Below are positions 1 through 53,186 of a DNA stretch of 53,186 nt, one piece after another. How positions within the stretch are numbered: the first letter of the stretch is position 1; the number at the start of each line of letters is the position of its first letter. The notes below the pieces were generated by a model. That model made no database searches, was not told the DNA's origin, and saw only the letters and a list, made by a program, of their open reading frames with translations. The stretch is from a candidate division WOR-3 bacterium (GTDB taxonomy: Bacteria > Hydrothermota > Tepidihabitantia > B3-TA06): contig CBFGKC010000016.1 in assembly GCA_965649265.1 (NCBI GenBank), positions 1 through 53,186 on the forward strand. Reading direction: 5' to 3'. A program made the translations under genes and the position numbers.

Positions 1-376
1 CCTGACGCGCCAGGATGATGTGCTCGCGGGTCTGAGGCATCGGTCCGTCCGCGCCTGATACCACTAGAATCGACCCGTCCATCTGCGCAGCGCCCGTTAT
101 CATGTTCTTGATGTAGTCGGCGTGGCCAGGACAATCGATGTGCGCGTAATGACGGTTGTCCGTCTGGTACTCGATGTGCGCCAGCTGGATCGTCAAGCCC
201 CTCGCCTTCTCCTCCGGTGCCTTGTCGATCTCGTCGTATGCCGTAAACTTCGCCCCGCCCTTCAACGCCAATACCTTCGTTATCGACGCCGTCAGCGTCG
301 TCTTGCCGTGATCCACGTGACCGATCGTGCCGATGTTCACGTGAGGCTTACTTCTGTCAAACTTGGCCTTCGCCAT
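1..376 (-). CDS. tuf: Elongation factor Tu, N-terminal part (runs off the window start)
   Basis: Manual translation from ATG at 376: [31 protein letters not shown]...[26 protein letters not shown]; SD AAGGAGG upstream. Missing from the ORF track because it is truncated. Confidence 0.99.
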
Positions 377-412
377 TGTATTTCCTCCTTGCTATTAAAG
401 CTTTAATTTGCA

Positions 413-485
413 AGCCCACGGCCAGAATTGAACTGGCGACCTCTTCCTTACCAAGGAAGTGCTCTGCCGACTGAGCTACATGGGC
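413..485 (-). tRNA. tRNA-Thr(GGT), CCA not encoded
   Basis: Reverse complement GCCCATGTAGCTCAGTCGGCAGAGCACTTCCTTGGTAAGGAAGAGGTCGCCAGTTCAATTCTGGCCGTGGGCT forms a cloverleaf with anticodon GGT; classic position upstream of tuf. Confidence 0.97.
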
Positions 486-517
486 GGAATTTTCCCAAAC
501 GCAAACGTAGAGCTGAA

Positions 518-545
518 ATTATAACGATTGTAGTGCTTTTGTCAA
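518..545 (-). promoter_or_regulatory. Sigma70-type promoter for tRNA-Thr/tuf
   Basis: TTGACA (545-540), 16 nt spacer, TATAAT (523-518) on the minus strand. Confidence 0.8.
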
Positions 546-667
546 GAGCGAAGCCTAGTGTAAATCACACCTTGCGAAAGATGTCCATCGTGTCGGAGCT
601 TGTCTATCTTTCATCAGAACCGTTCCCATGTGTCCTTTTGATTACCTCGAGACTGCCGTTTTTTTAT

Positions 668-1474
668 TTAAGGGCGATATCTGGAGTTTACCGGCTTCAC
701 TGTCTTCTGGGCTATTACTCCAACGGAAAGCACCGTCCATTGAAACAGCCTCTTGCGGCGCAGGCGTTCGGCAAGGCGCGAGAAAGCGGACGAGGGGGAG
801 GAGGGATACATGGGTAGTTTGAGGCCGATTTTCTTGAGTACGATTCGGAGTGCGCGGTAGCCCATGCCGGGCCTGGCCCAGTCGCCGTAGGTAAAGACCG
901 GTTCGAATCCAACCGATTTGAGGAGCCTGGTAAGGGAGGAGAGGGTAAACTGCCGCTCCCAGCCAGCGAACCACTTCCCAAGCGACATCTGCACGTGCTT
1001 CATGAGGGTGTAGGCGTTAAATGTCTGCGGCACGTCCACGACGATGAGTCCTGCGGGTTTGAGAAGACGATGGTTGGCCCGGAGCAGGGGGAAGGGGTCG
1101 CGGAAGTGTTCGAGAAGTCCCTGGTGGAAAAGGAGATCGAAGCTTTCGGGTTCGAGAGACGGATTAAGACCGTCGGCAAGAACGTAGGAGAGGCGTTTGC
1201 GTGTCTCGGGGTCGGCATTCTCGGCGAACTTGCGGGCGAGTTCAAGGCTTTTCTCGGAGATGTCGAGGATGGTTACGTATGCGCCACGCCGGGCGAGTTC
1301 GATCGATGTGCGACCCGTGCCTGCGCCTATCTCGATGATCTTCCAACCCCTGATGTCGGGCACGACGTATGCAATCTCGGCGGCGATGTCGGTAACGGGC
1401 GGGTAGACGTCGAGGTCCATCCTCTCAGTCCAAACCTTATCCCAGATTTCTGCCTTTGTCGGGTCGTATCTCAT
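668..1474 (-). CDS. Class I SAM-dependent methyltransferase
   Basis: Motif I IIEIGAGTG, acidic LDIS, FDLLF..GLLEHF..P and LKPAG post-II/III motifs. Confidence 0.92.
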   Translation of the reverse strand: MRYDPTKAEIWDKVWTERMDLDVYPPVTDIAAEIAYVVPDIRGWKIIEIGAGTGRTSIELARRGAYVTILDISEKSLELARKFAENADPETRKRLSYVLADGLNPSLEPESFDLLFHQGLLEHFRDPFPLLRANHRLLKPAGLIVVDVPQTFNAYTLMKHVQMSLGKWFAGWERQFTLSSLTRLLKSVGFEPVFTYGDWARPGMGYRALRIVLKKIGLKLPMYPSSPSSAFSRLAERLRRKRLFQWTVLSVGVIAQKTVKPVNSRYRP

Positions 1475-1596
1475 CTCTCAGCCGATCCTTTAACATTCGG
1501 AAATGCCCATATAGGGGTCCCCGCGAAATTGCGAAGCGATTTTGTGGGGTAAAAGACTTTATCCCATATCTCTGCTTTCGTCGGGTCGTACTTCAT
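1471..1596 (-). CDS. 41-aa micro-ORF (or gene remnant) duplicating the first 14 aa of the downstream methyltransferase
   Basis: MKYDPTKAEIWDKVFYPTKSLRNFAGTPIWAFPNVKGSAER*, versus MRYDPTKAEIWDKVW; its stop overlaps the methyltransferase start (ATGA). Confidence 0.45.
   Translation of the reverse strand: MKYDPTKAEIWDKVFYPTKSLRNFAGTPIWAFPNVKGSAER
1514..1550. repeat. 37-bp REP-like hairpin element (GGGGTCCCC family), copy 1
   Basis: ggggtccccgcgaaattgcgaagcgattttgtggggt; 33/37 identical to 18470-18506; looser relatives near 11685-11718 and 18618-18654. Confidence 0.75.
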
Positions 1597-1745
1597 TATT
1601 GGAGCTTCCCCTTTGAGTCTGAAGTCTCTTCAAAATTGCTCTGCCACGATGAAACCTCTGCCTGCGCTTGTTTTACCAGGAAAAATTGAATCATTGTATG
1701 ATTATGTCGATGTCACCGGAAAAGTCAAGGATAACCGGCCTGCCT

Positions 1746-2285
1746 CTATTTAAGAAGGGTAAACGATTCAAAGAATCGCTTGAAGTACTCTCCGGGGATA
1801 GCGCCGATTACTGACTGTGTCATTATCTCGTAAAGACGCATGCCGACAAGATAGTTCCGCGATGTGTATACCAGAGGTGTTCCTGAGCTGGTTCCGGTTA
1901 CCTGTATCTTCCTGCCCCTGTTGCCGTCGAGCGAGTCTCTTTCATTATAAATAACCTCAACGTCCTGAAGGTTCGATGTGACCTTGGGTAATTCACCCTC
2001 CAGAAGTGTTTGAAGCTCCGATTCCTTCATCTCCGCGTCCTTCAGGTGAGCAAAATCGGTGTAACTTATCACGAACGATCCGACCGGAAGCAACGAAACA
2101 TAGAAGTACGTTGTGATGAGCTGCGAGCCGGCCATGTTAAGAGCCGAATCAAGCTTGACCTCACCCGGCATCTCGAAGCTGAAACTCGAATCAGGGCTTG
2201 TTATTTTCTGCCAGCTAAGCTCCTGCCCCCAGGCGAGAGTCGCCGACGCGGTGAGAAACGTGATTGCGATTAACGATTTATACAT
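1746..2285 (-). CDS. Exported protein, PsbP/DcrB-like fold family (paralog 1)
   Basis: Signal peptide, W..ITSPD..F...MPG start and RLYEI...FFESF end, shared with 2878-3423, 3513-3965 and 8863-9378. The fold assignment is inference. Confidence 0.75.
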   Translation of the reverse strand: MYKSLIAITFLTASATLAWGQELSWQKITSPDSSFSFEMPGEVKLDSALNMAGSQLITTYFYVSLLPVGSFVISYTDFAHLKDAEMKESELQTLLEGELPKVTSNLQDVEVIYNERDSLDGNRGRKIQVTGTSSGTPLVYTSRNYLVGMRLYEIMTQSVIGAIPGEYFKRFFESFTLLK

Positions 2286-2528
2286 GGCTAATTAGACGCA
2301 AAATACATAGAAAGTCAATCAATCACAATTGAAGAATCATCTTCACAATTAATCATTTCAAAACAAATCTATCATTCAATATTTTTGCAAAATCCGTCAG
2401 ACGTATTTGAGAAGGGCTGAGGAGGGCTAGCCCCGGGGGCGCATGCGCAGATTTTACATTACATGGCAATATCTCTTCTATAAAGGATTCTGAGGAGGGT
2501 TGAGGGCGCTGAGAGGGGCTGAGGGGGA

Positions 2529-2634
2529 GGCTGAGTGAGGGCGGCGACATCGAATGTCGCTTGTCGAACTTCGTTCGACCGTTCGGTTTGCACTATGTCA
2601 ATGCATTTTCAGTCAGGTGGTTTCTGAGGAGGGC
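2529..2634. repeat. 106-bp double-hairpin dispersed repeat, copy 1, embedded in CTGAGGAGGG decamers
   Basis: One mismatch versus 22675-22780; hairpins GCGACAT-cga-ATGTCGC and GTCGAAC-ttc-GTTCGAC. Confidence 0.9.
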
Positions 2635-2877
2635 TGAGGAAGGCTGAGGGGGGCTTTGGTCTGGGTACTTACCGAAAGGATATATCTGACAAGGAGAGGG
2701 GGGGAAGTTCCATAAGAAAAGGACGTGTTAATATGGTCTGCTCCCCAAAAAGACGCTCCGCAGCGGTTTGGGATGCAAAGATTTAAAAAAAGGATCCCCG
2801 CAATTGCACGAAGTGTTATTGCGGGGATAATTACTGGATTTCCGTAAAAATGCACAGCATTTTTTACGGGGGTTTTT

Positions 2878-3423
2878 TTATATCAGCTTGAACGAATCCA
2901 TGAATTTGGCGATATCGGGGTTATTGGCATCACCCTTGACGGTGGTGACCATCACCTGGTAAAGGCGGGTGCCCACGAGATAGACCTTGCCGAAGATGAC
3001 CATCTCGGTCTCGTTCTTCGTCCCCTCGGCACGGTATTCGATACCGGGATGCCCGCTAAGGGTGGTGTTTCTCTTGTAGATGAACTCACCGTCAGGGAAG
3101 GTGTTGAGTGCACCTTCAACGCCGCCTTCGAGAATGTCGTTCTTGTCCGAATCCGTAAGCTCGGCATCCTCAAGAAAATCCATCTGGTTGTACGCAATCA
3201 TGTAGTAGGCCTTGGAAAGGCTGACCGAGTACATGTAGATCTCGATGTTGCCTGCAACGGTCGAGGCCGTGTTCGATTCAACCTCCACGTCCTTTGAAGG
3301 CATTAAAACCGAAAAGCCTGCATCCTCGGCGTCGTATTTCTGCCAGTCGGCCTTGGCGCCGCATCCGACAAAAAGAATGGCTGCGGCAAAAAGGCAAAGT
3401 GCTGTTCTAAAGGTGGATTTCAT
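2878..3423 (-). CDS. Lipoprotein, PsbP/DcrB-like family (paralog 2)
   Basis: Lipobox FVGC, WQKY...GFSVLMP, RLYQV...KFMDSFKL; SD AGGAGG. Confidence 0.85.
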   Translation of the reverse strand: MKSTFRTALCLFAAAILFVGCGAKADWQKYDAEDAGFSVLMPSKDVEVESNTASTVAGNIEIYMYSVSLSKAYYMIAYNQMDFLEDAELTDSDKNDILEGGVEGALNTFPDGEFIYKRNTTLSGHPGIEYRAEGTKNETEMVIFGKVYLVGTRLYQVMVTTVKGDANNPDIAKFMDSFKLI

Positions 3424-3512
3424 ATGTCCTCCTAGTGATAGTTTATTTTGAATGGATTAAACGCAGGAAGGATCGTTTGTCAAGCATTCGTTAACCTTGA
3501 TGGAAAAACCGG

Positions 3513-3965
3513 CTACGAGGTCAGTTCGAAGGAATCGAAGAATTTCAGTCTGTCCTTTTCCTTGAAATTCGAATCCGCGTCGACGCCAAGCTGATACACA
3601 CGCCTTGACACGAAGTAAACACGGGTCACGAAGACGCCCCGGGCTGATGCAACCTCGATTTGGAAACCCGGATAGTTGTGGAGGATTATGTCGTCGTAAC
3701 GGACGGGCCCCGCGCTCAAGTCTGCAAGCATCCTTCGCTTGATCTGCTCAACCTCGTCGGGAGCAGGCGATCGATCATCTGGAAGTATGCGGTCGTGAAA
3801 GGCGACCATGAAACTCGCCCGCGCCGATTTGACCTGGAACATCAGGGTTTCGGTCATCTCTCCGCTGCCAGGGCTGCGGTACTGCTCAGGTTTTCCCGGC
3901 ATGAGAACCCTGAATCTTCCCTGCGCGGAGACGAATTCTTCCCATTTGAGACCGGAACCGAACAT
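3513..3965 (-). CDS. PsbP/DcrB-like family protein without signal peptide (paralog 3)
   Basis: WEEFVSAQGRFRVLMPG...RVYQL...KFFDSFEL; apparently leaderless behind TTGACT-16-CATAAT. Confidence 0.8.
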   Translation of the reverse strand: MFGSGLKWEEFVSAQGRFRVLMPGKPEQYRSPGSGEMTETLMFQVKSARASFMVAFHDRILPDDRSPAPDEVEQIKRRMLADLSAGPVRYDDIILHNYPGFQIEVASARGVFVTRVYFVSRRVYQLGVDADSNFKEKDRLKFFDSFELTS

Positions 3966-4210
3966 GCGCCCATTATGCGCGAGAGGGTGAGGAAGTCAAG
4001 AAACCGAGCTTTGTTATTCGGCCGTTCATCTAGATTCTTCATAAACGGTATTTTGGAAAAACCGGAAGAAGCTTTGAGGATGGACTTGATACCGACGAGC
4101 GCCCGAGGCGCATGGGCAGACTTAGTTCGACCGGAAGGTTCCTGGGTATTTTTTAAAGAGGAAATGTGAAGGGTGTTACAGAGGGGGGCTGAGGAGGGCT
4201 GAGGAGGGCT

Positions 4211-5497
4211 TTATTCGGGTACAGACCAGCCGTCGCGTACGCTCAGGGCGTCACCCCAGAAGATTGTTTCTCTTCCGTAGTCGAGGCGAATGCCTGAGTC
4301 GGGCTTCTGATCTGCTGCGGGTGTTATTTCATTTTGATAAAGCTGCATATAAGAATCCCCGCAGGAGACGGGTACGTGTTGGGGTTGGGATGTTACGGAA
4401 GAAGAGGGCTGAGAGGAGGGGGAGGGTGGGAGTTGGTGTGTTACGGATGTTATTTCTTTTTGATAAAGCTGCATATAAGAATCCCCGTAAGGGACGGGTG
4501 TTACGGGTACGGGGATGGAGTCAAGGTAGTCGAGGATCATGCCGTCGGTATCGTCTTCGACGAAGTATCCCTTCGGATCTACCGGAATGCCTGAGACCCT
4601 GATCTCGTAATGCAGATGCGGCCCGGTCGCCCGGCCTGAGCTTCCCGTTGTTCCTATTACCTGGAAGCGTTTTACCTTGTCACCCGCCCAGACGTAGGCT
4701 CGCGACAGGTGCCCGTACAAGGTTTCGATTCCGTTGCCGTGATTGATCCTGATGCAGAGCCCGTAGCCTGCGTCAGGTCCTACAAAGATGCATGTTCCCT
4801 CGGCGCTGGCCATAACGGGTATGCCTTGCTTGCCCTCGCGGTCGGCGATGTCCAGACCGGAGTGAATGGCGGTGCGGTGTTCGAAGGGGTCAACCCTTGC
4901 GCCGAAGCTGGATGAGAAATATCCCTTTGTCGGCATGACGGACGGCGTCCGGTCAAGATTGGTTTTTTGTTCACCGAGCTTGCGGTCAATCTCCGAGAAG
5001 CTCTCTTCCTGGAAGCGTGTCCTGCGAGCGAGTTCTGCAACGGCTTTATCGAGTTTCGAGACGCGCTTGAAGCTCGAGGAACCGAGACTGTAAAGCTCCT
5101 GCATCTCCTCTGATTCCTCGTCCGGACCGCCCACACCGAGCATGCGCTCTCCCAGGGGCAGTATTTCAAAATTATTAGTCGTCCTTATCTCGTAATCGTG
5201 CAGGTCCATTTCGACCATCAGGTTCTTGAGGGAGTCGGCGTTCTCTTCGAGCAGCGCGTATTTTTTGAGGATCTTTTGCTTGATGTTTTCCAGGTGCGCG
5301 ACCTTGCATCGGCCGATGAGATTCGCCACTCCGCAAACCAGGAATCTGCCGCCTTCCCCGACGAGCCCGAGAACGGCGAGAGAGAAAACTAGGAGCACCC
5401 ACCAGCTAACTGTCAACCTTAAAGGCCTGTCCTTAGAACCACGATCGAAGAAAAACGTAACCCTCTTGCGAAGAGGGTTTATCCCACGCCTGAGCAC
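4211..5497 (-). CDS. M23 family metallopeptidase with N-terminal TM/coiled coil and a repeat-derived C-terminal extension
   Basis: HSGLD and ATGPHLHYE zinc motifs, TLYGHL; the tail contains duplicated GDSYMQLYQ.EIT. Confidence 0.93.
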   Translation of the reverse strand: MLRRGINPLRKRVTFFFDRGSKDRPLRLTVSWWVLLVFSLAVLGLVGEGGRFLVCGVANLIGRCKVAHLENIKQKILKKYALLEENADSLKNLMVEMDLHDYEIRTTNNFEILPLGERMLGVGGPDEESEEMQELYSLGSSSFKRVSKLDKAVAELARRTRFQEESFSEIDRKLGEQKTNLDRTPSVMPTKGYFSSSFGARVDPFEHRTAIHSGLDIADREGKQGIPVMASAEGTCIFVGPDAGYGLCIRINHGNGIETLYGHLSRAYVWAGDKVKRFQVIGTTGSSGRATGPHLHYEIRVSGIPVDPKGYFVEDDTDGMILDYLDSIPVPVTPVPYGDSYMQLYQKEITSVTHQLPPSPSSQPSSSVTSQPQHVPVSCGDSYMQLYQNEITPAADQKPDSGIRLDYGRETIFWGDALSVRDGWSVPE

Positions 5498-5868
5498 GAA
5501 TTATTATAGCTAAAAAAAATAAGTTTGTCAATACACCGAAATACTAACTAATAGTTGGACAATAAAATTGGTGTTTTTTATCTGAAATGAAAGCGAACAC
5601 ACCTCCCCCCTTGGATGTTACCGAAATGTCGAAACTTACATGGCTTGATTAGTCAATTGCAGAAAGTTTTTTTCGAAAAATCCCGGGGAGCCGGTCTTCC
5701 TTTTAAGAAGAGGTTCCTTCACCCGAGTCGAAGATTCACGGATTGCCGACGCTTGCGGAGCTATCAGAAGTTTATTGCGATTCCCCTCCCCCCTACCGTT
5801 CTCAATACTAACTACGAAGCCTTCATTAGTCCTTCTCTCATACAAAGATATTAATTGAAAAAGGAAGC

Positions 5869-6771
5869 CTACTCTTCTATTGTAGGTTCGTATCTTTCTT
5901 GAGTTATGCTTCGTGTTTTTAGATCTTTTGTAACTTGTTTTATAAAAGTCTCAAAATTGGGATTGTCCGGAAGAAGCTTGTTAATGGTGTCCCAATTTAT
6001 TTCGTAACGGCTATACGCTTGATACTTTACCTCCGATTTGCTCAAGGTATCTTCTTTGTTTAACTTAATCACCCCTATACCAAAACCCGTAGACAGTCTT
6101 TTCAGTTCTGTTTCAAATTCGGGGTTCTCGTCATCAAATATCTCGGCAACTAAGTAACTCTCGTTAGCCCAAGAGGAATTTGATAGTGCTTGAAAAAATG
6201 ATTTCTTCAGGTTCGATAGATACAACTCTTTCTTAACTTCAAAGGAATAAAGCTTAACCAGATTGGCACCCATTTCCTTTGCTAATTCCCATGTTTCTTC
6301 TCGCCATTTTGGCAATCCCGTTTTGGGCAATGAAATATGAACCCCCACAACGTCAGGGTGCAACCACTCATTATCACCTTTTTTTCGCTTCTTTGATTGT
6401 TTATCATTAATAATTTTCGTATACACACCCCATTTTGCGTGAAGCCATCGACATAGAATCGGGTAAAGTATGAACTCCCCTTTCTTTTCATCTTCTACAT
6501 CTTCGATACTTTCGGTTTCTTTTAAGTTTTTGAATGCTTTTTTTTGATGCTTTAAGTAGAATTTGACTGGACGCTGAGTCTTCTCAAAAAGCGTTTCTGG
6601 ATTATCCCGAAGATCCACGTATATAACTGACATTATACTATAATCAGGAGTTTTGCCTTTTGTTTTCCACCCCTTTTTTATTGCTGCTTCCGCGATTTCT
6701 TGGGCAGACATAGGTCGTTGCTCTTCCTCTAAAACCTTACGAACCCAATCTAAAACTGTTATTTTTTCCAT
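5869..6771 (-). CDS. HARE-HTH + PD-(D/E)xK nuclease-like protein (COG2958/HrgA-like)
   Basis: N-terminal wHTH with KGKTP..S; WLHPDVVG and YSFEVKKEL, QALSNSSWANESYLV; low GC. Confidence 0.85.
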   Translation of the reverse strand: MEKITVLDWVRKVLEEEQRPMSAQEIAEAAIKKGWKTKGKTPDYSIMSVIYVDLRDNPETLFEKTQRPVKFYLKHQKKAFKNLKETESIEDVEDEKKGEFILYPILCRWLHAKWGVYTKIINDKQSKKRKKGDNEWLHPDVVGVHISLPKTGLPKWREETWELAKEMGANLVKLYSFEVKKELYLSNLKKSFFQALSNSSWANESYLVAEIFDDENPEFETELKRLSTGFGIGVIKLNKEDTLSKSEVKYQAYSRYEINWDTINKLLPDNPNFETFIKQVTKDLKTRSITQERYEPTIEE

Positions 6772-6965
6772 TTCATTTCCCTCCTTAAATTTTTGAAATC
6801 ATAACTGAGGATCAAATCTTTGTCAAGAGCTACATCTCTCCAACCTTCGCACAAACTCTTTAATCCCTATTTCGATGCAGGGTCCCATTAACACTTGACC
6901 TTTGCGGGAATGGTGAGTAATATATCGCAGAAATAAAGAAAACTCGAAATTAGTTGGAGGAAATT

Positions 6966-8633
6966 GTGGCTATTTCCAAGTCGTTCAAGTACAAACCGTT
7001 ACACGCACCAAGGGGGACGAAACTCTCGTGCAAGGGCTGGCACCAGGAGGCCGCACTCCGGATGCTTCACAATAATCTGGACCCTCGAGTGGCCGAGGAC
7101 CCTGAGCATTTAATCGTCTACGGCGGCACGGGCAAGGCGGCCCGCAGCTGGCAAGCGTTTGCGGCGATCGTAAAGTCGCTGAAAACGATGGAATCGGATG
7201 AGACACTACTGGTTCAGTCGGGCAAACCCGTGGGCATTTTCCGCACGCATCCATACGCGCCGCGCGTACTCATAGCGAACTCCAACCTCGTTCCCAACTG
7301 GGCCAACTGGGACGAGTTCCGCAGGCTTGAGGCTTTGGGCCTCATCATGTATGGCCAGATGACCGCAGGTTCCTGGATTTACATCGGCACGCAGGGCATC
7401 ATCCAGGGCACGTACGAAACGCTTGCCGAACTTGCCCGCCAGCACTTCGGAGGAACGCTCAAAGGGAGGCTCGTGCTGACAGCCGGCATGGGAGGCATGT
7501 CGGGCGCGCAGCCTTTAGCCGTGACCATGAACGAGGGCTGCTGCCTGGACGTGGAGGTCAACGCGGCAAGGATTCAAAGGAAGGTCAACGAGGGCTTCTG
7601 CGATCGCATGACGGATAAGCTCGACGAGGCTTTGCGCTGGTGCGACGAGGCAAAGCGCAGTGGCGTTGGTTTATCCGTAGGGCTCGTCGGCAACGCGGCG
7701 GACGTGCATCCGGAACTTGTAAGACGAGGCATCATCCCGGACGTCGTGACCGACCAGACATCCGCGCACGACGAGTTGAACGGCTATGTCCCCCGGGGGA
7801 TAAGCTACGAACAAGCGCTGGAACTGAGGAAGGCTGACCCTAAGGCGTACGTCGTTAAAAGCTTCGAGTCCATGGCCCGGCACATGGAGGCGATGCTCGC
7901 GATGCAGAAGCAAGGCGCGGTCGCGTTCGACTACGGAAATAATATAAGAGGCCAGGCGAAAAAGGCGGGCGTCGCGAACGCGTTCGACGTCAAGGGCTTC
8001 GTTCCGCTTTATATTCGACCGTTGTTCTGCAAAGGCAAGGGGCCGTTTCGCTGGGCCGCGCTCTCCGGCAAGAAGGACGATATCTACGCGACCGACGAAA
8101 AGGTGTTGAAGCTGTTTCCGGATGACGCCGCGCTCCACCGCTGGATTAGGATGGCGCAAAAGCGCATACCCTTCCAGGGCCTGCCCTGCCGCATCTGCTG
8201 GCTTGGCTACGGCGAACGTGACAAGTTCGGGCTCGAGATTAACAAGATGGTGAAGAGCGGCAAGCTGGCCGCGCCCGTCGTGATGGGCCGCGATCATCTG
8301 GACACCGGCTCCGTTGCCTCGCCCAACCGCGAGACCGAGGCCATGCTGGACGGCTCGGACGCCATAGCCGACTGGCCGCTTTTGAACGCGATGCTCAACA
8401 CGGCGTCGGGCGCGTCATGGGTTTCCATACACCACGGCGGCGGGGTAGGCATGGGCCTTTCGATTCACGCAGGCCAGGTCACGGTCGCCGACGGAACAGC
8501 CGAGATGGCGAAAAGGATCGAAAGGGTATTGACAAATGACCCTGGAATTGGAGTCGTGCGACACGCCGATGCCGGTTATATTGACGCCCAGCAAATGGCT
8601 AAGCAGAAGGGTATTAAGATTCCGATGCGCTAA
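6966..8633 (+). CDS. hutU: Urocanate hydratase
   Basis: [54 protein letters not shown]; GTG start at 6966 after GGAGG (ORF track starts at 6954). Confidence 0.98.
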
Positions 8634-8634
8634 T

Positions 8635-8850
8635 CCCCCTTCTGGTTCCCCCTTAATAGGGGGGACTTAGGGGGATCCTCCCTCCCCCGGTGGGAGGGGA
8701 TTAAGGGGAGGGGGGAGTAAAAATCACCCCCACCTCCACGCTCTTCCAGAGCGTAAACCTCACCCCATCAAGGGGGGAGGAAATTGAAGGAAGACAACAC
8801 ATACCTACTCCCTCCTCTGGTGGGAGGGAAAAGAAGGAAGGGGGAGGTAA
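8635..8850. repeat. Cluster of C-run/G-run palindromic REP-like elements between convergent genes
   Basis: CCCCCTTAATAGGGGGG, CCCTCCC-ccggt-GGGAGGG, CTCCCTCC-tct-GGTGGGAGGG; similar CCCCCCTTATTAAGGGG at about 18757 and 18975. Confidence 0.7.
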
Positions 8851-8862
8851 AAACCGCCGTCC

Positions 8863-9378
8863 TTAGAGAAAACGAAAAGAATGAAAGAATCTTCCTGCTC
8901 CAGGTTGAAGTAGAACCCATTTCGAGCCGGAAAGAACCGACAACTCATACAACTTTTTGTTCGTATAAAATAACCTGATACGATCCAGACAACCGTCCCC
9001 TCTTAAAACAATAACCTCACGGCCCTCAACACCGTCGAGGAAAATCTTTCTGCTTTTCAGCAATCTGTCGTGGGTAAAAATAATACCTTTGAGAAAGTTA
9101 TCATATATAAAGGGAGGTTCAATGCCTTTCAGGTCCAGGGGGACGTCTGCACACGAAACGTTAAAGAAACCGCCGAACGGCCCAAATGCATAGTAAGAGA
9201 CCACCTTAACGTCAATATTGAAAACCGAATCATGCACAATTTTTTCTTCTTCGCGAAAATCTTCCGGTATCATTACGCTAAACCCGGCCTGCGTGTTTTT
9301 TACCTCCTGCCACTTCGATGCGCAGCCCGTAGTCGCAATAACCAGCCCGACAAACATTGACACATTAAGATATCTCAC
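8863..9378 (-). CDS. Lipoprotein, PsbP/DcrB-like family (paralog 4)
   Basis: Probable GTG start at 9378 after GGAGG (ORF track 9501 includes the promoter); TTGC lipobox, WQEV...GFSVMIP, KLYEL...RFFHSFRF. Confidence 0.75.
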   Translation of the reverse strand: MRYLNVSMFVGLVIATTGCASKWQEVKNTQAGFSVMIPEDFREEEKIVHDSVFNIDVKVVSYYAFGPFGGFFNVSCADVPLDLKGIEPPFIYDNFLKGIIFTHDRLLKSRKIFLDGVEGREVIVLRGDGCLDRIRLFYTNKKLYELSVLSGSKWVLLQPGAGRFFHSFRFL

Positions 9379-9573
9379 ATCGCCTCCGATTCTTTTGTTT
9401 ACATGAATTCTACCTGCGAAACTTTGATTGTCAAGGGCGATTTCCGCTTTCTCGCCCCTCCTTAACTTATGAAAAAGTATTGCACCGATAGGTAAAAGCA
9501 CCGCCCCGGGCGGCGGTAGATAGCGAAAAAGAACAAGATCAAGATACCAATGGGATAAGGAATAACCAACGTC

Positions 9574-11256
9574 CTATTTCTTCTTCCTTTTTGCCATTTT
9601 ACTTTCTTGTTTGGTCATGAACTCTTCTGGAGGGTGAGATAGTTTAGATTTTGGATCAGTTCCAAGAAGAAATTCCATAGTATCAGAATAGTGGTCATCG
9701 TCCTCATCCCTGTTCAAACCTGTAATCCTAATTCCTATTTCATCTAAGAGTTCGGGCTCTTCCTTCAGACGACAGCCCTTCTTAATTTTCCTGTAGAGTT
9801 CCTCTGCTTGTTTGGGCTTTCGAAGTAGAACATACATATCCCCTAAATACATCGTCACGCAATCAAAATGCTCATTCTCAGGAAATTCCTTTAGAAACTC
9901 CATAGCATTTTTTTTAAATTTCTCTACTTTGGGCGAAGTGGGATGGTTGATGATTTCTCTGTAATCCCTCTTGATGTCCGCCCACAAATCTTTTTCAGAA
10001 AGCGGTTTTGTTCTAGTGTGGGGCTGTTGCTGGGCAACAATGCGCAAAGCGTCTTCGAATTCCATATTCATGAAGGGATCTCTATCTAGCAAAGCAATCT
10101 CCTCTTCAATTATGTTCTGGAAATCTCTTCGACTGAATTCGTTTCGGAATTCCAATCCCGCAATAAATGCAGCTCTCGCAAGATCATACGTAGTAATCTT
10201 ATGTTCTGTTGCCACTTTCTCAATTATTGAACGATGCCCTAAAATGTATGCCAACCTTATCTGGCATTCCGGGACGGAAAGATTTCCTGAGGGCAATGCT
10301 CCGTAATCACTTATGGGTATTTTCCCTACATTATATCTGAAATCCGATGGTTCCTCCGGTACTTGGGATGTAAGTACAACCACTGTTCCCTGTTTCTTTG
10401 CCAAGTCCAACATTCTTTCCATAGAGCATGGTTCTGGCTTCTTGGTTTTTCTGTCTTTTGCTAGATTACAATTTCCACCACCGTAACCAGCAACTACTAA
10501 TCCACTGCGAGAATTCTTCAACGCAACTTCGTATTCATTGGATCTCATAAAGGGATTCGTGTATAGAACGCGCACTGAAAAATCGAATTCTTTATCACAA
10601 CGAATAGCAGGATCATATTGAGAAGCAATCTCGGTAATCTTATCTCCTAAGGCTATCCAATCTTTGATGTCCATATTAGAAGAATCCTTAGCAACAACCA
10701 AATGTGAAGCCGGCAATTTATTGAAGCATTCAACTAACCGCTCGTCAGATTTAATGAAGTTACGAACAATATCCTCCGAAGTCGCATCAAGTGCCCCAGT
10801 CTTAGGATCTGTATCAGCCTCTATAGTTCCACCCGTCCTTATAATGTAAAGTTCGTCCAAGCGACTTATAAGCGAGTTTTTTTCTAGTTCTATATCTGCC
10901 TTATAGATTTTAAAATCATCCCACGAACTTTCCCCACCCTTGACTCCAATAAATGCATCCATATCCCATTTTTTTATCTTCATTAAACCGGAAACGATGA
11001 GTTGTTTTCCATAACCGAATACGACCAATACATTATTCGGACCTATCTTGCGATGTGCCCTCGCCAGCAGCTCAACTGCCACGCGAACATTAGGATATCC
11101 ATCAGAAGAGGAATATACAGGTTGCATCGGGAATTGTGAACCTGTCATGATAACGTAATACCGGAAGTTCTTGAGCATGTACTGAAGCATGGTAACCCCC
11201 CATGCCATGGTGTCTGTTCCGTGTGTTACGAGAAACCCTATCTTATCGGCTTTCAT
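9574..11256 (-). CDS. Asparaginase/glutaminase-family protein with permuted catalytic motifs, a TPR-like segment and a C-terminal Ca-binding-like motif
   Basis: THGTDTM at residue ~11, TGGTI and DSSNM..DW at ~140-200, GLVVAGYGGGN and VVVLTSQ C-domain; DEDDDHYSDTMEFLLGTDP tail; own promoter and SD AAAGGAGG. Confidence 0.85.
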   Translation of the reverse strand: MKADKIGFLVTHGTDTMAWGVTMLQYMLKNFRYYVIMTGSQFPMQPVYSSSDGYPNVRVAVELLARAHRKIGPNNVLVVFGYGKQLIVSGLMKIKKWDMDAFIGVKGGESSWDDFKIYKADIELEKNSLISRLDELYIIRTGGTIEADTDPKTGALDATSEDIVRNFIKSDERLVECFNKLPASHLVVAKDSSNMDIKDWIALGDKITEIASQYDPAIRCDKEFDFSVRVLYTNPFMRSNEYEVALKNSRSGLVVAGYGGGNCNLAKDRKTKKPEPCSMERMLDLAKKQGTVVVLTSQVPEEPSDFRYNVGKIPISDYGALPSGNLSVPECQIRLAYILGHRSIIEKVATEHKITTYDLARAAFIAGLEFRNEFSRRDFQNIIEEEIALLDRDPFMNMEFEDALRIVAQQQPHTRTKPLSEKDLWADIKRDYREIINHPTSPKVEKFKKNAMEFLKEFPENEHFDCVTMYLGDMYVLLRKPKQAEELYRKIKKGCRLKEEPELLDEIGIRITGLNRDEDDDHYSDTMEFLLGTDPKSKLSHPPEEFMTKQESKMAKRKKK

Positions 11257-11360
11257 AACTACCCTCCTTTGAGGAACTCCTCAAAAAGACTTTATTTGTC
11301 GAACCTTCTGTCGAGAAAAAATATACGCAAAAGAATAATTTTGTCAAGCCCTTCTGGCCG

Positions 11361-11552
11361 CTGCGGTTTGCGGAGGCGAAGGAGCTTCGAGCGGTAAGCA
11401 TCTTCGACGCTTCAGGCAGAAAGGTGGATGAGATTGCGTCCCCGCGGACAGGTGGGGTAGTGAGTTGGGGCGAGGGACACACTGCCGGGGTCTACTTTAT
11501 AGTTCCCCAAGACAGAAATCTTCCTACTCAAAAAGTCATCCTTGTCAGGTGA
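11361..11552 (+). pseudogene. Orphan C-terminal secretion-signal (T9SS-CTD-like) gene fragment
   Basis: LRFAEAKELRAVSIFDASGRKVDEIASPRTGGVVSWGEGHTAGVYFIVPQDRNLPTQKVILVR* aligns with the C-terminus of 19016-20428; no upstream gene body. Confidence 0.75.
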
Positions 11553-11630
11553 AGTTTTCGAACAACTGAACCGGCAAAATTTTTGCAGATTTCTCCCTTT
11601 TTTGGCCCAAAAAAGCCCCGAAAACCCCTG

Positions 11631-11680
11631 TTTTGTCCATCTTTTGACCATCTTTTGTCCCACTTTTGTCCAGCTTTTTT
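11631..11680 (-). repeat. 11-bp tandem repeats GG(A/T)CAAAAG(AT/TG)
   Basis: Reverse complement GGACAAAAGTG-GGACAAAAGAT-GGTCAAAAGAT-GGACAAAAC; same family at 18383-18467 and 50324-50350. Confidence 0.75.
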
Positions 11681-11748
11681 TAAAGCCCCGTGAAAACGCT
11701 CGCGTTTTTAGGACCCCGCCAGATGCAGAGGACTGGTTTTATAAGTTA

Positions 11749-12444
11749 TTAATTTAAAAGGGCATAGAGAACGATATTGACGCCCATGCGGAATGCCTGT
11801 TCGCGGACGTCGACAGGGTCGTCGTGGGCAACGGTCCAGCCGTCCGAGGGATTTGAGTTGTAAGTATAGAAAATTACGAGCCTTCCAGCGTCGAATAACC
11901 CGTAACCCTTAGGAGGGCCGTCAACGTGTTTGTGAATTTGCGGCGGCCCGTTATCGAAATCGTAGAAGATGTGATAGATGGGATGATCGAAAGGCAACTC
12001 CACAAACTCCGATTTTGGAAATACTTGCGCGATTTCCTTTCTGAAGGTTGTGTCCATTCCATAGTCGTCGTCGGCGTATAAAAACCCGCCCTGCCGCAAG
12101 TAATCCCTGAGCCTGAGTCTTTCGGATTCCGAAAAACGAATCTCGCCGTGTCCGGTTACGAACAAGAAAGGGTAGTTAGTAAGTTCCATATCTAATAGAG
12201 TTATAACCTTTTGCTCTGGGGTTATCTCCACGTTTGCCCTTGAGACTATCTCGTGAACGAGATTCGGCAGCGCATCGGGATCGTTATACCAGTCACCACC
12301 GCCGCCGTATTGGAGCCGCGCAAGTTGAATAGGTGCTGCAGTTGTGAGTGTGAAAGTGGCGAGAATGCCGGGAAGTACCCAGAGAAAGCCCGAATGCCGC
12401 ATGCGGAGCTTCGTTTGATCCGTCGGCTTTTGCATTGTCCCCAT
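11749..12444 (-). CDS. DUF4159 domain protein (exported)
   Basis: ARLQYGGGGDWYND, YPFLFVTGHG, LRDYL..GGFLYADDDYG, AFRMGVNIVLYAL; the true start may be downstream (e.g. 12402). Confidence 0.88.
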   Translation of the reverse strand: MGTMQKPTDQTKLRMRHSGFLWVLPGILATFTLTTAAPIQLARLQYGGGGDWYNDPDALPNLVHEIVSRANVEITPEQKVITLLDMELTNYPFLFVTGHGEIRFSESERLRLRDYLRQGGFLYADDDYGMDTTFRKEIAQVFPKSEFVELPFDHPIYHIFYDFDNGPPQIHKHVDGPPKGYGLFDAGRLVIFYTYNSNPSDGWTVAHDDPVDVREQAFRMGVNIVLYALLN

Positions 12445-12513
12445 AAGTCTAAAAAATCAAGAAGATATGAAGGCAATCTCTCCAAAGAGTGGGGGGTGGG
12501 CTGAGGAGGGCGT

Positions 12514-13332
12514 TCATACGCCGACGGCAACGTCTAAGAGACGCGTATACGTCGAATATGGAACACGCACACAACCTATTTCTATCCTTCCGGTTCCGTG
12601 AAAATCAGATCCTCCGGTAGCTATCAGATGGTTTTCCAGGGCAAGCGCATATAGCGCATCTTCTAAACTTGGAGAATGCTCCGGATACCAGACTTCTATG
12701 CCGTCAAGATATTCAAGGGTCATCTCCGCGGCGTTGGAAATGCGGTACATGCCTGGATGTGCAAGCACGGCCACACCCTGATGTTCGTGAATTAGTTCGA
12801 CCGCCGCAGGAATAGAAAGTTTAACTTTGGGTACGTAAGCGAGGCCGTCGGGTCCGAGAAAACGGCTGAAAACGTCGTGGATACTTGAGCCCCTGCCTTG
12901 TGCTATGAGGGCTTTGGCAACGTGCAACCTGCCTATTGATTTGCCCTTGGAATAACGCTGCACGTCTTCCATCTCGAGTTCGATGCCGCTTCTTTTGAGC
13001 CGGTCCAGTATGTCGGATGCCCTTTCGGTTCTTTTCATCTGATACCATTCAAGCTTTTCTTCGAGTTCGTCTTCCCTGCCCGGTGCAAAGTATCCTATTA
13101 TGTGAATTTCGGTCCCCTCAAGTTCGCATGAGAGTTCCACGCCTGAAAGAATCTCAACCCCCAGTCCCTTTGCCGCCGATCGCGCTTCTTCGATTCCCGC
13201 GACGGTATCGTGATCGGTTATCGATATGGCCTTGAGATTTACATCATGGGCGAGCTTTACCACCTCCTCAGGCGAGAAAAGCCCGTCGGAATAACTAGTG
13301 TGTATATGGAGATCTGCCGATGAACCTGTCAC
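12514..13332 (-). CDS. PHP-domain phosphoesterase (TrpH/YciV-like)
   Basis: DLHIHT.YSDG, ITDHD, GVELS, HIIGY, LAHP, TGGSDFHG. Confidence 0.93.
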   Translation of the reverse strand: MTGSSADLHIHTSYSDGLFSPEEVVKLAHDVNLKAISITDHDTVAGIEEARSAAKGLGVEILSGVELSCELEGTEIHIIGYFAPGREDELEEKLEWYQMKRTERASDILDRLKRSGIELEMEDVQRYSKGKSIGRLHVAKALIAQGRGSSIHDVFSRFLGPDGLAYVPKVKLSIPAAVELIHEHQGVAVLAHPGMYRISNAAEMTLEYLDGIEVWYPEHSPSLEDALYALALENHLIATGGSDFHGTGRIEIGCVRVPYSTYTRLLDVAVGV

Positions 13333-14168
13333 GCGCTTATATCTTTTGGAACCAAGTTAAGATTCTTGGACACTCTTTCGATGATTAGTTCGTCAATCTT
13401 GGGCTTGCGTTGTATGTAGCCTTCAATCATGGCATTATCGCATACGATGTTGACGAGTCTGGGTCTGCCTCCGGAGAAGGAGGCCACCGCATCAAGTGCT
13501 TTTTCGGTAAAAATGGGTTCTGTACCACCCGCGATGCGGACGCGGTGCTGAACGTAGGCTCTGACCGCATCCACCGTCAGTGGATTAAGGGTGACGCGGA
13601 CGGCAATGCGCTGGTAGAGTGCGGCATTCTGTGCAAGGTTGACCTCAAGATCGGGCAGACCGATCATGATAAAAGTTACCAGTTTTCTCCCGTCGGCCGT
13701 TTCCAGGTTCAGGAATCCGCGAAGTTCTTCTATTGTGTCCGGGTCGTCCATCTTGTTCGCCTCGTCAATGAAGATGACCGTCTTTCTGCCACCGTTGTAG
13801 ACCTCAAAAAGCCGGTTGACGAGTTCTGAGAAAAGGTAGGAAGAATCCTCGTTGGGTTCCTCTATATCCATGAGTACCGCGAGCTTCTCCAAAAGCCAGC
13901 GGGGCTTTACTGAATGGGTAAGGACAATCATGCCGATATAGTAGCGCTCGTCGGATTCGAGTTCGGAGAGAATCCTGCGGGAAAGGGTCGTTTTACCTGT
14001 CCCAATCTCACCCAGAAGGAGCGCAAGGCCCCTACCCCTTTCGGCGGCATGCAGGAGATACTCTCTTGCAACCGCGTGCTGAGGGCTGTTGAAGTAAAAA
14101 CGCGGATCGGGTTGAACCGCGAAAGGTTCGTATTTCAGTCTATAAAATGTTTCGTATGCCATAATCAA
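13329..14168 (-). CDS. ExeA/GspA-family AAA ATPase
   Basis: Y.TFY.L..EPF..QPDP.F start, Walker A GEIGTGKT, Walker B FIDEA, SGGRPRLVNIVCDNA. Confidence 0.92.
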   Translation of the reverse strand: MIMAYETFYRLKYEPFAVQPDPRFYFNSPQHAVAREYLLHAAERGRGLALLLGEIGTGKTTLSRRILSELESDERYYIGMIVLTHSVKPRWLLEKLAVLMDIEEPNEDSSYLFSELVNRLFEVYNGGRKTVIFIDEANKMDDPDTIEELRGFLNLETADGRKLVTFIMIGLPDLEVNLAQNAALYQRIAVRVTLNPLTVDAVRAYVQHRVRIAGGTEPIFTEKALDAVASFSGGRPRLVNIVCDNAMIEGYIQRKPKIDELIIERVSKNLNLVPKDISA

Positions 14169-15118
14169 ATAAAGTGTATTGGTCCCGAGGACTTACCGTC
14201 CCCGGGATGGTTTTGTTTATCATCCGACAATTCAGGAATGTCGCCTATTATTTTCGGTCCCTGCTTCTTTTTCCCGGTCATCTCATCAAGCCGTCTGCGA
14301 ATATCTGAGGCTTCCTCGAATTTTCCGGATTCATCGTAAGCCTTTGCCAGAGCACCAAGAATAACTTCCTTTAACTTGAGTTCCCTTTCCGCCCCGTCCT
14401 CTTCGACAAGAAAGGCAACAAGAATCTCGCGGTCCTCGGGATGTGAAAGCAATGAAAGCAGTTCGTTGAATCCTTCAAGCGAGGGGTTACTTCGGTAGAC
14501 GGACTTCTTTTCAAAGAAAGCCTCAGACCAAAGCTCCTCTTCACTGAAAAATTTGGCAAGTTCATCCCTCTTTGCCTGATTATCCACTGCATTCGCGATG
14601 CTGGGTTCTATGGATGAAAGAAAATCCATGATGCTTATGCTAGAGAGGTCAACGGTTGATTTCATCTCGACGTCAGGTTTTATCTCCGGCAAGGCTTCTT
14701 CGACCTCTTCTTCAATAATGGCGCTATCCGGACTCTTCTCTTGTCCGGAAACCTCTTCGTGTAACGGACCGGCCTCCATGATAGGTGGCGGCTCAGCAAG
14801 CCTGGAGGAGGAGGGGGGCTCTTGCGCCGTTGTTTCCTCCGTCGATCTGGTGTCGAAGCCCATCCTTGCCACTATGTCATCAATATCGGCTCCTGTAAGT
14901 CCCTTAACCCTTTCCAGGCCCCTTTTTGCTATCTGATTAGTTTCGTCTATGGATAAAACCTTCTCGTAGAGTTTTATAGCCTGGTCTTGCTGTCCTCTTT
15001 CAGCGTACATCTGGGCTGCCATGAGATACTCGGTCAGGGCTTCCACCTTGAAACCGATTTGCATAAGCAGTCCTGCCAGCTCGGCTTTTCCTGCAGGATC
15101 AAGACCTTCGTTTCTCAT
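14165..15118 (-). CDS. TPR-containing protein
   Basis: A..Y..RGQ.DQAIKLYEKVL.ID TPR, acidic linker, C-terminal helical repeat; overlaps both neighbours. Confidence 0.8.
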   Translation of the reverse strand: MRNEGLDPAGKAELAGLLMQIGFKVEALTEYLMAAQMYAERGQQDQAIKLYEKVLSIDETNQIAKRGLERVKGLTGADIDDIVARMGFDTRSTEETTAQEPPSSSRLAEPPPIMEAGPLHEEVSGQEKSPDSAIIEEEVEEALPEIKPDVEMKSTVDLSSISIMDFLSSIEPSIANAVDNQAKRDELAKFFSEEELWSEAFFEKKSVYRSNPSLEGFNELLSLLSHPEDREILVAFLVEEDGAERELKLKEVILGALAKAYDESGKFEEASDIRRRLDEMTGKKKQGPKIIGDIPELSDDKQNHPGDGKSSGPIHFI

Positions 15119-15717
15119 GGTTCCTCATACAATTGACCGTATTCAATCTGGATTTGCGTAGCCTCCTCATAGTTACCTCGACCTTGGAGAGCAAAAATTA
15201 CATTCTCGACAATTCTTCGAGCCTCACCCTTTTGTCCTAAATGTGCCATTATTTTAGCCATCTTGAGGGCCAAGTCAAGATTTTCCTCGTCGATGCTGAC
15301 TATCTTCTTGGCAATCATGTAAGCGGCGTGAGGGTTATTCTTTTTTCTGAAAAACTCGAATTCCCTGAGGAGATATTCGTACGCTCCTCTGTCCAAACCC
15401 ATTGAGATGTAAAGGTCCGCGCGGCGGATGCGCAGACCTACGTCGGACGGCGAAAGCGCTTCAAGTCTCGCCGCAGACGCCATGGCAAGCACAAATCTGT
15501 CCTGTTCTATCGCCTGCCGCATGGCATATCCCAGCGTAGCCAGGGCTTCCTGATTCTTTCCCTGTGTCAGGAAAACGAGTCCCTGATAGTAAAGAATCTC
15601 AGCGGATTCCGGAGAATTCTTCGCCTCATCCGCAAGCATCTTCTGAGCCTCTTCCCACTTTTTTTCCCTGGTAAGAGTTCTGAGAGTCTGGCGAATATTG
15701 TCAGAGATCATAAACAA
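15115..15717 (-). CDS. TPR-containing protein
   Basis: Helical TPR-like repeats (YYQGLVFL.QGK..EAL); translationally coupled to both neighbours. Confidence 0.8.
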   Translation of the reverse strand: MFMISDNIRQTLRTLTREKKWEEAQKMLADEAKNSPESAEILYYQGLVFLTQGKNQEALATLGYAMRQAIEQDRFVLAMASAARLEALSPSDVGLRIRRADLYISMGLDRGAYEYLLREFEFFRKKNNPHAAYMIAKKIVSIDEENLDLALKMAKIMAHLGQKGEARRIVENVIFALQGRGNYEEATQIQIEYGQLYEEP

Positions 15718-16924
15718 CCTCGCCGTTTTTTATGACGGTGATAACAGGGTTTCGATTGAAGTTATATATAAGCTCCATCCACGAACCCAGGTCCAGAATA
15801 ACGATATCCGCATTTTTTCCGGGTTCTATGGAACCTACCTGATTATCCATCCCCAGCGCCCGCGCAGCATTGATCGTAATACCCCTGAGCACCTCATCAA
15901 GGGTCAAATCGTCTACCAGGACCCCGCATGCCGCGGCAAAAGGCATCGCGAATACAGTCGAGGACCCGGGATTACAATCGGTTGCGACTGCAACGGGCAT
16001 TGCGAGTTCGCGCATGAGCTTTACGTTAGGTCTCGCCTTCTCCTTTAAAAAGAAGGTCGTTGCAGGCAGAAGCACCGGCACCACACCTGCCTCGGCCATC
16101 CTGCGGAGTCCATCCTCGTTAGATTTAACCAGATGTTCCGCAGAGGCGGCACCGAGTTCGGCGGCAAGACCAGCTCCACCGGTATCGGCTATCTCGTCAA
16201 CGTGAAGCTTGATCCCTAATTCCAATTCCTTTGCGCGACTAAGTATCATCCTTGTCTCTTCGTTCGTGAACGCTATGGAATCACAAAACACGTCCGTAAA
16301 TTTCGCCAGTCCCTTCTCGGCAACCTCAGGAAGCATCATGTCGATTATCTGTTTTACATATTCCTGTCTCGGAACGTCAGGAGGAAAAGCGTGCGCGGCC
16401 ATGAAAGTCGGGACGAGGGTCTGTGGTACTTCCTCCGCAAGACTTCTTATTACCGAGAGTTCTTTTATCTCATCAGCCATGCTTAAGCCGTACCCGGACT
16501 TTATCTCGACTGTGGTCGTTCCCCAACGAAGCATCTGATCGAGTCTTTCGATTGCCTTGTCGTAAAGGACATCAAAAGATGCATGCCTGGTGGCCTTGAC
16601 CGTTGAAAGTATCCCTCCCCCCGCCTTTGAAATTTCTTCATAGGTCGCCCCCTCCGTCCTCAGCTTAAATTCTTCAGCCCTTGAACCTGCGAAAACCAGA
16701 TGCGTATGACAGTCCACAAATCCGGGCATAACGATTTTCCCTGAGGCATCTATAACCATCTCAGCTTGGCAAGAACGAACCTCCTCGTCGGTGCGACAGA
16801 TCCTCGCTATTTTGCCGCTCTTTATCAGAATGCTTGCCTTCTCAATTACGCCAAGCCCGTCACCCTCCATAGTTACTACTTCATGGGCATTGCGAATAAG
16901 AAGGTCGAATGTCATTCTATTCAC
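15701..16924 (-). CDS. hutI: Imidazolonepropionase
   Basis: PGFVDCHTHLVFAGSRA.EF, GGGILSTV.ATR, GTTTVEIKSGYGL, ATDCNPGS. Confidence 0.97.
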   Translation of the reverse strand: MNRMTFDLLIRNAHEVVTMEGDGLGVIEKASILIKSGKIARICRTDEEVRSCQAEMVIDASGKIVMPGFVDCHTHLVFAGSRAEEFKLRTEGATYEEISKAGGGILSTVKATRHASFDVLYDKAIERLDQMLRWGTTTVEIKSGYGLSMADEIKELSVIRSLAEEVPQTLVPTFMAAHAFPPDVPRQEYVKQIIDMMLPEVAEKGLAKFTDVFCDSIAFTNEETRMILSRAKELELGIKLHVDEIADTGGAGLAAELGAASAEHLVKSNEDGLRRMAEAGVVPVLLPATTFFLKEKARPNVKLMRELAMPVAVATDCNPGSSTVFAMPFAAACGVLVDDLTLDEVLRGITINAARALGMDNQVGSIEPGKNADIVILDLGSWMELIYNFNRNPVITVIKNGEVVYDL

Positions 16925-17849
16925 TTTTCTGCGAGTACTCCTTGAACCAATTGAAAGTTTGGCAAATCCCTTCGGAAAGGTCTACTTTCGGTGTCCAACC
17001 CAACTCCTTGCGAGCCAAGGAGGCTTCGATTACCGAGCGAAAAACCTCACCAGGCCTTGCATCTACGTGCATGACTGAAATATCTGGATTTATTCTCTTG
17101 AATTCGTTGAAAAGCTCGTTGATGCTCGTCTCCCGGCCTGTTCCGATATTGTAAGTGCCCTCGCGTCCTTCGATCGCGATAACGTTAGCGCGGGCGATAT
17201 CTTTTACGAAAACGAAATCACGCGTCTGATCGCCGCTGCCGTAGATGATGCACTCCTCACCGGCCAGCGTCTTTAAAGAAAAGATTGCCACAACGCCGGC
17301 CTCGCCGTGAGGGTCCTGTCTGGGGCCGTAGACGTTAGCGTAACGAAGGACAACGGTCTCAAGTCCGTGCTCGTTCTTAAAGAATCTGATATAATGCTCT
17401 ATCGAAGCCTTTGCTATCCCGTAAGGTGCAAGGGGAACCACCGGGGTCTGCTCGTCCGACGGTATCTTGGGTGCATCGCCGTAAAGCGCGCCTCCGGTCG
17501 AAGCAAACACAAATCGCTTGACACCGTTTCTTCGAGCGGCCTCAAGAAGGTTGATGCTTCCAAGGATATTCTGCGCGGCGTCAAAACCCGGCTCGCGTAC
17601 GGAACGATTCACCGATATTTGCGCGGCGTGATGGTCAACTACCTCCGGTTTGAAAGCGGTAAAGACCTTATCCACACCGTCCCTATCCGTGATATCGGCC
17701 TCAAAAAATTCGGCATCCTTCGGGACATTCGCGCGTTTTCCACTTGAAAGATTGTCGAGTACCGCCACCTTGTGCCCTTTTGCGATTAACGCTTCTGATA
17801 TGTGACTTGCGATGAATCCCGCACCGCCTGTTACGAGAATTCTTTTCAT
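16917..17849 (-). CDS. NAD-dependent epimerase/dehydratase (UDP-glucose 4-epimerase-like)
   Basis: TGGAGFIAS Rossmann motif, STGGALYG, YGIAK (YxxxK), RYANVYGPRQ. Confidence 0.95.
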   Translation of the reverse strand: MKRILVTGGAGFIASHISEALIAKGHKVAVLDNLSSGKRANVPKDAEFFEADITDRDGVDKVFTAFKPEVVDHHAAQISVNRSVREPGFDAAQNILGSINLLEAARRNGVKRFVFASTGGALYGDAPKIPSDEQTPVVPLAPYGIAKASIEHYIRFFKNEHGLETVVLRYANVYGPRQDPHGEAGVVAIFSLKTLAGEECIIYGSGDQTRDFVFVKDIARANVIAIEGREGTYNIGTGRETSINELFNEFKRINPDISVMHVDARPGEVFRSVIEASLARKELGWTPKVDLSEGICQTFNWFKEYSQKSE

Positions 17850-17943
17850 ACTAAATTATACTTCGAAAAACCGCAAAAATCAAGCCTTCCAGGCCCCTTG
17901 ACCGCCGCAATTATCGGCCTATATTTATCTTAGAAGGATTCTT

Positions 17944-18171
17944 ATGGGAATCGATTTAAGCCAGATCAACGAAACGCAAAAGTACAGCGTTGAAACAAAG
18001 GAGCACGGGACGTTTGAAGTATTGGGATTCCTTATACTTAGCGCCTTGTGCCCGGCATGCGGGGGAAGCGGTCAGATATCAAAACCGGGCGCAGAACCCC
18101 AATTATGCGAGGTTTGCGAGGGCATGGGGATGTTCGATTACTCCCAGGCAACCATAACTATCATCCCATAA
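17944..18171 (+). CDS. Small DnaJ-type zinc-finger protein
   Basis: Two CxxCxGxG motifs (CPACGGSG, CEVCEGMG); own promoter TTGACC...TATATT and an AAGGA SD. Confidence 0.7.
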   Translation: MGIDLSQINETQKYSVETKEHGTFEVLGFLILSALCPACGGSGQISKPGAEPQLCEVCEGMGMFDYSQATITIIP

Positions 18172-18382
18172 AGTACTTCGTTTTTTTTGAACCCCGAGCA
18201 CTGCGGAAAGTTTTAATCTGAAGTAGTAATCATCGAGGCAAACTTTTGAACTGCTGGCCTGCGGCAGTCCGGGTCCCCGCGACATGAAATGACGACGCTT
18301 ACGGAGTAACTGCGGAGTAGATTTGTAGGGTGAAAGGAGGTCAGGTTTAACGCGACGCGTCAAAAATGTGGATAACTAAGTT

Positions 18383-19010
18383 GGACAAAAGATGGTCAAA
18401 AGATGGACAAAACGGGCATTTTGAGGGTATTTTCGATGAAAAAAAGTGGGTCAAAAGTGGGACAAAACCGGGGTCCCCACGAAAACGCGTAGCGATTTTG
18501 TGGGGTAGAAAAAGTGGGACAAAGACCGCCCCCGGGAGGGGCGTACGCTCCGGAGGAGCATTTGGAAGTTGGACTTTCGATTTACTCCGGGAAGTCAAAC
18601 TTCCATCTCAAATGAAGGGTTCGCCTGACAAAAAGCGTTCTTTTGGGGACCCCGAGTAGGGAGGTAGTCGTTGACGAGCGAGCGGCCAGAGGCTGCATGG
18701 GCTGAACGAGCGCCGGAGGCGCTCCCTCTGAGACGACGTTGGTGTGTTACGGGCGGCCCCCCTTATTAAGGGGGGAAGGGGGGATTTTTCTGTCTGTCAT
18801 TGGCGAGTGAGCGGTCAGAGACCGCATGGGCTGAACGAGCGCCGGAGGCGCATACGTTCAGCAAACCGCCTCCGGCGGTACTCCTTGATTTGAAATAGTC
18901 TTTGCGGAACGCAGTTCCGCGCATGCGCCTTCCAGGCGCTCCCTCAGAGATGACGTGGTTGGTGTTACGGGTGGCCCCCCTTATTAAGGGGAGAAGGGGG
19001 GATTTTCCGC
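18383..19010. repeat. Mosaic of REP-like modules (11-bp tandem repeats, GGGGTCCCC hairpin, GAGCGCC..GGCGC hairpins, GTGTTACGGG, CCCCCCTTATTAAGGGG)
   Basis: Internal direct repeats 18676-18722 versus 18804-18851 and 18718-18788 versus 18936-19006; modules are shared with other intergenic regions. Confidence 0.75.
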
Positions 19011-19015
19011 CCCGG

Positions 19016-20428
19016 TCATTTTACGAGGATGACCTTCCTTGGATCAGCCTTCAAGCCTTCCGCAACAATGAAATAGACCCCAGTCCGCCCTCCTCCCCAT
19101 CGAATGGTGCCCTGGGTGTGAGGAGATCGAATTTCGTCTATTCTGCGACCCGACGCGTCGAACACCTGCGCCCGGAAACCCTCCGCGCAGTTGGAGAAGC
19201 AAAGGGTAATCTCCGAACCGATTGGCGAGGATATCTCGAGGTGTGTTACGGGCATTTCTGAGGAGGGCTGGGGTGTTACGGGTGGTTCCGGGGAGGGCTC
19301 GGAGACGCCTAAAAGCCCCAGGGAATCCGTCTTGCACAAGAAAAGTTCCGTACCCTGCCAGCCGGTTGTAATGTAGCCATTGTCGGATGTCTTTTTAAGC
19401 CCTGTCTGACCGCGAGGCTGGCTCCACAAGGTATTTCCCTGGGAATCCAGTTTAGCCATACCCAACCCGCTCACAACACAGCTTCCGTCTTCTTCGCAGA
19501 CGACCGCCTCACTGCAGTCCAGGTCATTGCGGAACCAGAGCAGCTCACCTGCCGAATCGAGCTTGAAGACAACCAAGCCTGCAGAATCGGCGCTTGAGGC
19601 CGTTGCCGTCATATAATCCGCGTACCCCGCAACAACGAAACCCCCGTCACTCGACTCGTCAACGGCATTCGCAAGCGCATAATAAAACCCGGTCGAATCG
19701 CTACTTCCCCAGTTAAAATATCTCTCCCAGACAACACCACCTTGTGTGTTCAATCTAACCACGGCTATATAATACCCGCTGTCATAATCCAGCTTGTAAC
19801 CTGCAAGAATGAATCCGTTATCTGAAGTTTCGCGAACACAACATGCGCGGCCATATCCCAGGGTATCTATCCGTAGCGTATTACCAAGTGAGTCAATCTT
19901 CATAAAAAGCATATTCCCCCTGCCTGCCCCGGCGATTGCATAGCTGCCGTCCGAGCACTTCACGACGTCGTACCCCACGGTGTCCCTGCCAAATGTTCTG
20001 GTCCACAACGTGTCGCCCGCTGAATCGGTCTTCAAGAGCCAGATGCTTGCATACATGGAATCGGGCACCGCGGAATTGCTGAACAAAAGGTATCCGCCGT
20101 CTCCGGTTTGCTGGTCTCCCCAGCCCAGTTCATTGACGCCTTTCGTGTACGATTTTGACCATTGCTTGTGGCCCAAGGAATCTACCTTCAAAACGAGAAA
20201 AGGCCCGTTTCCCGGAAAGCTGTCCTTCGGGTATATTCCGCCTATAACGATGTAACCATCGTCGCTCGTCTGATTGACGACACTTCCCGTAAGCACCTTG
20301 CCCGCCTCTCCATACGTCCGGATCCAGCCGGCAAGTACCGTTAACGGGATAAGAATGAGCAACGATATTGCTGCGGCAAGGACATTGCGACTTTTTGGGA
20401 AAACACTTGAAAACGATCTCACGTTCAC
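19016..20428 (-). CDS. Secreted beta-propeller-like repeat protein with T9SS-type C-terminal domain
   Basis: Signal peptide; repeated T.DGGY...G....LLK.DS.G..LW units; C-terminal FDASGR...GVYFI...KVILVK. Confidence 0.88.
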   Translation of the reverse strand: MNVRSFSSVFPKSRNVLAAAISLLILIPLTVLAGWIRTYGEAGKVLTGSVVNQTSDDGYIVIGGIYPKDSFPGNGPFLVLKVDSLGHKQWSKSYTKGVNELGWGDQQTGDGGYLLFSNSAVPDSMYASIWLLKTDSAGDTLWTRTFGRDTVGYDVVKCSDGSYAIAGAGRGNMLFMKIDSLGNTLRIDTLGYGRACCVRETSDNGFILAGYKLDYDSGYYIAVVRLNTQGGVVWERYFNWGSSDSTGFYYALANAVDESSDGGFVVAGYADYMTATASSADSAGLVVFKLDSAGELLWFRNDLDCSEAVVCEEDGSCVVSGLGMAKLDSQGNTLWSQPRGQTGLKKTSDNGYITTGWQGTELFLCKTDSLGLLGVSEPSPEPPVTPQPSSEMPVTHLEISSPIGSEITLCFSNCAEGFRAQVFDASGRRIDEIRSPHTQGTIRWGGGRTGVYFIVAEGLKADPRKVILVK

Positions 20429-20659
20429 CTCCGTTTAAGATTGTTATAAAGATTAATATACGCCCGGATTACATACTGTCAAGCTTACCCATCTCCCTCT
20501 CTAAAATGCAGGACCTTCCCTCGACGAGAAGGAATTGGCGGAGTAAGTCGAGGGCGCAAGCAGCTAACTCAGGACGACATGGTTCGTATTATGGAAAAGT
20601 TTCTGGTGAGTTACGGGTCAGATGTGTTACGGGCCTGGTGTGTTACGGGTGGGGTGATT

Positions 20660-21385
20660 TTATGTTCTTGACACCCACGCTCCGCCGATGGTGAGCCCCA
20701 TCACGTCCTTTGCGCCTGCGCCGAGGAGCGCTTTTGAGGCCTCGTCGAGCGTAGAGCCGGTGGTGATAACGTCGTCGAGCAAGAGAATACGTTTTTCCTT
20801 GACCAGAGGGACGTTCTTCGGGCTGATGCGGAACGCGCCCTGCACGTTGGCGCGGCGGGCGGACGCCGGGAGGTTGGTCTGCGTGCGCGTGATGCGCGAG
20901 CGTGCAAGGATGTCGGCAAAGAAAAGCCCGGAGTCTCTCGACAGGGTTTTGGCGAGCACGGCGCTCTGGTTGTAGCCCCTTCTCCACTTTTTGAAGGGAT
21001 GCAAGGGAACGGGAACGATGAGGTCGGCTGATGAGAGCACTGGGTCGGAGGAGAGAACGAGAGAGAGCCGGGACGAGAAAAAACCCCGCAACCCCAGCTG
21101 CTGGTTGTATTTGAAGGCGTAAACGAGCTTATCGAGGGGATGAGTGAAGCGCGCCCATGCTCGTACCCTTGAGAGGGTGAGGGGATGCTTGACACACTCG
21201 CGGCAAACTGTCGAGCGCCGGCTCTTTTCGAGCGGCGCGCCGCAGCGCTGGCAAAATCTTTGCTCTATGGGCTTGATTTTCGAGAGGCAGTCTGAACATA
21301 TGACAGAGCCATCCGTATCCTTGTCACATACAATGCAGACGGGCGGGAAAAGGAAGTCGGCAAAGACCCTCAGGAACCGCGGCAT
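20660..21385 (-). CDS. comF: ComF family protein (double zinc ribbon + PRTase domain)
   Basis: Four CxxC pairs, VPVPLH...RRGYNQS, LLLDDVITTGSTL. Confidence 0.95.
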   Translation of the reverse strand: MPRFLRVFADFLFPPVCIVCDKDTDGSVICSDCLSKIKPIEQRFCQRCGAPLEKSRRSTVCRECVKHPLTLSRVRAWARFTHPLDKLVYAFKYNQQLGLRGFFSSRLSLVLSSDPVLSSADLIVPVPLHPFKKWRRGYNQSAVLAKTLSRDSGLFFADILARSRITRTQTNLPASARRANVQGAFRISPKNVPLVKEKRILLLDDVITTGSTLDEASKALLGAGAKDVMGLTIGGAWVSRT

Positions 21386-21486
21386 CCCCTCCTCCCCTAT
21401 CTGGAAGTTTCTATATCGGAATTTGGCCTGGACAAACCGCGCGTCTCAAACCTCCCTACCGGGACCTGCGCCCGCCGCGGGGCTTG

Positions 21487-22356
21487 TCAGGACTTGTGCT
21501 TGCGGCTCGAACCCTTTTTGGATTTCGCCTTCTCATCCTTCTCCTTGTCGGCCATTTTCGCCCGTTCGGCTTTGACCCACGCAAGCGAAAGAACCTTCTC
21601 TTGCGTAAAGACTGAGATGAGGAAAAAGACGACGCCCACGGCTATCAATGCAAGGGCTATTATCTGGTTGGTCCAGAGATTCAGGTCGTTCTCGTAATAA
21701 CGCAGGAAGTTGATGCCGAAACGGAGTCCACCGAATCCGATGAGGAAGAATGAGAAAAGCATCCCCTTTCGAAGGGATTTAATATGCATCAGAGCGAGCA
21801 GTATGCCGAAAAGCAGAAGGCCGCCCCCGACCTGGAAAAGCTGAGTGGGCCACACGGTGTGACCGGGCCCGAACGTGGCGGAAGCGAACGAGTGATCGGG
21901 GAACACGATGCCGCAGACGGAGGTTTCATTTCCGAAGCAGCAGCCGTTGAAGAAACAGCCGAAACGACCTATGCCCTCGCCCAGCGCCATGACGGGCGCA
22001 ACGGCATCCAGAAGCGGAAAGACCGGCAGCTTCTTTATCCACACGTAGACGCCGCCTGCAAGAAATCCGAGAATGAATCCTCCGTAATAGACCGCCCCGC
22101 CCTCCCAGAGGGCGAAAATCCTCTGCGGCGCGTCCTTGAATTCCGGCCAGTGCATGAACACGTATGCGAGCCTTGAGCCGACAACGACGCCGATTATCAC
22201 CCAGAACGCGAGATCGACCACGAGCCCGGGGTCCATGAGCGTGCGGCGCTTGAGGATGCTGCGCAGGACAATTATTCCGACTACAAAAGCCAGGAGAAGA
22301 AACAAGCTGTACGTGCGGATTTGAATACCGCCCAAATCTAACAAAAGAGGATACAT
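21487..22356 (-). CDS. lgt: Prolipoprotein diacylglyceryl transferase
   Basis: GSRLAYV, WEGGAVYYGG, IGRFGCFFNGCCFG, PTQL; multi-TM. Confidence 0.95.
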   Translation of the reverse strand: MYPLLLDLGGIQIRTYSLFLLLAFVVGIIVLRSILKRRTLMDPGLVVDLAFWVIIGVVVGSRLAYVFMHWPEFKDAPQRIFALWEGGAVYYGGFILGFLAGGVYVWIKKLPVFPLLDAVAPVMALGEGIGRFGCFFNGCCFGNETSVCGIVFPDHSFASATFGPGHTVWPTQLFQVGGGLLLFGILLALMHIKSLRKGMLFSFFLIGFGGLRFGINFLRYYENDLNLWTNQIIALALIAVGVVFFLISVFTQEKVLSLAWVKAERAKMADKEKDEKAKSKKGSSRKHKS

Positions 22357-22674
22357 GGCGCTATCCTAGACGAAAGTTTGGAAATGTCAATACCTTTCAC
22401 CCCGCAAAGGTACTAAGTAACTTTGAGGGAACCCCTCGAAGGGCAGCAAGTTTCATGCTGAGGTAAGCGAGCGCCTGGAAGGCGCATGAGAAGTTTTGCA
22501 TGAATACTATCGCCTGGATGCAAAACTTCACTTCGTCTGAGATATTTCAAACAAATAATGGGCATTCTCTAAGGGTTCTGAGGGGGGCGAGCGCCTGGGC
22601 CGGCGGGCAGAATGGACTTCTGTCTAGTTGGATTGAGGAGAGCTCTGTGGAGAAATCTGAGGAGGGCTGAGGGG

Positions 22675-22780
22675 GGCTGAGTGAGGGCGGCGACATCGAA
22701 TGTCGCTTGTCGAACTTCGTTCGACCGTTCGGTTTGCACTATGCCAATGCATTTTCAGTCAGGTGGTTTCTGAGGAGGGC
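22675..22780. repeat. 106-bp double-hairpin dispersed repeat, copy 2
   Basis: Near-identical to 2529-2634, same orientation, flanked by CTGAGGAGGG decamers and CCCGTAACAC. Confidence 0.9.
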
Positions 22781-22897
22781 CCCGTAACACAACGCCCCGT
22801 CGCTGTCAGTGATCTGGGGAGGTACGGTTCGAATTATCCCCTGTGCGATTTGACATTGAGGCGCCGCTGAGGAGGGCTGAGGAGGTCTGAGGAGGGC

Positions 22898-23983
22898 TTA
22901 ATGAAGATCGGGTGTGATATTCATGGGAACGGGAACGACGGTAAGGACGAGTATGACCAGCGCGGCGACGGCGATGAGGATATCGGATGTTCCCGCCGGG
23001 CTTATCTCGTCCTCTGCGGGCGGGTGCCTGAATCCGAAGGCAAGCGATATCGCGCCCCAGACCAGCCAGTTCCAGGCGCGAAAAACAACTGCGGTAACCA
23101 CGAGCGCGGCGTAGGTGATTATTGTCAGGTATATGCGATTCCTTCCGAAAATGCCGTAGGCGATGTGCCCGCCGTCCAGCTGCGAGAGCGGCAGAAGATT
23201 GAGCGATGTGACGAGGAACCCGAGCCAGCCCGCAAGGGCGACCGGATGGATCATTACGGTAAAGCCGTCGGGTATCGGCCCCTTGACGATAAGGATAAGG
23301 AGCTTGAATATGAGCGACTCCCCGAATTCAGTCATGCCGGGGGTGTGAGGGTTAGCGACCACGCTCGAGAGCATGAGTCCGATGATTGTGACCGGAATCG
23401 CGACGAGGAACCCGATAATAGGTCCTGCGGCGCCCACGCGGATGAGTGCGCGGCGGTTCGGCGTGAGCCCCATGCGGATAACGGCGCCCATGGTTCCGAA
23501 AGGAGGCAGGAAGGGGATAAAGAAAGGCGGCGTGGCCTGCATGCCGTAGTGGCGGCAGGTTAGAAAGTGCCCTAGTTCGTGGCTCCCCAGGATGAGGATG
23601 ATGGCCAGCGCGTACGGGAGCCCCTTCCAGATAAGGAGCGGATTCGTGAAGACGTCCGCGCCCTCGAGCAGCGCGCCGCCCAGGGCGGTCGTGATGAAGG
23701 TGAGACCGAAAAGAAGGACGTTGAGCCACGGCCTCTGCTTGACCGTCCTGAGTTTGAATAATCCTATTTTGATGACGTGAGGTGAATAGGATGATTTCGG
23801 GTCTTTCTCGAGGAAGGGTACCCACCCCTCCCCCTTCACCAGGCTTTTGATGGCCTTGATGCTTTCTGCTCCGGGCTCCTGAAGCCGGCCTGCAAGAACG
23901 ACATAGTTCCCGTCATTTCTCACCGAGTCCACCCTCATGTGATTTTCAATTTTTACGATTAATTCTTCTATTGGTTCTCTCAT
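22898..23983 (-). CDS. Site-2 protease (M50) family membrane metalloprotease
   Basis: HELGH, GAAGP, NLLPLSQLDGGH. Confidence 0.95.
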   Translation of the reverse strand: MREPIEELIVKIENHMRVDSVRNDGNYVVLAGRLQEPGAESIKAIKSLVKGEGWVPFLEKDPKSSYSPHVIKIGLFKLRTVKQRPWLNVLLFGLTFITTALGGALLEGADVFTNPLLIWKGLPYALAIILILGSHELGHFLTCRHYGMQATPPFFIPFLPPFGTMGAVIRMGLTPNRRALIRVGAAGPIIGFLVAIPVTIIGLMLSSVVANPHTPGMTEFGESLIFKLLILIVKGPIPDGFTVMIHPVALAGWLGFLVTSLNLLPLSQLDGGHIAYGIFGRNRIYLTIITYAALVVTAVVFRAWNWLVWGAISLAFGFRHPPAEDEISPAGTSDILIAVAALVILVLTVVPVPMNITPDLH

Positions 23984-24037
23984 AATCGGGCTTAACTATA
24001 GTAAGATATGAGGTCTCGTCAAGTTGTGGTAAGGAAA

Positions 24038-24811
24038 CTAAACACCGAACGCTTCGTAAAGCGTTTTGAGCTGCTCATCGGTGAGACCGGGGTTTTGGAG
24101 TCCTTGACCGAGGAGGAGGGCGATTTTAGCCGCCTTGTCGGCGACTTCTATGAGATCGAGGGCAGACGCGAGATCGGTGCCTGCGGCCGCCATCCCGTGT
24201 CCGGACCAGATTACGGCGTTGACCTTGAGCAATGAATCCTTTGTTGCATCGGCGAGTTCCCGGCTGCCAGGCGTGATGTAAGGAAGCTGTACGAGGTTGT
24301 CTTTCAAAAGGAGCGCGGCCTCGGGAAACATCCTGGGAAGTGCGGATGCGAGATCGATTCCCGTATCGAGGAGGTGGCTCAAGGCCAGCACATTGGTGGG
24401 ATGCGTGTGCAGAAGAGTGGTGATTGAGGGTCTCGATTCGACAAACACGGCATGAGCGGCAATGTGGCTCGCAAGTTCGGTCGTGGGAAGCCCCTTCTCG
24501 CTCTGGTGAAGGTACGAGCTGCCGTCCTCGCTTACGGTAACGAGCGAGACGTTTGCGATCGGATCAGAGGCGACGTCGCGCATGCGGCTGCCCCTCGTTT
24601 TCACGAGAAAGGAGCAAGAGGAGAGCGATGGGAAGCTTTCCGGGAGATCGAGGGGCGACGTGTCTTTCGCCGAGATCGGGCAAGTTTTATCAAGACGGAT
24701 GGAGAAGTTGCCGCCGTTTCCCTCGGCCCAGCCTCGCTCCGCAAGGATACGGGCGAGTTCGGTGATTTGTTTTTCATGCGCGGACAGGGCTTCCTGGAGT
24801 TTCTCGAGCAT
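24038..24811 (-). CDS. rhaD: Class II aldolase, rhamnulose-1-phosphate aldolase-like
   Basis: RGWAEGNGGNFS, PTTELASH, LHTHPT, W.GHG. Confidence 0.8.
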   Translation of the reverse strand: MLEKLQEALSAHEKQITELARILAERGWAEGNGGNFSIRLDKTCPISAKDTSPLDLPESFPSLSSCSFLVKTRGSRMRDVASDPIANVSLVTVSEDGSSYLHQSEKGLPTTELASHIAAHAVFVESRPSITTLLHTHPTNVLALSHLLDTGIDLASALPRMFPEAALLLKDNLVQLPYITPGSRELADATKDSLLKVNAVIWSGHGMAAAGTDLASALDLIEVADKAAKIALLLGQGLQNPGLTDEQLKTLYEAFGV

Positions 24812-24899
24812 TTCTTATGTTACCGTTTATGCACGGATTGTCAACGCCGGAGGTAAATCTCAAAACCACCAAGGATGAATGTATAAGTGAAATATCGGA

Positions 24900-25184
24900 A
24901 GCCCCCCTCAGCAACCGCCTCAACATCTAACACGCGCAAGAACAAATTTGAACGACGCTTTCCCAGATTGCATGCAAAGGGGGTGTGTTACGGGAGCCCC
25001 CCTCAGCAACATCTCGATAACCAACCCACGTACAGAACAATCCCAAGTTGTCTTTTCAGGTCACGGAATGTGAAGGAGGTGTGTTACGGGAGCCCCCCTC
25101 AGTAACGCCTCAACATTCGATCTGCACATGAGTCAATTTGAACGGTACTTTCCCAGATTGCATGCAAAGGGGGTGTGTTACGGG
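24900..25184. repeat. Tandem array of three ~95-bp units, each bounded by AGCCCCCCTCAG ... GGTGTGTTACGGG
   Basis: Units at about 24900-24994, 24995-25090 and 25091-25184; units 1 and 3 share TTTCCCAGATTGCATGCAAAG, while the interior of unit 2 is largely different. Confidence 0.85.
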
Positions 25185-25254
25185 TTACGGGGTGTTACAT
25201 CCACCAGAGAGGCCGAAGGCCCATGCAGATATGAGAGTGCCCTTTGGGTACGGG

Positions 25255-26145
25255 TTACGGGGTTGTAGCGATGCGCTCGAGTTCGGAGGCGAGGTGGTCT
25301 GCGGACTCCACTCTCAGGCTGTGTGCGCTGAACTCATCGAGAGGGGTCAAGGCAGGCAGCTTGGCTGAGGAGGAGATGTTTTCGACGCCCGACTGGCCGA
25401 AGTGTGAAAGGAGTTCGGAACGCGAAAGTTGCACTGGACCGTCAAGGCCTTCCTGGGCATCTGCGATCACGGGATGGAAGAAAACGAGTTTCTGAAGCCT
25501 TGTGTTTGCCGAGCGGCTGCCGGACAGGCTTCGTGTCCAGGGCGTTGCGTAAAGGTAGACGCCGTCCTTTTCAGTGCGAAGAAGAAGCCTGTCCTCTCCC
25601 AGACTGGGGAACCTCTTGGCAACCGAGTTCAGAATCTTTCGGGAATCCTCATGCGGAGCTGCATTTACGAGAAAGCCCTTCTGGGAGACCATCAAGCCGA
25701 GACCGCGGACGAGCTGCTCCTTTTGGAGATCAAGACTAACCCGGAATATCACCTGGAACAAAAGGTTCCACGCCGAGACAAAGCTCTTTTGCGCGACCCA
25801 GGGTATGCTGACAAAGATTTTGACCTTTCTGCGCATGGGAGCGAGAATGGCTTCCATAGCCGCACCTTCCTGGAGAGGGGATGAGATTCTTAAGAAAAGG
25901 TAGTCCCCCTTCTCTGTAAGTGTCCATACAGGACCATTTACGAGTACTCGGCCCGTGGGAAAACTTACACCCTCGGCAGGTTTATCTATAACATCAACGT
26001 GAATGGTTTGGTGTGTCGGAATGATGGCACCTTCGCCAAAAATCTGGAATGCCCGCAAGCTCGCGTAACGAACAGGACTCTTGACGTAAAAGTAAAAGAG
26101 AAGTTCCCTGTCACAAAGGTTAAGTCTTGCGTCGGCCGTAATCAC
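25255..26145 (-). CDS. Hypothetical protein, HprK/ScmC-like P-loop kinase fold with degenerate Walker A
   Basis: LGEDRLLLR...LYATPW matches the (S)DDR....R....GTPW signature; no GxSGxGKST where expected (NAAPHEDSRK). GAGG SD before the GTG start. Confidence 0.6.
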   Translation of the reverse strand: MITADARLNLCDRELLFYFYVKSPVRYASLRAFQIFGEGAIIPTHQTIHVDVIDKPAEGVSFPTGRVLVNGPVWTLTEKGDYLFLRISSPLQEGAAMEAILAPMRRKVKIFVSIPWVAQKSFVSAWNLLFQVIFRVSLDLQKEQLVRGLGLMVSQKGFLVNAAPHEDSRKILNSVAKRFPSLGEDRLLLRTEKDGVYLYATPWTRSLSGSRSANTRLQKLVFFHPVIADAQEGLDGPVQLSRSELLSHFGQSGVENISSSAKLPALTPLDEFSAHSLRVESADHLASELERIATTP

Positions 26146-26392
26146 GGGATTATTACCTCAAAAAGGGAGGTGGCCATCGAGGAAACCCCGATAGCCACCG
26201 GATAAGTATGGGAGGAGGGCGTAATTTCAATTTTTTTCGTTTTCAACACGACTCTCATAATTTAAATTCCACACCTGCGCCCTTTGGGTAGGGCGGCTGC
26301 CGAGATAACCCGGCAGCCGCCGGATAAGTATGGGAGGAGGGCGTAATCTTTTTTTCCTTTCCCTGCTGTTTCCAAGTTTTCCTTTTCGTCAC
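26142..26392 (-). ncRNA. Putative tandem structured leader/sRNA: two copies of AUUACGCCCUCCUCCCAUACUUAUCCGG + GC hairpin; also encodes coupled micro-ORFs 26255-26392 and 26142-26258
   Basis: 28-nt exact repeat at 26198-26225 and 26320-26347, each followed by a different but fully pairing stem; promoter TTGACG-16-TATTCT at about 26441-26414. Confidence 0.5.
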
Positions 26393-26686
26393 ATCCTCTG
26401 TGACTTTGTGTGAAGAATAGTTCAAAGAAGGCGAGCGTCAATAAGTAAGATGCCCTACATCAGAATATAGGGCATCTTGCCTAGAAATTTAGATGTCGCT
26501 GGCCAGACTTCGGTTTAGATAAGTTACATTTAAAGTATAAGTTGTTTGGTCGAGTATTAAATCGAGTTTCGAAACATATACCTTGCTCTTCGCATCATTT
26601 TCATATGCTCGTTTATTCCACACAGTCTGGACTTGACAATAGTATTCCCGGTAGTAGACTTCTTTTTAAAACTTTGGAGGTTCTTA

Positions 26687-26899
26687 ATGTGGGTTTATTG
26701 TGAAAATGATATAGAAATCGAGTGCGAGTCGCTTGAAACATGGGAACGCAATTCATCCTTCCTTTCCCTTAAAAACTGCACTATCAGGAAGAAGATAACC
26801 TCAAAGAAGGGTATTGCGCACATTATCCTGAATCCCAGCCAGGTCATAGCAATAGGCGAGGAAAAACTGGACTGGCACGAGTTGCAGCGAGTTAGATAA
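26687..26899 (+). CDS. Small hypothetical protein (70 aa)
   Basis: ATG at 26687 after GGAGG; promoter TTGACA-16-TAGACT; beta-rich sequence. Confidence 0.65.
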   Translation: MWVYCENDIEIECESLETWERNSSFLSLKNCTIRKKITSKKGIAHIILNPSQVIAIGEEKLDWHELQRVR

Positions 26900-27048
26900 C
26901 CGACGCAGTTACCCCGGTAAAGAAGCTGAAAGGGGTTGACAGAATGCAAGGAGTTGCTAAACTTATGTTATTATTGCTGAGCGCTTCTTAAAAGAAGCAG
27001 GCTAATTTGAAAGATAACCCTTTGATGAGAGGTTGTAGGAGATATACT

Positions 27049-29766
27049 ATGAAAAAACGTTACGTAGCCTTATTTTTGGTGACGGCATTCGCGGTTTCGC
27101 TTTACGCCATGCCGCCCAAGCCCGGCCTTGAATATCTTTTCAAAAACGATTACAATGCCTTGTCGGTTCAAGGTCTCAATACCGTTAAAAGACCAGTCCG
27201 CATCCACGGGATGGAAGGAGTAGTAAACAATGCGGAGAACGGATACCAGCTTCTGATTGCCGGAACCGTTCATCCTGTGGTTGTCGCCATAGCGTTTCCG
27301 GATCAGGCAAACAGTTATTCGATCGCGGACTTTCAGAGCATGCTTTTCGGAACATGGTCATCGGGTTCGGCAACCGATTATTACGACGAGGTCTCCTTCG
27401 GAAATTTGAATCTTGCCGGAACCGTATCGGGCTGGCTTACCGCCGACAACAACCGCACCTACTACGGTTACTCCAGCGGTTTTCAGAGAGCCGCAGTGCT
27501 GGCCAAGGAAGCCGCACAGAAAGCGGATGCCACCGTGGATTTCTCACAGTTCGACGACAACGGTGACGGGTACGTTGATATGTTCACCGTAATTCACTCC
27601 GGATTCGGCAGGGAAGAGACAGGCGACGGTTCGGACATTCACTCGCACAGTTGGAGTTTTACGGATGCTGGCGTAGGCGTGTACACCACCAACGACCCGT
27701 GGCCCGGTCATACGGGTGAATACATAAAGATTGACGATTACACCATCGACCCCGAGCGCAGCAACGCAAGCAACAACGGAACGATGGTCTGCATAGGTGT
27801 TTTCTGCCACGAATGGGGTCATGCCCTGGGCCTTCCAGATCTTTACGATACCGACTACACAGGAAGCGGAGCCGGTGTCTGGTGCCTTATGGCATCCGGA
27901 TCGTGGGGAGGCGACAATTCCAGCCCCTGGAAACCGTCTCATCTGTGCGCATGGGCAAAGGCGGACCTGGGGTGGCTTACACCAACGGTCGTTGGAATAA
28001 ACGGTACGGATACAGTCAAGGCCGCAGAGACAAACGCACTGGCCTATAAGCTCTGGACCGACGGGAATCCGACAAACGAGTATTTTCTCATAGAAAACAG
28101 GCAGAAGACGAATTTTGACGCCACACTCTATGGATCCGGACTGTTGATATGGCACATTGATGAAAACATCATCAGCGTCACCAGACCGATGAACAAGGTA
28201 AACGACGGATCAATCTACGGAGTCGCCGTCGAACAGGCTGACGGCCTTGACCAGCTTCTTTCGGGAGCAAACAGGGGCGACGCGGCCGATCCATTCCCCG
28301 GAACGACTAATAACCAGGCGTTCGACTCCTCGGGTACTACACCTAATTCTGCTTCGAATGCGGGTGATAACACCCACTGCGGAATCAATCAGATACCCGC
28401 ATCATCCGCTTCCATGGTTGCCAATTTTTATATGAACGGTTCTGCACTGGTCGTCCCCGTTGCCGATTTCTCAGGCACGCCTACGTCGGGTGCCGCTCCT
28501 TTGAACGTGACCTTTACCGATCTTTCCACGGGAATCCCAACATCGTGGTCGTGGGATTTTGGCGACGGCATAACCTCGACGTCCCAGAACCCCGCCCACG
28601 CATACACCACCGACGGTCAGTACACCGTGACGCTCATAGTTTCAAATGCAGACGGCTCGGATACGGCGACCAAAAGCAACTACATCACCGTCGGTTCCGG
28701 GACCGTTCCGGTGGCTAATTTCTCAGGAACCCCCACATCCGGAAATGCGCCCCTTGACGTAACCTTTACCGATCAGTCGACAGGCAGCCCGACAGGATGG
28801 CTCTGGAGCTTCGGCGACGGCGCAACTTCAACGACCCAGAACCCCGTTCATTCCTATACGACGACAGGTACTTTCGACGTGCAGCTCATCGCCGTCAATG
28901 CGAACGGCTCCGATACGCTAACGAGAACCGGTTATATAAACGTCGGTACCGCGCCACAACCGCCGGTAGCCGCATTCTCGGGTACCCCCACCTCGGGCAC
29001 GGCTCCTTTGAGTGTCACGTTTACCGACCAGTCGTCGAACTCCCCCACAACCTGGGCATGGGACTTTGGAGACTCTCAGACCGCGGCAACCCAGAACCCC
29101 GTTCACGTTTACAACACTGCTGGAACCTATACCGTCACGCTCATTGTTTCTAATACAGCGGGCACTGACACGGCCACCCAAACGAACTACATAACGGTAA
29201 CGGGAGCCGCCACGCCGCCGACCGCTGCCTTCACGGCTACACCCCAGGGGGGATATGTGCCTCTTTCACACCGGCTTCAGGTGATCTTTACCGACCAGTC
29301 TACAGGAACACCCGCGGTCAGCGGATGGCTCTGGAACTTCGGCGACGGCGACACATCGGTGGTACAGAATCCTGCACACGTGTACACGACCGCCGGAACT
29401 TTTATCGTCAGTTTGATTGCGTCCAACGGCACCGGGACAGGGACCTCGGATACGGCATGGGACACACTGATAGTAGCCGTGCTTCCCAGCCAGTTCTTTA
29501 CTTCACCCGTATTGGCCAGTTCGTCCGGGGAAAAGGTCGTTCTTGAATACGGACTTCCTGTACAGACGAATGTCCGGCTCGACATTTATGGTATCAACGG
29601 CCAGCTCGTAAGGCGTATCCTCTCCGGTGAAATTCCTGCCGGAGAATACACCGAGTCATGGGATCTTCGCGACGAGAACGGCTTGCGTGTTAAGGCCGGC
29701 GTCTACTTCCTGGAGCTTATGGCTCCCGAGGGACGCGCTTCTTCTAAAATCGTCTTAACCAGATAA
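27049..29766 (+). CDS. Secreted M6 (immune inhibitor A) metalloprotease with 4 PKD domains and FlgD/T9SS-type C-terminal domain
   Basis: Signal peptide from ATG 27049 (AGGAG SD); HEWGHALGLPDLY, LMASGSW, EYFLIENRQ; four W.W.FGD PKD repeats; IYGINGQLVR...WD.RDENG...GVYF. Confidence 0.95.
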   Translation: MKKRYVALFLVTAFAVSLYAMPPKPGLEYLFKNDYNALSVQGLNTVKRPVRIHGMEGVVNNAENGYQLLIAGTVHPVVVAIAFPDQANSYSIADFQSMLFGTWSSGSATDYYDEVSFGNLNLAGTVSGWLTADNNRTYYGYSSGFQRAAVLAKEAAQKADATVDFSQFDDNGDGYVDMFTVIHSGFGREETGDGSDIHSHSWSFTDAGVGVYTTNDPWPGHTGEYIKIDDYTIDPERSNASNNGTMVCIGVFCHEWGHALGLPDLYDTDYTGSGAGVWCLMASGSWGGDNSSPWKPSHLCAWAKADLGWLTPTVVGINGTDTVKAAETNALAYKLWTDGNPTNEYFLIENRQKTNFDATLYGSGLLIWHIDENIISVTRPMNKVNDGSIYGVAVEQADGLDQLLSGANRGDAADPFPGTTNNQAFDSSGTTPNSASNAGDNTHCGINQIPASSASMVANFYMNGSALVVPVADFSGTPTSGAAPLNVTFTDLSTGIPTSWSWDFGDGITSTSQNPAHAYTTDGQYTVTLIVSNADGSDTATKSNYITVGSGTVPVANFSGTPTSGNAPLDVTFTDQSTGSPTGWLWSFGDGATSTTQNPVHSYTTTGTFDVQLIAVNANGSDTLTRTGYINVGTAPQPPVAAFSGTPTSGTAPLSVTFTDQSSNSPTTWAWDFGDSQTAATQNPVHVYNTAGTYTVTLIVSNTAGTDTATQTNYITVTGAATPPTAAFTATPQGGYVPLSHRLQVIFTDQSTGTPAVSGWLWNFGDGDTSVVQNPAHVYTTAGTFIVSLIASNGTGTGTSDTAWDTLIVAVLPSQFFTSPVLASSSGEKVVLEYGLPVQTNVRLDIYGINGQLVRRILSGEIPAGEYTESWDLRDENGLRVKAGVYFLELMAPEGRASSKIVLTR

Positions 29767-29776
29767 GGAGGAATAG

Positions 29777-30538
29777 ATGAAACGCGCTTCGCTTATAGTA
29801 ATTGCGACCCTTTTTGCGGCAACTTTCTTCCTCGCCGGATGCCGTGAGCGCACCATCTATACCGGCGGTGCCGACTGGCTGCTTCTGGCGACGGATGCCG
29901 ACGACGGCGGCGTGTCCTACAATGCGGATTCCTTTTACGTGGACGCCGATTTTACCGATGCGGTTCTCGTGTTCAAGATGGTTACTTATGCCGCAATTCC
30001 GAACGTCCAGGACAGCATCCTGATGGCCGTGTATTTTGACACTGACAGAAACGTAGCGACCGGGCTTTCTGTAGCCAATACGAGTTATGATGTCGGCGCA
30101 AAACCCACGACTATTGGTGCCGATTACATGATGTTCGTGGGCTCTGAAATAACAGATGCCGGAAAAATATACACGAACCGAATCTTCAGTTGGAATTCCA
30201 CCGACAACATCTGGGATACGCTCGCGGTGACCGCTACCAACCTTTACCAACCCGCAGGAGCTTCGGATTCAGTCATCGGCGGAGTGGACATTGCCACCCT
30301 GGGAAATCCCACGGCGGTGGACGTCGAAGCGATATTCTACTGCGCGCTGGCAAATACCGGCGCCGAGTACCGTGACCATGTTCCCAATACAGGTCACGCC
30401 ACTATAGATTTAGCGGCAGACAGCGTAATCCAGGCTTCGCCTTCCCTGCTTCTGGCAGGTCCGGCTGAAGAAAGCCGCGAAAAAAGGCACGTTTCTTTGA
30501 TAACCGGGAAGGCAGTTGATCTAGTGGAGGTCAAATGA
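29777..30538 (+). CDS. Hypothetical lipoprotein
   Basis: Lipobox FLAGC; YFDTDRN.ATG...GADY motif; AAGGAGG SD. Confidence 0.85.
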   Translation: MKRASLIVIATLFAATFFLAGCRERTIYTGGADWLLLATDADDGGVSYNADSFYVDADFTDAVLVFKMVTYAAIPNVQDSILMAVYFDTDRNVATGLSVANTSYDVGAKPTTIGADYMMFVGSEITDAGKIYTNRIFSWNSTDNIWDTLAVTATNLYQPAGASDSVIGGVDIATLGNPTAVDVEAIFYCALANTGAEYRDHVPNTGHATIDLAADSVIQASPSLLLAGPAEESREKRHVSLITGKAVDLVEVK

Positions 30539-32400
30539 AAAAACTACTTGGGCTTCTTCTCCTAACAGCAACGGCAGGCCTTGCCCTGCCCACGTTCTAT
30601 GGAACAAAGGGAACCAATTTCGTCTCCTCGGCTCGATGCGAGGACATGGGGTTCCTCTGGTTCAACATCGCCCCTGAAGCATACACCGAACACGTTATTT
30701 TCCGCGATTCGGGCGGACCGATCACGGCGGAGTACGACAACTACGCGTTAATTCCGGCGATTTCGCTCGGATTCACTCCCTGGCACTATCTCGAATTCTC
30801 GGTATACGGAACGGGTTATTTTTACTACAACGTTGATGTCGGTGCGACCGCATTCGGTCTGTCGGATGTCGGCGGACACGTCAAGGGCAGCATCCCGTTC
30901 ACAAAACTCGACGCTCCTCTTGTTATGGCTCTCGGAATCGACGGGTTCTTTCTCATGTCTCTGCCGTTCCAGTTCGACGCGGCCTCTGATCAGAACATAA
31001 GCCAGTATCTGGGTTACTATCCTTTCAACCAGTCCGGACCCGAGTTCGGTGGAAAACTTCTTTACTCGATGGAATCAAAGTACATCTCGGGTCATGTGAA
31101 TGCCGGCTACTGGTACAGAAGCTTGCATACGATAGACACGGCAAACGTGCAATACCCTCAGACAATTGTCGCAGGTATCGGTCTCGAATCGAACCCCTTC
31201 ACCTGGCTCAATCCCTTCCTCGATTTCAACCTGAACTACGGGCTTTCAATGCTTAACCCGCCGGCCGCACTCCAGGGCATATCCACGCATGCGAGCCTCG
31301 GCATAAGATTCCCGATAATGATGGGCAAGAGAAAGGGTTTCGGCCTCCTGTTCACGGTAGCGGGCGGGGCAGATCCCCTAAACTTCGGTTCCACCCTCTC
31401 CCTCTATGCAGGAATCGGCATCGGTGGAGATCTTATCCAGCCAAGGGAGAAGTTCCTCGAGGGAACGGTGGTCGATGCAGAAACCGGCAAGCCCATTCAG
31501 GGCGCGCAGGTCGTTTTTTCAGGCCCTGACAGGGATTCCTCGATTGTCCTCGCGACGGACAGCCTCGGCCACTTTAAGGTAAGCGAGAAGCAGATTTTGA
31601 AATCGGATTCCCTGTACGTCTCGGCTGAGAACTACAATCCCGAGGCCGTGGTCCCGGACGAATTGCAGATAGTTCTCACGAGCAAGGAGAATATTCCCCT
31701 CGAGATGGAGCTCAACAAGATAAAGGAATCATGGCTTGCAGGCATAGTATCGGACGCTGCCACATCCGAACCACTCAAGGCCGTTATCCGTTTCGACGAG
31801 ATAGATTCGGGAACGGTTCTCACGCCGGTGGTCTCCGATCCTGTCACCGGATATTTCAGGCTGAATATCAAGCCAGGCGCTTACAGGATGAAGACCTCCG
31901 CCCAGGGTTACACCGATGATTTACGCACGATAACCATTCGCGTCGGTCAGGATACGATTGTAGACGTATTCCTTAACCCGATCATCGTGGAAAAACCTGC
32001 ACCAGTGAAGCTTGACGCCATAACCGTGACGGGATTTGGCAAAGGCGAAACCAATATCGGTATCGTCCAGATGGTCAAGCTCGAGAAAGTTGTAGATATA
32101 TTGAAGGCAAATCCTGACGCGACGGTGGTAATTGTCGGTCATACCGACAGCATCGGCCCGGACCAGGGCAATGTCACCGTCGGCATGAAACGCGCAAGCT
32201 CGGCGGCCGAATTTCTCATCATGAGAGGAATAGACGCGAGAAGGATAGAAGTGATGAGCGCCGGTGAACGCCAGCCTGTCGGAGACAACCGCTACACTAG
32301 CGGTCGCGAAGCCAACAGGCGAGTAGTGCTTATCTTCTCTAATGGCGAATCTGAGCCGGGCGGCCAGGACGGCGGCCTTAGACCTCCGACGGCAAAATAA
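30535..32400 (+). CDS. OmpA-family outer-membrane protein (N-terminal beta-barrel-like region, two carboxypeptidase-regulatory-like domains, OmpA_C)
   Basis: Signal peptide; GTVVDAETGKPI and GIVSDAATSEPL; GHTDSIG...N...RA...ANRRV. Confidence 0.9.
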   Translation: MKKLLGLLLLTATAGLALPTFYGTKGTNFVSSARCEDMGFLWFNIAPEAYTEHVIFRDSGGPITAEYDNYALIPAISLGFTPWHYLEFSVYGTGYFYYNVDVGATAFGLSDVGGHVKGSIPFTKLDAPLVMALGIDGFFLMSLPFQFDAASDQNISQYLGYYPFNQSGPEFGGKLLYSMESKYISGHVNAGYWYRSLHTIDTANVQYPQTIVAGIGLESNPFTWLNPFLDFNLNYGLSMLNPPAALQGISTHASLGIRFPIMMGKRKGFGLLFTVAGGADPLNFGSTLSLYAGIGIGGDLIQPREKFLEGTVVDAETGKPIQGAQVVFSGPDRDSSIVLATDSLGHFKVSEKQILKSDSLYVSAENYNPEAVVPDELQIVLTSKENIPLEMELNKIKESWLAGIVSDAATSEPLKAVIRFDEIDSGTVLTPVVSDPVTGYFRLNIKPGAYRMKTSAQGYTDDLRTITIRVGQDTIVDVFLNPIIVEKPAPVKLDAITVTGFGKGETNIGIVQMVKLEKVVDILKANPDATVVIVGHTDSIGPDQGNVTVGMKRASSAAEFLIMRGIDARRIEVMSAGERQPVGDNRYTSGREANRRVVLIFSNGESEPGGQDGGLRPPTAK

Positions 32401-32421
32401 GAAGTAGTCTGTAAATTTCTG

Positions 32422-32454
32422 AAGAAGCGCGGCCGGAGCCGCGCTTCTTTGTTT
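32422..32454 (+). terminator. Intrinsic terminator
   Basis: AAGAAGCGCGGC-cgga-GCCGCGCTTCTT followed by GTTTT. Confidence 0.8.
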
Positions 32455-32565
32455 TGCAGGATTTATTCCAGTCTAGACCGGGCATTCTCGAGAAAGTATC
32501 AAAAGACCGCATAACCCACACCATAAAAGAGTTGACACTAAAGACAGTATCCCTTATACTTCCGT

Positions 32566-33135
32566 GTGACAGCAAATGAAGGTCCTCAAGAGGAGGCTCT
32601 CGATCGCGGTGAGTTCTATCCAAAGGTTAAAAGTTGGGTCGTACAGGGATTCGGACAGGAAGTCTACAAAAAGTATGCACTTACCCTGCCGCCACGTATA
32701 GTCGAAAGATTCGAAAGTGCCGACCAGGCGGCCTGGTTTCCGGTTGAGGATTCAAGGCTCGTTTACGAAAGCATCGTTTCTTTTTTCGGGGACGAGCAGC
32801 TTGAAAACTTCGTCAAGTTCTACGTTAATCTCGCAATCAGCGGATTCCTGAGAGGTCTCGTTATTTTTTTAAGACCTCTTGATCTTGCAAAGCGTGCGCT
32901 GGCCTTGTGGAAACGCTTTCACACCACTGGAAGGCCCGAGATCGAGATTGTCTCCAAGAATCACGGCGTCATCACCCTTCACGACTGGAACTATAGTCCC
33001 ATTCACTGCAGAGTACATAACTACTGGTTTAAGGAACTTGTAAGGATAGCCGGCGGAAAGGATATAAATGTCGCGGAGACTCACTGCGTGCACAGTGGCG
33101 ATTCTTTCTGTCGCTGGGAGGTGACATTTGGCTGA
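32566..33135 (+). CDS. V4R/H-NOX-like ligand-binding protein, paralog 1
   Basis: W(F/Y)P, LA.R...W.R.H..G, HC, C-terminal CVHSGDSFCRWEV. Confidence 0.75.
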   Translation: MTANEGPQEEALDRGEFYPKVKSWVVQGFGQEVYKKYALTLPPRIVERFESADQAAWFPVEDSRLVYESIVSFFGDEQLENFVKFYVNLAISGFLRGLVIFLRPLDLAKRALALWKRFHTTGRPEIEIVSKNHGVITLHDWNYSPIHCRVHNYWFKELVRIAGGKDINVAETHCVHSGDSFCRWEVTFG

Positions 33136-33688
33136 AAAGCTGGAACCAGGCTGTGGAAGAGGAGTTTTTATAGTATTGTTCAGGGAATGGATAATCGAGA
33201 ACAAGGGGATGGATTTTTACATCGATTTCAAGACATCTCTGCCGGATGACCTTGCGGACCTCCTGGAGAATGCCGACAGGGCGTCGTGGTATCCTGCAAA
33301 AAAAGCCTTCGCCCTTCACGAGCATCTCGGCAAAAGACTCGGTAAGAATATCAGCGAGGAGATTGTCAAGGCGAACATAAAGAAAAGCATATCCGGCTTC
33401 CTGAGGGGGCTCGCGTCTTTTGTTTCACCGATAACGCTCGCGAAGCGCGCGCCCTCGTTCTGGAGCAGGATGTACTCATCAGGCAGGGCACAGACGAATC
33501 AGATTTCCCGCACCGAATTCAACGTAACGATATACGACTGGAAGGAAGTGGAGTTCGGATGCCGCATCATCGAGATATGGCTCGAGGAGATGATAAAACT
33601 GTCGGGCGTAAAAAGATACACGCTCGAGAAGGTAAGCTGCGTGTACAAAGACGACGAATTCTGCCGCTGGAACATAAAACTGGGCTAG
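33128..33688 (+). CDS. V4R/H-NOX-like ligand-binding protein, paralog 2
   Basis: SWYP, ISGFLRGL, LAKRAPSFWSR..SSG, GC, CVYKDDEFCRW; overlaps paralog 1. Confidence 0.75.
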   Translation: MAEKLEPGCGRGVFIVLFREWIIENKGMDFYIDFKTSLPDDLADLLENADRASWYPAKKAFALHEHLGKRLGKNISEEIVKANIKKSISGFLRGLASFVSPITLAKRAPSFWSRMYSSGRAQTNQISRTEFNVTIYDWKEVEFGCRIIEIWLEEMIKLSGVKRYTLEKVSCVYKDDEFCRWNIKLG

Positions 33689-33837
33689 TCAGACCATAAC
33701 ATGTAGCTGCGTTTGGATCCGGAAGGTTGTGGGTACGTCGGTTCACAAGGGAGACGGAGAACCGGTGCAGAGAGGGATTTATGTATGTGAGTTTGCAATT
33801 CCCTTGACAGATTGAATTTCGTTTATAGACTCCATCC

Positions 33838-34446
33838 ATGAACAATTCTGAGGCAGAGCTATCGGGCTATAAAGTCCGTGGATTACTTTTCGGGGCCGTC
33901 TACGGCTGGTTCAAGGAGACGTACGACAAGGATCGTTTTGACGATTTTACGAAGAACCTCCCCCCCGGGCTAAAGAAGCAAATCGTGAGTCTTGAAGAGG
34001 GCAAGTACAATCCCTCCGAAATGAAGGAATGGTATCCTTGCGAAGAGGTCTATCCACTCTACGAGTACCTGGTTGATTATCTGAACAAGGAGATGAACGA
34101 GAAGCAGGTGATCGACGCAGTGGTCGGTTTCATGTTCAAGCAAAGCATAACAGGATTCATGAAGGGTCTCATGTCCTTCCTGACCCCGGCAACCCTCATA
34201 AGGCGTTCCTCGACGTTCTGGAGACGCGTGCACTCATCGGGCGAGGTGACCATTAAAGAGAGGAGCAAAACGAGCCTGGAGATAACGCTTTCGGACTGGA
34301 AGGTCCACCGGATAAGCTGCGAGATATTCGAGAGCTGGACAAAACGCCTGCTGACACTGACCGGAAGAACCGTTTCCGCCATGACTAAGACCCGCTGCGC
34401 CCTTGAGGGCGACGAGGCCTGCTCCTGGGAAGTCACCTTGTCATGA
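33838..34446 (+). CDS. V4R/H-NOX-like ligand-binding protein, paralog 3
   Basis: KVRG, EWYP, ITGFMKGL, FWRRVHSSG, SC, CALEGDEACSWEV; leaderless promoter. Confidence 0.78.
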   Translation: MNNSEAELSGYKVRGLLFGAVYGWFKETYDKDRFDDFTKNLPPGLKKQIVSLEEGKYNPSEMKEWYPCEEVYPLYEYLVDYLNKEMNEKQVIDAVVGFMFKQSITGFMKGLMSFLTPATLIRRSSTFWRRVHSSGEVTIKERSKTSLEITLSDWKVHRISCEIFESWTKRLLTLTGRTVSAMTKTRCALEGDEACSWEVTLS

Positions 34447-34462
34447 GTCCGGGGATTAGCGG

Positions 34463-35110
34463 TTAATCCTTCAAAAAAGGATTGATGCGGAGTATGGTCG
34501 AGAAAAGCGCGCGGCCGCCGTGCCCGGACATCACGAGCGTTTCAGGCAGGAGAAGGGATTTCAGGATTTCCACGGACCGCATGATGAGGTCGGTATCGCC
34601 GCCCGATAGGTCGGTGCGGCCGATGGAATCGGCGAAGAGCGTGTCGCCCGTGAACGCCCAGCGCTTGTTTTTCTCGATGTAGCAGACGCTTCCGGGCGAG
34701 TGACCGGGCGTCGGCTGGACTATTAATTCGACATCACCGATCGCGATGACCTCTCCCCCCTTGAAAAGAATATCGGGTTCGACGGCTGAGGACGGGTACC
34801 CGAGAAACGCAAAAATCGAGGATGGATGAGTGAGAAGTCCCTTGTCGCTTTCGTGTACGGCGATTTTCCAGCCCGTCTTCTTTAGTTTTGGACACGCGCT
34901 CTTGTGATCGAAATGTCCGTGCGTGAGCAAAACAATGCGATTCTCGATATGATGGAGTGACCCGGCGCGAGCGATAAGCTCGTCCTCTGGATATCCGGGA
35001 TCGATGATAACGGCTGAGTCCTCCGAATAAAGAAGGTAGGAGTTGACCTCCAGGGGGCCAACGATGAAGCGCTCGAGGCTCGTGTTTTCGATGCCGGTAC
35101 TATGCTTCAC
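34463..35110 (-). CDS. MBL-fold metallo-hydrolase (glyoxalase II/YcbL-like)
   Basis: THGHFDH, TPGHSPG, FTGDTLF..SIGRTD, GHG; probable GTG start at 35110 overlapping the uvrC end (ORF track 35140). Confidence 0.92.
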   Translation of the reverse strand: MKHSTGIENTSLERFIVGPLEVNSYLLYSEDSAVIIDPGYPEDELIARAGSLHHIENRIVLLTHGHFDHKSACPKLKKTGWKIAVHESDKGLLTHPSSIFAFLGYPSSAVEPDILFKGGEVIAIGDVELIVQPTPGHSPGSVCYIEKNKRWAFTGDTLFADSIGRTDLSGGDTDLIMRSVEILKSLLLPETLVMSGHGGRALFSTILRINPFLKD

Positions 35111-36893
35111 GGTGGAAATGCCTGTAGATTTTTTCCGCAAGCCCCGGGCCGATTCCGGGCGCCTCGGCGAGTTCCTTCAGTGAGGCCTTGCGGATTCTAG
35201 GAACCGACCCGAAAAACTGGACGAGGGAGCGCGCTTTTTTTGCCCCGACACCGGAAATGAGGTCGAGTTCGGAGGAAGTGGAGGCTTTTTTTCTGAGCTT
35301 GCGGTGATACTCTACCGCAAAACGATGCGATTCGTTGCGTATGCGAACGAGGAGTTTGAGCACCGGGTCGCTTGCAGGGATTACCACTTCCTTTCCGTCC
35401 CTTGCGAAAAGGTGATCGTGGGTTTTTGCGAAGGCGAATACCGGAAGGTCCACGTTTATGTAACCGAGATACTCGCGCACGACCGACATCTGGCTCTTTC
35501 CGCCGTCTAGAATGAGGAGATCCGGGAGGCTCTTTCCTTCCTTCTCCAGACGCGCGATGCGGCGAGCGACGACCTCAGTCATCATCAATGGGTCGTTTGA
35601 ACCCTTTACCGTCTTGATCTTGAACTTTCGGTAGAGCGATTTGGCAGGCTTCGAGTTCTTGAAGACGACTATGGAGCCCGTCGGGTTGGTGCCCTGGATG
35701 TTGGAGATATCTATCATCTCTATATGGAGGGGGAGGGCCGGGAGATGGAGATACTCCCCGAGCTTTTCGAGGAGGGGGTCCGTCCGCGGCGTCTGGCTGT
35801 CCTGCATTAGCGCGAGCTTGGCGTTCTCGGCGGCTATATCCAAAAGATGACGTTTCTCGTCACGCACGTTCTCGGAGAGCTTGACCTTCTTCGAGCGGTA
35901 CGTGCCGAACCATTCGACGAAAACGTCAGGGTCTTCGGGAAGCAGGGGAAGAACGATCTCGTCCGGCACGTCGTATGTATGTGTGTAGATTAAGCGAAGA
36001 ACCGTATGAATCAGCTCCTGGTCCGAGGTGTGCGCAGGAACTGTGAGCATGAAGGTTTCGCTTGCGTAAAGCCTGCGTTCGCGGAGCTTGAGGAGTACGG
36101 CGGCCGCGCGCGATGCCCGGCGCGCGGTGACCACGAAATCGCGCGGCGTCGGGTCCATCGACGCCTCCTTTGAATGGTAGCGCACCTCGCGAATGGCCAG
36201 AAGCTGATCGCGCAGGTACGCGGCCATCTCGAACTGCTCCGATTCGGAAGCCTTCCACATTTGCTGCTCGGTCTCCTGCTCGAGCTGTTCCGAGCGACCC
36301 ATGAGAAAGTCGATGAGACCCTTTAGCTGCTTCTGGTAGGCATCCTGGGAGAATCCCTCCCGGCAGGGCGCCGAGCAGAGCTTGAGCTGGAAGAGAAGGC
36401 AGGGACGCGCGGGCCGGTCGCCGGGCAGGTCATACTCACAGGTGCGAATCTGGAAGATGCGCTTCACCGCGTCGAGCGTGCGGCGCAGGTTTTTAACGGA
36501 GGAGTAAGGCCCGAAAAGGAGGTTGCCGTCGCGGCGCTCGTTGCGGGTCACGTAGATTCTGGGAAAAGTTTCCTTGATAGTAACCTTGAGATACGGGTAC
36601 TTCTTGTCATCGCGGTAGCGGATGTTGTATGGGGGTCTGGAGAGCTTGATAAGATTCTCTTCAAAGATGAGGGCCTCGGCCTCGGTCGTGGTGAGCGTGA
36701 TCTCGACAGTTGAAGCTTTTTCGATGAAGGCACGCGTCTTGGGTTCGGTGGGAGAAAGATAGGAGTGCAGCCGGTTGAAGAGATCGGACGCCTTGCCCAC
36801 GTAGAGGATGCGGTTCTTGGCGTCCTTGAAGACGTAAACCCCGGGCTTGTGGGGCGCCGCCTTGATTGTTTCGCGAACCTGGGTGGCTATCAC
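35100..36893 (-). CDS. uvrC: Excinuclease ABC subunit C
   Basis: GIY-YIG PGVY...LYVGKA, DDKKYPY, Cys cluster, UVR domain, DISNIQG, DGGKSQ, HRFA and HhH. Confidence 0.97.
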   Translation of the reverse strand: MIATQVRETIKAAPHKPGVYVFKDAKNRILYVGKASDLFNRLHSYLSPTEPKTRAFIEKASTVEITLTTTEAEALIFEENLIKLSRPPYNIRYRDDKKYPYLKVTIKETFPRIYVTRNERRDGNLLFGPYSSVKNLRRTLDAVKRIFQIRTCEYDLPGDRPARPCLLFQLKLCSAPCREGFSQDAYQKQLKGLIDFLMGRSEQLEQETEQQMWKASESEQFEMAAYLRDQLLAIREVRYHSKEASMDPTPRDFVVTARRASRAAAVLLKLRERRLYASETFMLTVPAHTSDQELIHTVLRLIYTHTYDVPDEIVLPLLPEDPDVFVEWFGTYRSKKVKLSENVRDEKRHLLDIAAENAKLALMQDSQTPRTDPLLEKLGEYLHLPALPLHIEMIDISNIQGTNPTGSIVVFKNSKPAKSLYRKFKIKTVKGSNDPLMMTEVVARRIARLEKEGKSLPDLLILDGGKSQMSVVREYLGYINVDLPVFAFAKTHDHLFARDGKEVVIPASDPVLKLLVRIRNESHRFAVEYHRKLRKKASTSSELDLISGVGAKKARSLVQFFGSVPRIRKASLKELAEAPGIGPGLAEKIYRHFHREA

Positions 36894-38344
36894 CCTTTTA
36901 TCACTGCCACCGGCCGCATCCGTGCGACCTTTTTTGAGATGCCCGCCGAGTGCGCGACCTCGACGACCTCGTCAACGTCCTTGTATGCCTCGGGCGTCTC
37001 CTCGGCAAGCGTTTTCGTCGAGGTGGAGAGGACGAGGATACCCTCTTTTTCCAGGCGAGCCTTGACCTCGTGACCGGATATCTCCTTCATGGCGTGCGAG
37101 CGCGACCACACCCTGCCCGCACCGTGACAGGTGGACCCGAAGGTCTCCTCCATCGCCTTTTGAGTGCCCACAAGCACCCAGGACGCGGTGCCCATGTCGC
37201 CCGGGATGATAACGGGCTGGCCGACAGAGCGATAATCATCGGGTACGTCCGGGTGACCTTGCGGAAACGCGCGGGTGGCCCCCTTGCGGTGAACGCAGAG
37301 CTTTAGCTTCCTGCCTGCGACCTCGTGCTCCTCAAACTTCGCTATGTTGTGAGCAACGTCATAAACAAGCGAGAGGCCGAGCTTCTCAGCTCCCATACCG
37401 AAGGTCTGTTCGAACGCCTCGCGAACCCAGTGCATCATGGCCTGACGATTCGCCCAGGCATAGTTCGCCGCCGCCGCCATCGCGCCGAAGTAGGCCTTAC
37501 CCTCGGGAGAGGATACAGGCGCGCAGGCAAGCTGGCGGTCAGGTATGGATATGCCGTACTTTTCGACGGCGCGGCCGAGATTTTTGACCGCGTCGTCACA
37601 AACCTGGTATCCGAGACCACGCGAACCGGAGTGAATCATGACCACAACCTGCCCTTTATGAAGCCCCATCGCGTCCGCCGCTTTGGGATCGAATATCTGT
37701 TCTACCTTCTGGATTTCGAGAAAGTGGTTGCCCGCTCCCAGCGTGCCTATTTGAGGAAGACCTCGCTCGAACGCACGGGCGGAGACAACCGATGGGTCTG
37801 CACCCTCGAGCGCCCCCTCCTCCTCGGTGTGAGCCAGGTCCTCATTCCAGCCGTAGCCCTTCCTTACCGCCCAGCGAGCGCCATCCACAAGAACCTTTTC
37901 GAGCTCCTTGCGGTTGATTCGAATCCTTCCCTCCTTGCCGACGCCTGCCGGAACCGTATCGAATATCGTGCGAAGGAGGTCCCCGAGCCTGGATTTGACT
38001 TCTTCGACATTGAGGCTGGTTCGCATCAGTCTGACCCCGCAGTTGATATCGTAACCCACGCCGCCAGGGGATATTATACCTTCGTTGACATCGAATGCGG
38101 CCACACCGCCTATTGGAAAGCCATAGCCCCAGTGGATATCGGGCATGGCCAAGGATGGCCCGACGATGCCCTGAAGGTGCGCGACGTTCTCCACCTGCTG
38201 GGGTGCGTTGTCCTTGAGAAGGTCAGGCAGCAGCCTTTCAGACGTGTAGATGATTCCGTCCGTTCTCATCCCGCCTTTCCTTGGGATGAGCCAGCGGTTG
38301 CCGTCGAGCTTCTCGAGTTTCCCCACGTATCCTTTGTCACTCAT
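36890..38344 (-). CDS. rtcB: RNA ligase RtcB
   Basis: MPDIHWGYGFPIGG, GYDINCG, GNHFLE, HSGSRG, HNIAK, HRKGAT, HGAGR; real start probably ATG 38344 (leaderless, TTGACA-17-TATAAT), not 38467. Confidence 0.97.
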   Translation of the reverse strand: MSDKGYVGKLEKLDGNRWLIPRKGGMRTDGIIYTSERLLPDLLKDNAPQQVENVAHLQGIVGPSLAMPDIHWGYGFPIGGVAAFDVNEGIISPGGVGYDINCGVRLMRTSLNVEEVKSRLGDLLRTIFDTVPAGVGKEGRIRINRKELEKVLVDGARWAVRKGYGWNEDLAHTEEEGALEGADPSVVSARAFERGLPQIGTLGAGNHFLEIQKVEQIFDPKAADAMGLHKGQVVVMIHSGSRGLGYQVCDDAVKNLGRAVEKYGISIPDRQLACAPVSSPEGKAYFGAMAAAANYAWANRQAMMHWVREAFEQTFGMGAEKLGLSLVYDVAHNIAKFEEHEVAGRKLKLCVHRKGATRAFPQGHPDVPDDYRSVGQPVIIPGDMGTASWVLVGTQKAMEETFGSTCHGAGRVWSRSHAMKEISGHEVKARLEKEGILVLSTSTKTLAEETPEAYKDVDEVVEVAHSAGISKKVARMRPVAVIKG

Positions 38345-38618
38345 GCCTTGATTATAGAAACAGGTCGTTTGAGTGTCAACTATCCGGCGAGTAATTTCAA
38401 GCATTTTTGGAATCAAATGGGGAATACTGAACCATATACTCAGGGATCGGAGAAAACCACCCCGCACGGGCTCCCGCGGACGACTCGACTTGCAAGTTAC
38501 TTTTTATATGCATGTTAAACTTAGCCGTTAATAGACTTCATAAGTTTCCGGAATCCTTTCAGGGGTTGACAGTGGTTCTTTTTCGAGTACTCTTCAGGAA
38601 GAATACCAAGGAGGAAAT

Positions 38619-39836
38619 GTGTCTTTTGAAGCAAATCACTTGTTCTCGAATGCTGCAAAACGAATGCGCCGCTCGGAAATACGAGAGCTTCTGAAGCTGA
38701 CGCAAAAACCAGATATCATAAGTTTTGCCGGAGGATTACCGGCTCCGGATTTATTTCCAGTAGAAGATTTCAAAAAAATCGCGGTAGACGTTCTTGATAA
38801 ACAGGGCTCCAAGGTTCTCCAGTACGGGACAACCGAGGGCGACCCCGGACTTATAAATGAACTTATTGCATTTGAAGGCCGTGAGGGTACGAAGATAGCT
38901 CCCGAGCATCTCCTCGTCTCGACCGCCTCCCAGCAGGGACTCGACCTCGTCGGGAAGGCGCTGGTGAACGAAGGCGACCCCGTCATCATGGAGCTTCCGT
39001 CGTACCTCGGAGGTCTGCAGGCCTTCGGCTCGTACGGCGCCAACATGATAGGTGTGCCGCAAGATCTTGACGGTATAAGAGTAGATATTCTCGAAGAAAA
39101 GCTGAATGAACTTGCCAAGGCGGGCAAGCAGGCCAAATTCATCTACATCGTTCCCGATTTTCAGAACCCCTCGGGGGTCACGGCGACACTGGAGCGCCGC
39201 AAGAAGGTCCTGGAGCTTGCCAGGAAGTTCGAAACGTTCGTAGTGGAAGATACACCTTACAGGGAACTCAGGTTCGAGGGTGAATCGGTCGCCCCGATTA
39301 TTACGATGGACGCCGACGACAGGGTGATAACGCTTCACACTTTCTCCAAGATTCTTGCTCCCGGCTTCCGCATCGGCTGGATGATTACGAAAAACAAGCC
39401 ACTCATGGAAAAGTTCGTGATGGGCAAGCAGGCAACAGATCTCTGCACCGCGCCTTCGGGTCAGATAATGATAGCCGAGTACATGTCGAGGGGACTCCTC
39501 GAAAAGCAGATTGAACGAATCCGCGAGGTTTACTACCGCAAGCGTAACATAATGCTCGAGGTGTTCGACGCCGAGATGCCCAAGCTTGAAGGACTCAATT
39601 GGACCCGTCCCCAGGGCGGACTCTTCCTGTGGGTATGCCTGCCCGAAAACATGAGTGCGGTCGAACTCTTCCCGAAAGCGATTGAGAAGAAAGTGGCCTA
39701 CGTTGTGGGAACCGCATTCCACTGCGACGGCAAGGGCCAGAACTGCATGCGTATAAACTTCAGTTATGCGTCCGAGGAGCAGATAAAGGAAGGCGCAAAG
39801 CGCCTGGCCTCGCTCATTAAGGAAGAAGCCAAGTAA
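38619..39836 (+). CDS. PLP-dependent aminotransferase class I/II (2-aminoadipate transaminase-like)
   Basis: SEIRELLK, ISFAGGLP, FQNPSG, EDTPY, TFSKILAPGFRIGW. Confidence 0.93.
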   Translation: MSFEANHLFSNAAKRMRRSEIRELLKLTQKPDIISFAGGLPAPDLFPVEDFKKIAVDVLDKQGSKVLQYGTTEGDPGLINELIAFEGREGTKIAPEHLLVSTASQQGLDLVGKALVNEGDPVIMELPSYLGGLQAFGSYGANMIGVPQDLDGIRVDILEEKLNELAKAGKQAKFIYIVPDFQNPSGVTATLERRKKVLELARKFETFVVEDTPYRELRFEGESVAPIITMDADDRVITLHTFSKILAPGFRIGWMITKNKPLMEKFVMGKQATDLCTAPSGQIMIAEYMSRGLLEKQIERIREVYYRKRNIMLEVFDAEMPKLEGLNWTRPQGGLFLWVCLPENMSAVELFPKAIEKKVAYVVGTAFHCDGKGQNCMRINFSYASEEQIKEGAKRLASLIKEEAK

Positions 39837-39859
39837 ACGTAACCTTTAGCGATTTTTGA

Positions 39860-39890
39860 AGATGCCGTCCAGAGGACGGCATCCTTTTTT
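39860..39890 (+). terminator. Intrinsic terminator
   Basis: GATGCCGTCC-aga-GGACGGCATC + CTTTTTT. Confidence 0.8.
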
Positions 39891-40022
39891 GATTTTATAG
39901 ACACTGCAAACCTTTTGATATAATAAGACGTCAGAGTAATTGGGTTTTGTCCACTGAAAATGCGAAGAGGAAAAGACTGTTTTGTTCCTAAAGGGAAAGA
40001 ACAACAAACAAGGAGCAGCATT

Positions 40023-41483
40023 ATGTACGGTTCCGTATTAACTATTACGGCAAGTCTTTTCCTTGCCTCCTCCCCCCTTTTCAGCGATGTAAGCATCCAA
40101 CAACAGGAGAGTAAGATGACCGAGGCACGATACTGGCATTTTTTTGAAAACGTTCAGTCGGAGACCGATTCCGGAGAACTGAGACTATGGGTCGCCCTGC
40201 CTGTAAATCACCCTGGGCAAAAGGTCGTCATAGGTGATATTTTTCCCGAGCCGGAGAGGATAACGGTAGATTCGCTTACCGGTAACCAGATTATCTTCTG
40301 GAGATTCAAAGACTTAAAGGACAAAGACTCGTTCTATGCCTATTACGATTTCAAGTTCGTCCGCGAACCCGTAATTTCAGCTGTGATTCCGAAAAATATC
40401 GGCGAATACGACAAGGATTCGGAGGAATACAAGCGTTTCACCCAATCCGAGCCCTGGGTGGAGATCACGGACGAGATCAGTTCGAAGGCGAAAGAGATAA
40501 CCGACGGCGAGACCAACCCCTACTACATGGCTAAGCGGGTATTCGACTGGGTAATCGATAACATGGTTTACGAATATCCTGACCCGACGAAGAGAGGGTC
40601 AGCCAACTCCTTTGCGACGCTCAAGGGAGACTGCGGCGAGTTCAGCGTCGTTTTCTGCGCAATGTGCAGAGCAGTCGGGATACCGGCAAGAACGGTAACT
40701 TGCGTGTGGCTGACCGACGCCGGCCACCAGTGGGCGGAGATCCTTATGCCCGGTTACGGTTGGATTCCGGTCGATGTGTCCACCGCTCAGGGACTGGCCG
40801 GCAAATCAAAAGTATTCCCTGATATTAGCCGCATCCAATCTTTTGCGGATTCACGCGGCATGCCGACCTATGACGCGGACTGGCTCTACGGCAATCTCTA
40901 TCCTGAACGTTTGATCGTTTCCATAGGCAACAACATAAAGGTGGAGTATCCCGATCTCGGCACCTCTAAAACCTTCCTTTTCATGCAACCAGGAGGGTTA
41001 TTCGCCTCGCCGCCTGCGTTCGAGGCCGTTGGTGCTTCAACGAAACCGATACAGACCGGATTCTATGTATTCGGCGAAAACGCAAAGGATATCGACTTTG
41101 CTCAAAAAAGGGCGGCGCAGAAAATGGTCCCCGGCTACATACTTGCGGGGGAATATGCAAAGGCAGAAAAGGGATTGCTCTCCAAGCTAGAGGATAATCC
41201 CGAGGATGCCCAGACGCTCCATGACCTCGGCAGGTGTTATCAGCGCCAGGACAGGATAGACGAAGCCGTGGAAGCTTTCACGAGAAGTATTGCCGGAAAA
41301 GGAGGCAGCGGCAAACCGATCCTGGACACATGGACGCATAACTTTCTCGGTGAATGCTACCAGAAGAGGGGCGAAACCGACAAGGCGAAAAAGGAGTTCG
41401 AGGCCGTGATCGAATCGGGCATAGATTTCCAGAACTCCCAGCAGTACGCCCGCGAACGTCTGGCTAAACTGCAAGGCGAATAG
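40023..41483 (+). CDS. Exported transglutaminase-like protein with C-terminal TPRs
   Basis: GDCGEF, HQWAEI, PVD catalytic triad; TPRs; ATG 40023 after AAGGAG. Confidence 0.9.
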   Translation: MYGSVLTITASLFLASSPLFSDVSIQQQESKMTEARYWHFFENVQSETDSGELRLWVALPVNHPGQKVVIGDIFPEPERITVDSLTGNQIIFWRFKDLKDKDSFYAYYDFKFVREPVISAVIPKNIGEYDKDSEEYKRFTQSEPWVEITDEISSKAKEITDGETNPYYMAKRVFDWVIDNMVYEYPDPTKRGSANSFATLKGDCGEFSVVFCAMCRAVGIPARTVTCVWLTDAGHQWAEILMPGYGWIPVDVSTAQGLAGKSKVFPDISRIQSFADSRGMPTYDADWLYGNLYPERLIVSIGNNIKVEYPDLGTSKTFLFMQPGGLFASPPAFEAVGASTKPIQTGFYVFGENAKDIDFAQKRAAQKMVPGYILAGEYAKAEKGLLSKLEDNPEDAQTLHDLGRCYQRQDRIDEAVEAFTRSIAGKGGSGKPILDTWTHNFLGECYQKRGETDKAKKEFEAVIESGIDFQNSQQYARERLAKLQGE

Positions 41484-41502
41484 TCAAGTATTCTTCGTTT
41501 TG

Positions 41503-41529
41503 AGGCCGCCCGCAAGGGCGGCTTCTTTT
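41503..41529 (+). terminator. Intrinsic terminator
   Basis: GCCGCCC-gcaa-GGGCGGC + TTCTTTT. Confidence 0.75.
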
Positions 41530-41588
41530 GTAACCTTTTAGCGCCTGTTCCGTCATCACCATTGTAAATCCAAAGAAAAGAGGAAGGT

Positions 41589-42698
41589 ATGAAGAAGTTA
41601 ATCGTTTTTGTTCTGACATTGATCATCCTATCCGGCTGCACGACCGAACTTCCGGAAGCGGTCACGACGACGGACAACGGTCGCTTCTGGGCGTTCGTGG
41701 AGATTCCAGAGGTAGTCAGTGACTCGGCAGAGTTGAGGTTATGGGTGACGCTTCCGCCCCAGCACAGAGGACAGGAAGTTACCGTAAGTGAGATCTACCC
41801 GGAGCCGTATGAGATTGTTGAGGACAGCCTGAGCGGCAACAGGACTGTGTTCTGGAGGATTACCGATTTCAAGAACAAGGAAGAAGTTCGCTTTTATTAC
41901 GACTTCACGTTTACCAGGTCAGAGGTCGTAACCGACGTCGACCCTTCTGATATAGAGCCTTACGACACCACCTCCGAAGAGTTCACAAGGTACACAAAAT
42001 CGGAACCCTGGATAGAGCTTACGGATGATATCAAGACCAAGGCACTGGAGGTAGCTGGTGCCGAGACCAACCCATACAATCAGGCTGGACTGATCTTCGA
42101 CTGGGTTATCGCCAACATGGTCTACGAGTATCCTGACGTCAAGGACAGGGGTGCGGAAAACTCATTCAAGAACCTCAAAGGAGACTGCGGCGAGTTCAGC
42201 GTGGTCTTTTGCGCCATGTGCAGAAGCATGGGGATACCGGCAAGAACCGTGACCTGCACCTGGCTCGACCAGCCCGGGCACCAGTGGGCGGAGATTCTCC
42301 TGCCCGGTTACGGCTGGATGCCTGTCGACCCTTCGATAGCACAGATATTCGCGGGCAACTCCACAGTTGCTAAATCGGAATGGACAATGCATAGTTTCGC
42401 CAAAAAGATAGGCATGCCGATGATGGACTATGATTACCTGTTCGGAAATCTCTACACGGAGAGGCTGATTCTGAGTGTTGGAAACAACATCGAGGTCAAC
42501 CACCCCGACCTGGGCATTTCGCGAACTTTCAGTGTAATGCAGCCCGGCGGACTGGTTTCTTTTCCCATATCGGTCGAAGCGGAAGGCTTGCCCTCGCAAA
42601 CGACGTTTTCGCAAGTCTACGTCTTCGGTGGAAATGCCACGGATGAAAAAAATGCAAAGAGACAGGCTAAAAGCTATAAGGCCGTGATTGTCGAATGA
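41589..42698 (+). CDS. Transglutaminase-like lipoprotein (tandem paralog without TPR)
   Basis: Lipobox LSGC; GDCGEFSVVFCAMCR and HQWAEI, highly similar to the upstream gene. Confidence 0.9.
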   Translation: MKKLIVFVLTLIILSGCTTELPEAVTTTDNGRFWAFVEIPEVVSDSAELRLWVTLPPQHRGQEVTVSEIYPEPYEIVEDSLSGNRTVFWRITDFKNKEEVRFYYDFTFTRSEVVTDVDPSDIEPYDTTSEEFTRYTKSEPWIELTDDIKTKALEVAGAETNPYNQAGLIFDWVIANMVYEYPDVKDRGAENSFKNLKGDCGEFSVVFCAMCRSMGIPARTVTCTWLDQPGHQWAEILLPGYGWMPVDPSIAQIFAGNSTVAKSEWTMHSFAKKIGMPMMDYDYLFGNLYTERLILSVGNNIEVNHPDLGISRTFSVMQPGGLVSFPISVEAEGLPSQTTFSQVYVFGGNATDEKNAKRQAKSYKAVIVE

Positions 42699-42956
42699 CC
42701 GCCCTCCTCGCCCTCCTCCCCTGCGCCGGATTTGACCTTTTGACTTGAATGTTCCACAAGATTTGAGTATTTGCGGGATTTGTCGTTCAAGAGTCCTTTC
42801 CTCGGCGTTCGGACTGACATTCGCGGGATTGAAGAAGCTCAAGTGCTTCGTTCACGCCCCATGTTGTGCCTCATATATCTTCCCGAAGTAGTCATGCCCC
42901 TGGAGTTCTGAGCCATTTTGATGTTGACAGGAGCTGCCGCTCACGTTTAATCAGTT

Positions 42957-43406
42957 ATGAGAAAATTCTTTACACTTCGCTGGTGGGCTATTCTTTTTAT
43001 TTACGTCTTTCTTGATGCAGTCGCGACAGGCGCAGGAATGGGCGTGCCGTTCTTTTGCATCATTCTTGGATTTCCCACGGGCTGGTTCTTGACGAAGCGA
43101 TATCTTATGTTAAGTGGTGAGATAAAACAGGTTCTTAAGAAGACCCTGAGGGATTCGCTTATAGCATCAGGAATAACCCTCGCAGGGATGGCCGCCCTCT
43201 GGCTCTCTGCCGCCGGTAAGTACTTTCACACCGGCGCAGATACTCGCAGCTTCGGGATACCCATGATCCTTTACGAGCCTGCGGCCAGCTTCGCCGGATG
43301 GCTTGCGCTCATGATCATCGTCTCCCCCATCCTTCAGTTGCTGGCTGGCGTTTTTTCCTCATACTTGACCCTTTTGAGGTGGACGAAAAAATCTGTCTGC
43401 CCATAA
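42957..43406 (+). CDS. Hypothetical membrane protein
   Basis: About four hydrophobic segments; TTGACA promoter directly upstream. Confidence 0.7.
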   Translation: MRKFFTLRWWAILFIYVFLDAVATGAGMGVPFFCIILGFPTGWFLTKRYLMLSGEIKQVLKKTLRDSLIASGITLAGMAALWLSAAGKYFHTGADTRSFGIPMILYEPAASFAGWLALMIIVSPILQLLAGVFSSYLTLLRWTKKSVCP

Positions 43407-43444
43407 AACTAATTTGACAGGCAGGGAATTCGATATATATTTGG

Positions 43445-44833
43445 ATGCGAGACAGGCGTCTAAAAAGGAAATCTGTGATGATTAAACCTTCCAGAGTGAA
43501 AAACTTGAAGGATTGTCAGGCTGGTGCCGGACCCGTAGTCTACTGGATGTCCCGGGACCAGAGAGCTGAGGATAACTGGGCGCTGCTCTTTGCACAAGAT
43601 TTGGCGATTGAAAACAAGCGGTCTCTTGCAGTCTTCTTCTGCCTTATGCCGGTTTTTCTGGGTGCAACATGGAGACAATACGCCTTCATGTTGAAAGGGC
43701 TTGAGGAGGTGCAGCGCTCGCTGACGAGCAAGGGAATCCCTTTTTTTCTTCTTCAGGGCAAGGCCGAGGAGGAGATCCCGCGTTTCGTAAGCGATAAAAA
43801 TGCAGGTACACTCGTAACCGATTTCGATCCCCTCAGGATCAAGCGGGAGTGGAAAGAGAAGATCAATGAGAGAATCCAGGTTCCTTTTTTCGAGGTCGAC
43901 ACGCACAATATCGTTCCTTGCCGGCTCGCATCAGACAAGAAAGAGTATGGTGCCTATACGATCAGGCCAAAGATTCTCGAACTACTCCCGGAGTTTCTGG
44001 AGGAATTCCCGCAGCTAAGGAAGCACCCCCTCCCCTGGCCGCACGAAGTGCCTGCGATAGACTGGCAGGAAGCGAGACGAAATCTGAGGGTTGATTCTTC
44101 CGTCATGGAGGTCTCGTGGCTGAAACCCGGCACGAGCGCAGGATTAAGGATGCTCAAGGACTTCATCGAAATGAGACTTGCGATTTATGATGAACAAAGG
44201 AACGATCCGAACAAAGAAGCCCAATCGGCCCTTTCACCTTATCTTCATTTCGGACAGGTTTCCGCACAACGGGTCGCTCTCGAGATCGCCGACAGCCGAA
44301 CGAGTGAGAAGGCAAAAGAGGCTTTCCTCGAGGAATTGATAGTCCGCAGAGAACTTGCGGACAACTTCTGTTACTACGAGCCGGAGTATGATTCGTTCGG
44401 TGCTTTTCCGGAGTGGGCAAGAAAGACACTTCTCGATCATCGGATGGACCCAAGACCCTATCTTTATTCCGTCGAGGAATTCGAGCAGGCAAGAACGCAC
44501 GACGAACTGTGGAATGCGGCGCAGACTCAGATGGTGACGGAAGGGAAGATGCACGGCTACATGCGCATGTACTGGGCTAAGAAGATTCTGGAGTGGTCGG
44601 AGTCGGCGCAGGACGCCTTAAGGACGGCTATCTATCTCAACGATAAGTACGAACTCGACGGCAGAGACCCCTCAGGTTACGCAGGAATCGCCTGGTCGAT
44701 AGGAGGAGTGCACGACAGGGCCTGGGGAGAGAGGCAGATATTCGGTAAAATAAGGTACATGAGTTATGAGGGTTGCAGGCGAAAGTTCGATACGGAAGCC
44801 TACATTAACGCGTGGCTCGGTCACTCAGGTTAG
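43445..44833 (+). CDS. phr: Class II CPD DNA photolyase
   Basis: YWMSRDQR.EDNWAL, LSPYLHFGQ, RRELADNF, MHGYMRMYWAKKILEW, DGRDP.GY, GKIRYM; the start may be 43478. Confidence 0.96.
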   Translation: MRDRRLKRKSVMIKPSRVKNLKDCQAGAGPVVYWMSRDQRAEDNWALLFAQDLAIENKRSLAVFFCLMPVFLGATWRQYAFMLKGLEEVQRSLTSKGIPFFLLQGKAEEEIPRFVSDKNAGTLVTDFDPLRIKREWKEKINERIQVPFFEVDTHNIVPCRLASDKKEYGAYTIRPKILELLPEFLEEFPQLRKHPLPWPHEVPAIDWQEARRNLRVDSSVMEVSWLKPGTSAGLRMLKDFIEMRLAIYDEQRNDPNKEAQSALSPYLHFGQVSAQRVALEIADSRTSEKAKEAFLEELIVRRELADNFCYYEPEYDSFGAFPEWARKTLLDHRMDPRPYLYSVEEFEQARTHDELWNAAQTQMVTEGKMHGYMRMYWAKKILEWSESAQDALRTAIYLNDKYELDGRDPSGYAGIAWSIGGVHDRAWGERQIFGKIRYMSYEGCRRKFDTEAYINAWLGHSG

Positions 44834-45048
44834 CGACTATTGATGGTAGACATTGCATTTTCTTCGGATCATCCGCCTCCCCTGATCTTAATCGAATCAG
44901 AAGCAGTGGATTTTGGATTCCTTCATTGAAAACCGACGGTATTAAGTAAACCTAACCAATAATTAATTAAATAAAATACATAAAAAACACTCGAATCTAT
45001 TTTGCTTGACATCCCGGTGATCGTGAGTATAACTTATGTGGGAGATTC

Positions 45049-45669
45049 ATGACAAACGTTTTGATCTGGACAGGTATCGGCTTCGTAGCCGGGTCGCTCA
45101 TGTTCTCTTACTGGCTGGGAAAAATATTCCTGCGAAAAGACGTAAGGGAATACGGAGACGCCAATCCCGGAGCTGCAAACGCGTGGAAGGCAGGCGGATG
45201 GAAGGTAGGCGTTCCCGGCGCGCTTCTGGATTTTCTCAAAGGAGCGGTACCCTGCGCGATCGCTCACTGGGTGGTCGGAATCGAGGGCTGGTATCTTGTT
45301 CCGTGCGCGCTGGCTCCTATTTTGGGTCATGCCTTCTCCCCCTTTCTGAAATTCAAGGGCGGGAAAGCGATAGCCGTATCCCTCGGCGTGTGGACGGGAA
45401 TCACCATATGGGAAGGCCTGCTCATATTCGGTCTGCTCATAGGTCTTTTTTACGTTCTCCTGGACAGGCCTTCATGGTCCCTGATGCTGGCGATGCTTGT
45501 CTTTCTCGGTTACATTCTCCTAAAAGGAATTCTTGGAGCAGGCATTGACGTACCTCTCCTTGCCATATGGGCGGGAAACATGCTCATCTTCCTCTACAAG
45601 CACCATGATGTGTTGAAAGAGTCGATAAAACCGAGACCCTACATCACCCGCCTCTTCAGGAGAACATAA
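45049..45669 (+). CDS. plsY: PlsY-family glycerol-3-phosphate acyltransferase
   Basis: GS..FS, DVREYGDANPGAANA, DFLKG, GHAFSPFL.FKGGKAIA. Confidence 0.85.
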   Translation: MTNVLIWTGIGFVAGSLMFSYWLGKIFLRKDVREYGDANPGAANAWKAGGWKVGVPGALLDFLKGAVPCAIAHWVVGIEGWYLVPCALAPILGHAFSPFLKFKGGKAIAVSLGVWTGITIWEGLLIFGLLIGLFYVLLDRPSWSLMLAMLVFLGYILLKGILGAGIDVPLLAIWAGNMLIFLYKHHDVLKESIKPRPYITRLFRRT

Positions 45670-45680
45670 CTCCCTAGACC

Positions 45681-46871
45681 ATGATTCTTTTAGGCTTGCT
45701 CTCGACATTGTTTCTTCTCGTATTGATTATCATTGCCGTGACCAACATCAAGAATTTCAGGAAGATGGAAACTTATCCCAAGTCAACTCGTTCACCCTTC
45801 GTTTCCATTCTGGTCCCGGCCCGCAACGAGGAGGCGAACATCGAGGCGTGTGTTAACTCGCTTGCCGCACAGAACTATCCAAACTTTGAGATAATAATCC
45901 TCGATGACGAATCCACGGACAAAACGTGGGACATTTTAAAGAAAATCTCGTCGAGGTTCCGGAAAGTCAGGATAATCAAGGGAAAGCCGCTTCCTGAAGG
46001 ATGGATTGGAAAACCGTGGGCATGCCACCAGCTTGTTCTTGCATCAAGTGGTGAACTCCTTTTGTTCACGGACGCCGACACCAGGCACGACCCGACGAGT
46101 GTTGAAAAAGCGGTATCCGCTTTCTATGCCGAGGGCGCAGACTTTCTTACGGCACTACCAGATGAGGAAACCCGGACACTTGCCGAGAAGTTGACCATAC
46201 CCATCATGCCTTTCGGAATCAGCACATTCTTTCCCATGAAGATTGCACAGCAAAGCAGCCTGCCTGCGTTTTCGATTTCGGTAGGCCAGTTCATGCTTTT
46301 CAGACGCCAGGCTTACGAGAAGATAGGGGGGTACGAAGCCGTGCGTGAATGCGTGCTGGATGACGTGGAGATGGGACGAAGGATAAAAGCCGCGGGGCTT
46401 GAATGGAGGATAGTCGACGCAACAAGCCTGGTTTCCTGCCGGATGTACACGAATCTCGAAGAGGTATTCGACGGCTTCAGCAAGAATCTCTTCGCCACCT
46501 TCTCCAGGAAAATACTCATATACATCCCGGTCTGGCTGTGGCTCTCGATAGTTTTTATTCTACCCGTTATCGTGATCGGACTCGCTCTGGCAGGGTGGGT
46601 CTTCTCGAAAGAAATCCTCTTCCTTTCTTTCTTGACCGTCGTTCTGTCGCTCGTTGTCTGGAGTATCACTCACCTGCGCTTCCGCTACCCCATCTACCTG
46701 ACGTTTCTCTATCCTCTCAGCGTCTTCCTGTGGGTTCTTATGGCCATACGCTCAATGCTTGCGACTATAGCAAGGCAGAATAAATGGAAGGGACGCGTGA
46801 TTGAGACATCAAGGGAATTTACAGAGGCAAACGTACAAGCCGAGGAAGAGTTTCGGGAAAAACCATCCTGA
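45681..46871 (+). CDS. Family 2 glycosyltransferase (CrtQ/CruC/HpnB-like)
   Basis: VPARNEE, DDESTD, PEGWIGKPWAC, FTDAD, GQFMLF, DD, CRMY, GFSKN, WKGR. Confidence 0.9.
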   Translation: MILLGLLSTLFLLVLIIIAVTNIKNFRKMETYPKSTRSPFVSILVPARNEEANIEACVNSLAAQNYPNFEIIILDDESTDKTWDILKKISSRFRKVRIIKGKPLPEGWIGKPWACHQLVLASSGELLLFTDADTRHDPTSVEKAVSAFYAEGADFLTALPDEETRTLAEKLTIPIMPFGISTFFPMKIAQQSSLPAFSISVGQFMLFRRQAYEKIGGYEAVRECVLDDVEMGRRIKAAGLEWRIVDATSLVSCRMYTNLEEVFDGFSKNLFATFSRKILIYIPVWLWLSIVFILPVIVIGLALAGWVFSKEILFLSFLTVVLSLVVWSITHLRFRYPIYLTFLYPLSVFLWVLMAIRSMLATIARQNKWKGRVIETSREFTEANVQAEEEFREKPS

Positions 46872-46973
46872 CAATGTTATCCGACTGAATACGCGTTTAT
46901 GCTGATTATGTGAGATCGCGCGTTCACCCTTTTTTCTTGTTGACCGCATAAAAAAAGTATGTATATTTTTTTT

Positions 46974-47792
46974 GTGAAAAACGCTCTATCGGTGGATCTT
47001 GAAGAGTGGTTTTGCGGGCACATCCTTGCACAAGGCCTGAGCAAAAAAACTTGGGATACGCAGGAATTGAGAGTACCTGCTTGCACCGCGAAGCTTTTAA
47101 AGATCCTTGATTTGCACAAAACCAGAGCAACCTTTTTTGTCTTAGGCTGGCTGGCCGAACGCGCTCCAGAACTGATTCGCGAAGTCGCCGATCACGGGCA
47201 CGAAATAGCCTCGCACGGGTATTCACATATCTCGCTGACCGAGATGACCCCGGATGAGTTTAACGAAGATCTGAAAAAATCACTTCAGATTATTAAAGGA
47301 ATCTCAAAGAACCCTATCCTGGGATACCGCGCTCCTTCGTTTACAATCACGAAAGAGACAACCTGGGCGTTCGAGATCATGTCCCGGCACGGAATAAGTT
47401 ACGATTCTTCAGTTTTCCCTTTCGGCCTTCACCCTGATTACGGCATAAGAGATTCACCACTAGGCATTTATAAGATTTCATCTGATATTTTGGAAGTTCC
47501 TTTAAGCGTTGCCGAGGTAATGAGAACGAGAATCCCATGCGGAGGGGGAGGGTATTTCCGATTGTATCCTTACGCTATGACCAGGAGTCTTTTCAAAAGA
47601 TGCAATAAGGAACGAAGACCTGTAGTTTTTTATCTACACCCCTGGGAGCTTGACGCCGAGCAGCCACGCGTAAGTCTTTCATGTGTTAACAAATTCAGAC
47701 ACTACCATAACCTGGAAAAGGTAAGCTTACGCTTGGAGAGACTGCTGGACGATTTTCAATTCACAACCATTCGAGAGGTGATAGGAATATGA
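46974..47792 (+). CDS. Polysaccharide deacetylase (XrtA/PEP-CTERM-locus type, DUF3473)
   Basis: SVDLEEW, ATFFVLGW, HEIASHGYSH, GYRAPSF, GGGYFRLYP, FYLHPWE.D; probable GTG start at 46974. Confidence 0.93.
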   Translation: MKNALSVDLEEWFCGHILAQGLSKKTWDTQELRVPACTAKLLKILDLHKTRATFFVLGWLAERAPELIREVADHGHEIASHGYSHISLTEMTPDEFNEDLKKSLQIIKGISKNPILGYRAPSFTITKETTWAFEIMSRHGISYDSSVFPFGLHPDYGIRDSPLGIYKISSDILEVPLSVAEVMRTRIPCGGGGYFRLYPYAMTRSLFKRCNKERRPVVFYLHPWELDAEQPRVSLSCVNKFRHYHNLEKVSLRLERLLDDFQFTTIREVIGI

Positions 47793-48430
47793 ACATGCTT
47801 TCTCAAAGAGATTACTGGAACCGGGAAGCCGGAAACTTTGACGCCATCTACTCGCATAAAAAGAGCAAACTTGGATCGAGGCTCGACGAGATATTCCGGT
47901 GGGCAATGTTCAAAAGATTCGAGTATTCCTTGAATCAATCTGAACCGATTCATGCGAAGACCTTCCTCGATGCCGGATGCGGCACCGGGCTTTATTCCCT
48001 GGAGCTTGCCCGCAGAGGGGCTTTAAGGGTTGTTGGTATTGACGTATCCCCGACTATGCTTGAAATCTGCAATGCAAGGGCAAAAGCAGAGAATCTTGAC
48101 GGAAGGATAGATTTCGTGCTTTCGGATATCGAGAGTTTCAAAACGGATGAGGTCTTTGACATCTGCATCGGAATGGGTCTCCTGGATTATATCAAGGATC
48201 CCTTGCCGTCACTGATTCAGATGAGGAAACTAACGAGAGAAAAGGTCTTGCTCAGTTTCCCGGTGTTATGGAACTGGCGCACAATCCCGCGTAGAATCCG
48301 TCTGGGATTAAAGAAATGCCCGGTTTATTTTTACACTAAGAGAAGTATTTTCAGATTGATGAATGGAGCCGGATTCAAGCAGGTAAAGATACTGCCGATG
48401 GGGCCGATGTTCTTTGTTATTGGCTCGTAA
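47789..48430 (+). CDS. Class I SAM-dependent methyltransferase
   Basis: FLDAGCGTG, GIDVS, FD..I.MGLLDY; ATGA coupling to the deacetylase. Confidence 0.9.
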   Translation: MNMLSQRDYWNREAGNFDAIYSHKKSKLGSRLDEIFRWAMFKRFEYSLNQSEPIHAKTFLDAGCGTGLYSLELARRGALRVVGIDVSPTMLEICNARAKAENLDGRIDFVLSDIESFKTDEVFDICIGMGLLDYIKDPLPSLIQMRKLTREKVLLSFPVLWNWRTIPRRIRLGLKKCPVYFYTKRSIFRLMNGAGFKQVKILPMGPMFFVIGS

Positions 48431-48463
48431 TAATCATTCCCAACTCTCCATTATCTTTATACA

Positions 48464-48493
48464 GAAAAAGCCCGGGCTTTCAAGCCCGGGCTT
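48464..48493 (-). terminator. Terminator downstream of 5S rRNA
   Basis: AAGCCCGGGCTT-gaa-AGCCCGGGCTT-TTCT on the minus strand. Confidence 0.7.
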
Positions 48494-48499
48494 ACAATA

Positions 48500-48616
<117 letters not shown>

Positions 48617-48677
48617 AATTCCTTATTGTACCCAAAGGGCACTTTGTCCAATCACCTCTTTCCCTTTCGAGAAGAGA

Positions 48678-48705
48678 ATTATACGGACGAATACCGGCTT
48701 GTCAA
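48678..48705 (-). promoter_or_regulatory. Consensus promoter for 5S rRNA
   Basis: TTGACA-16 nt-TATAAT about 60 nt upstream of the 5S 5' end. Confidence 0.8.
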
Positions 48706-48881
48706 GTATCCAGAACCTCTTTTTACTCTTTGATATGATCATACACGAGAAACACCTAAGAGACACAGACTTGACCGACCCAGGCATTAATGAGAAGTCA
48801 AAGCCCTAACCGACCAAAACAGAGAAGCCCGGCCAGTACGACCGGGCTTCTTATCAAACCCTTGTTAAGGTCTACGTGGTG

Positions 48882-50027
48882 CTACTTTATAAAAAGAACG
48901 GCTCTCGTCGTTTTAATACCGTCTTCTCCATTCAAACGGCAGAAATATGTTCCGCTCGGAAGCATATTCCCTCTGGAATCCTTTCCGTCCCAGTTAACCG
49001 TATAGGTTCCTGATGCCTGCTTTCCCCTGAAAAGGGTTTTGACAAGCTGACCCTCAATGTTGTAGATGGTTAGTTCCAGATTTGATTCATTCTGCAAGGT
49101 ATAGCGGACAGTTGTTGATACGCTGAAAGGATTAGGATAGTTCTGAGAGATTGAGAAACCCGGTGCAGGAGTTGGGTTTTCGGACGTGGAGAGGGCTCCC
49201 CCCCAACCTGCGAGCCTTGCAAGCATCCACCATACGGCCTTGCCCTTCTGGTCGCAGCTCGAGTATGTGGTGTGAGCGGCCTCGTCTCCATTGAACTGCT
49301 CATGCTCCACCGGCACCTGGTTTCCTTCATAGTCGTAAGTAGCTTCTTCCCAGGATGTTCCGTTGTACCACCAAGCATCAAGATCGGCAAAGTCGAAGAG
49401 AACTTTTTTATTGTTCATGCAGTAATTGCGAATTTGTTCGTTGCGAAGTTGGCGGTTGTAGCCGCTGCCGCCCGTGGCCTGTGCGTTACCGGTCATGTAT
49501 ATGAATGTTACGTTCGGGAACTGGCTCTCAAGCAGGCTCATGGAGTCGAGATACTCCTGCACCTGTTGCTCGGTATAGCCGTCGACTTGCGTGCACCAGG
49601 ACCACATAGAGAGGTTTATTGTCGGGTTGTGATTCAACACATCGCGAGTCAGATTCATTCCGCCTTCGGTTTGCCAGTAAAGGTCGGGGGTGATGTAACC
49701 TACACTCTCCTGACCGTCGAAAACGCAAAAAGCGCCCGCTTCGGTGGGTAAGCTGCCTGAGCTATTGGCGTAGCCGTACTTTGCATCGGAAGATTCAAGC
49801 CTCTCGAGGCCGACCGTCAGCTGACCGCCGTGGGATGTGTGCGCGTAATGAAGTCTCAGATTCGCCTGCACGGAATCTATCCATGCATCCGGGATCTTTG
49901 AAATATCCGTGCAGTTGTGATCGACAATCAGGTATGCGGGATTGGGCGTCGGGTCCTGAGTGCATGCAAGCATCGCAACAGGGAGAGTAAAGAGTATTAC
50001 CGGGATCAGTACTTTGACTTTCTTCAC
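48882..50027 (-). CDS. Secreted hypothetical protein with FlgD/T9SS-type C-terminal domain
   Basis: Signal peptide; HTSHGGQ and WSWC motifs; QNYPNPF...IYNIEGQLVKTL...WDGKD...SGTYF. Confidence 0.88.
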   Translation of the reverse strand: MKKVKVLIPVILFTLPVAMLACTQDPTPNPAYLIVDHNCTDISKIPDAWIDSVQANLRLHYAHTSHGGQLTVGLERLESSDAKYGYANSSGSLPTEAGAFCVFDGQESVGYITPDLYWQTEGGMNLTRDVLNHNPTINLSMWSWCTQVDGYTEQQVQEYLDSMSLLESQFPNVTFIYMTGNAQATGGSGYNRQLRNEQIRNYCMNNKKVLFDFADLDAWWYNGTSWEEATYDYEGNQVPVEHEQFNGDEAAHTTYSSCDQKGKAVWWMLARLAGWGGALSTSENPTPAPGFSISQNYPNPFSVSTTVRYTLQNESNLELTIYNIEGQLVKTLFRGKQASGTYTVNWDGKDSRGNMLPSGTYFCRLNGEDGIKTTRAVLFIK

Positions 50028-50587
50028 GATGATTCACCTTTTCCTTTCCGGCGTAAGGCCGTCAGTTACATTAACATCTTTTTTCCGAGTCGTGCCGTCC
50101 TCAGTCTAATTTAGAATTATTCTTATATTGTAACGAAAGATGATAGTATGTCAAGAGGGCGGTCAGGTTTAAGCCACCCCAGAAAAATACTCCGTATTTT
50201 CCCGGGAACCCCGACGACTTTCTGAGAAAGCCGTTCAGAAGTTTGTCTTCAATTCAAAAAAATAGAAAGGGCAAACCTCCGGACGGTCAGTCAGGTTTAA
50301 TTCTATGAGGTCAGGTTTAATGAAAAAAAGCTGGACAAAAGTGGGACAAATTCCGCAGCCTAAAACTGCACTTAGAACTTTACTCCTCATTTGAAATCAC
50401 GTTCCGATGTCACTTAAAAAAACGCGAGTAAAGCTAAGTTGACGTTTTGGGAAAATGACAAAATCGGGGTTCTTTCTGGGTAAAAAAGTCGATTTTGGGG
50501 CCCAAAATAGGGGAACAATTGCAGAGAAGTTTGCCTACTGAAAATCGTCGGCAGGAAGAAGAGTTGACATGGATTGAAGGATTGAGG

Positions 50588-51745
50588 TCATGCTTGCATG
50601 CTTTCCTTGTTTTTCACCATGAATCGTTCCTTGAATGCAGGAAGTTCCTTCTTTTTGAAGTAGTCAATTATCGATTGGGCGACTTCGAGCCAGATCAATT
50701 CGTGAAAACGAGAGGATGGAGGTCTCATAAAAAGATGTCCTGTATTCTCATAGTTCGCGGCAAGACAACCTCCGCTGCATTTGCCGTAAAGACCACACTC
50801 GTCGCACTCTATGTCACAGCCCAGAAGCAGCTTTTTTTTCATTCTTAAAAAAGGTACCCGTCTTTTCTCATCAAAACCTTTATAGATATCGCCAATAGGA
50901 TACGCTCCTTTGAATCCACGCGATGAGACGAAACGGTGGCAAGGATATATAACTCCGTCAACGCCTACGCCCAGATAGCCTTTTCCAGCGCCGCATGTCC
51001 CGTCATTTAGATCTTCATTTGAGAATTCCGGGCCGAGCAAAGCTTTGATACGTCCATCCAGTGGGCTGATCTTTAACGATTTTCCTGATTCAATAGACGA
51101 AATCAATAATTCACCGATATCATAAAATTCACTTTCGAATTTCAGCAAATTCTCATCTTTCCACGTCATCTCCTCCACGTAGAAAACCGATATTGACTCA
51201 AAACCTCTTTTCATTAAATATCCTACTCCCTCTGCCGCATACCCGGCAGTTTGAGGAGTAATCGTCATCCGGACTTCTTTAGATTTACTTGCAGAAAGAA
51301 TATTCTCAATATTGCGCTCGACAAGCCTGAACGAACCCTCACCTGAACGGGTTCTTCTGAATGTATCGTGAGCCTCTAAGATGCCGTCGCAACTCAGGAG
51401 TATCCCGAGATCATTGTCTTTCCAGTATTCCGCCGTTTCTTTAGTGAAAGCCACTCCATTTGTGGTTGCAGAGAAACCGATCGATTTCCCCTTGGCCTCA
51501 GCTGCCTTGCGCGCATAAGGAATTATCTCCTTGATATTCTTCATTTCTAGCAAAGGCTCTCCGCCAAAGAACGTAACGTCAACGTGGGTTGTTGGACCGG
51601 AAACATCCTCACTCAGAAGCCAATCGACAGTTTTCTTCGCAATTTCCATCGGCATGGAGTCACAATTCTTATTGCCTTCAAAGCAATATGAACAGGCCAG
51701 ATTACAATTGTTGGTTACACCGAGAGTGATGGAATTGACGTACAT
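50588..51745 (-). CDS. Radical SAM/SPASM domain maturase
   Basis: CNLACSYC, FFGGEPLL, TTNG, S.DG...HD..R; SPASM CGAG...YPCHRF and CDEC....CSGGC. Confidence 0.95.
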   Translation of the reverse strand: MYVNSITLGVTNNCNLACSYCFEGNKNCDSMPMEIAKKTVDWLLSEDVSGPTTHVDVTFFGGEPLLEMKNIKEIIPYARKAAEAKGKSIGFSATTNGVAFTKETAEYWKDNDLGILLSCDGILEAHDTFRRTRSGEGSFRLVERNIENILSASKSKEVRMTITPQTAGYAAEGVGYLMKRGFESISVFYVEEMTWKDENLLKFESEFYDIGELLISSIESGKSLKISPLDGRIKALLGPEFSNEDLNDGTCGAGKGYLGVGVDGVIYPCHRFVSSRGFKGAYPIGDIYKGFDEKRRVPFLRMKKKLLLGCDIECDECGLYGKCSGGCLAANYENTGHLFMRPPSSRFHELIWLEVAQSIIDYFKKKELPAFKERFMVKNKESMQA

Positions 51746-51858
51746 CTATACTCCTTTTCTCCTGGACTTACCCCTCCCCATCCACTCTCTTCATTAAATG
51801 TTTCCGCATTCCCCGATTATGTTTTTCCGATTCCTCTGTACACTCCAGGATGGATGAA

Positions 51859-52290
51859 TCACACCAATCTTTTGCTCAACAACCTTACCGCCTCTTTGAG
51901 CTGCCACCTGATTATTTCCTCCGGATTAGGAGTAATGTTTGAACCTTCCATAGGACAGCCCATTTCGCCACCCTGCTTCTGACAAGTATTGCAGCTTTCA
52001 CACTTTAGACAGTAGTCACACGTCTGGCAACTGGCGCATTTCTGACAGCTGAAGCATGATAGACAAGAAGGACAAGCAGTGTTAATCCCGATGCCATCAA
52101 GCACGTCCAGCGGAGTAAGCACATCGTCTATCTTAGGATAGATGGCGCGAATGGTTGCCAGGACGGTTTCTATTTTTTTTGCATCCCTCGTACCTATTTT
52201 CTTGACAAGGGCTTTCGCCTCACCGGTCTTCCTCTTCGCAGCAAGCTCCTTGGAAAGAGCTCTTGATTTTTTGAGTTTTTTTTCTGCCAT
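51859..52290 (-). CDS. Cys-rich (CXX)11 protein, probable radical SAM substrate
   Basis: ATG 52290 after AAAGGAG with promoter TTGACA-16-TAGAAT; CPSCLSCFSCQKCASCQTCDYCLKCESCNTC. Confidence 0.8.
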   Translation of the reverse strand: MAEKKLKKSRALSKELAAKRKTGEAKALVKKIGTRDAKKIETVLATIRAIYPKIDDVLTPLDVLDGIGINTACPSCLSCFSCQKCASCQTCDYCLKCESCNTCQKQGGEMGCPMEGSNITPNPEEIIRWQLKEAVRLLSKRLV

Positions 52291-52456
52291 GACGCCGCTC
52301 CTTTTTGGATAGAAGGATTGATGCAAAATTCTAATAAAAATTCTTTATTTGTCAAGCATAAAGCTTAACAGTAAGATCAAAGTGACAATGAAACCAAAAA
52401 CAAACCCCATGGAAGAAGGAACTTGAGACTTAATATGTTCTTTAATGGCTTTATGA

Positions 52457-53038
52457 TTAATTGCCTGTCCGGTAACCAACAAAATTATAGAGATATATTA
52501 TTCTTTTCTTATTTCCTGCACTAACAACGTAAGTTTGTATCCAGTCTCCAGCTTGAAGACGCAAAAGTATGATGCAGACCCCATTTCCCTTGTCACCAGA
52601 TTTTGCTGCGTTCATCACGCCGGACCAGGCTTGACCTTTGAATTCGCCATTTTTAGCAATCCAGACACTGACGTCGCCTTTCGTTCCTCCTTCAGAGGTA
52701 GATTTCATGAAATGTACTGCAAAATAATATAGACCTGAAAGAGGCGCAATGAAAACTGAATTATGTCCCCACCCCCCACCTTCATTCGTTAGTTCACTTG
52801 CATAAGTTAACAGAGTAGCATCGCCGGAGCTTTCAAATCTCCAGCCAGTAACGCTAAAAGCGATCGTATCTTGAGTTTTCTTGAGACTCCAATCCCGAAG
52901 AAGTTGGGTACGGAATTTTTCTAGACTCTCTTTATATTCCTGTGGCATTGAGGGAGCCAGCAGAATTTCTTCTTCTCCTCGAAAGTGGGGGGTCTCATCT
53001 GGATTTAGCTTTTTTTTCTTATCATCTGTATCAGGCAT
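52457..53038 (-). CDS. C1q/TNF-like globular domain protein
   Basis: IAFSV...TNEGGGW....FIAPLSGLYYF...KNG...LRLQAGDWI...FVGY matches the gC1q pattern; GGAGG SD. Confidence 0.75.
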   Translation of the reverse strand: MPDTDDKKKKLNPDETPHFRGEEEILLAPSMPQEYKESLEKFRTQLLRDWSLKKTQDTIAFSVTGWRFESSGDATLLTYASELTNEGGGWGHNSVFIAPLSGLYYFAVHFMKSTSEGGTKGDVSVWIAKNGEFKGQAWSGVMNAAKSGDKGNGVCIILLRLQAGDWIQTYVVSAGNKKRIIYLYNFVGYRTGN

Positions 53039-53186
53039 TTTTGCCTCCTCTAATTTGATTTTGAGAGGAACAGCCCGTTTTTGGAGAAGTCACAAGCAAG
53101 GAATACCTGGAGCAACCGGAACGGTCGCCGTTTCTCCCATACTTGCAAAATATTAGCAAAAAGAAAAACCTTGTCAAGCAAAATAC

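Follow-up and report, generated by a model that had tools for sequence, protein, structure and literature searches.

A circularly permuted N-terminal catalytic domain in a probable amidohydrolase of the class-1 L-asparaginase/GatD superfamily

The N-terminal catalytic domain of P0001, a 560-aa protein encoded at 9574..11256 on the minus strand of a 53,186-nt stretch of DNA (the window; coordinates below are window positions unless another contig or locus is named), is circularly permuted, and four independent comparisons confirm the order swap. With a probability that we put at about 0.8, sequence comparison and structure prediction point to P0001 being a cytoplasmic, probably active threonine-nucleophile amidohydrolase of the class-1 L-asparaginase/GatD superfamily, with a permuted N-domain, an ordinary fold and a predicted intimate dimer, and a horizontally acquired copy from a family of single origin. 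Segment B (HGTDT, TGSQ and the catalytic Lys) stands first in the chain and segment A (the gating hairpin, the TGGT nucleophile strand and the substrate loop with DSS) second, and the usual C-domain follows A where it would normally follow B. According to the predictions, the chain folds like any other asparaginase and pairs into the usual intimate dimer, with the C-domain of one partner completing the active site of the other.

The gene is one uninterrupted 560-codon open reading frame. Stand-alone relatives begin at the same point (M..IGILITHGTDT), and P0001 therefore lacks no N-terminal part, as the first-pass annotation had held. That annotation had also placed a promoter and a strong Shine-Dalgarno sequence before the MKADK start; the latter is present, 5 nt ahead of the ATG, while the promoter stays a consensus match, because a scan gave eight promoter-like sites against 4.7 expected. 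The features of the gene and its product are as follows.

11320..11347, minus strand: promoter-like TTGACA-16-TATATT, 11/12, consensus match only.
11262..11269, minus strand: Shine-Dalgarno sequence AAGGAGGG, 5 nt upstream of the ATG, read from the sequence.
9574..11256, minus strand: coding sequence of P0001, a permuted class-1 asparaginase-family protein with a C-terminal helical tail, 560 aa.
10942..11256, minus strand: segment B, aa 1-105, canonical N-domain ~77-171, with HGTDT (T14, D15), TGSQ and Lys93; from Pfam.
10861..10941, minus strand: new connector, aa 106-132, linking the end of the N-domain hairpin with strand β1.
10612..10860, minus strand: segment A, aa 133-215, canonical N-domain ~2-78; from Pfam (profile 2-78) and the segment-A HMM.
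10207..10584, minus strand: asparaginase C-terminal domain (PF17763), aa 225-350, with the GYGGGN loop and invariant Y308.
10024..10206, minus strand: family-specific C-terminal extension X, aa 351-411, FIAGLEFRN (FxxGxxFR in the family).
9715..9999, minus strand: helical-repeat tail, aa 420-514, common to P0002-P0004 and L047.
9652..9708, minus strand: degenerate TSP3-like acidic motif DEDDDHYSDTMEFLLGTDP, aa 517-535, aligned by eye.
9499..9518, minus strand: terminator-like GC hairpin 3′ of the stop codon, consensus match only.

The superfamily follows the colinear order TGGT...DS...HGTDT...Lys...linker...C-domain, whereas P0001 reads HGTDT-Lys-TGGT-DS-C. Each motif that the first-pass annotation had quoted lies where it was said to lie, with HGTDT (aa 12-16), TGSQ (38-41) and KIKK (93-96) ahead of TGGTI (141-145) and DSSNM (191-195), and a normal C-domain with GYGGGN (257-262) behind them. 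The Pfam profile PF00710 scored 82.1 bits on P0001 against a gathering cut-off of 22.5, and a whole-genome Pfam scan split the match into two pieces, 10945-11244(-) aligned with profile 77-171 (56.7 bits; cut-off 22.5) and 10612-10851(-) aligned with profile 2-78 (28.6 bits; cut-off 22.5). PF17763 matched aa 228-348 with 44.8 bits (gathering cut-off 34.6). By BLASTP against the normal-order GatD of the same genome, residues 1-67, 138-156 and 215-349 of P0001 paired with 171-235, 102-120 and 301-423; against the normal-order relative P0167, residues 7-128 and 187-207 paired with 87-208 and 55-75. Swapped HSPs of this kind had been named beforehand as a check on the permutation. Segment HMMs built from alignment A1 (B, aa 1-105; A, 133-215; C, 225-350; extension X, 351-405) gave the order B-A-C for P0001 and A-B-C for 63 normal-order proteins, which the segment-A HMM matched at their N-termini. 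In the strict sense only the N-domain is circularly permuted in B-A-C, as the C-domain follows the end of A and not the end of B. The initial interpretation of a natural circular permutation of the N-terminal domain is thus supported.

Segment B aligns with residues 76-166 of 1wls. Segment A is laid out as β1 with TGGT (T141), a hairpin, a helix, a strand with DSS (S192) and a second helix. The connector between them has the lowest model confidence in the core (pLDDT 74 at aa 121-130). Extension X is shared by 149 of the 157 permuted proteins and the normal-order sister proteins P0167, P0170 and P0179.

Homologues with the same order, the search for which had been proposed at the outset, proved numerous. 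Among 259 proteins (258 fetched and the genome's own GatD), the segment HMMs found B-A-C in 157 and A-B-C in 63, with partial orders in the remainder (AB 12, BC 10, AC 6, C 6, BA 4, B 1); a cruder motif regex over the 258 called 153 permuted, 58 canonical and 47 other. A word-indexed protein search with P0001 had 618 matches at E≤1e-3 among 8000 scored candidates, and the 119 non-self matches listed covered 66-97% of the query at 30-40% identity. An exhaustive search of representatives yielded 619 matches, 40 at E≤1e-30 and 72 at E≤1e-10, in which colinear single-stretch matches (aa 1-~405) ranked above normal-order asparaginases; the latter matched P0001 in two to three pieces, with E values of ~1e-13 and weaker. 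On contigs from one genome per species, 95 of 144 candidate stretches were confirmed, and ~57 loci (L004-L060) were long and colinear. Their bacterial hosts belong to the Acidobacteriota/Thermoanaerobaculia, Bacteroidales, Anaerolineae/Chloroflexia, Ignavibacteriales, Delongbacteria, Cloacimonadota and Myxococcales, and their archaeal hosts to the Heimdall-/Promethearchaeati (Asgard), Thermoplasmata and Nitrososphaerota. Judged by their sequences, the permuted proteins are a widespread, monophyletic and uncharacterised family. Source records name its members merely "asparaginase domain-containing protein", P0001 and the bare-core P0022 both stay below the cut-off of every NCBIfam model, and the ESM Atlas returned generic asparaginase/GatD clusters only (0.91-0.94).

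The 157 permuted proteins comprise 61 bare cores, 69 proteins extended by more than 100 aa at the N-terminus and 27 extended likewise at the C-terminus. N-terminal extensions are often receiver domains, PF00072 being flagged in 28 of the 119 listed matches; the receiver domain of P0124 (aa 184-283) also matches cREC_REC (PF20274) at 25.6 bits (cut-off 27). In Asgard forms of ~816 aa (P0015, P0016 and P0021; loci L004, L044, L046 and L048), the C-terminal half weakly matches class-I glutamine amidotransferase (GATase; P0016 E 1.1e-5, P0015 E 0.012), and the neighbouring genes, encoding a TrmB-like regulator, a methyltransferase and an alpha/beta hydrolase, are locally conserved. In P0144, P0160 and P0157 the Pfam match of segment B runs back to profile ~46-65; a duplication relic was considered and rejected, the stretch being a single helix that ends the receiver-like domain. 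These three proteins have no second TGGT/DS motif, and no protein has a second A or B HMM match. Clustering of the ORFs at 57 loci gave no neighbour gene conserved across the family. The best neighbour cluster accompanied a family member at 7 of 51 loci and was dismissed as a functional linkage, as it reflects local synteny in Acidobacteriota (LeuRS, a PKD protein and others).

How the order came about was approached with a tree. FastTree (LG+gamma; 304 match columns of A+B+C; 221 sequences), run on alignments to segment HMMs derived from the permuted family and with normal-order proteins drawn only from the best 150 representatives, placed 157 of 157 permuted proteins in one clade (SH-like support 1.0, branch 0.80), with nine normal-order proteins as its sister (support 0.965). 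Extension X is found within the sister group in P0167, P0170 and P0179, and in the fragment P0252, and is otherwise specific to the permuted family. PF00710 matches the three sister proteins in one piece, up to 1-190 of 193, which is the normal A-B-C order. Besides its swapped HSPs, the BLASTP comparison of P0001 with P0167 is colinear through FIAGLEFRN/FIAGVKFTN to aa ~411. These sequences suggest a single origin of the permuted family, within a type-I-like subfamily in which the C-terminal extension was already present.

Class-1 L-asparaginases have been studied heavily, as leukaemia drugs and in food processing.

Passages of a structural review (PMC8256714) give Thr12, Tyr25, Thr89, Asp90 and Lys162 as the catalytic residues of EcAII, place the active site between β1 and β3 of a left-handed crossover at the intimate-dimer interface, and report that the catalytic Tyr of type 1 enzymes is supplied by the C-domain of the partner and that a linker-less, two-piece P. 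furiosus asparaginase is active. Both catalytic threonines, T141 and T14, are retained in P0001, as had been claimed, together with D15, K93, S192 and Y308. Across the 52 family members of alignment A1, T11 to T16, T141 to T144, D191, S192 and Y308 are invariant and K93 is conserved in at least 90%; of the 157 permuted proteins, 153 retain TGGT, 151 HGTDT and 155 the Lys. Outside the classic set, the family has invariant residues of its own, Y26 and K29, and the nearly invariant W19, W97 and R371. In the alignment with PhAI (1wls), K93 falls on the Lys of "ASKIRS" and Y308 on the Tyr of "RYKVG". The loop after TGGT has no Tyr, and Y308 falls in the predicted interface at 299-313; from this alignment and interface we infer that Y308 may be a type-1-style catalytic Tyr.

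The single-chain model of P0001 is confident. A homodimer prediction for aa 1-410 scored 0.84 against 0.01 for the best control, above a mark passed by 20 of 30 proteins with a solved homomer structure and by 1 of 23 with a solved single-chain structure (rough counts here, as the prediction used a custom alignment), and a pass may reflect the model's memory of, or likeness to, solved asparaginase dimers. Dimer runs agreed in at least 97% of contacts, with a partner pLDDT of at least 86. In the predicted interface, the GYGGGN loop of the partner (258-266) contacts D15, K96 and S193/N194, and the A and B pieces would therefore meet in a single pocket, as they do in normal-order enzymes. That segment A occupies its canonical position is predicted from sequence homology, the confidence of the model and the contacts listed for the dimer, and P0001 is probably an active enzyme. 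Its most likely function is that of a Thr-nucleophile amidohydrolase acting on Asn or Gln; the likeliest reaction, which we infer along with the substrate, would be hydrolysis of the side-chain amide of L-Asn and/or L-Gln. The frequent fusions, to receiver domains and to a GATase-like half in Asgard forms, hint at a physiological role that may differ from simple asparagine breakdown.

The permuted family might instead generate ammonia in the manner of GatD, or deamidate an amide presented in bound form (peptidyl-Asn/Gln, aminoacyl-tRNA or other) and not hydrolyse free Asn, with the permutation and the FxxGxxFR extension reshaping access to the active site. We consider this unlikely. The top Foldseek match of P0001 is the GatD structure 1zq1_A, and the GatD models come close to the type I asparaginase model in score: NF003217 gives 69 bits (cut-off 310) and TIGR02153 65.6 (cut-off 324), beside 81.2 for TIGR00519 (type I; cut-off 260.5) and 31 for TIGR00520 (type II; cut-off 314.3), all below their cut-offs. 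The fused domains and the family's own conserved residues, given above, would also suit such a role. Against it, no partner gene conserved beside the family was found across 51 loci, the genome already has a bona fide GatD-GatE pair, and DSS(D/N)M, the substrate-loop motif, resembles that of type I enzymes, as does GSQ.

It is very improbable that P0001 is a catalytically dead scaffold or regulatory protein that keeps only the fold. Its helical tail could be a protein-binding module, and 4 of 157 members lack TGGT, yet P0001 itself retains the catalytic set T141, T14, D15, K93, S192 and Y308, which is invariant or nearly so family-wide. The closest full-architecture homologue, L047:5947-7551 on a Thermoplasmata MAG chromosome, has CGGA and GSS in place of the family's TGGT and DSS. 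With CGGA in L047 and CGGT in P0167, a Cys therefore stands at the nucleophile position, and these two proteins may be thiol variants or inactive copies.

That the order stems from an error of assembly or gene calling, for instance a chimeric contig or wrongly joined halves, is effectively refuted, since, even with P0001 itself seen on one contig only, the swapped order is conserved across 157 proteins of independent assemblies, including the complete MAG chromosomes L042 and L047, and P0001 has a single uninterrupted ORF with its own Shine-Dalgarno sequence and a confident single-chain model.

The amidohydrolase gene looks horizontally acquired, in line with its initial description as AT-rich and probably acquired. 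Its GC content is 41.1% (GC3 39.8%) against 51.3% for the 2.74-Mb genome, a value as low as is found in just 1.15% of 5404 equal-sized windows. The permuted gene was not found in 10 of 10 genomes of the same family (81-96% complete), which gave weak matches only, on GatD-length ORFs (462-493 aa). Among 30 relatives, a permuted homologue occurs only in G025 (same class, other family), split over two contigs. The nearest proteins with the full P0001 architecture share 33-43% identity, and one of them is archaeal.

Downstream, an ORF at 8863-9501 (-), 212 aa as listed, has a GC content of 43.2% and matches neither Pfam nor NCBIfam models; translation from an internal start would yield a lipoprotein-like signal (…LVIATTGC), and a promoter-like site lies at 9434..9407. 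The ORF and the asparaginase gene may have arrived in one acquisition. A HARE-HTH domain protein is encoded at 5869-6771 (-), just upstream of hutU (59.6% GC), in another island of low GC content (37.5%; genome 51.3%). The same-strand run upstream of the P0001 gene, at 11749-15717 (-), encodes a DUF4159 protein, a PHP-domain protein, an AAA_22 ATPase and two TPR proteins, followed by an amidohydrolase and an epimerase; its GC content is normal (~0.50), and no link to the asparaginase gene was seen in it. Elsewhere in the genome, outside the window, an archaeal-type GatD (513 bits; cut-off 324) lies directly beside GatE (444.8 bits; cut-off 319.55) at C2:18238-21416 (loci L001 and L088), and a GatB-like gene lies on contig C12. 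The genome is bacterial, with nine sigma-70 region-2 matches, despite its archaeal-type GatD.

The first-pass annotation had read the end of the protein as TPR-like helices with a Ca-binding-like motif. The motif DEDDDHYSDTMEFLLGTDP is present at aa 517-535 and aligns with DSD(G/N)DGWCDAIE..GSDP of P0003, P0004 and L047; TSP3_bac (PF18884) scores 21.9 bits on L047 and 19.9 on P0004, both below the cut-off of 25, and gives no match at E≤10 in the P0001 tail. A match of NCBIfam Amuc_1099 to the acidic motif (E 0.034, 13.7 bits) was set aside as noise. The tail (~150 aa), seen only in P0001, P0002-P0004 and L047 among the retrieved homologues, is accordingly given as a helical repeat with a degenerate TSP3-like motif, both weak assignments, and possibly serves in binding a partner or Ca2+.

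A natural permuted form indicates that new termini beside the HGTDT strand, and a different route into the C-domain, are tolerated by the fold, and the order could be of use in engineering, for example for new fusion points or split enzymes. With its normal-order sister group still extant, the family is also a clear example of a permutation that took place once. Automated annotation labels its members just "asparaginase domain-containing", and the curated equivalog and subfamily models tested all miss the permuted proteins. The receiver-domain fusions suggest an amidohydrolase under two-component control. New here are the architecture with a TPR/TSP3-like tail, the monophyly, the normal-order sisters that share the extension, the predicted dimer and the evidence for acquisition of the gene in this genome. 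A bolder proposal, possible but doubtful, is that the permuted proteins are a distinct, undescribed class of Thr amidohydrolases that arose once, when the left-handed β1-α-β3 crossover unit was moved to a place after the remainder of the catalytic domain. The new connectivity and FxxGxxFR would then give a substrate or regulation unlike that of known asparaginases, mirrored in the repeated fusions (receiver, GATase-like and, here, TPR/TSP3-like), and gene transfer would have spread the class between archaea and bacteria.

The permuted arrangement is apparently undescribed. We found no curated family or solved structure with this order, and no naturally permuted class-1 asparaginase or receiver-asparaginase protein in the open full-text literature, a scope that excludes subscription journals and in which matches were judged from abstracts; the word "permut" does not occur in the full text of the structural review PMC8256714 or the annotation study PMC9500103. 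In the type 1 asparaginases (PhAI 1wls, P. furiosus 4q0m, T. kodakarensis 5ot0, EcAI 2p2d and guinea-pig CpAI 5dnc), the halves of the N-domain are not swapped, whereas in P0001 they are, with the C-domain joined after helix α2 of segment A, an extra conserved C-terminal extension and a 150-aa helical/TSP3-like tail. The flexible-loop Tyr of type 2 asparaginases has no counterpart after TGGT in P0001. Compared with archaeal GatD (1zq1, 2d6f), P0001 lacks the GatD N-terminal domain and an adjacent GatE, and its order is permuted. The receiver-fused (~540 aa) and Asgard (~816 aa, with a GATase-like half) members share the permuted core and extension X with P0001, at 33-40% identity over aa 1-405; P0001 has neither a receiver nor a GATase-like domain and carries the helical/TSP3-like tail instead. 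The closest normal-order relatives are the unnamed metagenomic proteins P0167, P0170 and P0179, a sister subfamily that has the extension FxxGxxF(R/T/S) in common with P0001 and keeps the order A-B-C, with PF00710 matched in one piece, 1-187 of 193; P0167 has CGGT where the permuted family has TGGT.

What the first reader, a model, noticed from the sequence alone, without database searches (positions are those of the whole stretch)
50588..52290. Candidate new RiPP/protein-modification system: (Cys-X-X)11 substrate plus RRE-less radical SAM/SPASM enzyme
Seen: a 143-aa gene with its own promoter and SD has a Lys-rich N-terminus, then 11 cysteines at strict 3-residue spacing (the residue before each Cys is usually S/T/K), a 12th Cys, and a helical C-terminal tail (PEEIIRWQLKEAVRLL). 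113 bp downstream lies a 385-aa rSAM whose CxxxCxxC starts at residue 14, leaving no room for an N-terminal RRE. No peptidase, transporter or PqqD is adjacent. Established: SPASM enzymes of the SCIFF/ranthipeptide and CXXX-repeat families make Cys-to-carbon thioether crosslinks. Inference: this is a CXX-periodic variant in which the core is internal and flanked by long leader and follower segments, so the product may be a crosslinked or metal-binding protein rather than a cleaved peptide. I do not recognise it as a characterised family.
Basis: partly seen in the sequence, partly recalled or inferred. Interest (0 to 1): 0.85.

Follow-up and report, generated by a model that had tools for sequence, protein, structure and literature searches.

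The report
Cys-every-third protein with radical SAM partner
A small protein with eleven cysteines spaced exactly three residues apart sits next to a radical SAM enzyme of the thioether-crosslinking type, and this rare, unnamed gene pair recurs in distant microbes, so it is probably a new variant of a known protein-crosslinking system.

Summary
On the minus strand, a 143-aa protein (51859-52290) has Cys at residues 73-103 at strict period 3, plus Cys112. A 385-aa radical SAM/SPASM enzyme (50588-51745) lies 113 bp downstream, with CX3CX2C at residue 14 and no room for an RRE.

The small protein belongs to a real but very rare family: 11 relatives among 1.84 billion representatives, and no Pfam or NCBIfam model. 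Its relatives pair with the enzyme's closest relatives. One pair was seen directly in a metagenome locus, two are supported by consecutive NCBI accessions, and seven by identical longest-contig lengths. Hosts include Zixibacteria and Myxococcota.

The enzyme's best NCBIfam match is the PapB ranthipeptide maturase, but it falls below every curated cutoff. Its closest solved structure is CteB, and 5 of 6 active-site proximity residues match CteB. A co-fold docks the substrate's basic N-terminal helix onto two enzyme helices (score 0.70; best control 0.00).

Best reading: an RRE-independent, ranthisynthase-like enzyme puts several thioether crosslinks into a C-[Q/N/E]-[S/T] repeat protein. This is a new variant of a known kind (SCIFF, PapA/B, CrpA/C). 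No chemistry has been shown.

A much wider set of Cys-repeat proteins with related enzymes also turned up, some in phage tail modules.

The parts
52328..52355 (-). Promoter-like site, TTGACA-16 nt-TAGAAT, upstream of the Cys-repeat gene
   Evidence: 11 of 12 matches. The scan found 8 promoter-like sites in the region against 3.2 +/- 1.7 in shuffles. This is a consensus match only.
52298..52303 (-). Shine-Dalgarno-like AAGGAG, 7 nt before ATG 52290
   Evidence: Read.
51859..52290 (-). Gene for the 143-aa Cys-X-X repeat protein (P0001), the presumed substrate
   Evidence: It has 11 relatives in 1.84 billion representative proteins and no Pfam or NCBIfam family.
52231..52281 (-). Residues 4-20: Lys-rich amphipathic N-terminal helix, the proposed leader or docking element
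   Evidence: consensus M-x-x-E-K-K-L-K-K-x-x-A-L-S-x-E-L, with L6 invariant; these are the only substrate residues in confident contact with the enzyme.
51982..52074 (-). Residues 73-103: core of 11 Cys at period 3, with family consensus C-[Q/N/E]-[S/T]
   Evidence: The AF2 model leaves it disordered, with pLDDT below 50 over residues 70-120.
51865..51924 (-). Residues 123-142: conserved C-terminal helix (the follower)
   Evidence: predicts a helix at 123-142. One search shows it is conserved across the family, with S139 nearly invariant.
51746..51858 (-). 113-bp spacer between the two genes, holding the rSAM gene's AAGGAG (51751-51756)
   Evidence: No terminator-like site on the coding strand. 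The RNA fold is no better than shuffles, z = -0.25.
50588..51745 (-). Gene for the 385-aa radical SAM/SPASM enzyme (P0002), RRE-less and PapB/CteB-like
51683..51706 (-). Residues 14-21: the CX3CX2C motif of the SAM-binding [4Fe-4S] cluster
   Evidence: C14, C18 and C21 are invariant in the 15-row alignment A1.
50765..50995 (-). Residues 251-327: SPASM region with 7 invariant Cys (251, 269, 310, 314, 317, 323, 327) and the C-H-R-F loop (269-272)
   Evidence: invariant columns. (alignment to the CteB SPASM domain). (proximity positions 5 and 6).

Best explanation
This is a self-contained two-gene cassette for a post-translationally crosslinked small protein. P0002 is a three-cluster radical SAM/SPASM enzyme of the thioether-forming (ranthisynthase-like) branch that has no RRE domain. 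The proposed mechanism has three steps. First, the basic amphipathic N-terminal helix of P0001 (residues 4-20; L6, L12 and L16 form its hydrophobic face) docks into a groove between enzyme helix 197-215 and the C-terminal helix 346-362. This replaces the usual leader-RRE contact. Second, the disordered C-[Q/N/E]-[S/T] core (residues 73-103) is fed through the active site. Each Cys thiolate binds the open iron of auxiliary cluster I, and the 5'-deoxyadenosyl radical abstracts a hydrogen from a side-chain carbon of a nearby residue. The acceptor would be X1 (Q/N/E/D) or X2 (S/T/K) of the same or the next repeat. An S-C thioether then forms, with a loss of 2 Da each and up to 11-12 per molecule. 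Third, the product probably stays a roughly 15-kDa cytoplasmic protein with both flanks attached, like SCIFF, QhpC or CrpA, rather than being cut and exported. Shown by computation: the gene pair, its recurrence in other organisms, the cluster motifs, the enzyme's nearest relatives, the missing RRE and the docking model. Inferred: that modification happens at all, the thioether chemistry, the acceptor residues, the number of links and the fate and role of the product.
For: Pairing. Of the 12 substrate-family proteins besides the window's (P0123-P0134), P0123 lies 263 bp upstream of rSAM P0004 on the same strand in L086/L087. P0128 and P0010 (Zixibacteria) have consecutive accessions MCP4583869 and MCP4583868, and P0133 and P0011 (Myxococcota) have MDJ0762061 and MDJ0762062. 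Seven substrate clusters share their longest-contig length with an rSAM of the close family: 1076636, 2144, 16190, 84691, 1869, 27766 and 148175. Two of those contigs, 1869 and 2144 bp, can hold little more than the two genes. In the tree, 8 of the 9 rows of the inner clade that holds P0002 (support 97) have such a partner.

Enzyme type. The best NCBIfam hit is PapB (264 bits, E 1.9e-78), followed by QhpD, nif11-type, SCIFF and the CXXX-repeat maturases. The best solved structure is the SCIFF maturase CteB (E 2e-34). All seven SPASM Cys and the CX3CX2C are invariant. [quoted passage not shown] They fall on F22, F60, T94, S118, H270 and R271, so 5 of 6 are identical. The H-R pair is kept in 13 of 15 rows of A1, and [H/Q]-R is kept in 9 of 10 rSAMs next to Cys-repeat proteins.

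No RRE. The alignment to CteB begins at CteB chain residue 96 and query residue 3.

Docking. The co-fold scored 0.70 (three runs: 0.70, 0.71, 0.64) against a best control of 0.00. The runs agree in at least 59% of contacts, and the partner's pLDDT was 46-50. In calibration the mark was reached by 58 of 80 solved complexes and 2 of 110 mismatched pairs. Those counts hold only roughly here, because my own alignments and ride-along ligands were used.

Precedent. CrpC installs ranthionine links in the 28.8-kDa Cys-rich protein CrpA (sections 8 and 12-14 read). PapB tolerates Cys-to-acceptor spacings of 0 to 6 residues (passages read).

Two-gene cassette. The neighbours differ completely between the window and L087, and none is a peptidase or transporter.
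Against: No chemistry was tested, so modification is inferred from homology and gene neighbourhood only. The enzyme falls below the curated cutoff of every NCBIfam thioether family, so its reaction could differ from theirs. In known ranthionine motifs the acceptor often lies 3 or more residues after the Cys (CX3D in PapA; C-X-X-Q/D in CrpA). Here position i+3 is always another Cys, so the acceptor geometry has no direct precedent. The co-fold places only residues 4-20 with confidence. It does not put the Cys core in the active site, the substrate's own fold is uncertain, and the job differs from the tool's calibration. The AF2 model of the substrate is poor (mean pLDDT 51.7). One substrate relative, P0127 from Ca. 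Methanoperedens, has no identified rSAM partner. Four rSAMs of the 13-row clade (P0012, P0013, P0014, P0016) and P0005 have no identified substrate. Matching contig lengths are indirect evidence of co-location. The tree is FastTree only, and it does not show that all enzymes next to Cys-repeat proteins form one clade.
Confidence: 0.6

Rival explanations
1. P0001 is mainly a metal- or Fe-S-binding Cys protein, either metallothionein-like or a cluster donor or scaffold. The rSAM is linked to it functionally, for example by receiving clusters or electrons, or by making only one or a few modifications. There is no ladder of thioethers.
For: It has 12 Cys in 143 residues, with CxxC spacings typical of metal ligands. 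The authors of the CrpA study also consider a metal-related role for their Cys-rich protein (discussion read). Nothing here shows how many Cys would be modified.
Against: The enzyme's nearest relatives and active-site profile are those of peptide thioether synthases. The co-fold shows a leader-like docking helix, as expected for an enzyme and its substrate. The X1 and X2 positions are conserved as Q/N/E and S/T, which metal binding alone would not require.
Confidence: 0.15
2. It is a classical secreted RiPP. The N-terminal 70 residues are a leader and the C-terminal 30 a follower, both removed by a protease, with export by a transporter encoded elsewhere. The product is a small polycyclic peptide, for example an antimicrobial.
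For: The layout is leader-like helix, then core, then follower. The contig ends 0.9 kb upstream, so part of the window's context is unseen. Many ranthipeptide clusters do carry proteases and transporters (recalled, not tested).
Against: No peptidase, transporter or PqqD was found in about 10 kb downstream in the window. None was found among the six flanking ORFs tested within 6 kb either side of the orthologous pair in L087. No neighbour is shared between the two contexts. The C-terminal helix is conserved across phyla. Two-gene SCIFF cassettes are a precedent for no export genes (three SCIFF peptide plus maturase pairs seen).
Confidence: 0.12
3. The substrate is the same but the chemistry differs. 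Possibilities are sactionine (S to C-alpha) links, oxidation of Cys as by anaerobic sulfatase maturases, epimerisation, or C-C crosslinks.
For: The enzyme is below every curated family cutoff. Sequence similarity among SPASM enzymes predicts the reaction poorly, and some sactisynthases resemble ranthisynthases (passages read).
Against: Five of 6 proximity residues equal those of the ranthisynthase CteB. In the anSME alignment the corresponding positions differ. anSME models score only 57-92 bits.
Confidence: 0.1

Closest known systems
PapA/PapB (freyrasin; ranthipeptide; NCBIfam NF047865)
   Same: It is the best-scoring curated family for P0002 and for all 9 other rSAMs next to Cys-repeat proteins that I tested. 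It is a SPASM enzyme that makes several Cys-to-side-chain thioethers in a repeat-type core and tolerates variable Cys-to-acceptor spacing.
   Different: The score of 264 bits is below the cutoff of 340. PapB uses an RRE to bind its leader, and P0002 has none. PapA is a short peptide with CX3D motifs, whereas P0001 is 143 aa with C-X-X period 3 and few Asp. Whether P0002 R271 corresponds to PapB Arg372 was not tested, because no PapB sequence was in hand.
SCIFF peptide and its maturase (CteA/CteB; TIGR03974)
   Same: CteB is the closest solved structure, and 5 of 6 proximity residues are identical. SCIFF systems are also two-gene cassettes without export genes. The SCIFF cores seen in L018, L042 and L066 are rich in C, Q, T and S, like this repeat.
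   Different: The score is 170.7 bits against a cutoff of 425. CteB has an N-terminal domain of about 95 residues that is missing here. SCIFF peptides are about 45-55 aa with six Cys at mixed spacing, not 143 aa with 11 Cys at strict period 3. P0001 hits no NCBIfam model.
CrpA/CrpC of Methanococcus voltae (TIGR04463; PMC13692751)
   Same: A SPASM rSAM installs ranthionine links in a protein-sized, repeat-containing Cys-rich substrate. N-terminal substrate elements aid binding, and the product's role is unknown.
   Different: P0002 scores 68.3 bits against the TIGR04463 cutoff of 525. CrpC has an RRE. CrpA carries a 17-residue motif repeated 10 times, with the acceptor about 3 residues after each Cys. 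The paper's Supplemental Data set 1 lists RS-associated Cys-rich proteins from all domains. I could not see it, and it may include this family.
QhpC/QhpD (quinohemoprotein amine dehydrogenase gamma subunit; TIGR03906)
   Same: It is the second-best curated hit (176 bits). The enzyme makes Cys-to-Asp/Glu thioethers within a protein subunit that stays a protein (cited; details recalled).
   Different: The score is below the cutoff of 453. No dehydrogenase subunit genes are nearby.
CXXX-repeat peptide system (TIGR04115) and the Cys-every-fifth CefA/CefB system (NF038107)
   Same: Both are periodic-Cys substrates paired with SPASM maturases, so the logic is the same.
   Different: The scores are 162.6 bits against 350 and 76.4 against 600. 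The period here is 3, not 4 or 5. The family descriptions are NCBIfam names plus recall, and no paper on them was found in the library.

Membership tests
Radical SAM/SPASM superfamily | CX3CX2C motif for the SAM cluster, plus a C-terminal seven-Cys SPASM motif for two auxiliary clusters | tested here: met
   C14, C18 and C21, and C251, C269, C310, C314, C317, C323 and C327, are invariant in 15 of 15 rows. Pfam Radical_SAM scores 44.3 bits (cutoff 29.5) and Fer4_12 34.6 (cutoff 22). The Pfam SPASM model scores only 15.1 against 21.5, but the region aligns to the CteB SPASM domain.
PapB family ranthipeptide maturase (NF047865) | Score at or above the curated cutoff of 340 bits | tested here: not met
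   264 bits. The orthologue P0004 scores 288.2 bits.
PapB family ranthipeptide maturase (NF047865) | N-terminal RRE that binds the leader peptide | tested here: not met
   Only 13 residues precede the CX3CX2C. The CteB alignment starts at CteB chain residue 96. PapB's RRE is as stated in the papers.
PapB family ranthipeptide maturase (NF047865) | Substrate with CX3D/E motifs | tested here: not met
   Position i+3 after each core Cys is another Cys. The core holds one Asp and one Glu.
SCIFF system (TIGR03974 maturase plus six-Cys peptide) | Maturase score of at least 425 bits and a roughly 45-aa six-Cys precursor | tested here: not met
   170.7 bits. The precursor is 143 aa with 12 Cys and has no NCBIfam hit.
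TIGR04463 (CrpC-type maturase of Cys-rich proteins) | Score of at least 525 bits | tested here: not met
   68.3 bits.
CXXX-repeat maturase (TIGR04115) | Score of at least 350 bits and a substrate with period-4 Cys repeats | tested here: not met
   162.6 bits. The period is 3.
Anaerobic sulfatase maturase (TIGR03942 and PRK models) | Score at or above cutoff and a sulfatase substrate nearby | tested here: not met
   91.6, 70.9 and 57.3 bits against cutoffs of 349, 441 and 484. No sulfatase was found among the neighbours tested.
Ranthisynthase-type active site (catalytic-site proximity profile; PMC10288494) | Six residues lining the substrate cavity resemble those of CteB (F, F, T, S, H, Q) | tested here: met
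   P0002 has F22, F60, T94, S118, H270 and R271, so 5 of 6 are identical. I mapped them by hand on the alignment using the positions given. The paper's scoring matrix itself was not applied.
Ranthipeptide or thioether-crosslinked product | S-to-C (non-alpha) thioether bonds in the mature product | not testable with these tools
   This needs mass spectrometry or NMR of the co-expressed proteins.

The most novel reading that the evidence does not exclude
Period-3 Cys repeats together with PapB-like SPASM enzymes form a widespread, undescribed protein-hardening system. Small cellular versions, like this window's, would use an RRE-independent leader-helix dock to turn a disordered C-[Q/N/E]-[S/T] stretch into a rigid poly-thioether ladder protein. 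Phages and archaea would use related enzymes to crosslink Cys-repeat regions of up to about 100 Cys at the C-termini of tail-module and surface proteins. That would be enzymatic thioether crosslinking used as a structural material rather than to make a natural product.
Probability: 0.3. Interest if true: 0.8.

Novelty: new variant of a known kind. Interest (0 to 1): 0.62.

Why it matters
If the chemistry holds, this pair would add three things to the radical SAM thioether field. First, a substrate with the densest regular Cys spacing yet seen for such an enzyme. Neighbouring Cys occupy the usual acceptor distance, so the ring topology must be new. Second, a compact 385-aa maturase that recognises its substrate without an RRE, through a short basic helix. 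That is attractive for peptide and protein engineering, where PapB is already in use. Third, another case, after QhpC and CrpA, in which RiPP-type chemistry modifies a protein rather than a peptide. The same repeat type in phage tail-module proteins and archaeal proteins next to related enzymes suggests a broader structural use of thioether crosslinks, which nobody appears to have described.

Tried and rejected
Searches that found nothing useful:
- A word-indexed search of 5.8 billion proteins with P0001 found only P0001 itself. With the family alignment it found 6 proteins and nothing new of note.
- The ESM Atlas gave no usable hit.
- P0001 has no Pfam, NCBIfam or PHROG hit. The wider Cys-repeat proteins have no NCBIfam or Pfam hit either.
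None of the 80 loci had a CXX-repeat neighbour. This says nothing about the close family.
- In 272 genomes of the window's own phylum, the substrate profile matched only the window's genome. Among 41 relatives, the rSAM had only two distant matches.

Ideas tested and dropped:
- An RNA hairpin in the 113-bp spacer: z = -0.25.
- A DNA tandem repeat behind the periodicity: none found.
- Foreign base composition: the pair is at 43-45% GC against 46-53% nearby, which is not decisive.
- The AF2 model of P0001 was too poor (pLDDT 51.7) for a fold search, so none was run.
- Monophyly of all rSAMs next to Cys-repeat proteins is not shown. There are two separate starred clades inside a weakly supported group of 50 rows, from FastTree only and with long branches flagged.

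Other limits:
- Expression: no RNA holder was listed and no sequencing run was listed.
- Literature: four text searches found no paper on period-3 Cys repeats with radical SAM enzymes. The library lacks most subscription journals.
- Supplements are closed, so Supplemental Data set 1 of PMC13692751 was not seen.
Full report
**What is there.** The window is a whole 53,186-bp contig (C16) of a 2.74-Mb, 96%-complete genome. Both genes of the finding lie on the minus strand near its end. The ATG at 52290 opens a 143-aa protein, P0001. It has a Lys-rich N-terminus. Cys stands at residues 73, 76, 79 and so on up to 103, which is eleven at strict period 3, and a twelfth Cys is at residue 112. A C-terminal segment is predicted helical. 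In 200,000 shuffles of the same residues the longest period-3 Cys run was 6, seen once. The DNA carries no tandem repeat, so the periodicity is a property of the protein and not a recent duplication. A promoter-like site matching 11 of 12 consensus positions lies at 52355..52328. An AAGGAG lies 7 nt before the ATG. After a 113-bp spacer comes a 385-aa ORF, P0002 (50588-51745), with C14-x3-C18-x2-C21 and its own AAGGAG. The spacer has no terminator-like site on the coding strand and no RNA structure beyond chance.

**The small protein is a real but very rare family.** Pfam, NCBIfam and PHROGs give nothing for P0001. A word-indexed search of 5.8 billion proteins returned only P0001 itself. An exhaustive phmmer scan of 1.84 billion representatives found 11 relatives, with E-values from 9e-38 to 4e-10. 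The alignment shows conservation along the whole length:
- an N-terminal M-x-x-E-K-K-L-K-K...A-L-S-x-E-L helix
- an F-P-x-I-D...L-T-P-x-E motif
- the Cys ladder, ending in C-N-T-C-Q-K
- a C-terminal amphipathic helix

Across the family, the first position after Cys is Q, N or E in 68 of 114 CxxC steps. The second position is S or T in 70 of 114. One member, P0132, lacks the ladder and looks degenerate. Named sources are a Zixibacteria MAG, a Myxococcota MAG and a Ca. Methanoperedens MAG. Within 272 genomes of the window's own phylum, only the window's genome has the protein. The distribution is therefore patchy.

**The pair recurs.** The enzyme has a tight family of relatives of about 380-415 aa at 37-67% identity. 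All lack an N-terminal extension. In the metagenome loci L086 and L087, the 150-aa relative P0123 lies 263 bp upstream of the 396-aa rSAM P0004 on the same strand. In the Zixibacteria and Myxococcota MAGs the two proteins have consecutive NCBI accessions. Seven substrate clusters share their longest-contig length with an rSAM of this family. Two of those contigs are only 1,869 and 2,144 bp long.

In a FastTree tree of 120 SPASM enzymes, P0002 sits in a 9-row clade (support 97), and 8 of its 9 rows have a known partner. Several cases remain unresolved. The Methanoperedens substrate P0127 has no identified enzyme. rSAMs P0005, P0012, P0013, P0014 and P0016 have no identified substrate. Two substrates lie on 1-kb contigs that are too short to hold both genes. 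The flanking genes differ completely between the window and L087. The window has a weakly C1q-like ORF, a T9SS-sorted protein and polysaccharide genes. L087 has SurE, a DUF7689 protein and dihydroorotate dehydrogenase. None is a peptidase, transporter or PqqD. The unit is therefore the two genes alone.

**What the enzyme is.** NCBIfam ranks the families as follows, all below their cutoffs:

| Family | Bits | Cutoff |
|---|---|---|
| PapB | 264 | 340 |
| QhpD | 176 | 453 |
| nif11-type | 174 | 519 |
| SCIFF | 171 | 425 |
| CXXX-repeat | 163 | 350 |
| anaerobic sulfatase maturase (TIGR03942) | 92 | 349 |
| CrpC family (TIGR04463) | 68 | 525 |

The closest solved structure is the SCIFF maturase CteB (E 2e-34). 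The alignment starts at CteB chain residue 96, which confirms that the N-terminal recognition domain is absent. The CX3CX2C and all seven SPASM Cys are invariant in the family.

A published method uses six residues lining the CteB cavity to tell thioether synthases apart (passages read). I mapped these by hand on the alignment. The PDB chain numbering runs 3 ahead of the paper's numbering. P0002 has F22, F60, T94, S118, H270 and R271 against CteB's F, F, T, S, H and Q, so 5 of 6 are identical. The Arg after the cluster-ligand Cys is kept in 13 of 15 family members. It is also kept in 9 of 10 rSAMs found next to Cys-repeat proteins. A conserved Arg of PapB is proposed to bind the acceptor carboxylate. 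Whether it is the same position was not tested.

**How the substrate may be recognised.** AF2 gives P0001 only a low-confidence model (pLDDT 51.7). It shows N-terminal helices, a disordered Cys core and a C-terminal helix. A co-fold of enzyme, substrate, three [4Fe-4S] clusters and SAM scored 0.70, 0.71 and 0.64 in three runs, against 0.00 for the best of three controls. The runs agreed in at least 59% of contacts, and the partner's pLDDT was 46-50. In calibration the mark was reached by 58 of 80 solved complexes and 2 of 110 mismatched pairs. Those counts hold only roughly, because my own alignments and ligands were used. The confident interface is substrate residues 4-20 against enzyme residues 197-215, 311 and 346-362. 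In other words, the basic amphipathic leader helix sits between two enzyme helices. This supports binding but does not show it, and it does not place the Cys core in the active site.

**Comparison with what is known.** Radical SAM thioether formation on Cys-rich peptides is established for SCIFF and PapA/B. A September 2026 paper shows the same for a 28.8-kDa Cys-rich protein, CrpA, modified by CrpC (sections read). The present pair has the same logic but fails every family membership test I could run. It also differs in three ways. The Cys period is 3, so the usual acceptor distance is occupied by another Cys. There is no RRE. The substrate is a 143-aa protein with conserved flanks. Four text searches found no description of such a system. 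The library lacks most subscription journals, and the supplementary dataset of the CrpA paper was not visible to me. I therefore rate it a new variant of a known kind.

**The wider picture.** The metagenome scan with the repeat motif returned 18 further loci. They hold proteins of 72-994 aa carrying dozens of C-x-x-C steps, with up to 101 Cys. These often occur as two or three tandem genes. In 17 of all 20 loci a SPASM enzyme follows on the same strand. The other three contigs end too early to tell. All nine of these enzymes that I tested have PapB as their best family, again below its cutoff. The large proteins carry an N-terminal phage-family domain (phrog_8917). Two of the contigs are IMG/VR viral contigs. 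In one of them the Cys-repeat genes and the rSAM lie between a weakly tape-measure-like gene and a tail-fibre-like gene. Bathyarchaeota genomes have a 504-aa protein with a C-terminal Cys-repeat region next to a related enzyme. These enzymes form a clade separate from P0002's clade, so a common origin is not shown.

**Verdict.** The chemistry, the product's fate and its role remain inferred.

Noticed in passing
L097:4087-9312, L098:3738-8963 (the same contigs as viral L106 and L107); also L089, L093, L099, L101: Proteins of 750-994 aa have an N-terminal phage-family domain (phrog_8917) and C-terminal regions with dozens of C-x-x-C steps. A second Cys-repeat protein and a 440-540-aa PapB-like rSAM follow them. 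Two of the contigs are IMG/VR viral contigs. In L107 the genes lie between a weakly tape-measure-like ORF and a tail-fibre-like ORF. This may be a phage tail protein modified by a phage-encoded radical SAM enzyme.
   Followed up: partly
L099:3108-4490: This 460-aa rSAM/SPASM enzyme carries about 30 residues of C-x-x repeats at its own N-terminus, ahead of the radical SAM domain. It looks like a possible substrate-enzyme fusion.
   Followed up: no
L090:5989-6399, L091:2856-3266, L100:2308-2739, L103:6332-6664: In several loci a third small protein of 110-143 aa lies directly before the rSAM. It has an N-terminal C-x-x repeat and a long, non-Cys, partly helical-looking C-terminus. Its domain order is the reverse of P0001's.
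   Followed up: no
L058:2281-3795 and L083:3-1205 (Bathyarchaeota genomes): A 504-aa protein (41 Cys) and a protein of at least 400 aa (31 Cys) lie directly upstream of rSAMs that group with the phage-type enzymes next to Cys-repeat proteins. In the L058 protein, the one read, the Cys-repeat region (mixed period 3 and 4) is C-terminal.
   Followed up: partly
L005:2674-3207, L007:2231-2761, L009:5116-5652, L010:2130-2678, L011:5142-5678, L027:3290-3979, L028:3111-4007, L037:3050-3994, L048:3149-3985, L003:2577-3461(-): A different clade of RRE-less SPASM enzymes, about 30% identical to P0002, is consistently adjacent to a conserved 176-314-aa protein with no Pfam family. One such enzyme is in a genome of the window's own taxonomic family. 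The partner protein's motifs include K-P-V..Y..P.Y-P, P-P-P.P..F-L-T-E.E-A-R and D-G-Y-N..L.V-G-Y-E-Y. It may be another protein substrate family.
   Followed up: partly
L008:3644-3958: A 104-aa acidic protein with 10 Cys in its C-terminal half lies directly upstream of an RRE-less rSAM in an Anaerovorax MAG. It has no NCBIfam hit.
   Followed up: no
window 50588-51745 (-): The public protein collection holds this enzyme only as a 355-aa call (P0003, 92% coverage), which is too short to span the whole ORF. The family alignment supports the 385-aa start, which includes the CX3CX2C motif, and an AAGGAG lies 5 nt upstream of it.
   Followed up: yes
window 52457-53038 (-) and 48882-50027 (-): The flanking genes are a 193-aa protein with a weak C1q-domain match (20.8 bits, below the cutoff of 23.7) and a 381-aa protein with a T9SS C-terminal sorting domain. 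Neither is conserved next to the orthologous pair in L087.
   Followed up: partly
P0132 (relative of P0001; not in the window): This 113-aa family member keeps the N-terminal part but has only 2 Cys and no ladder. It may be a decayed or frameshifted copy.
   Followed up: no
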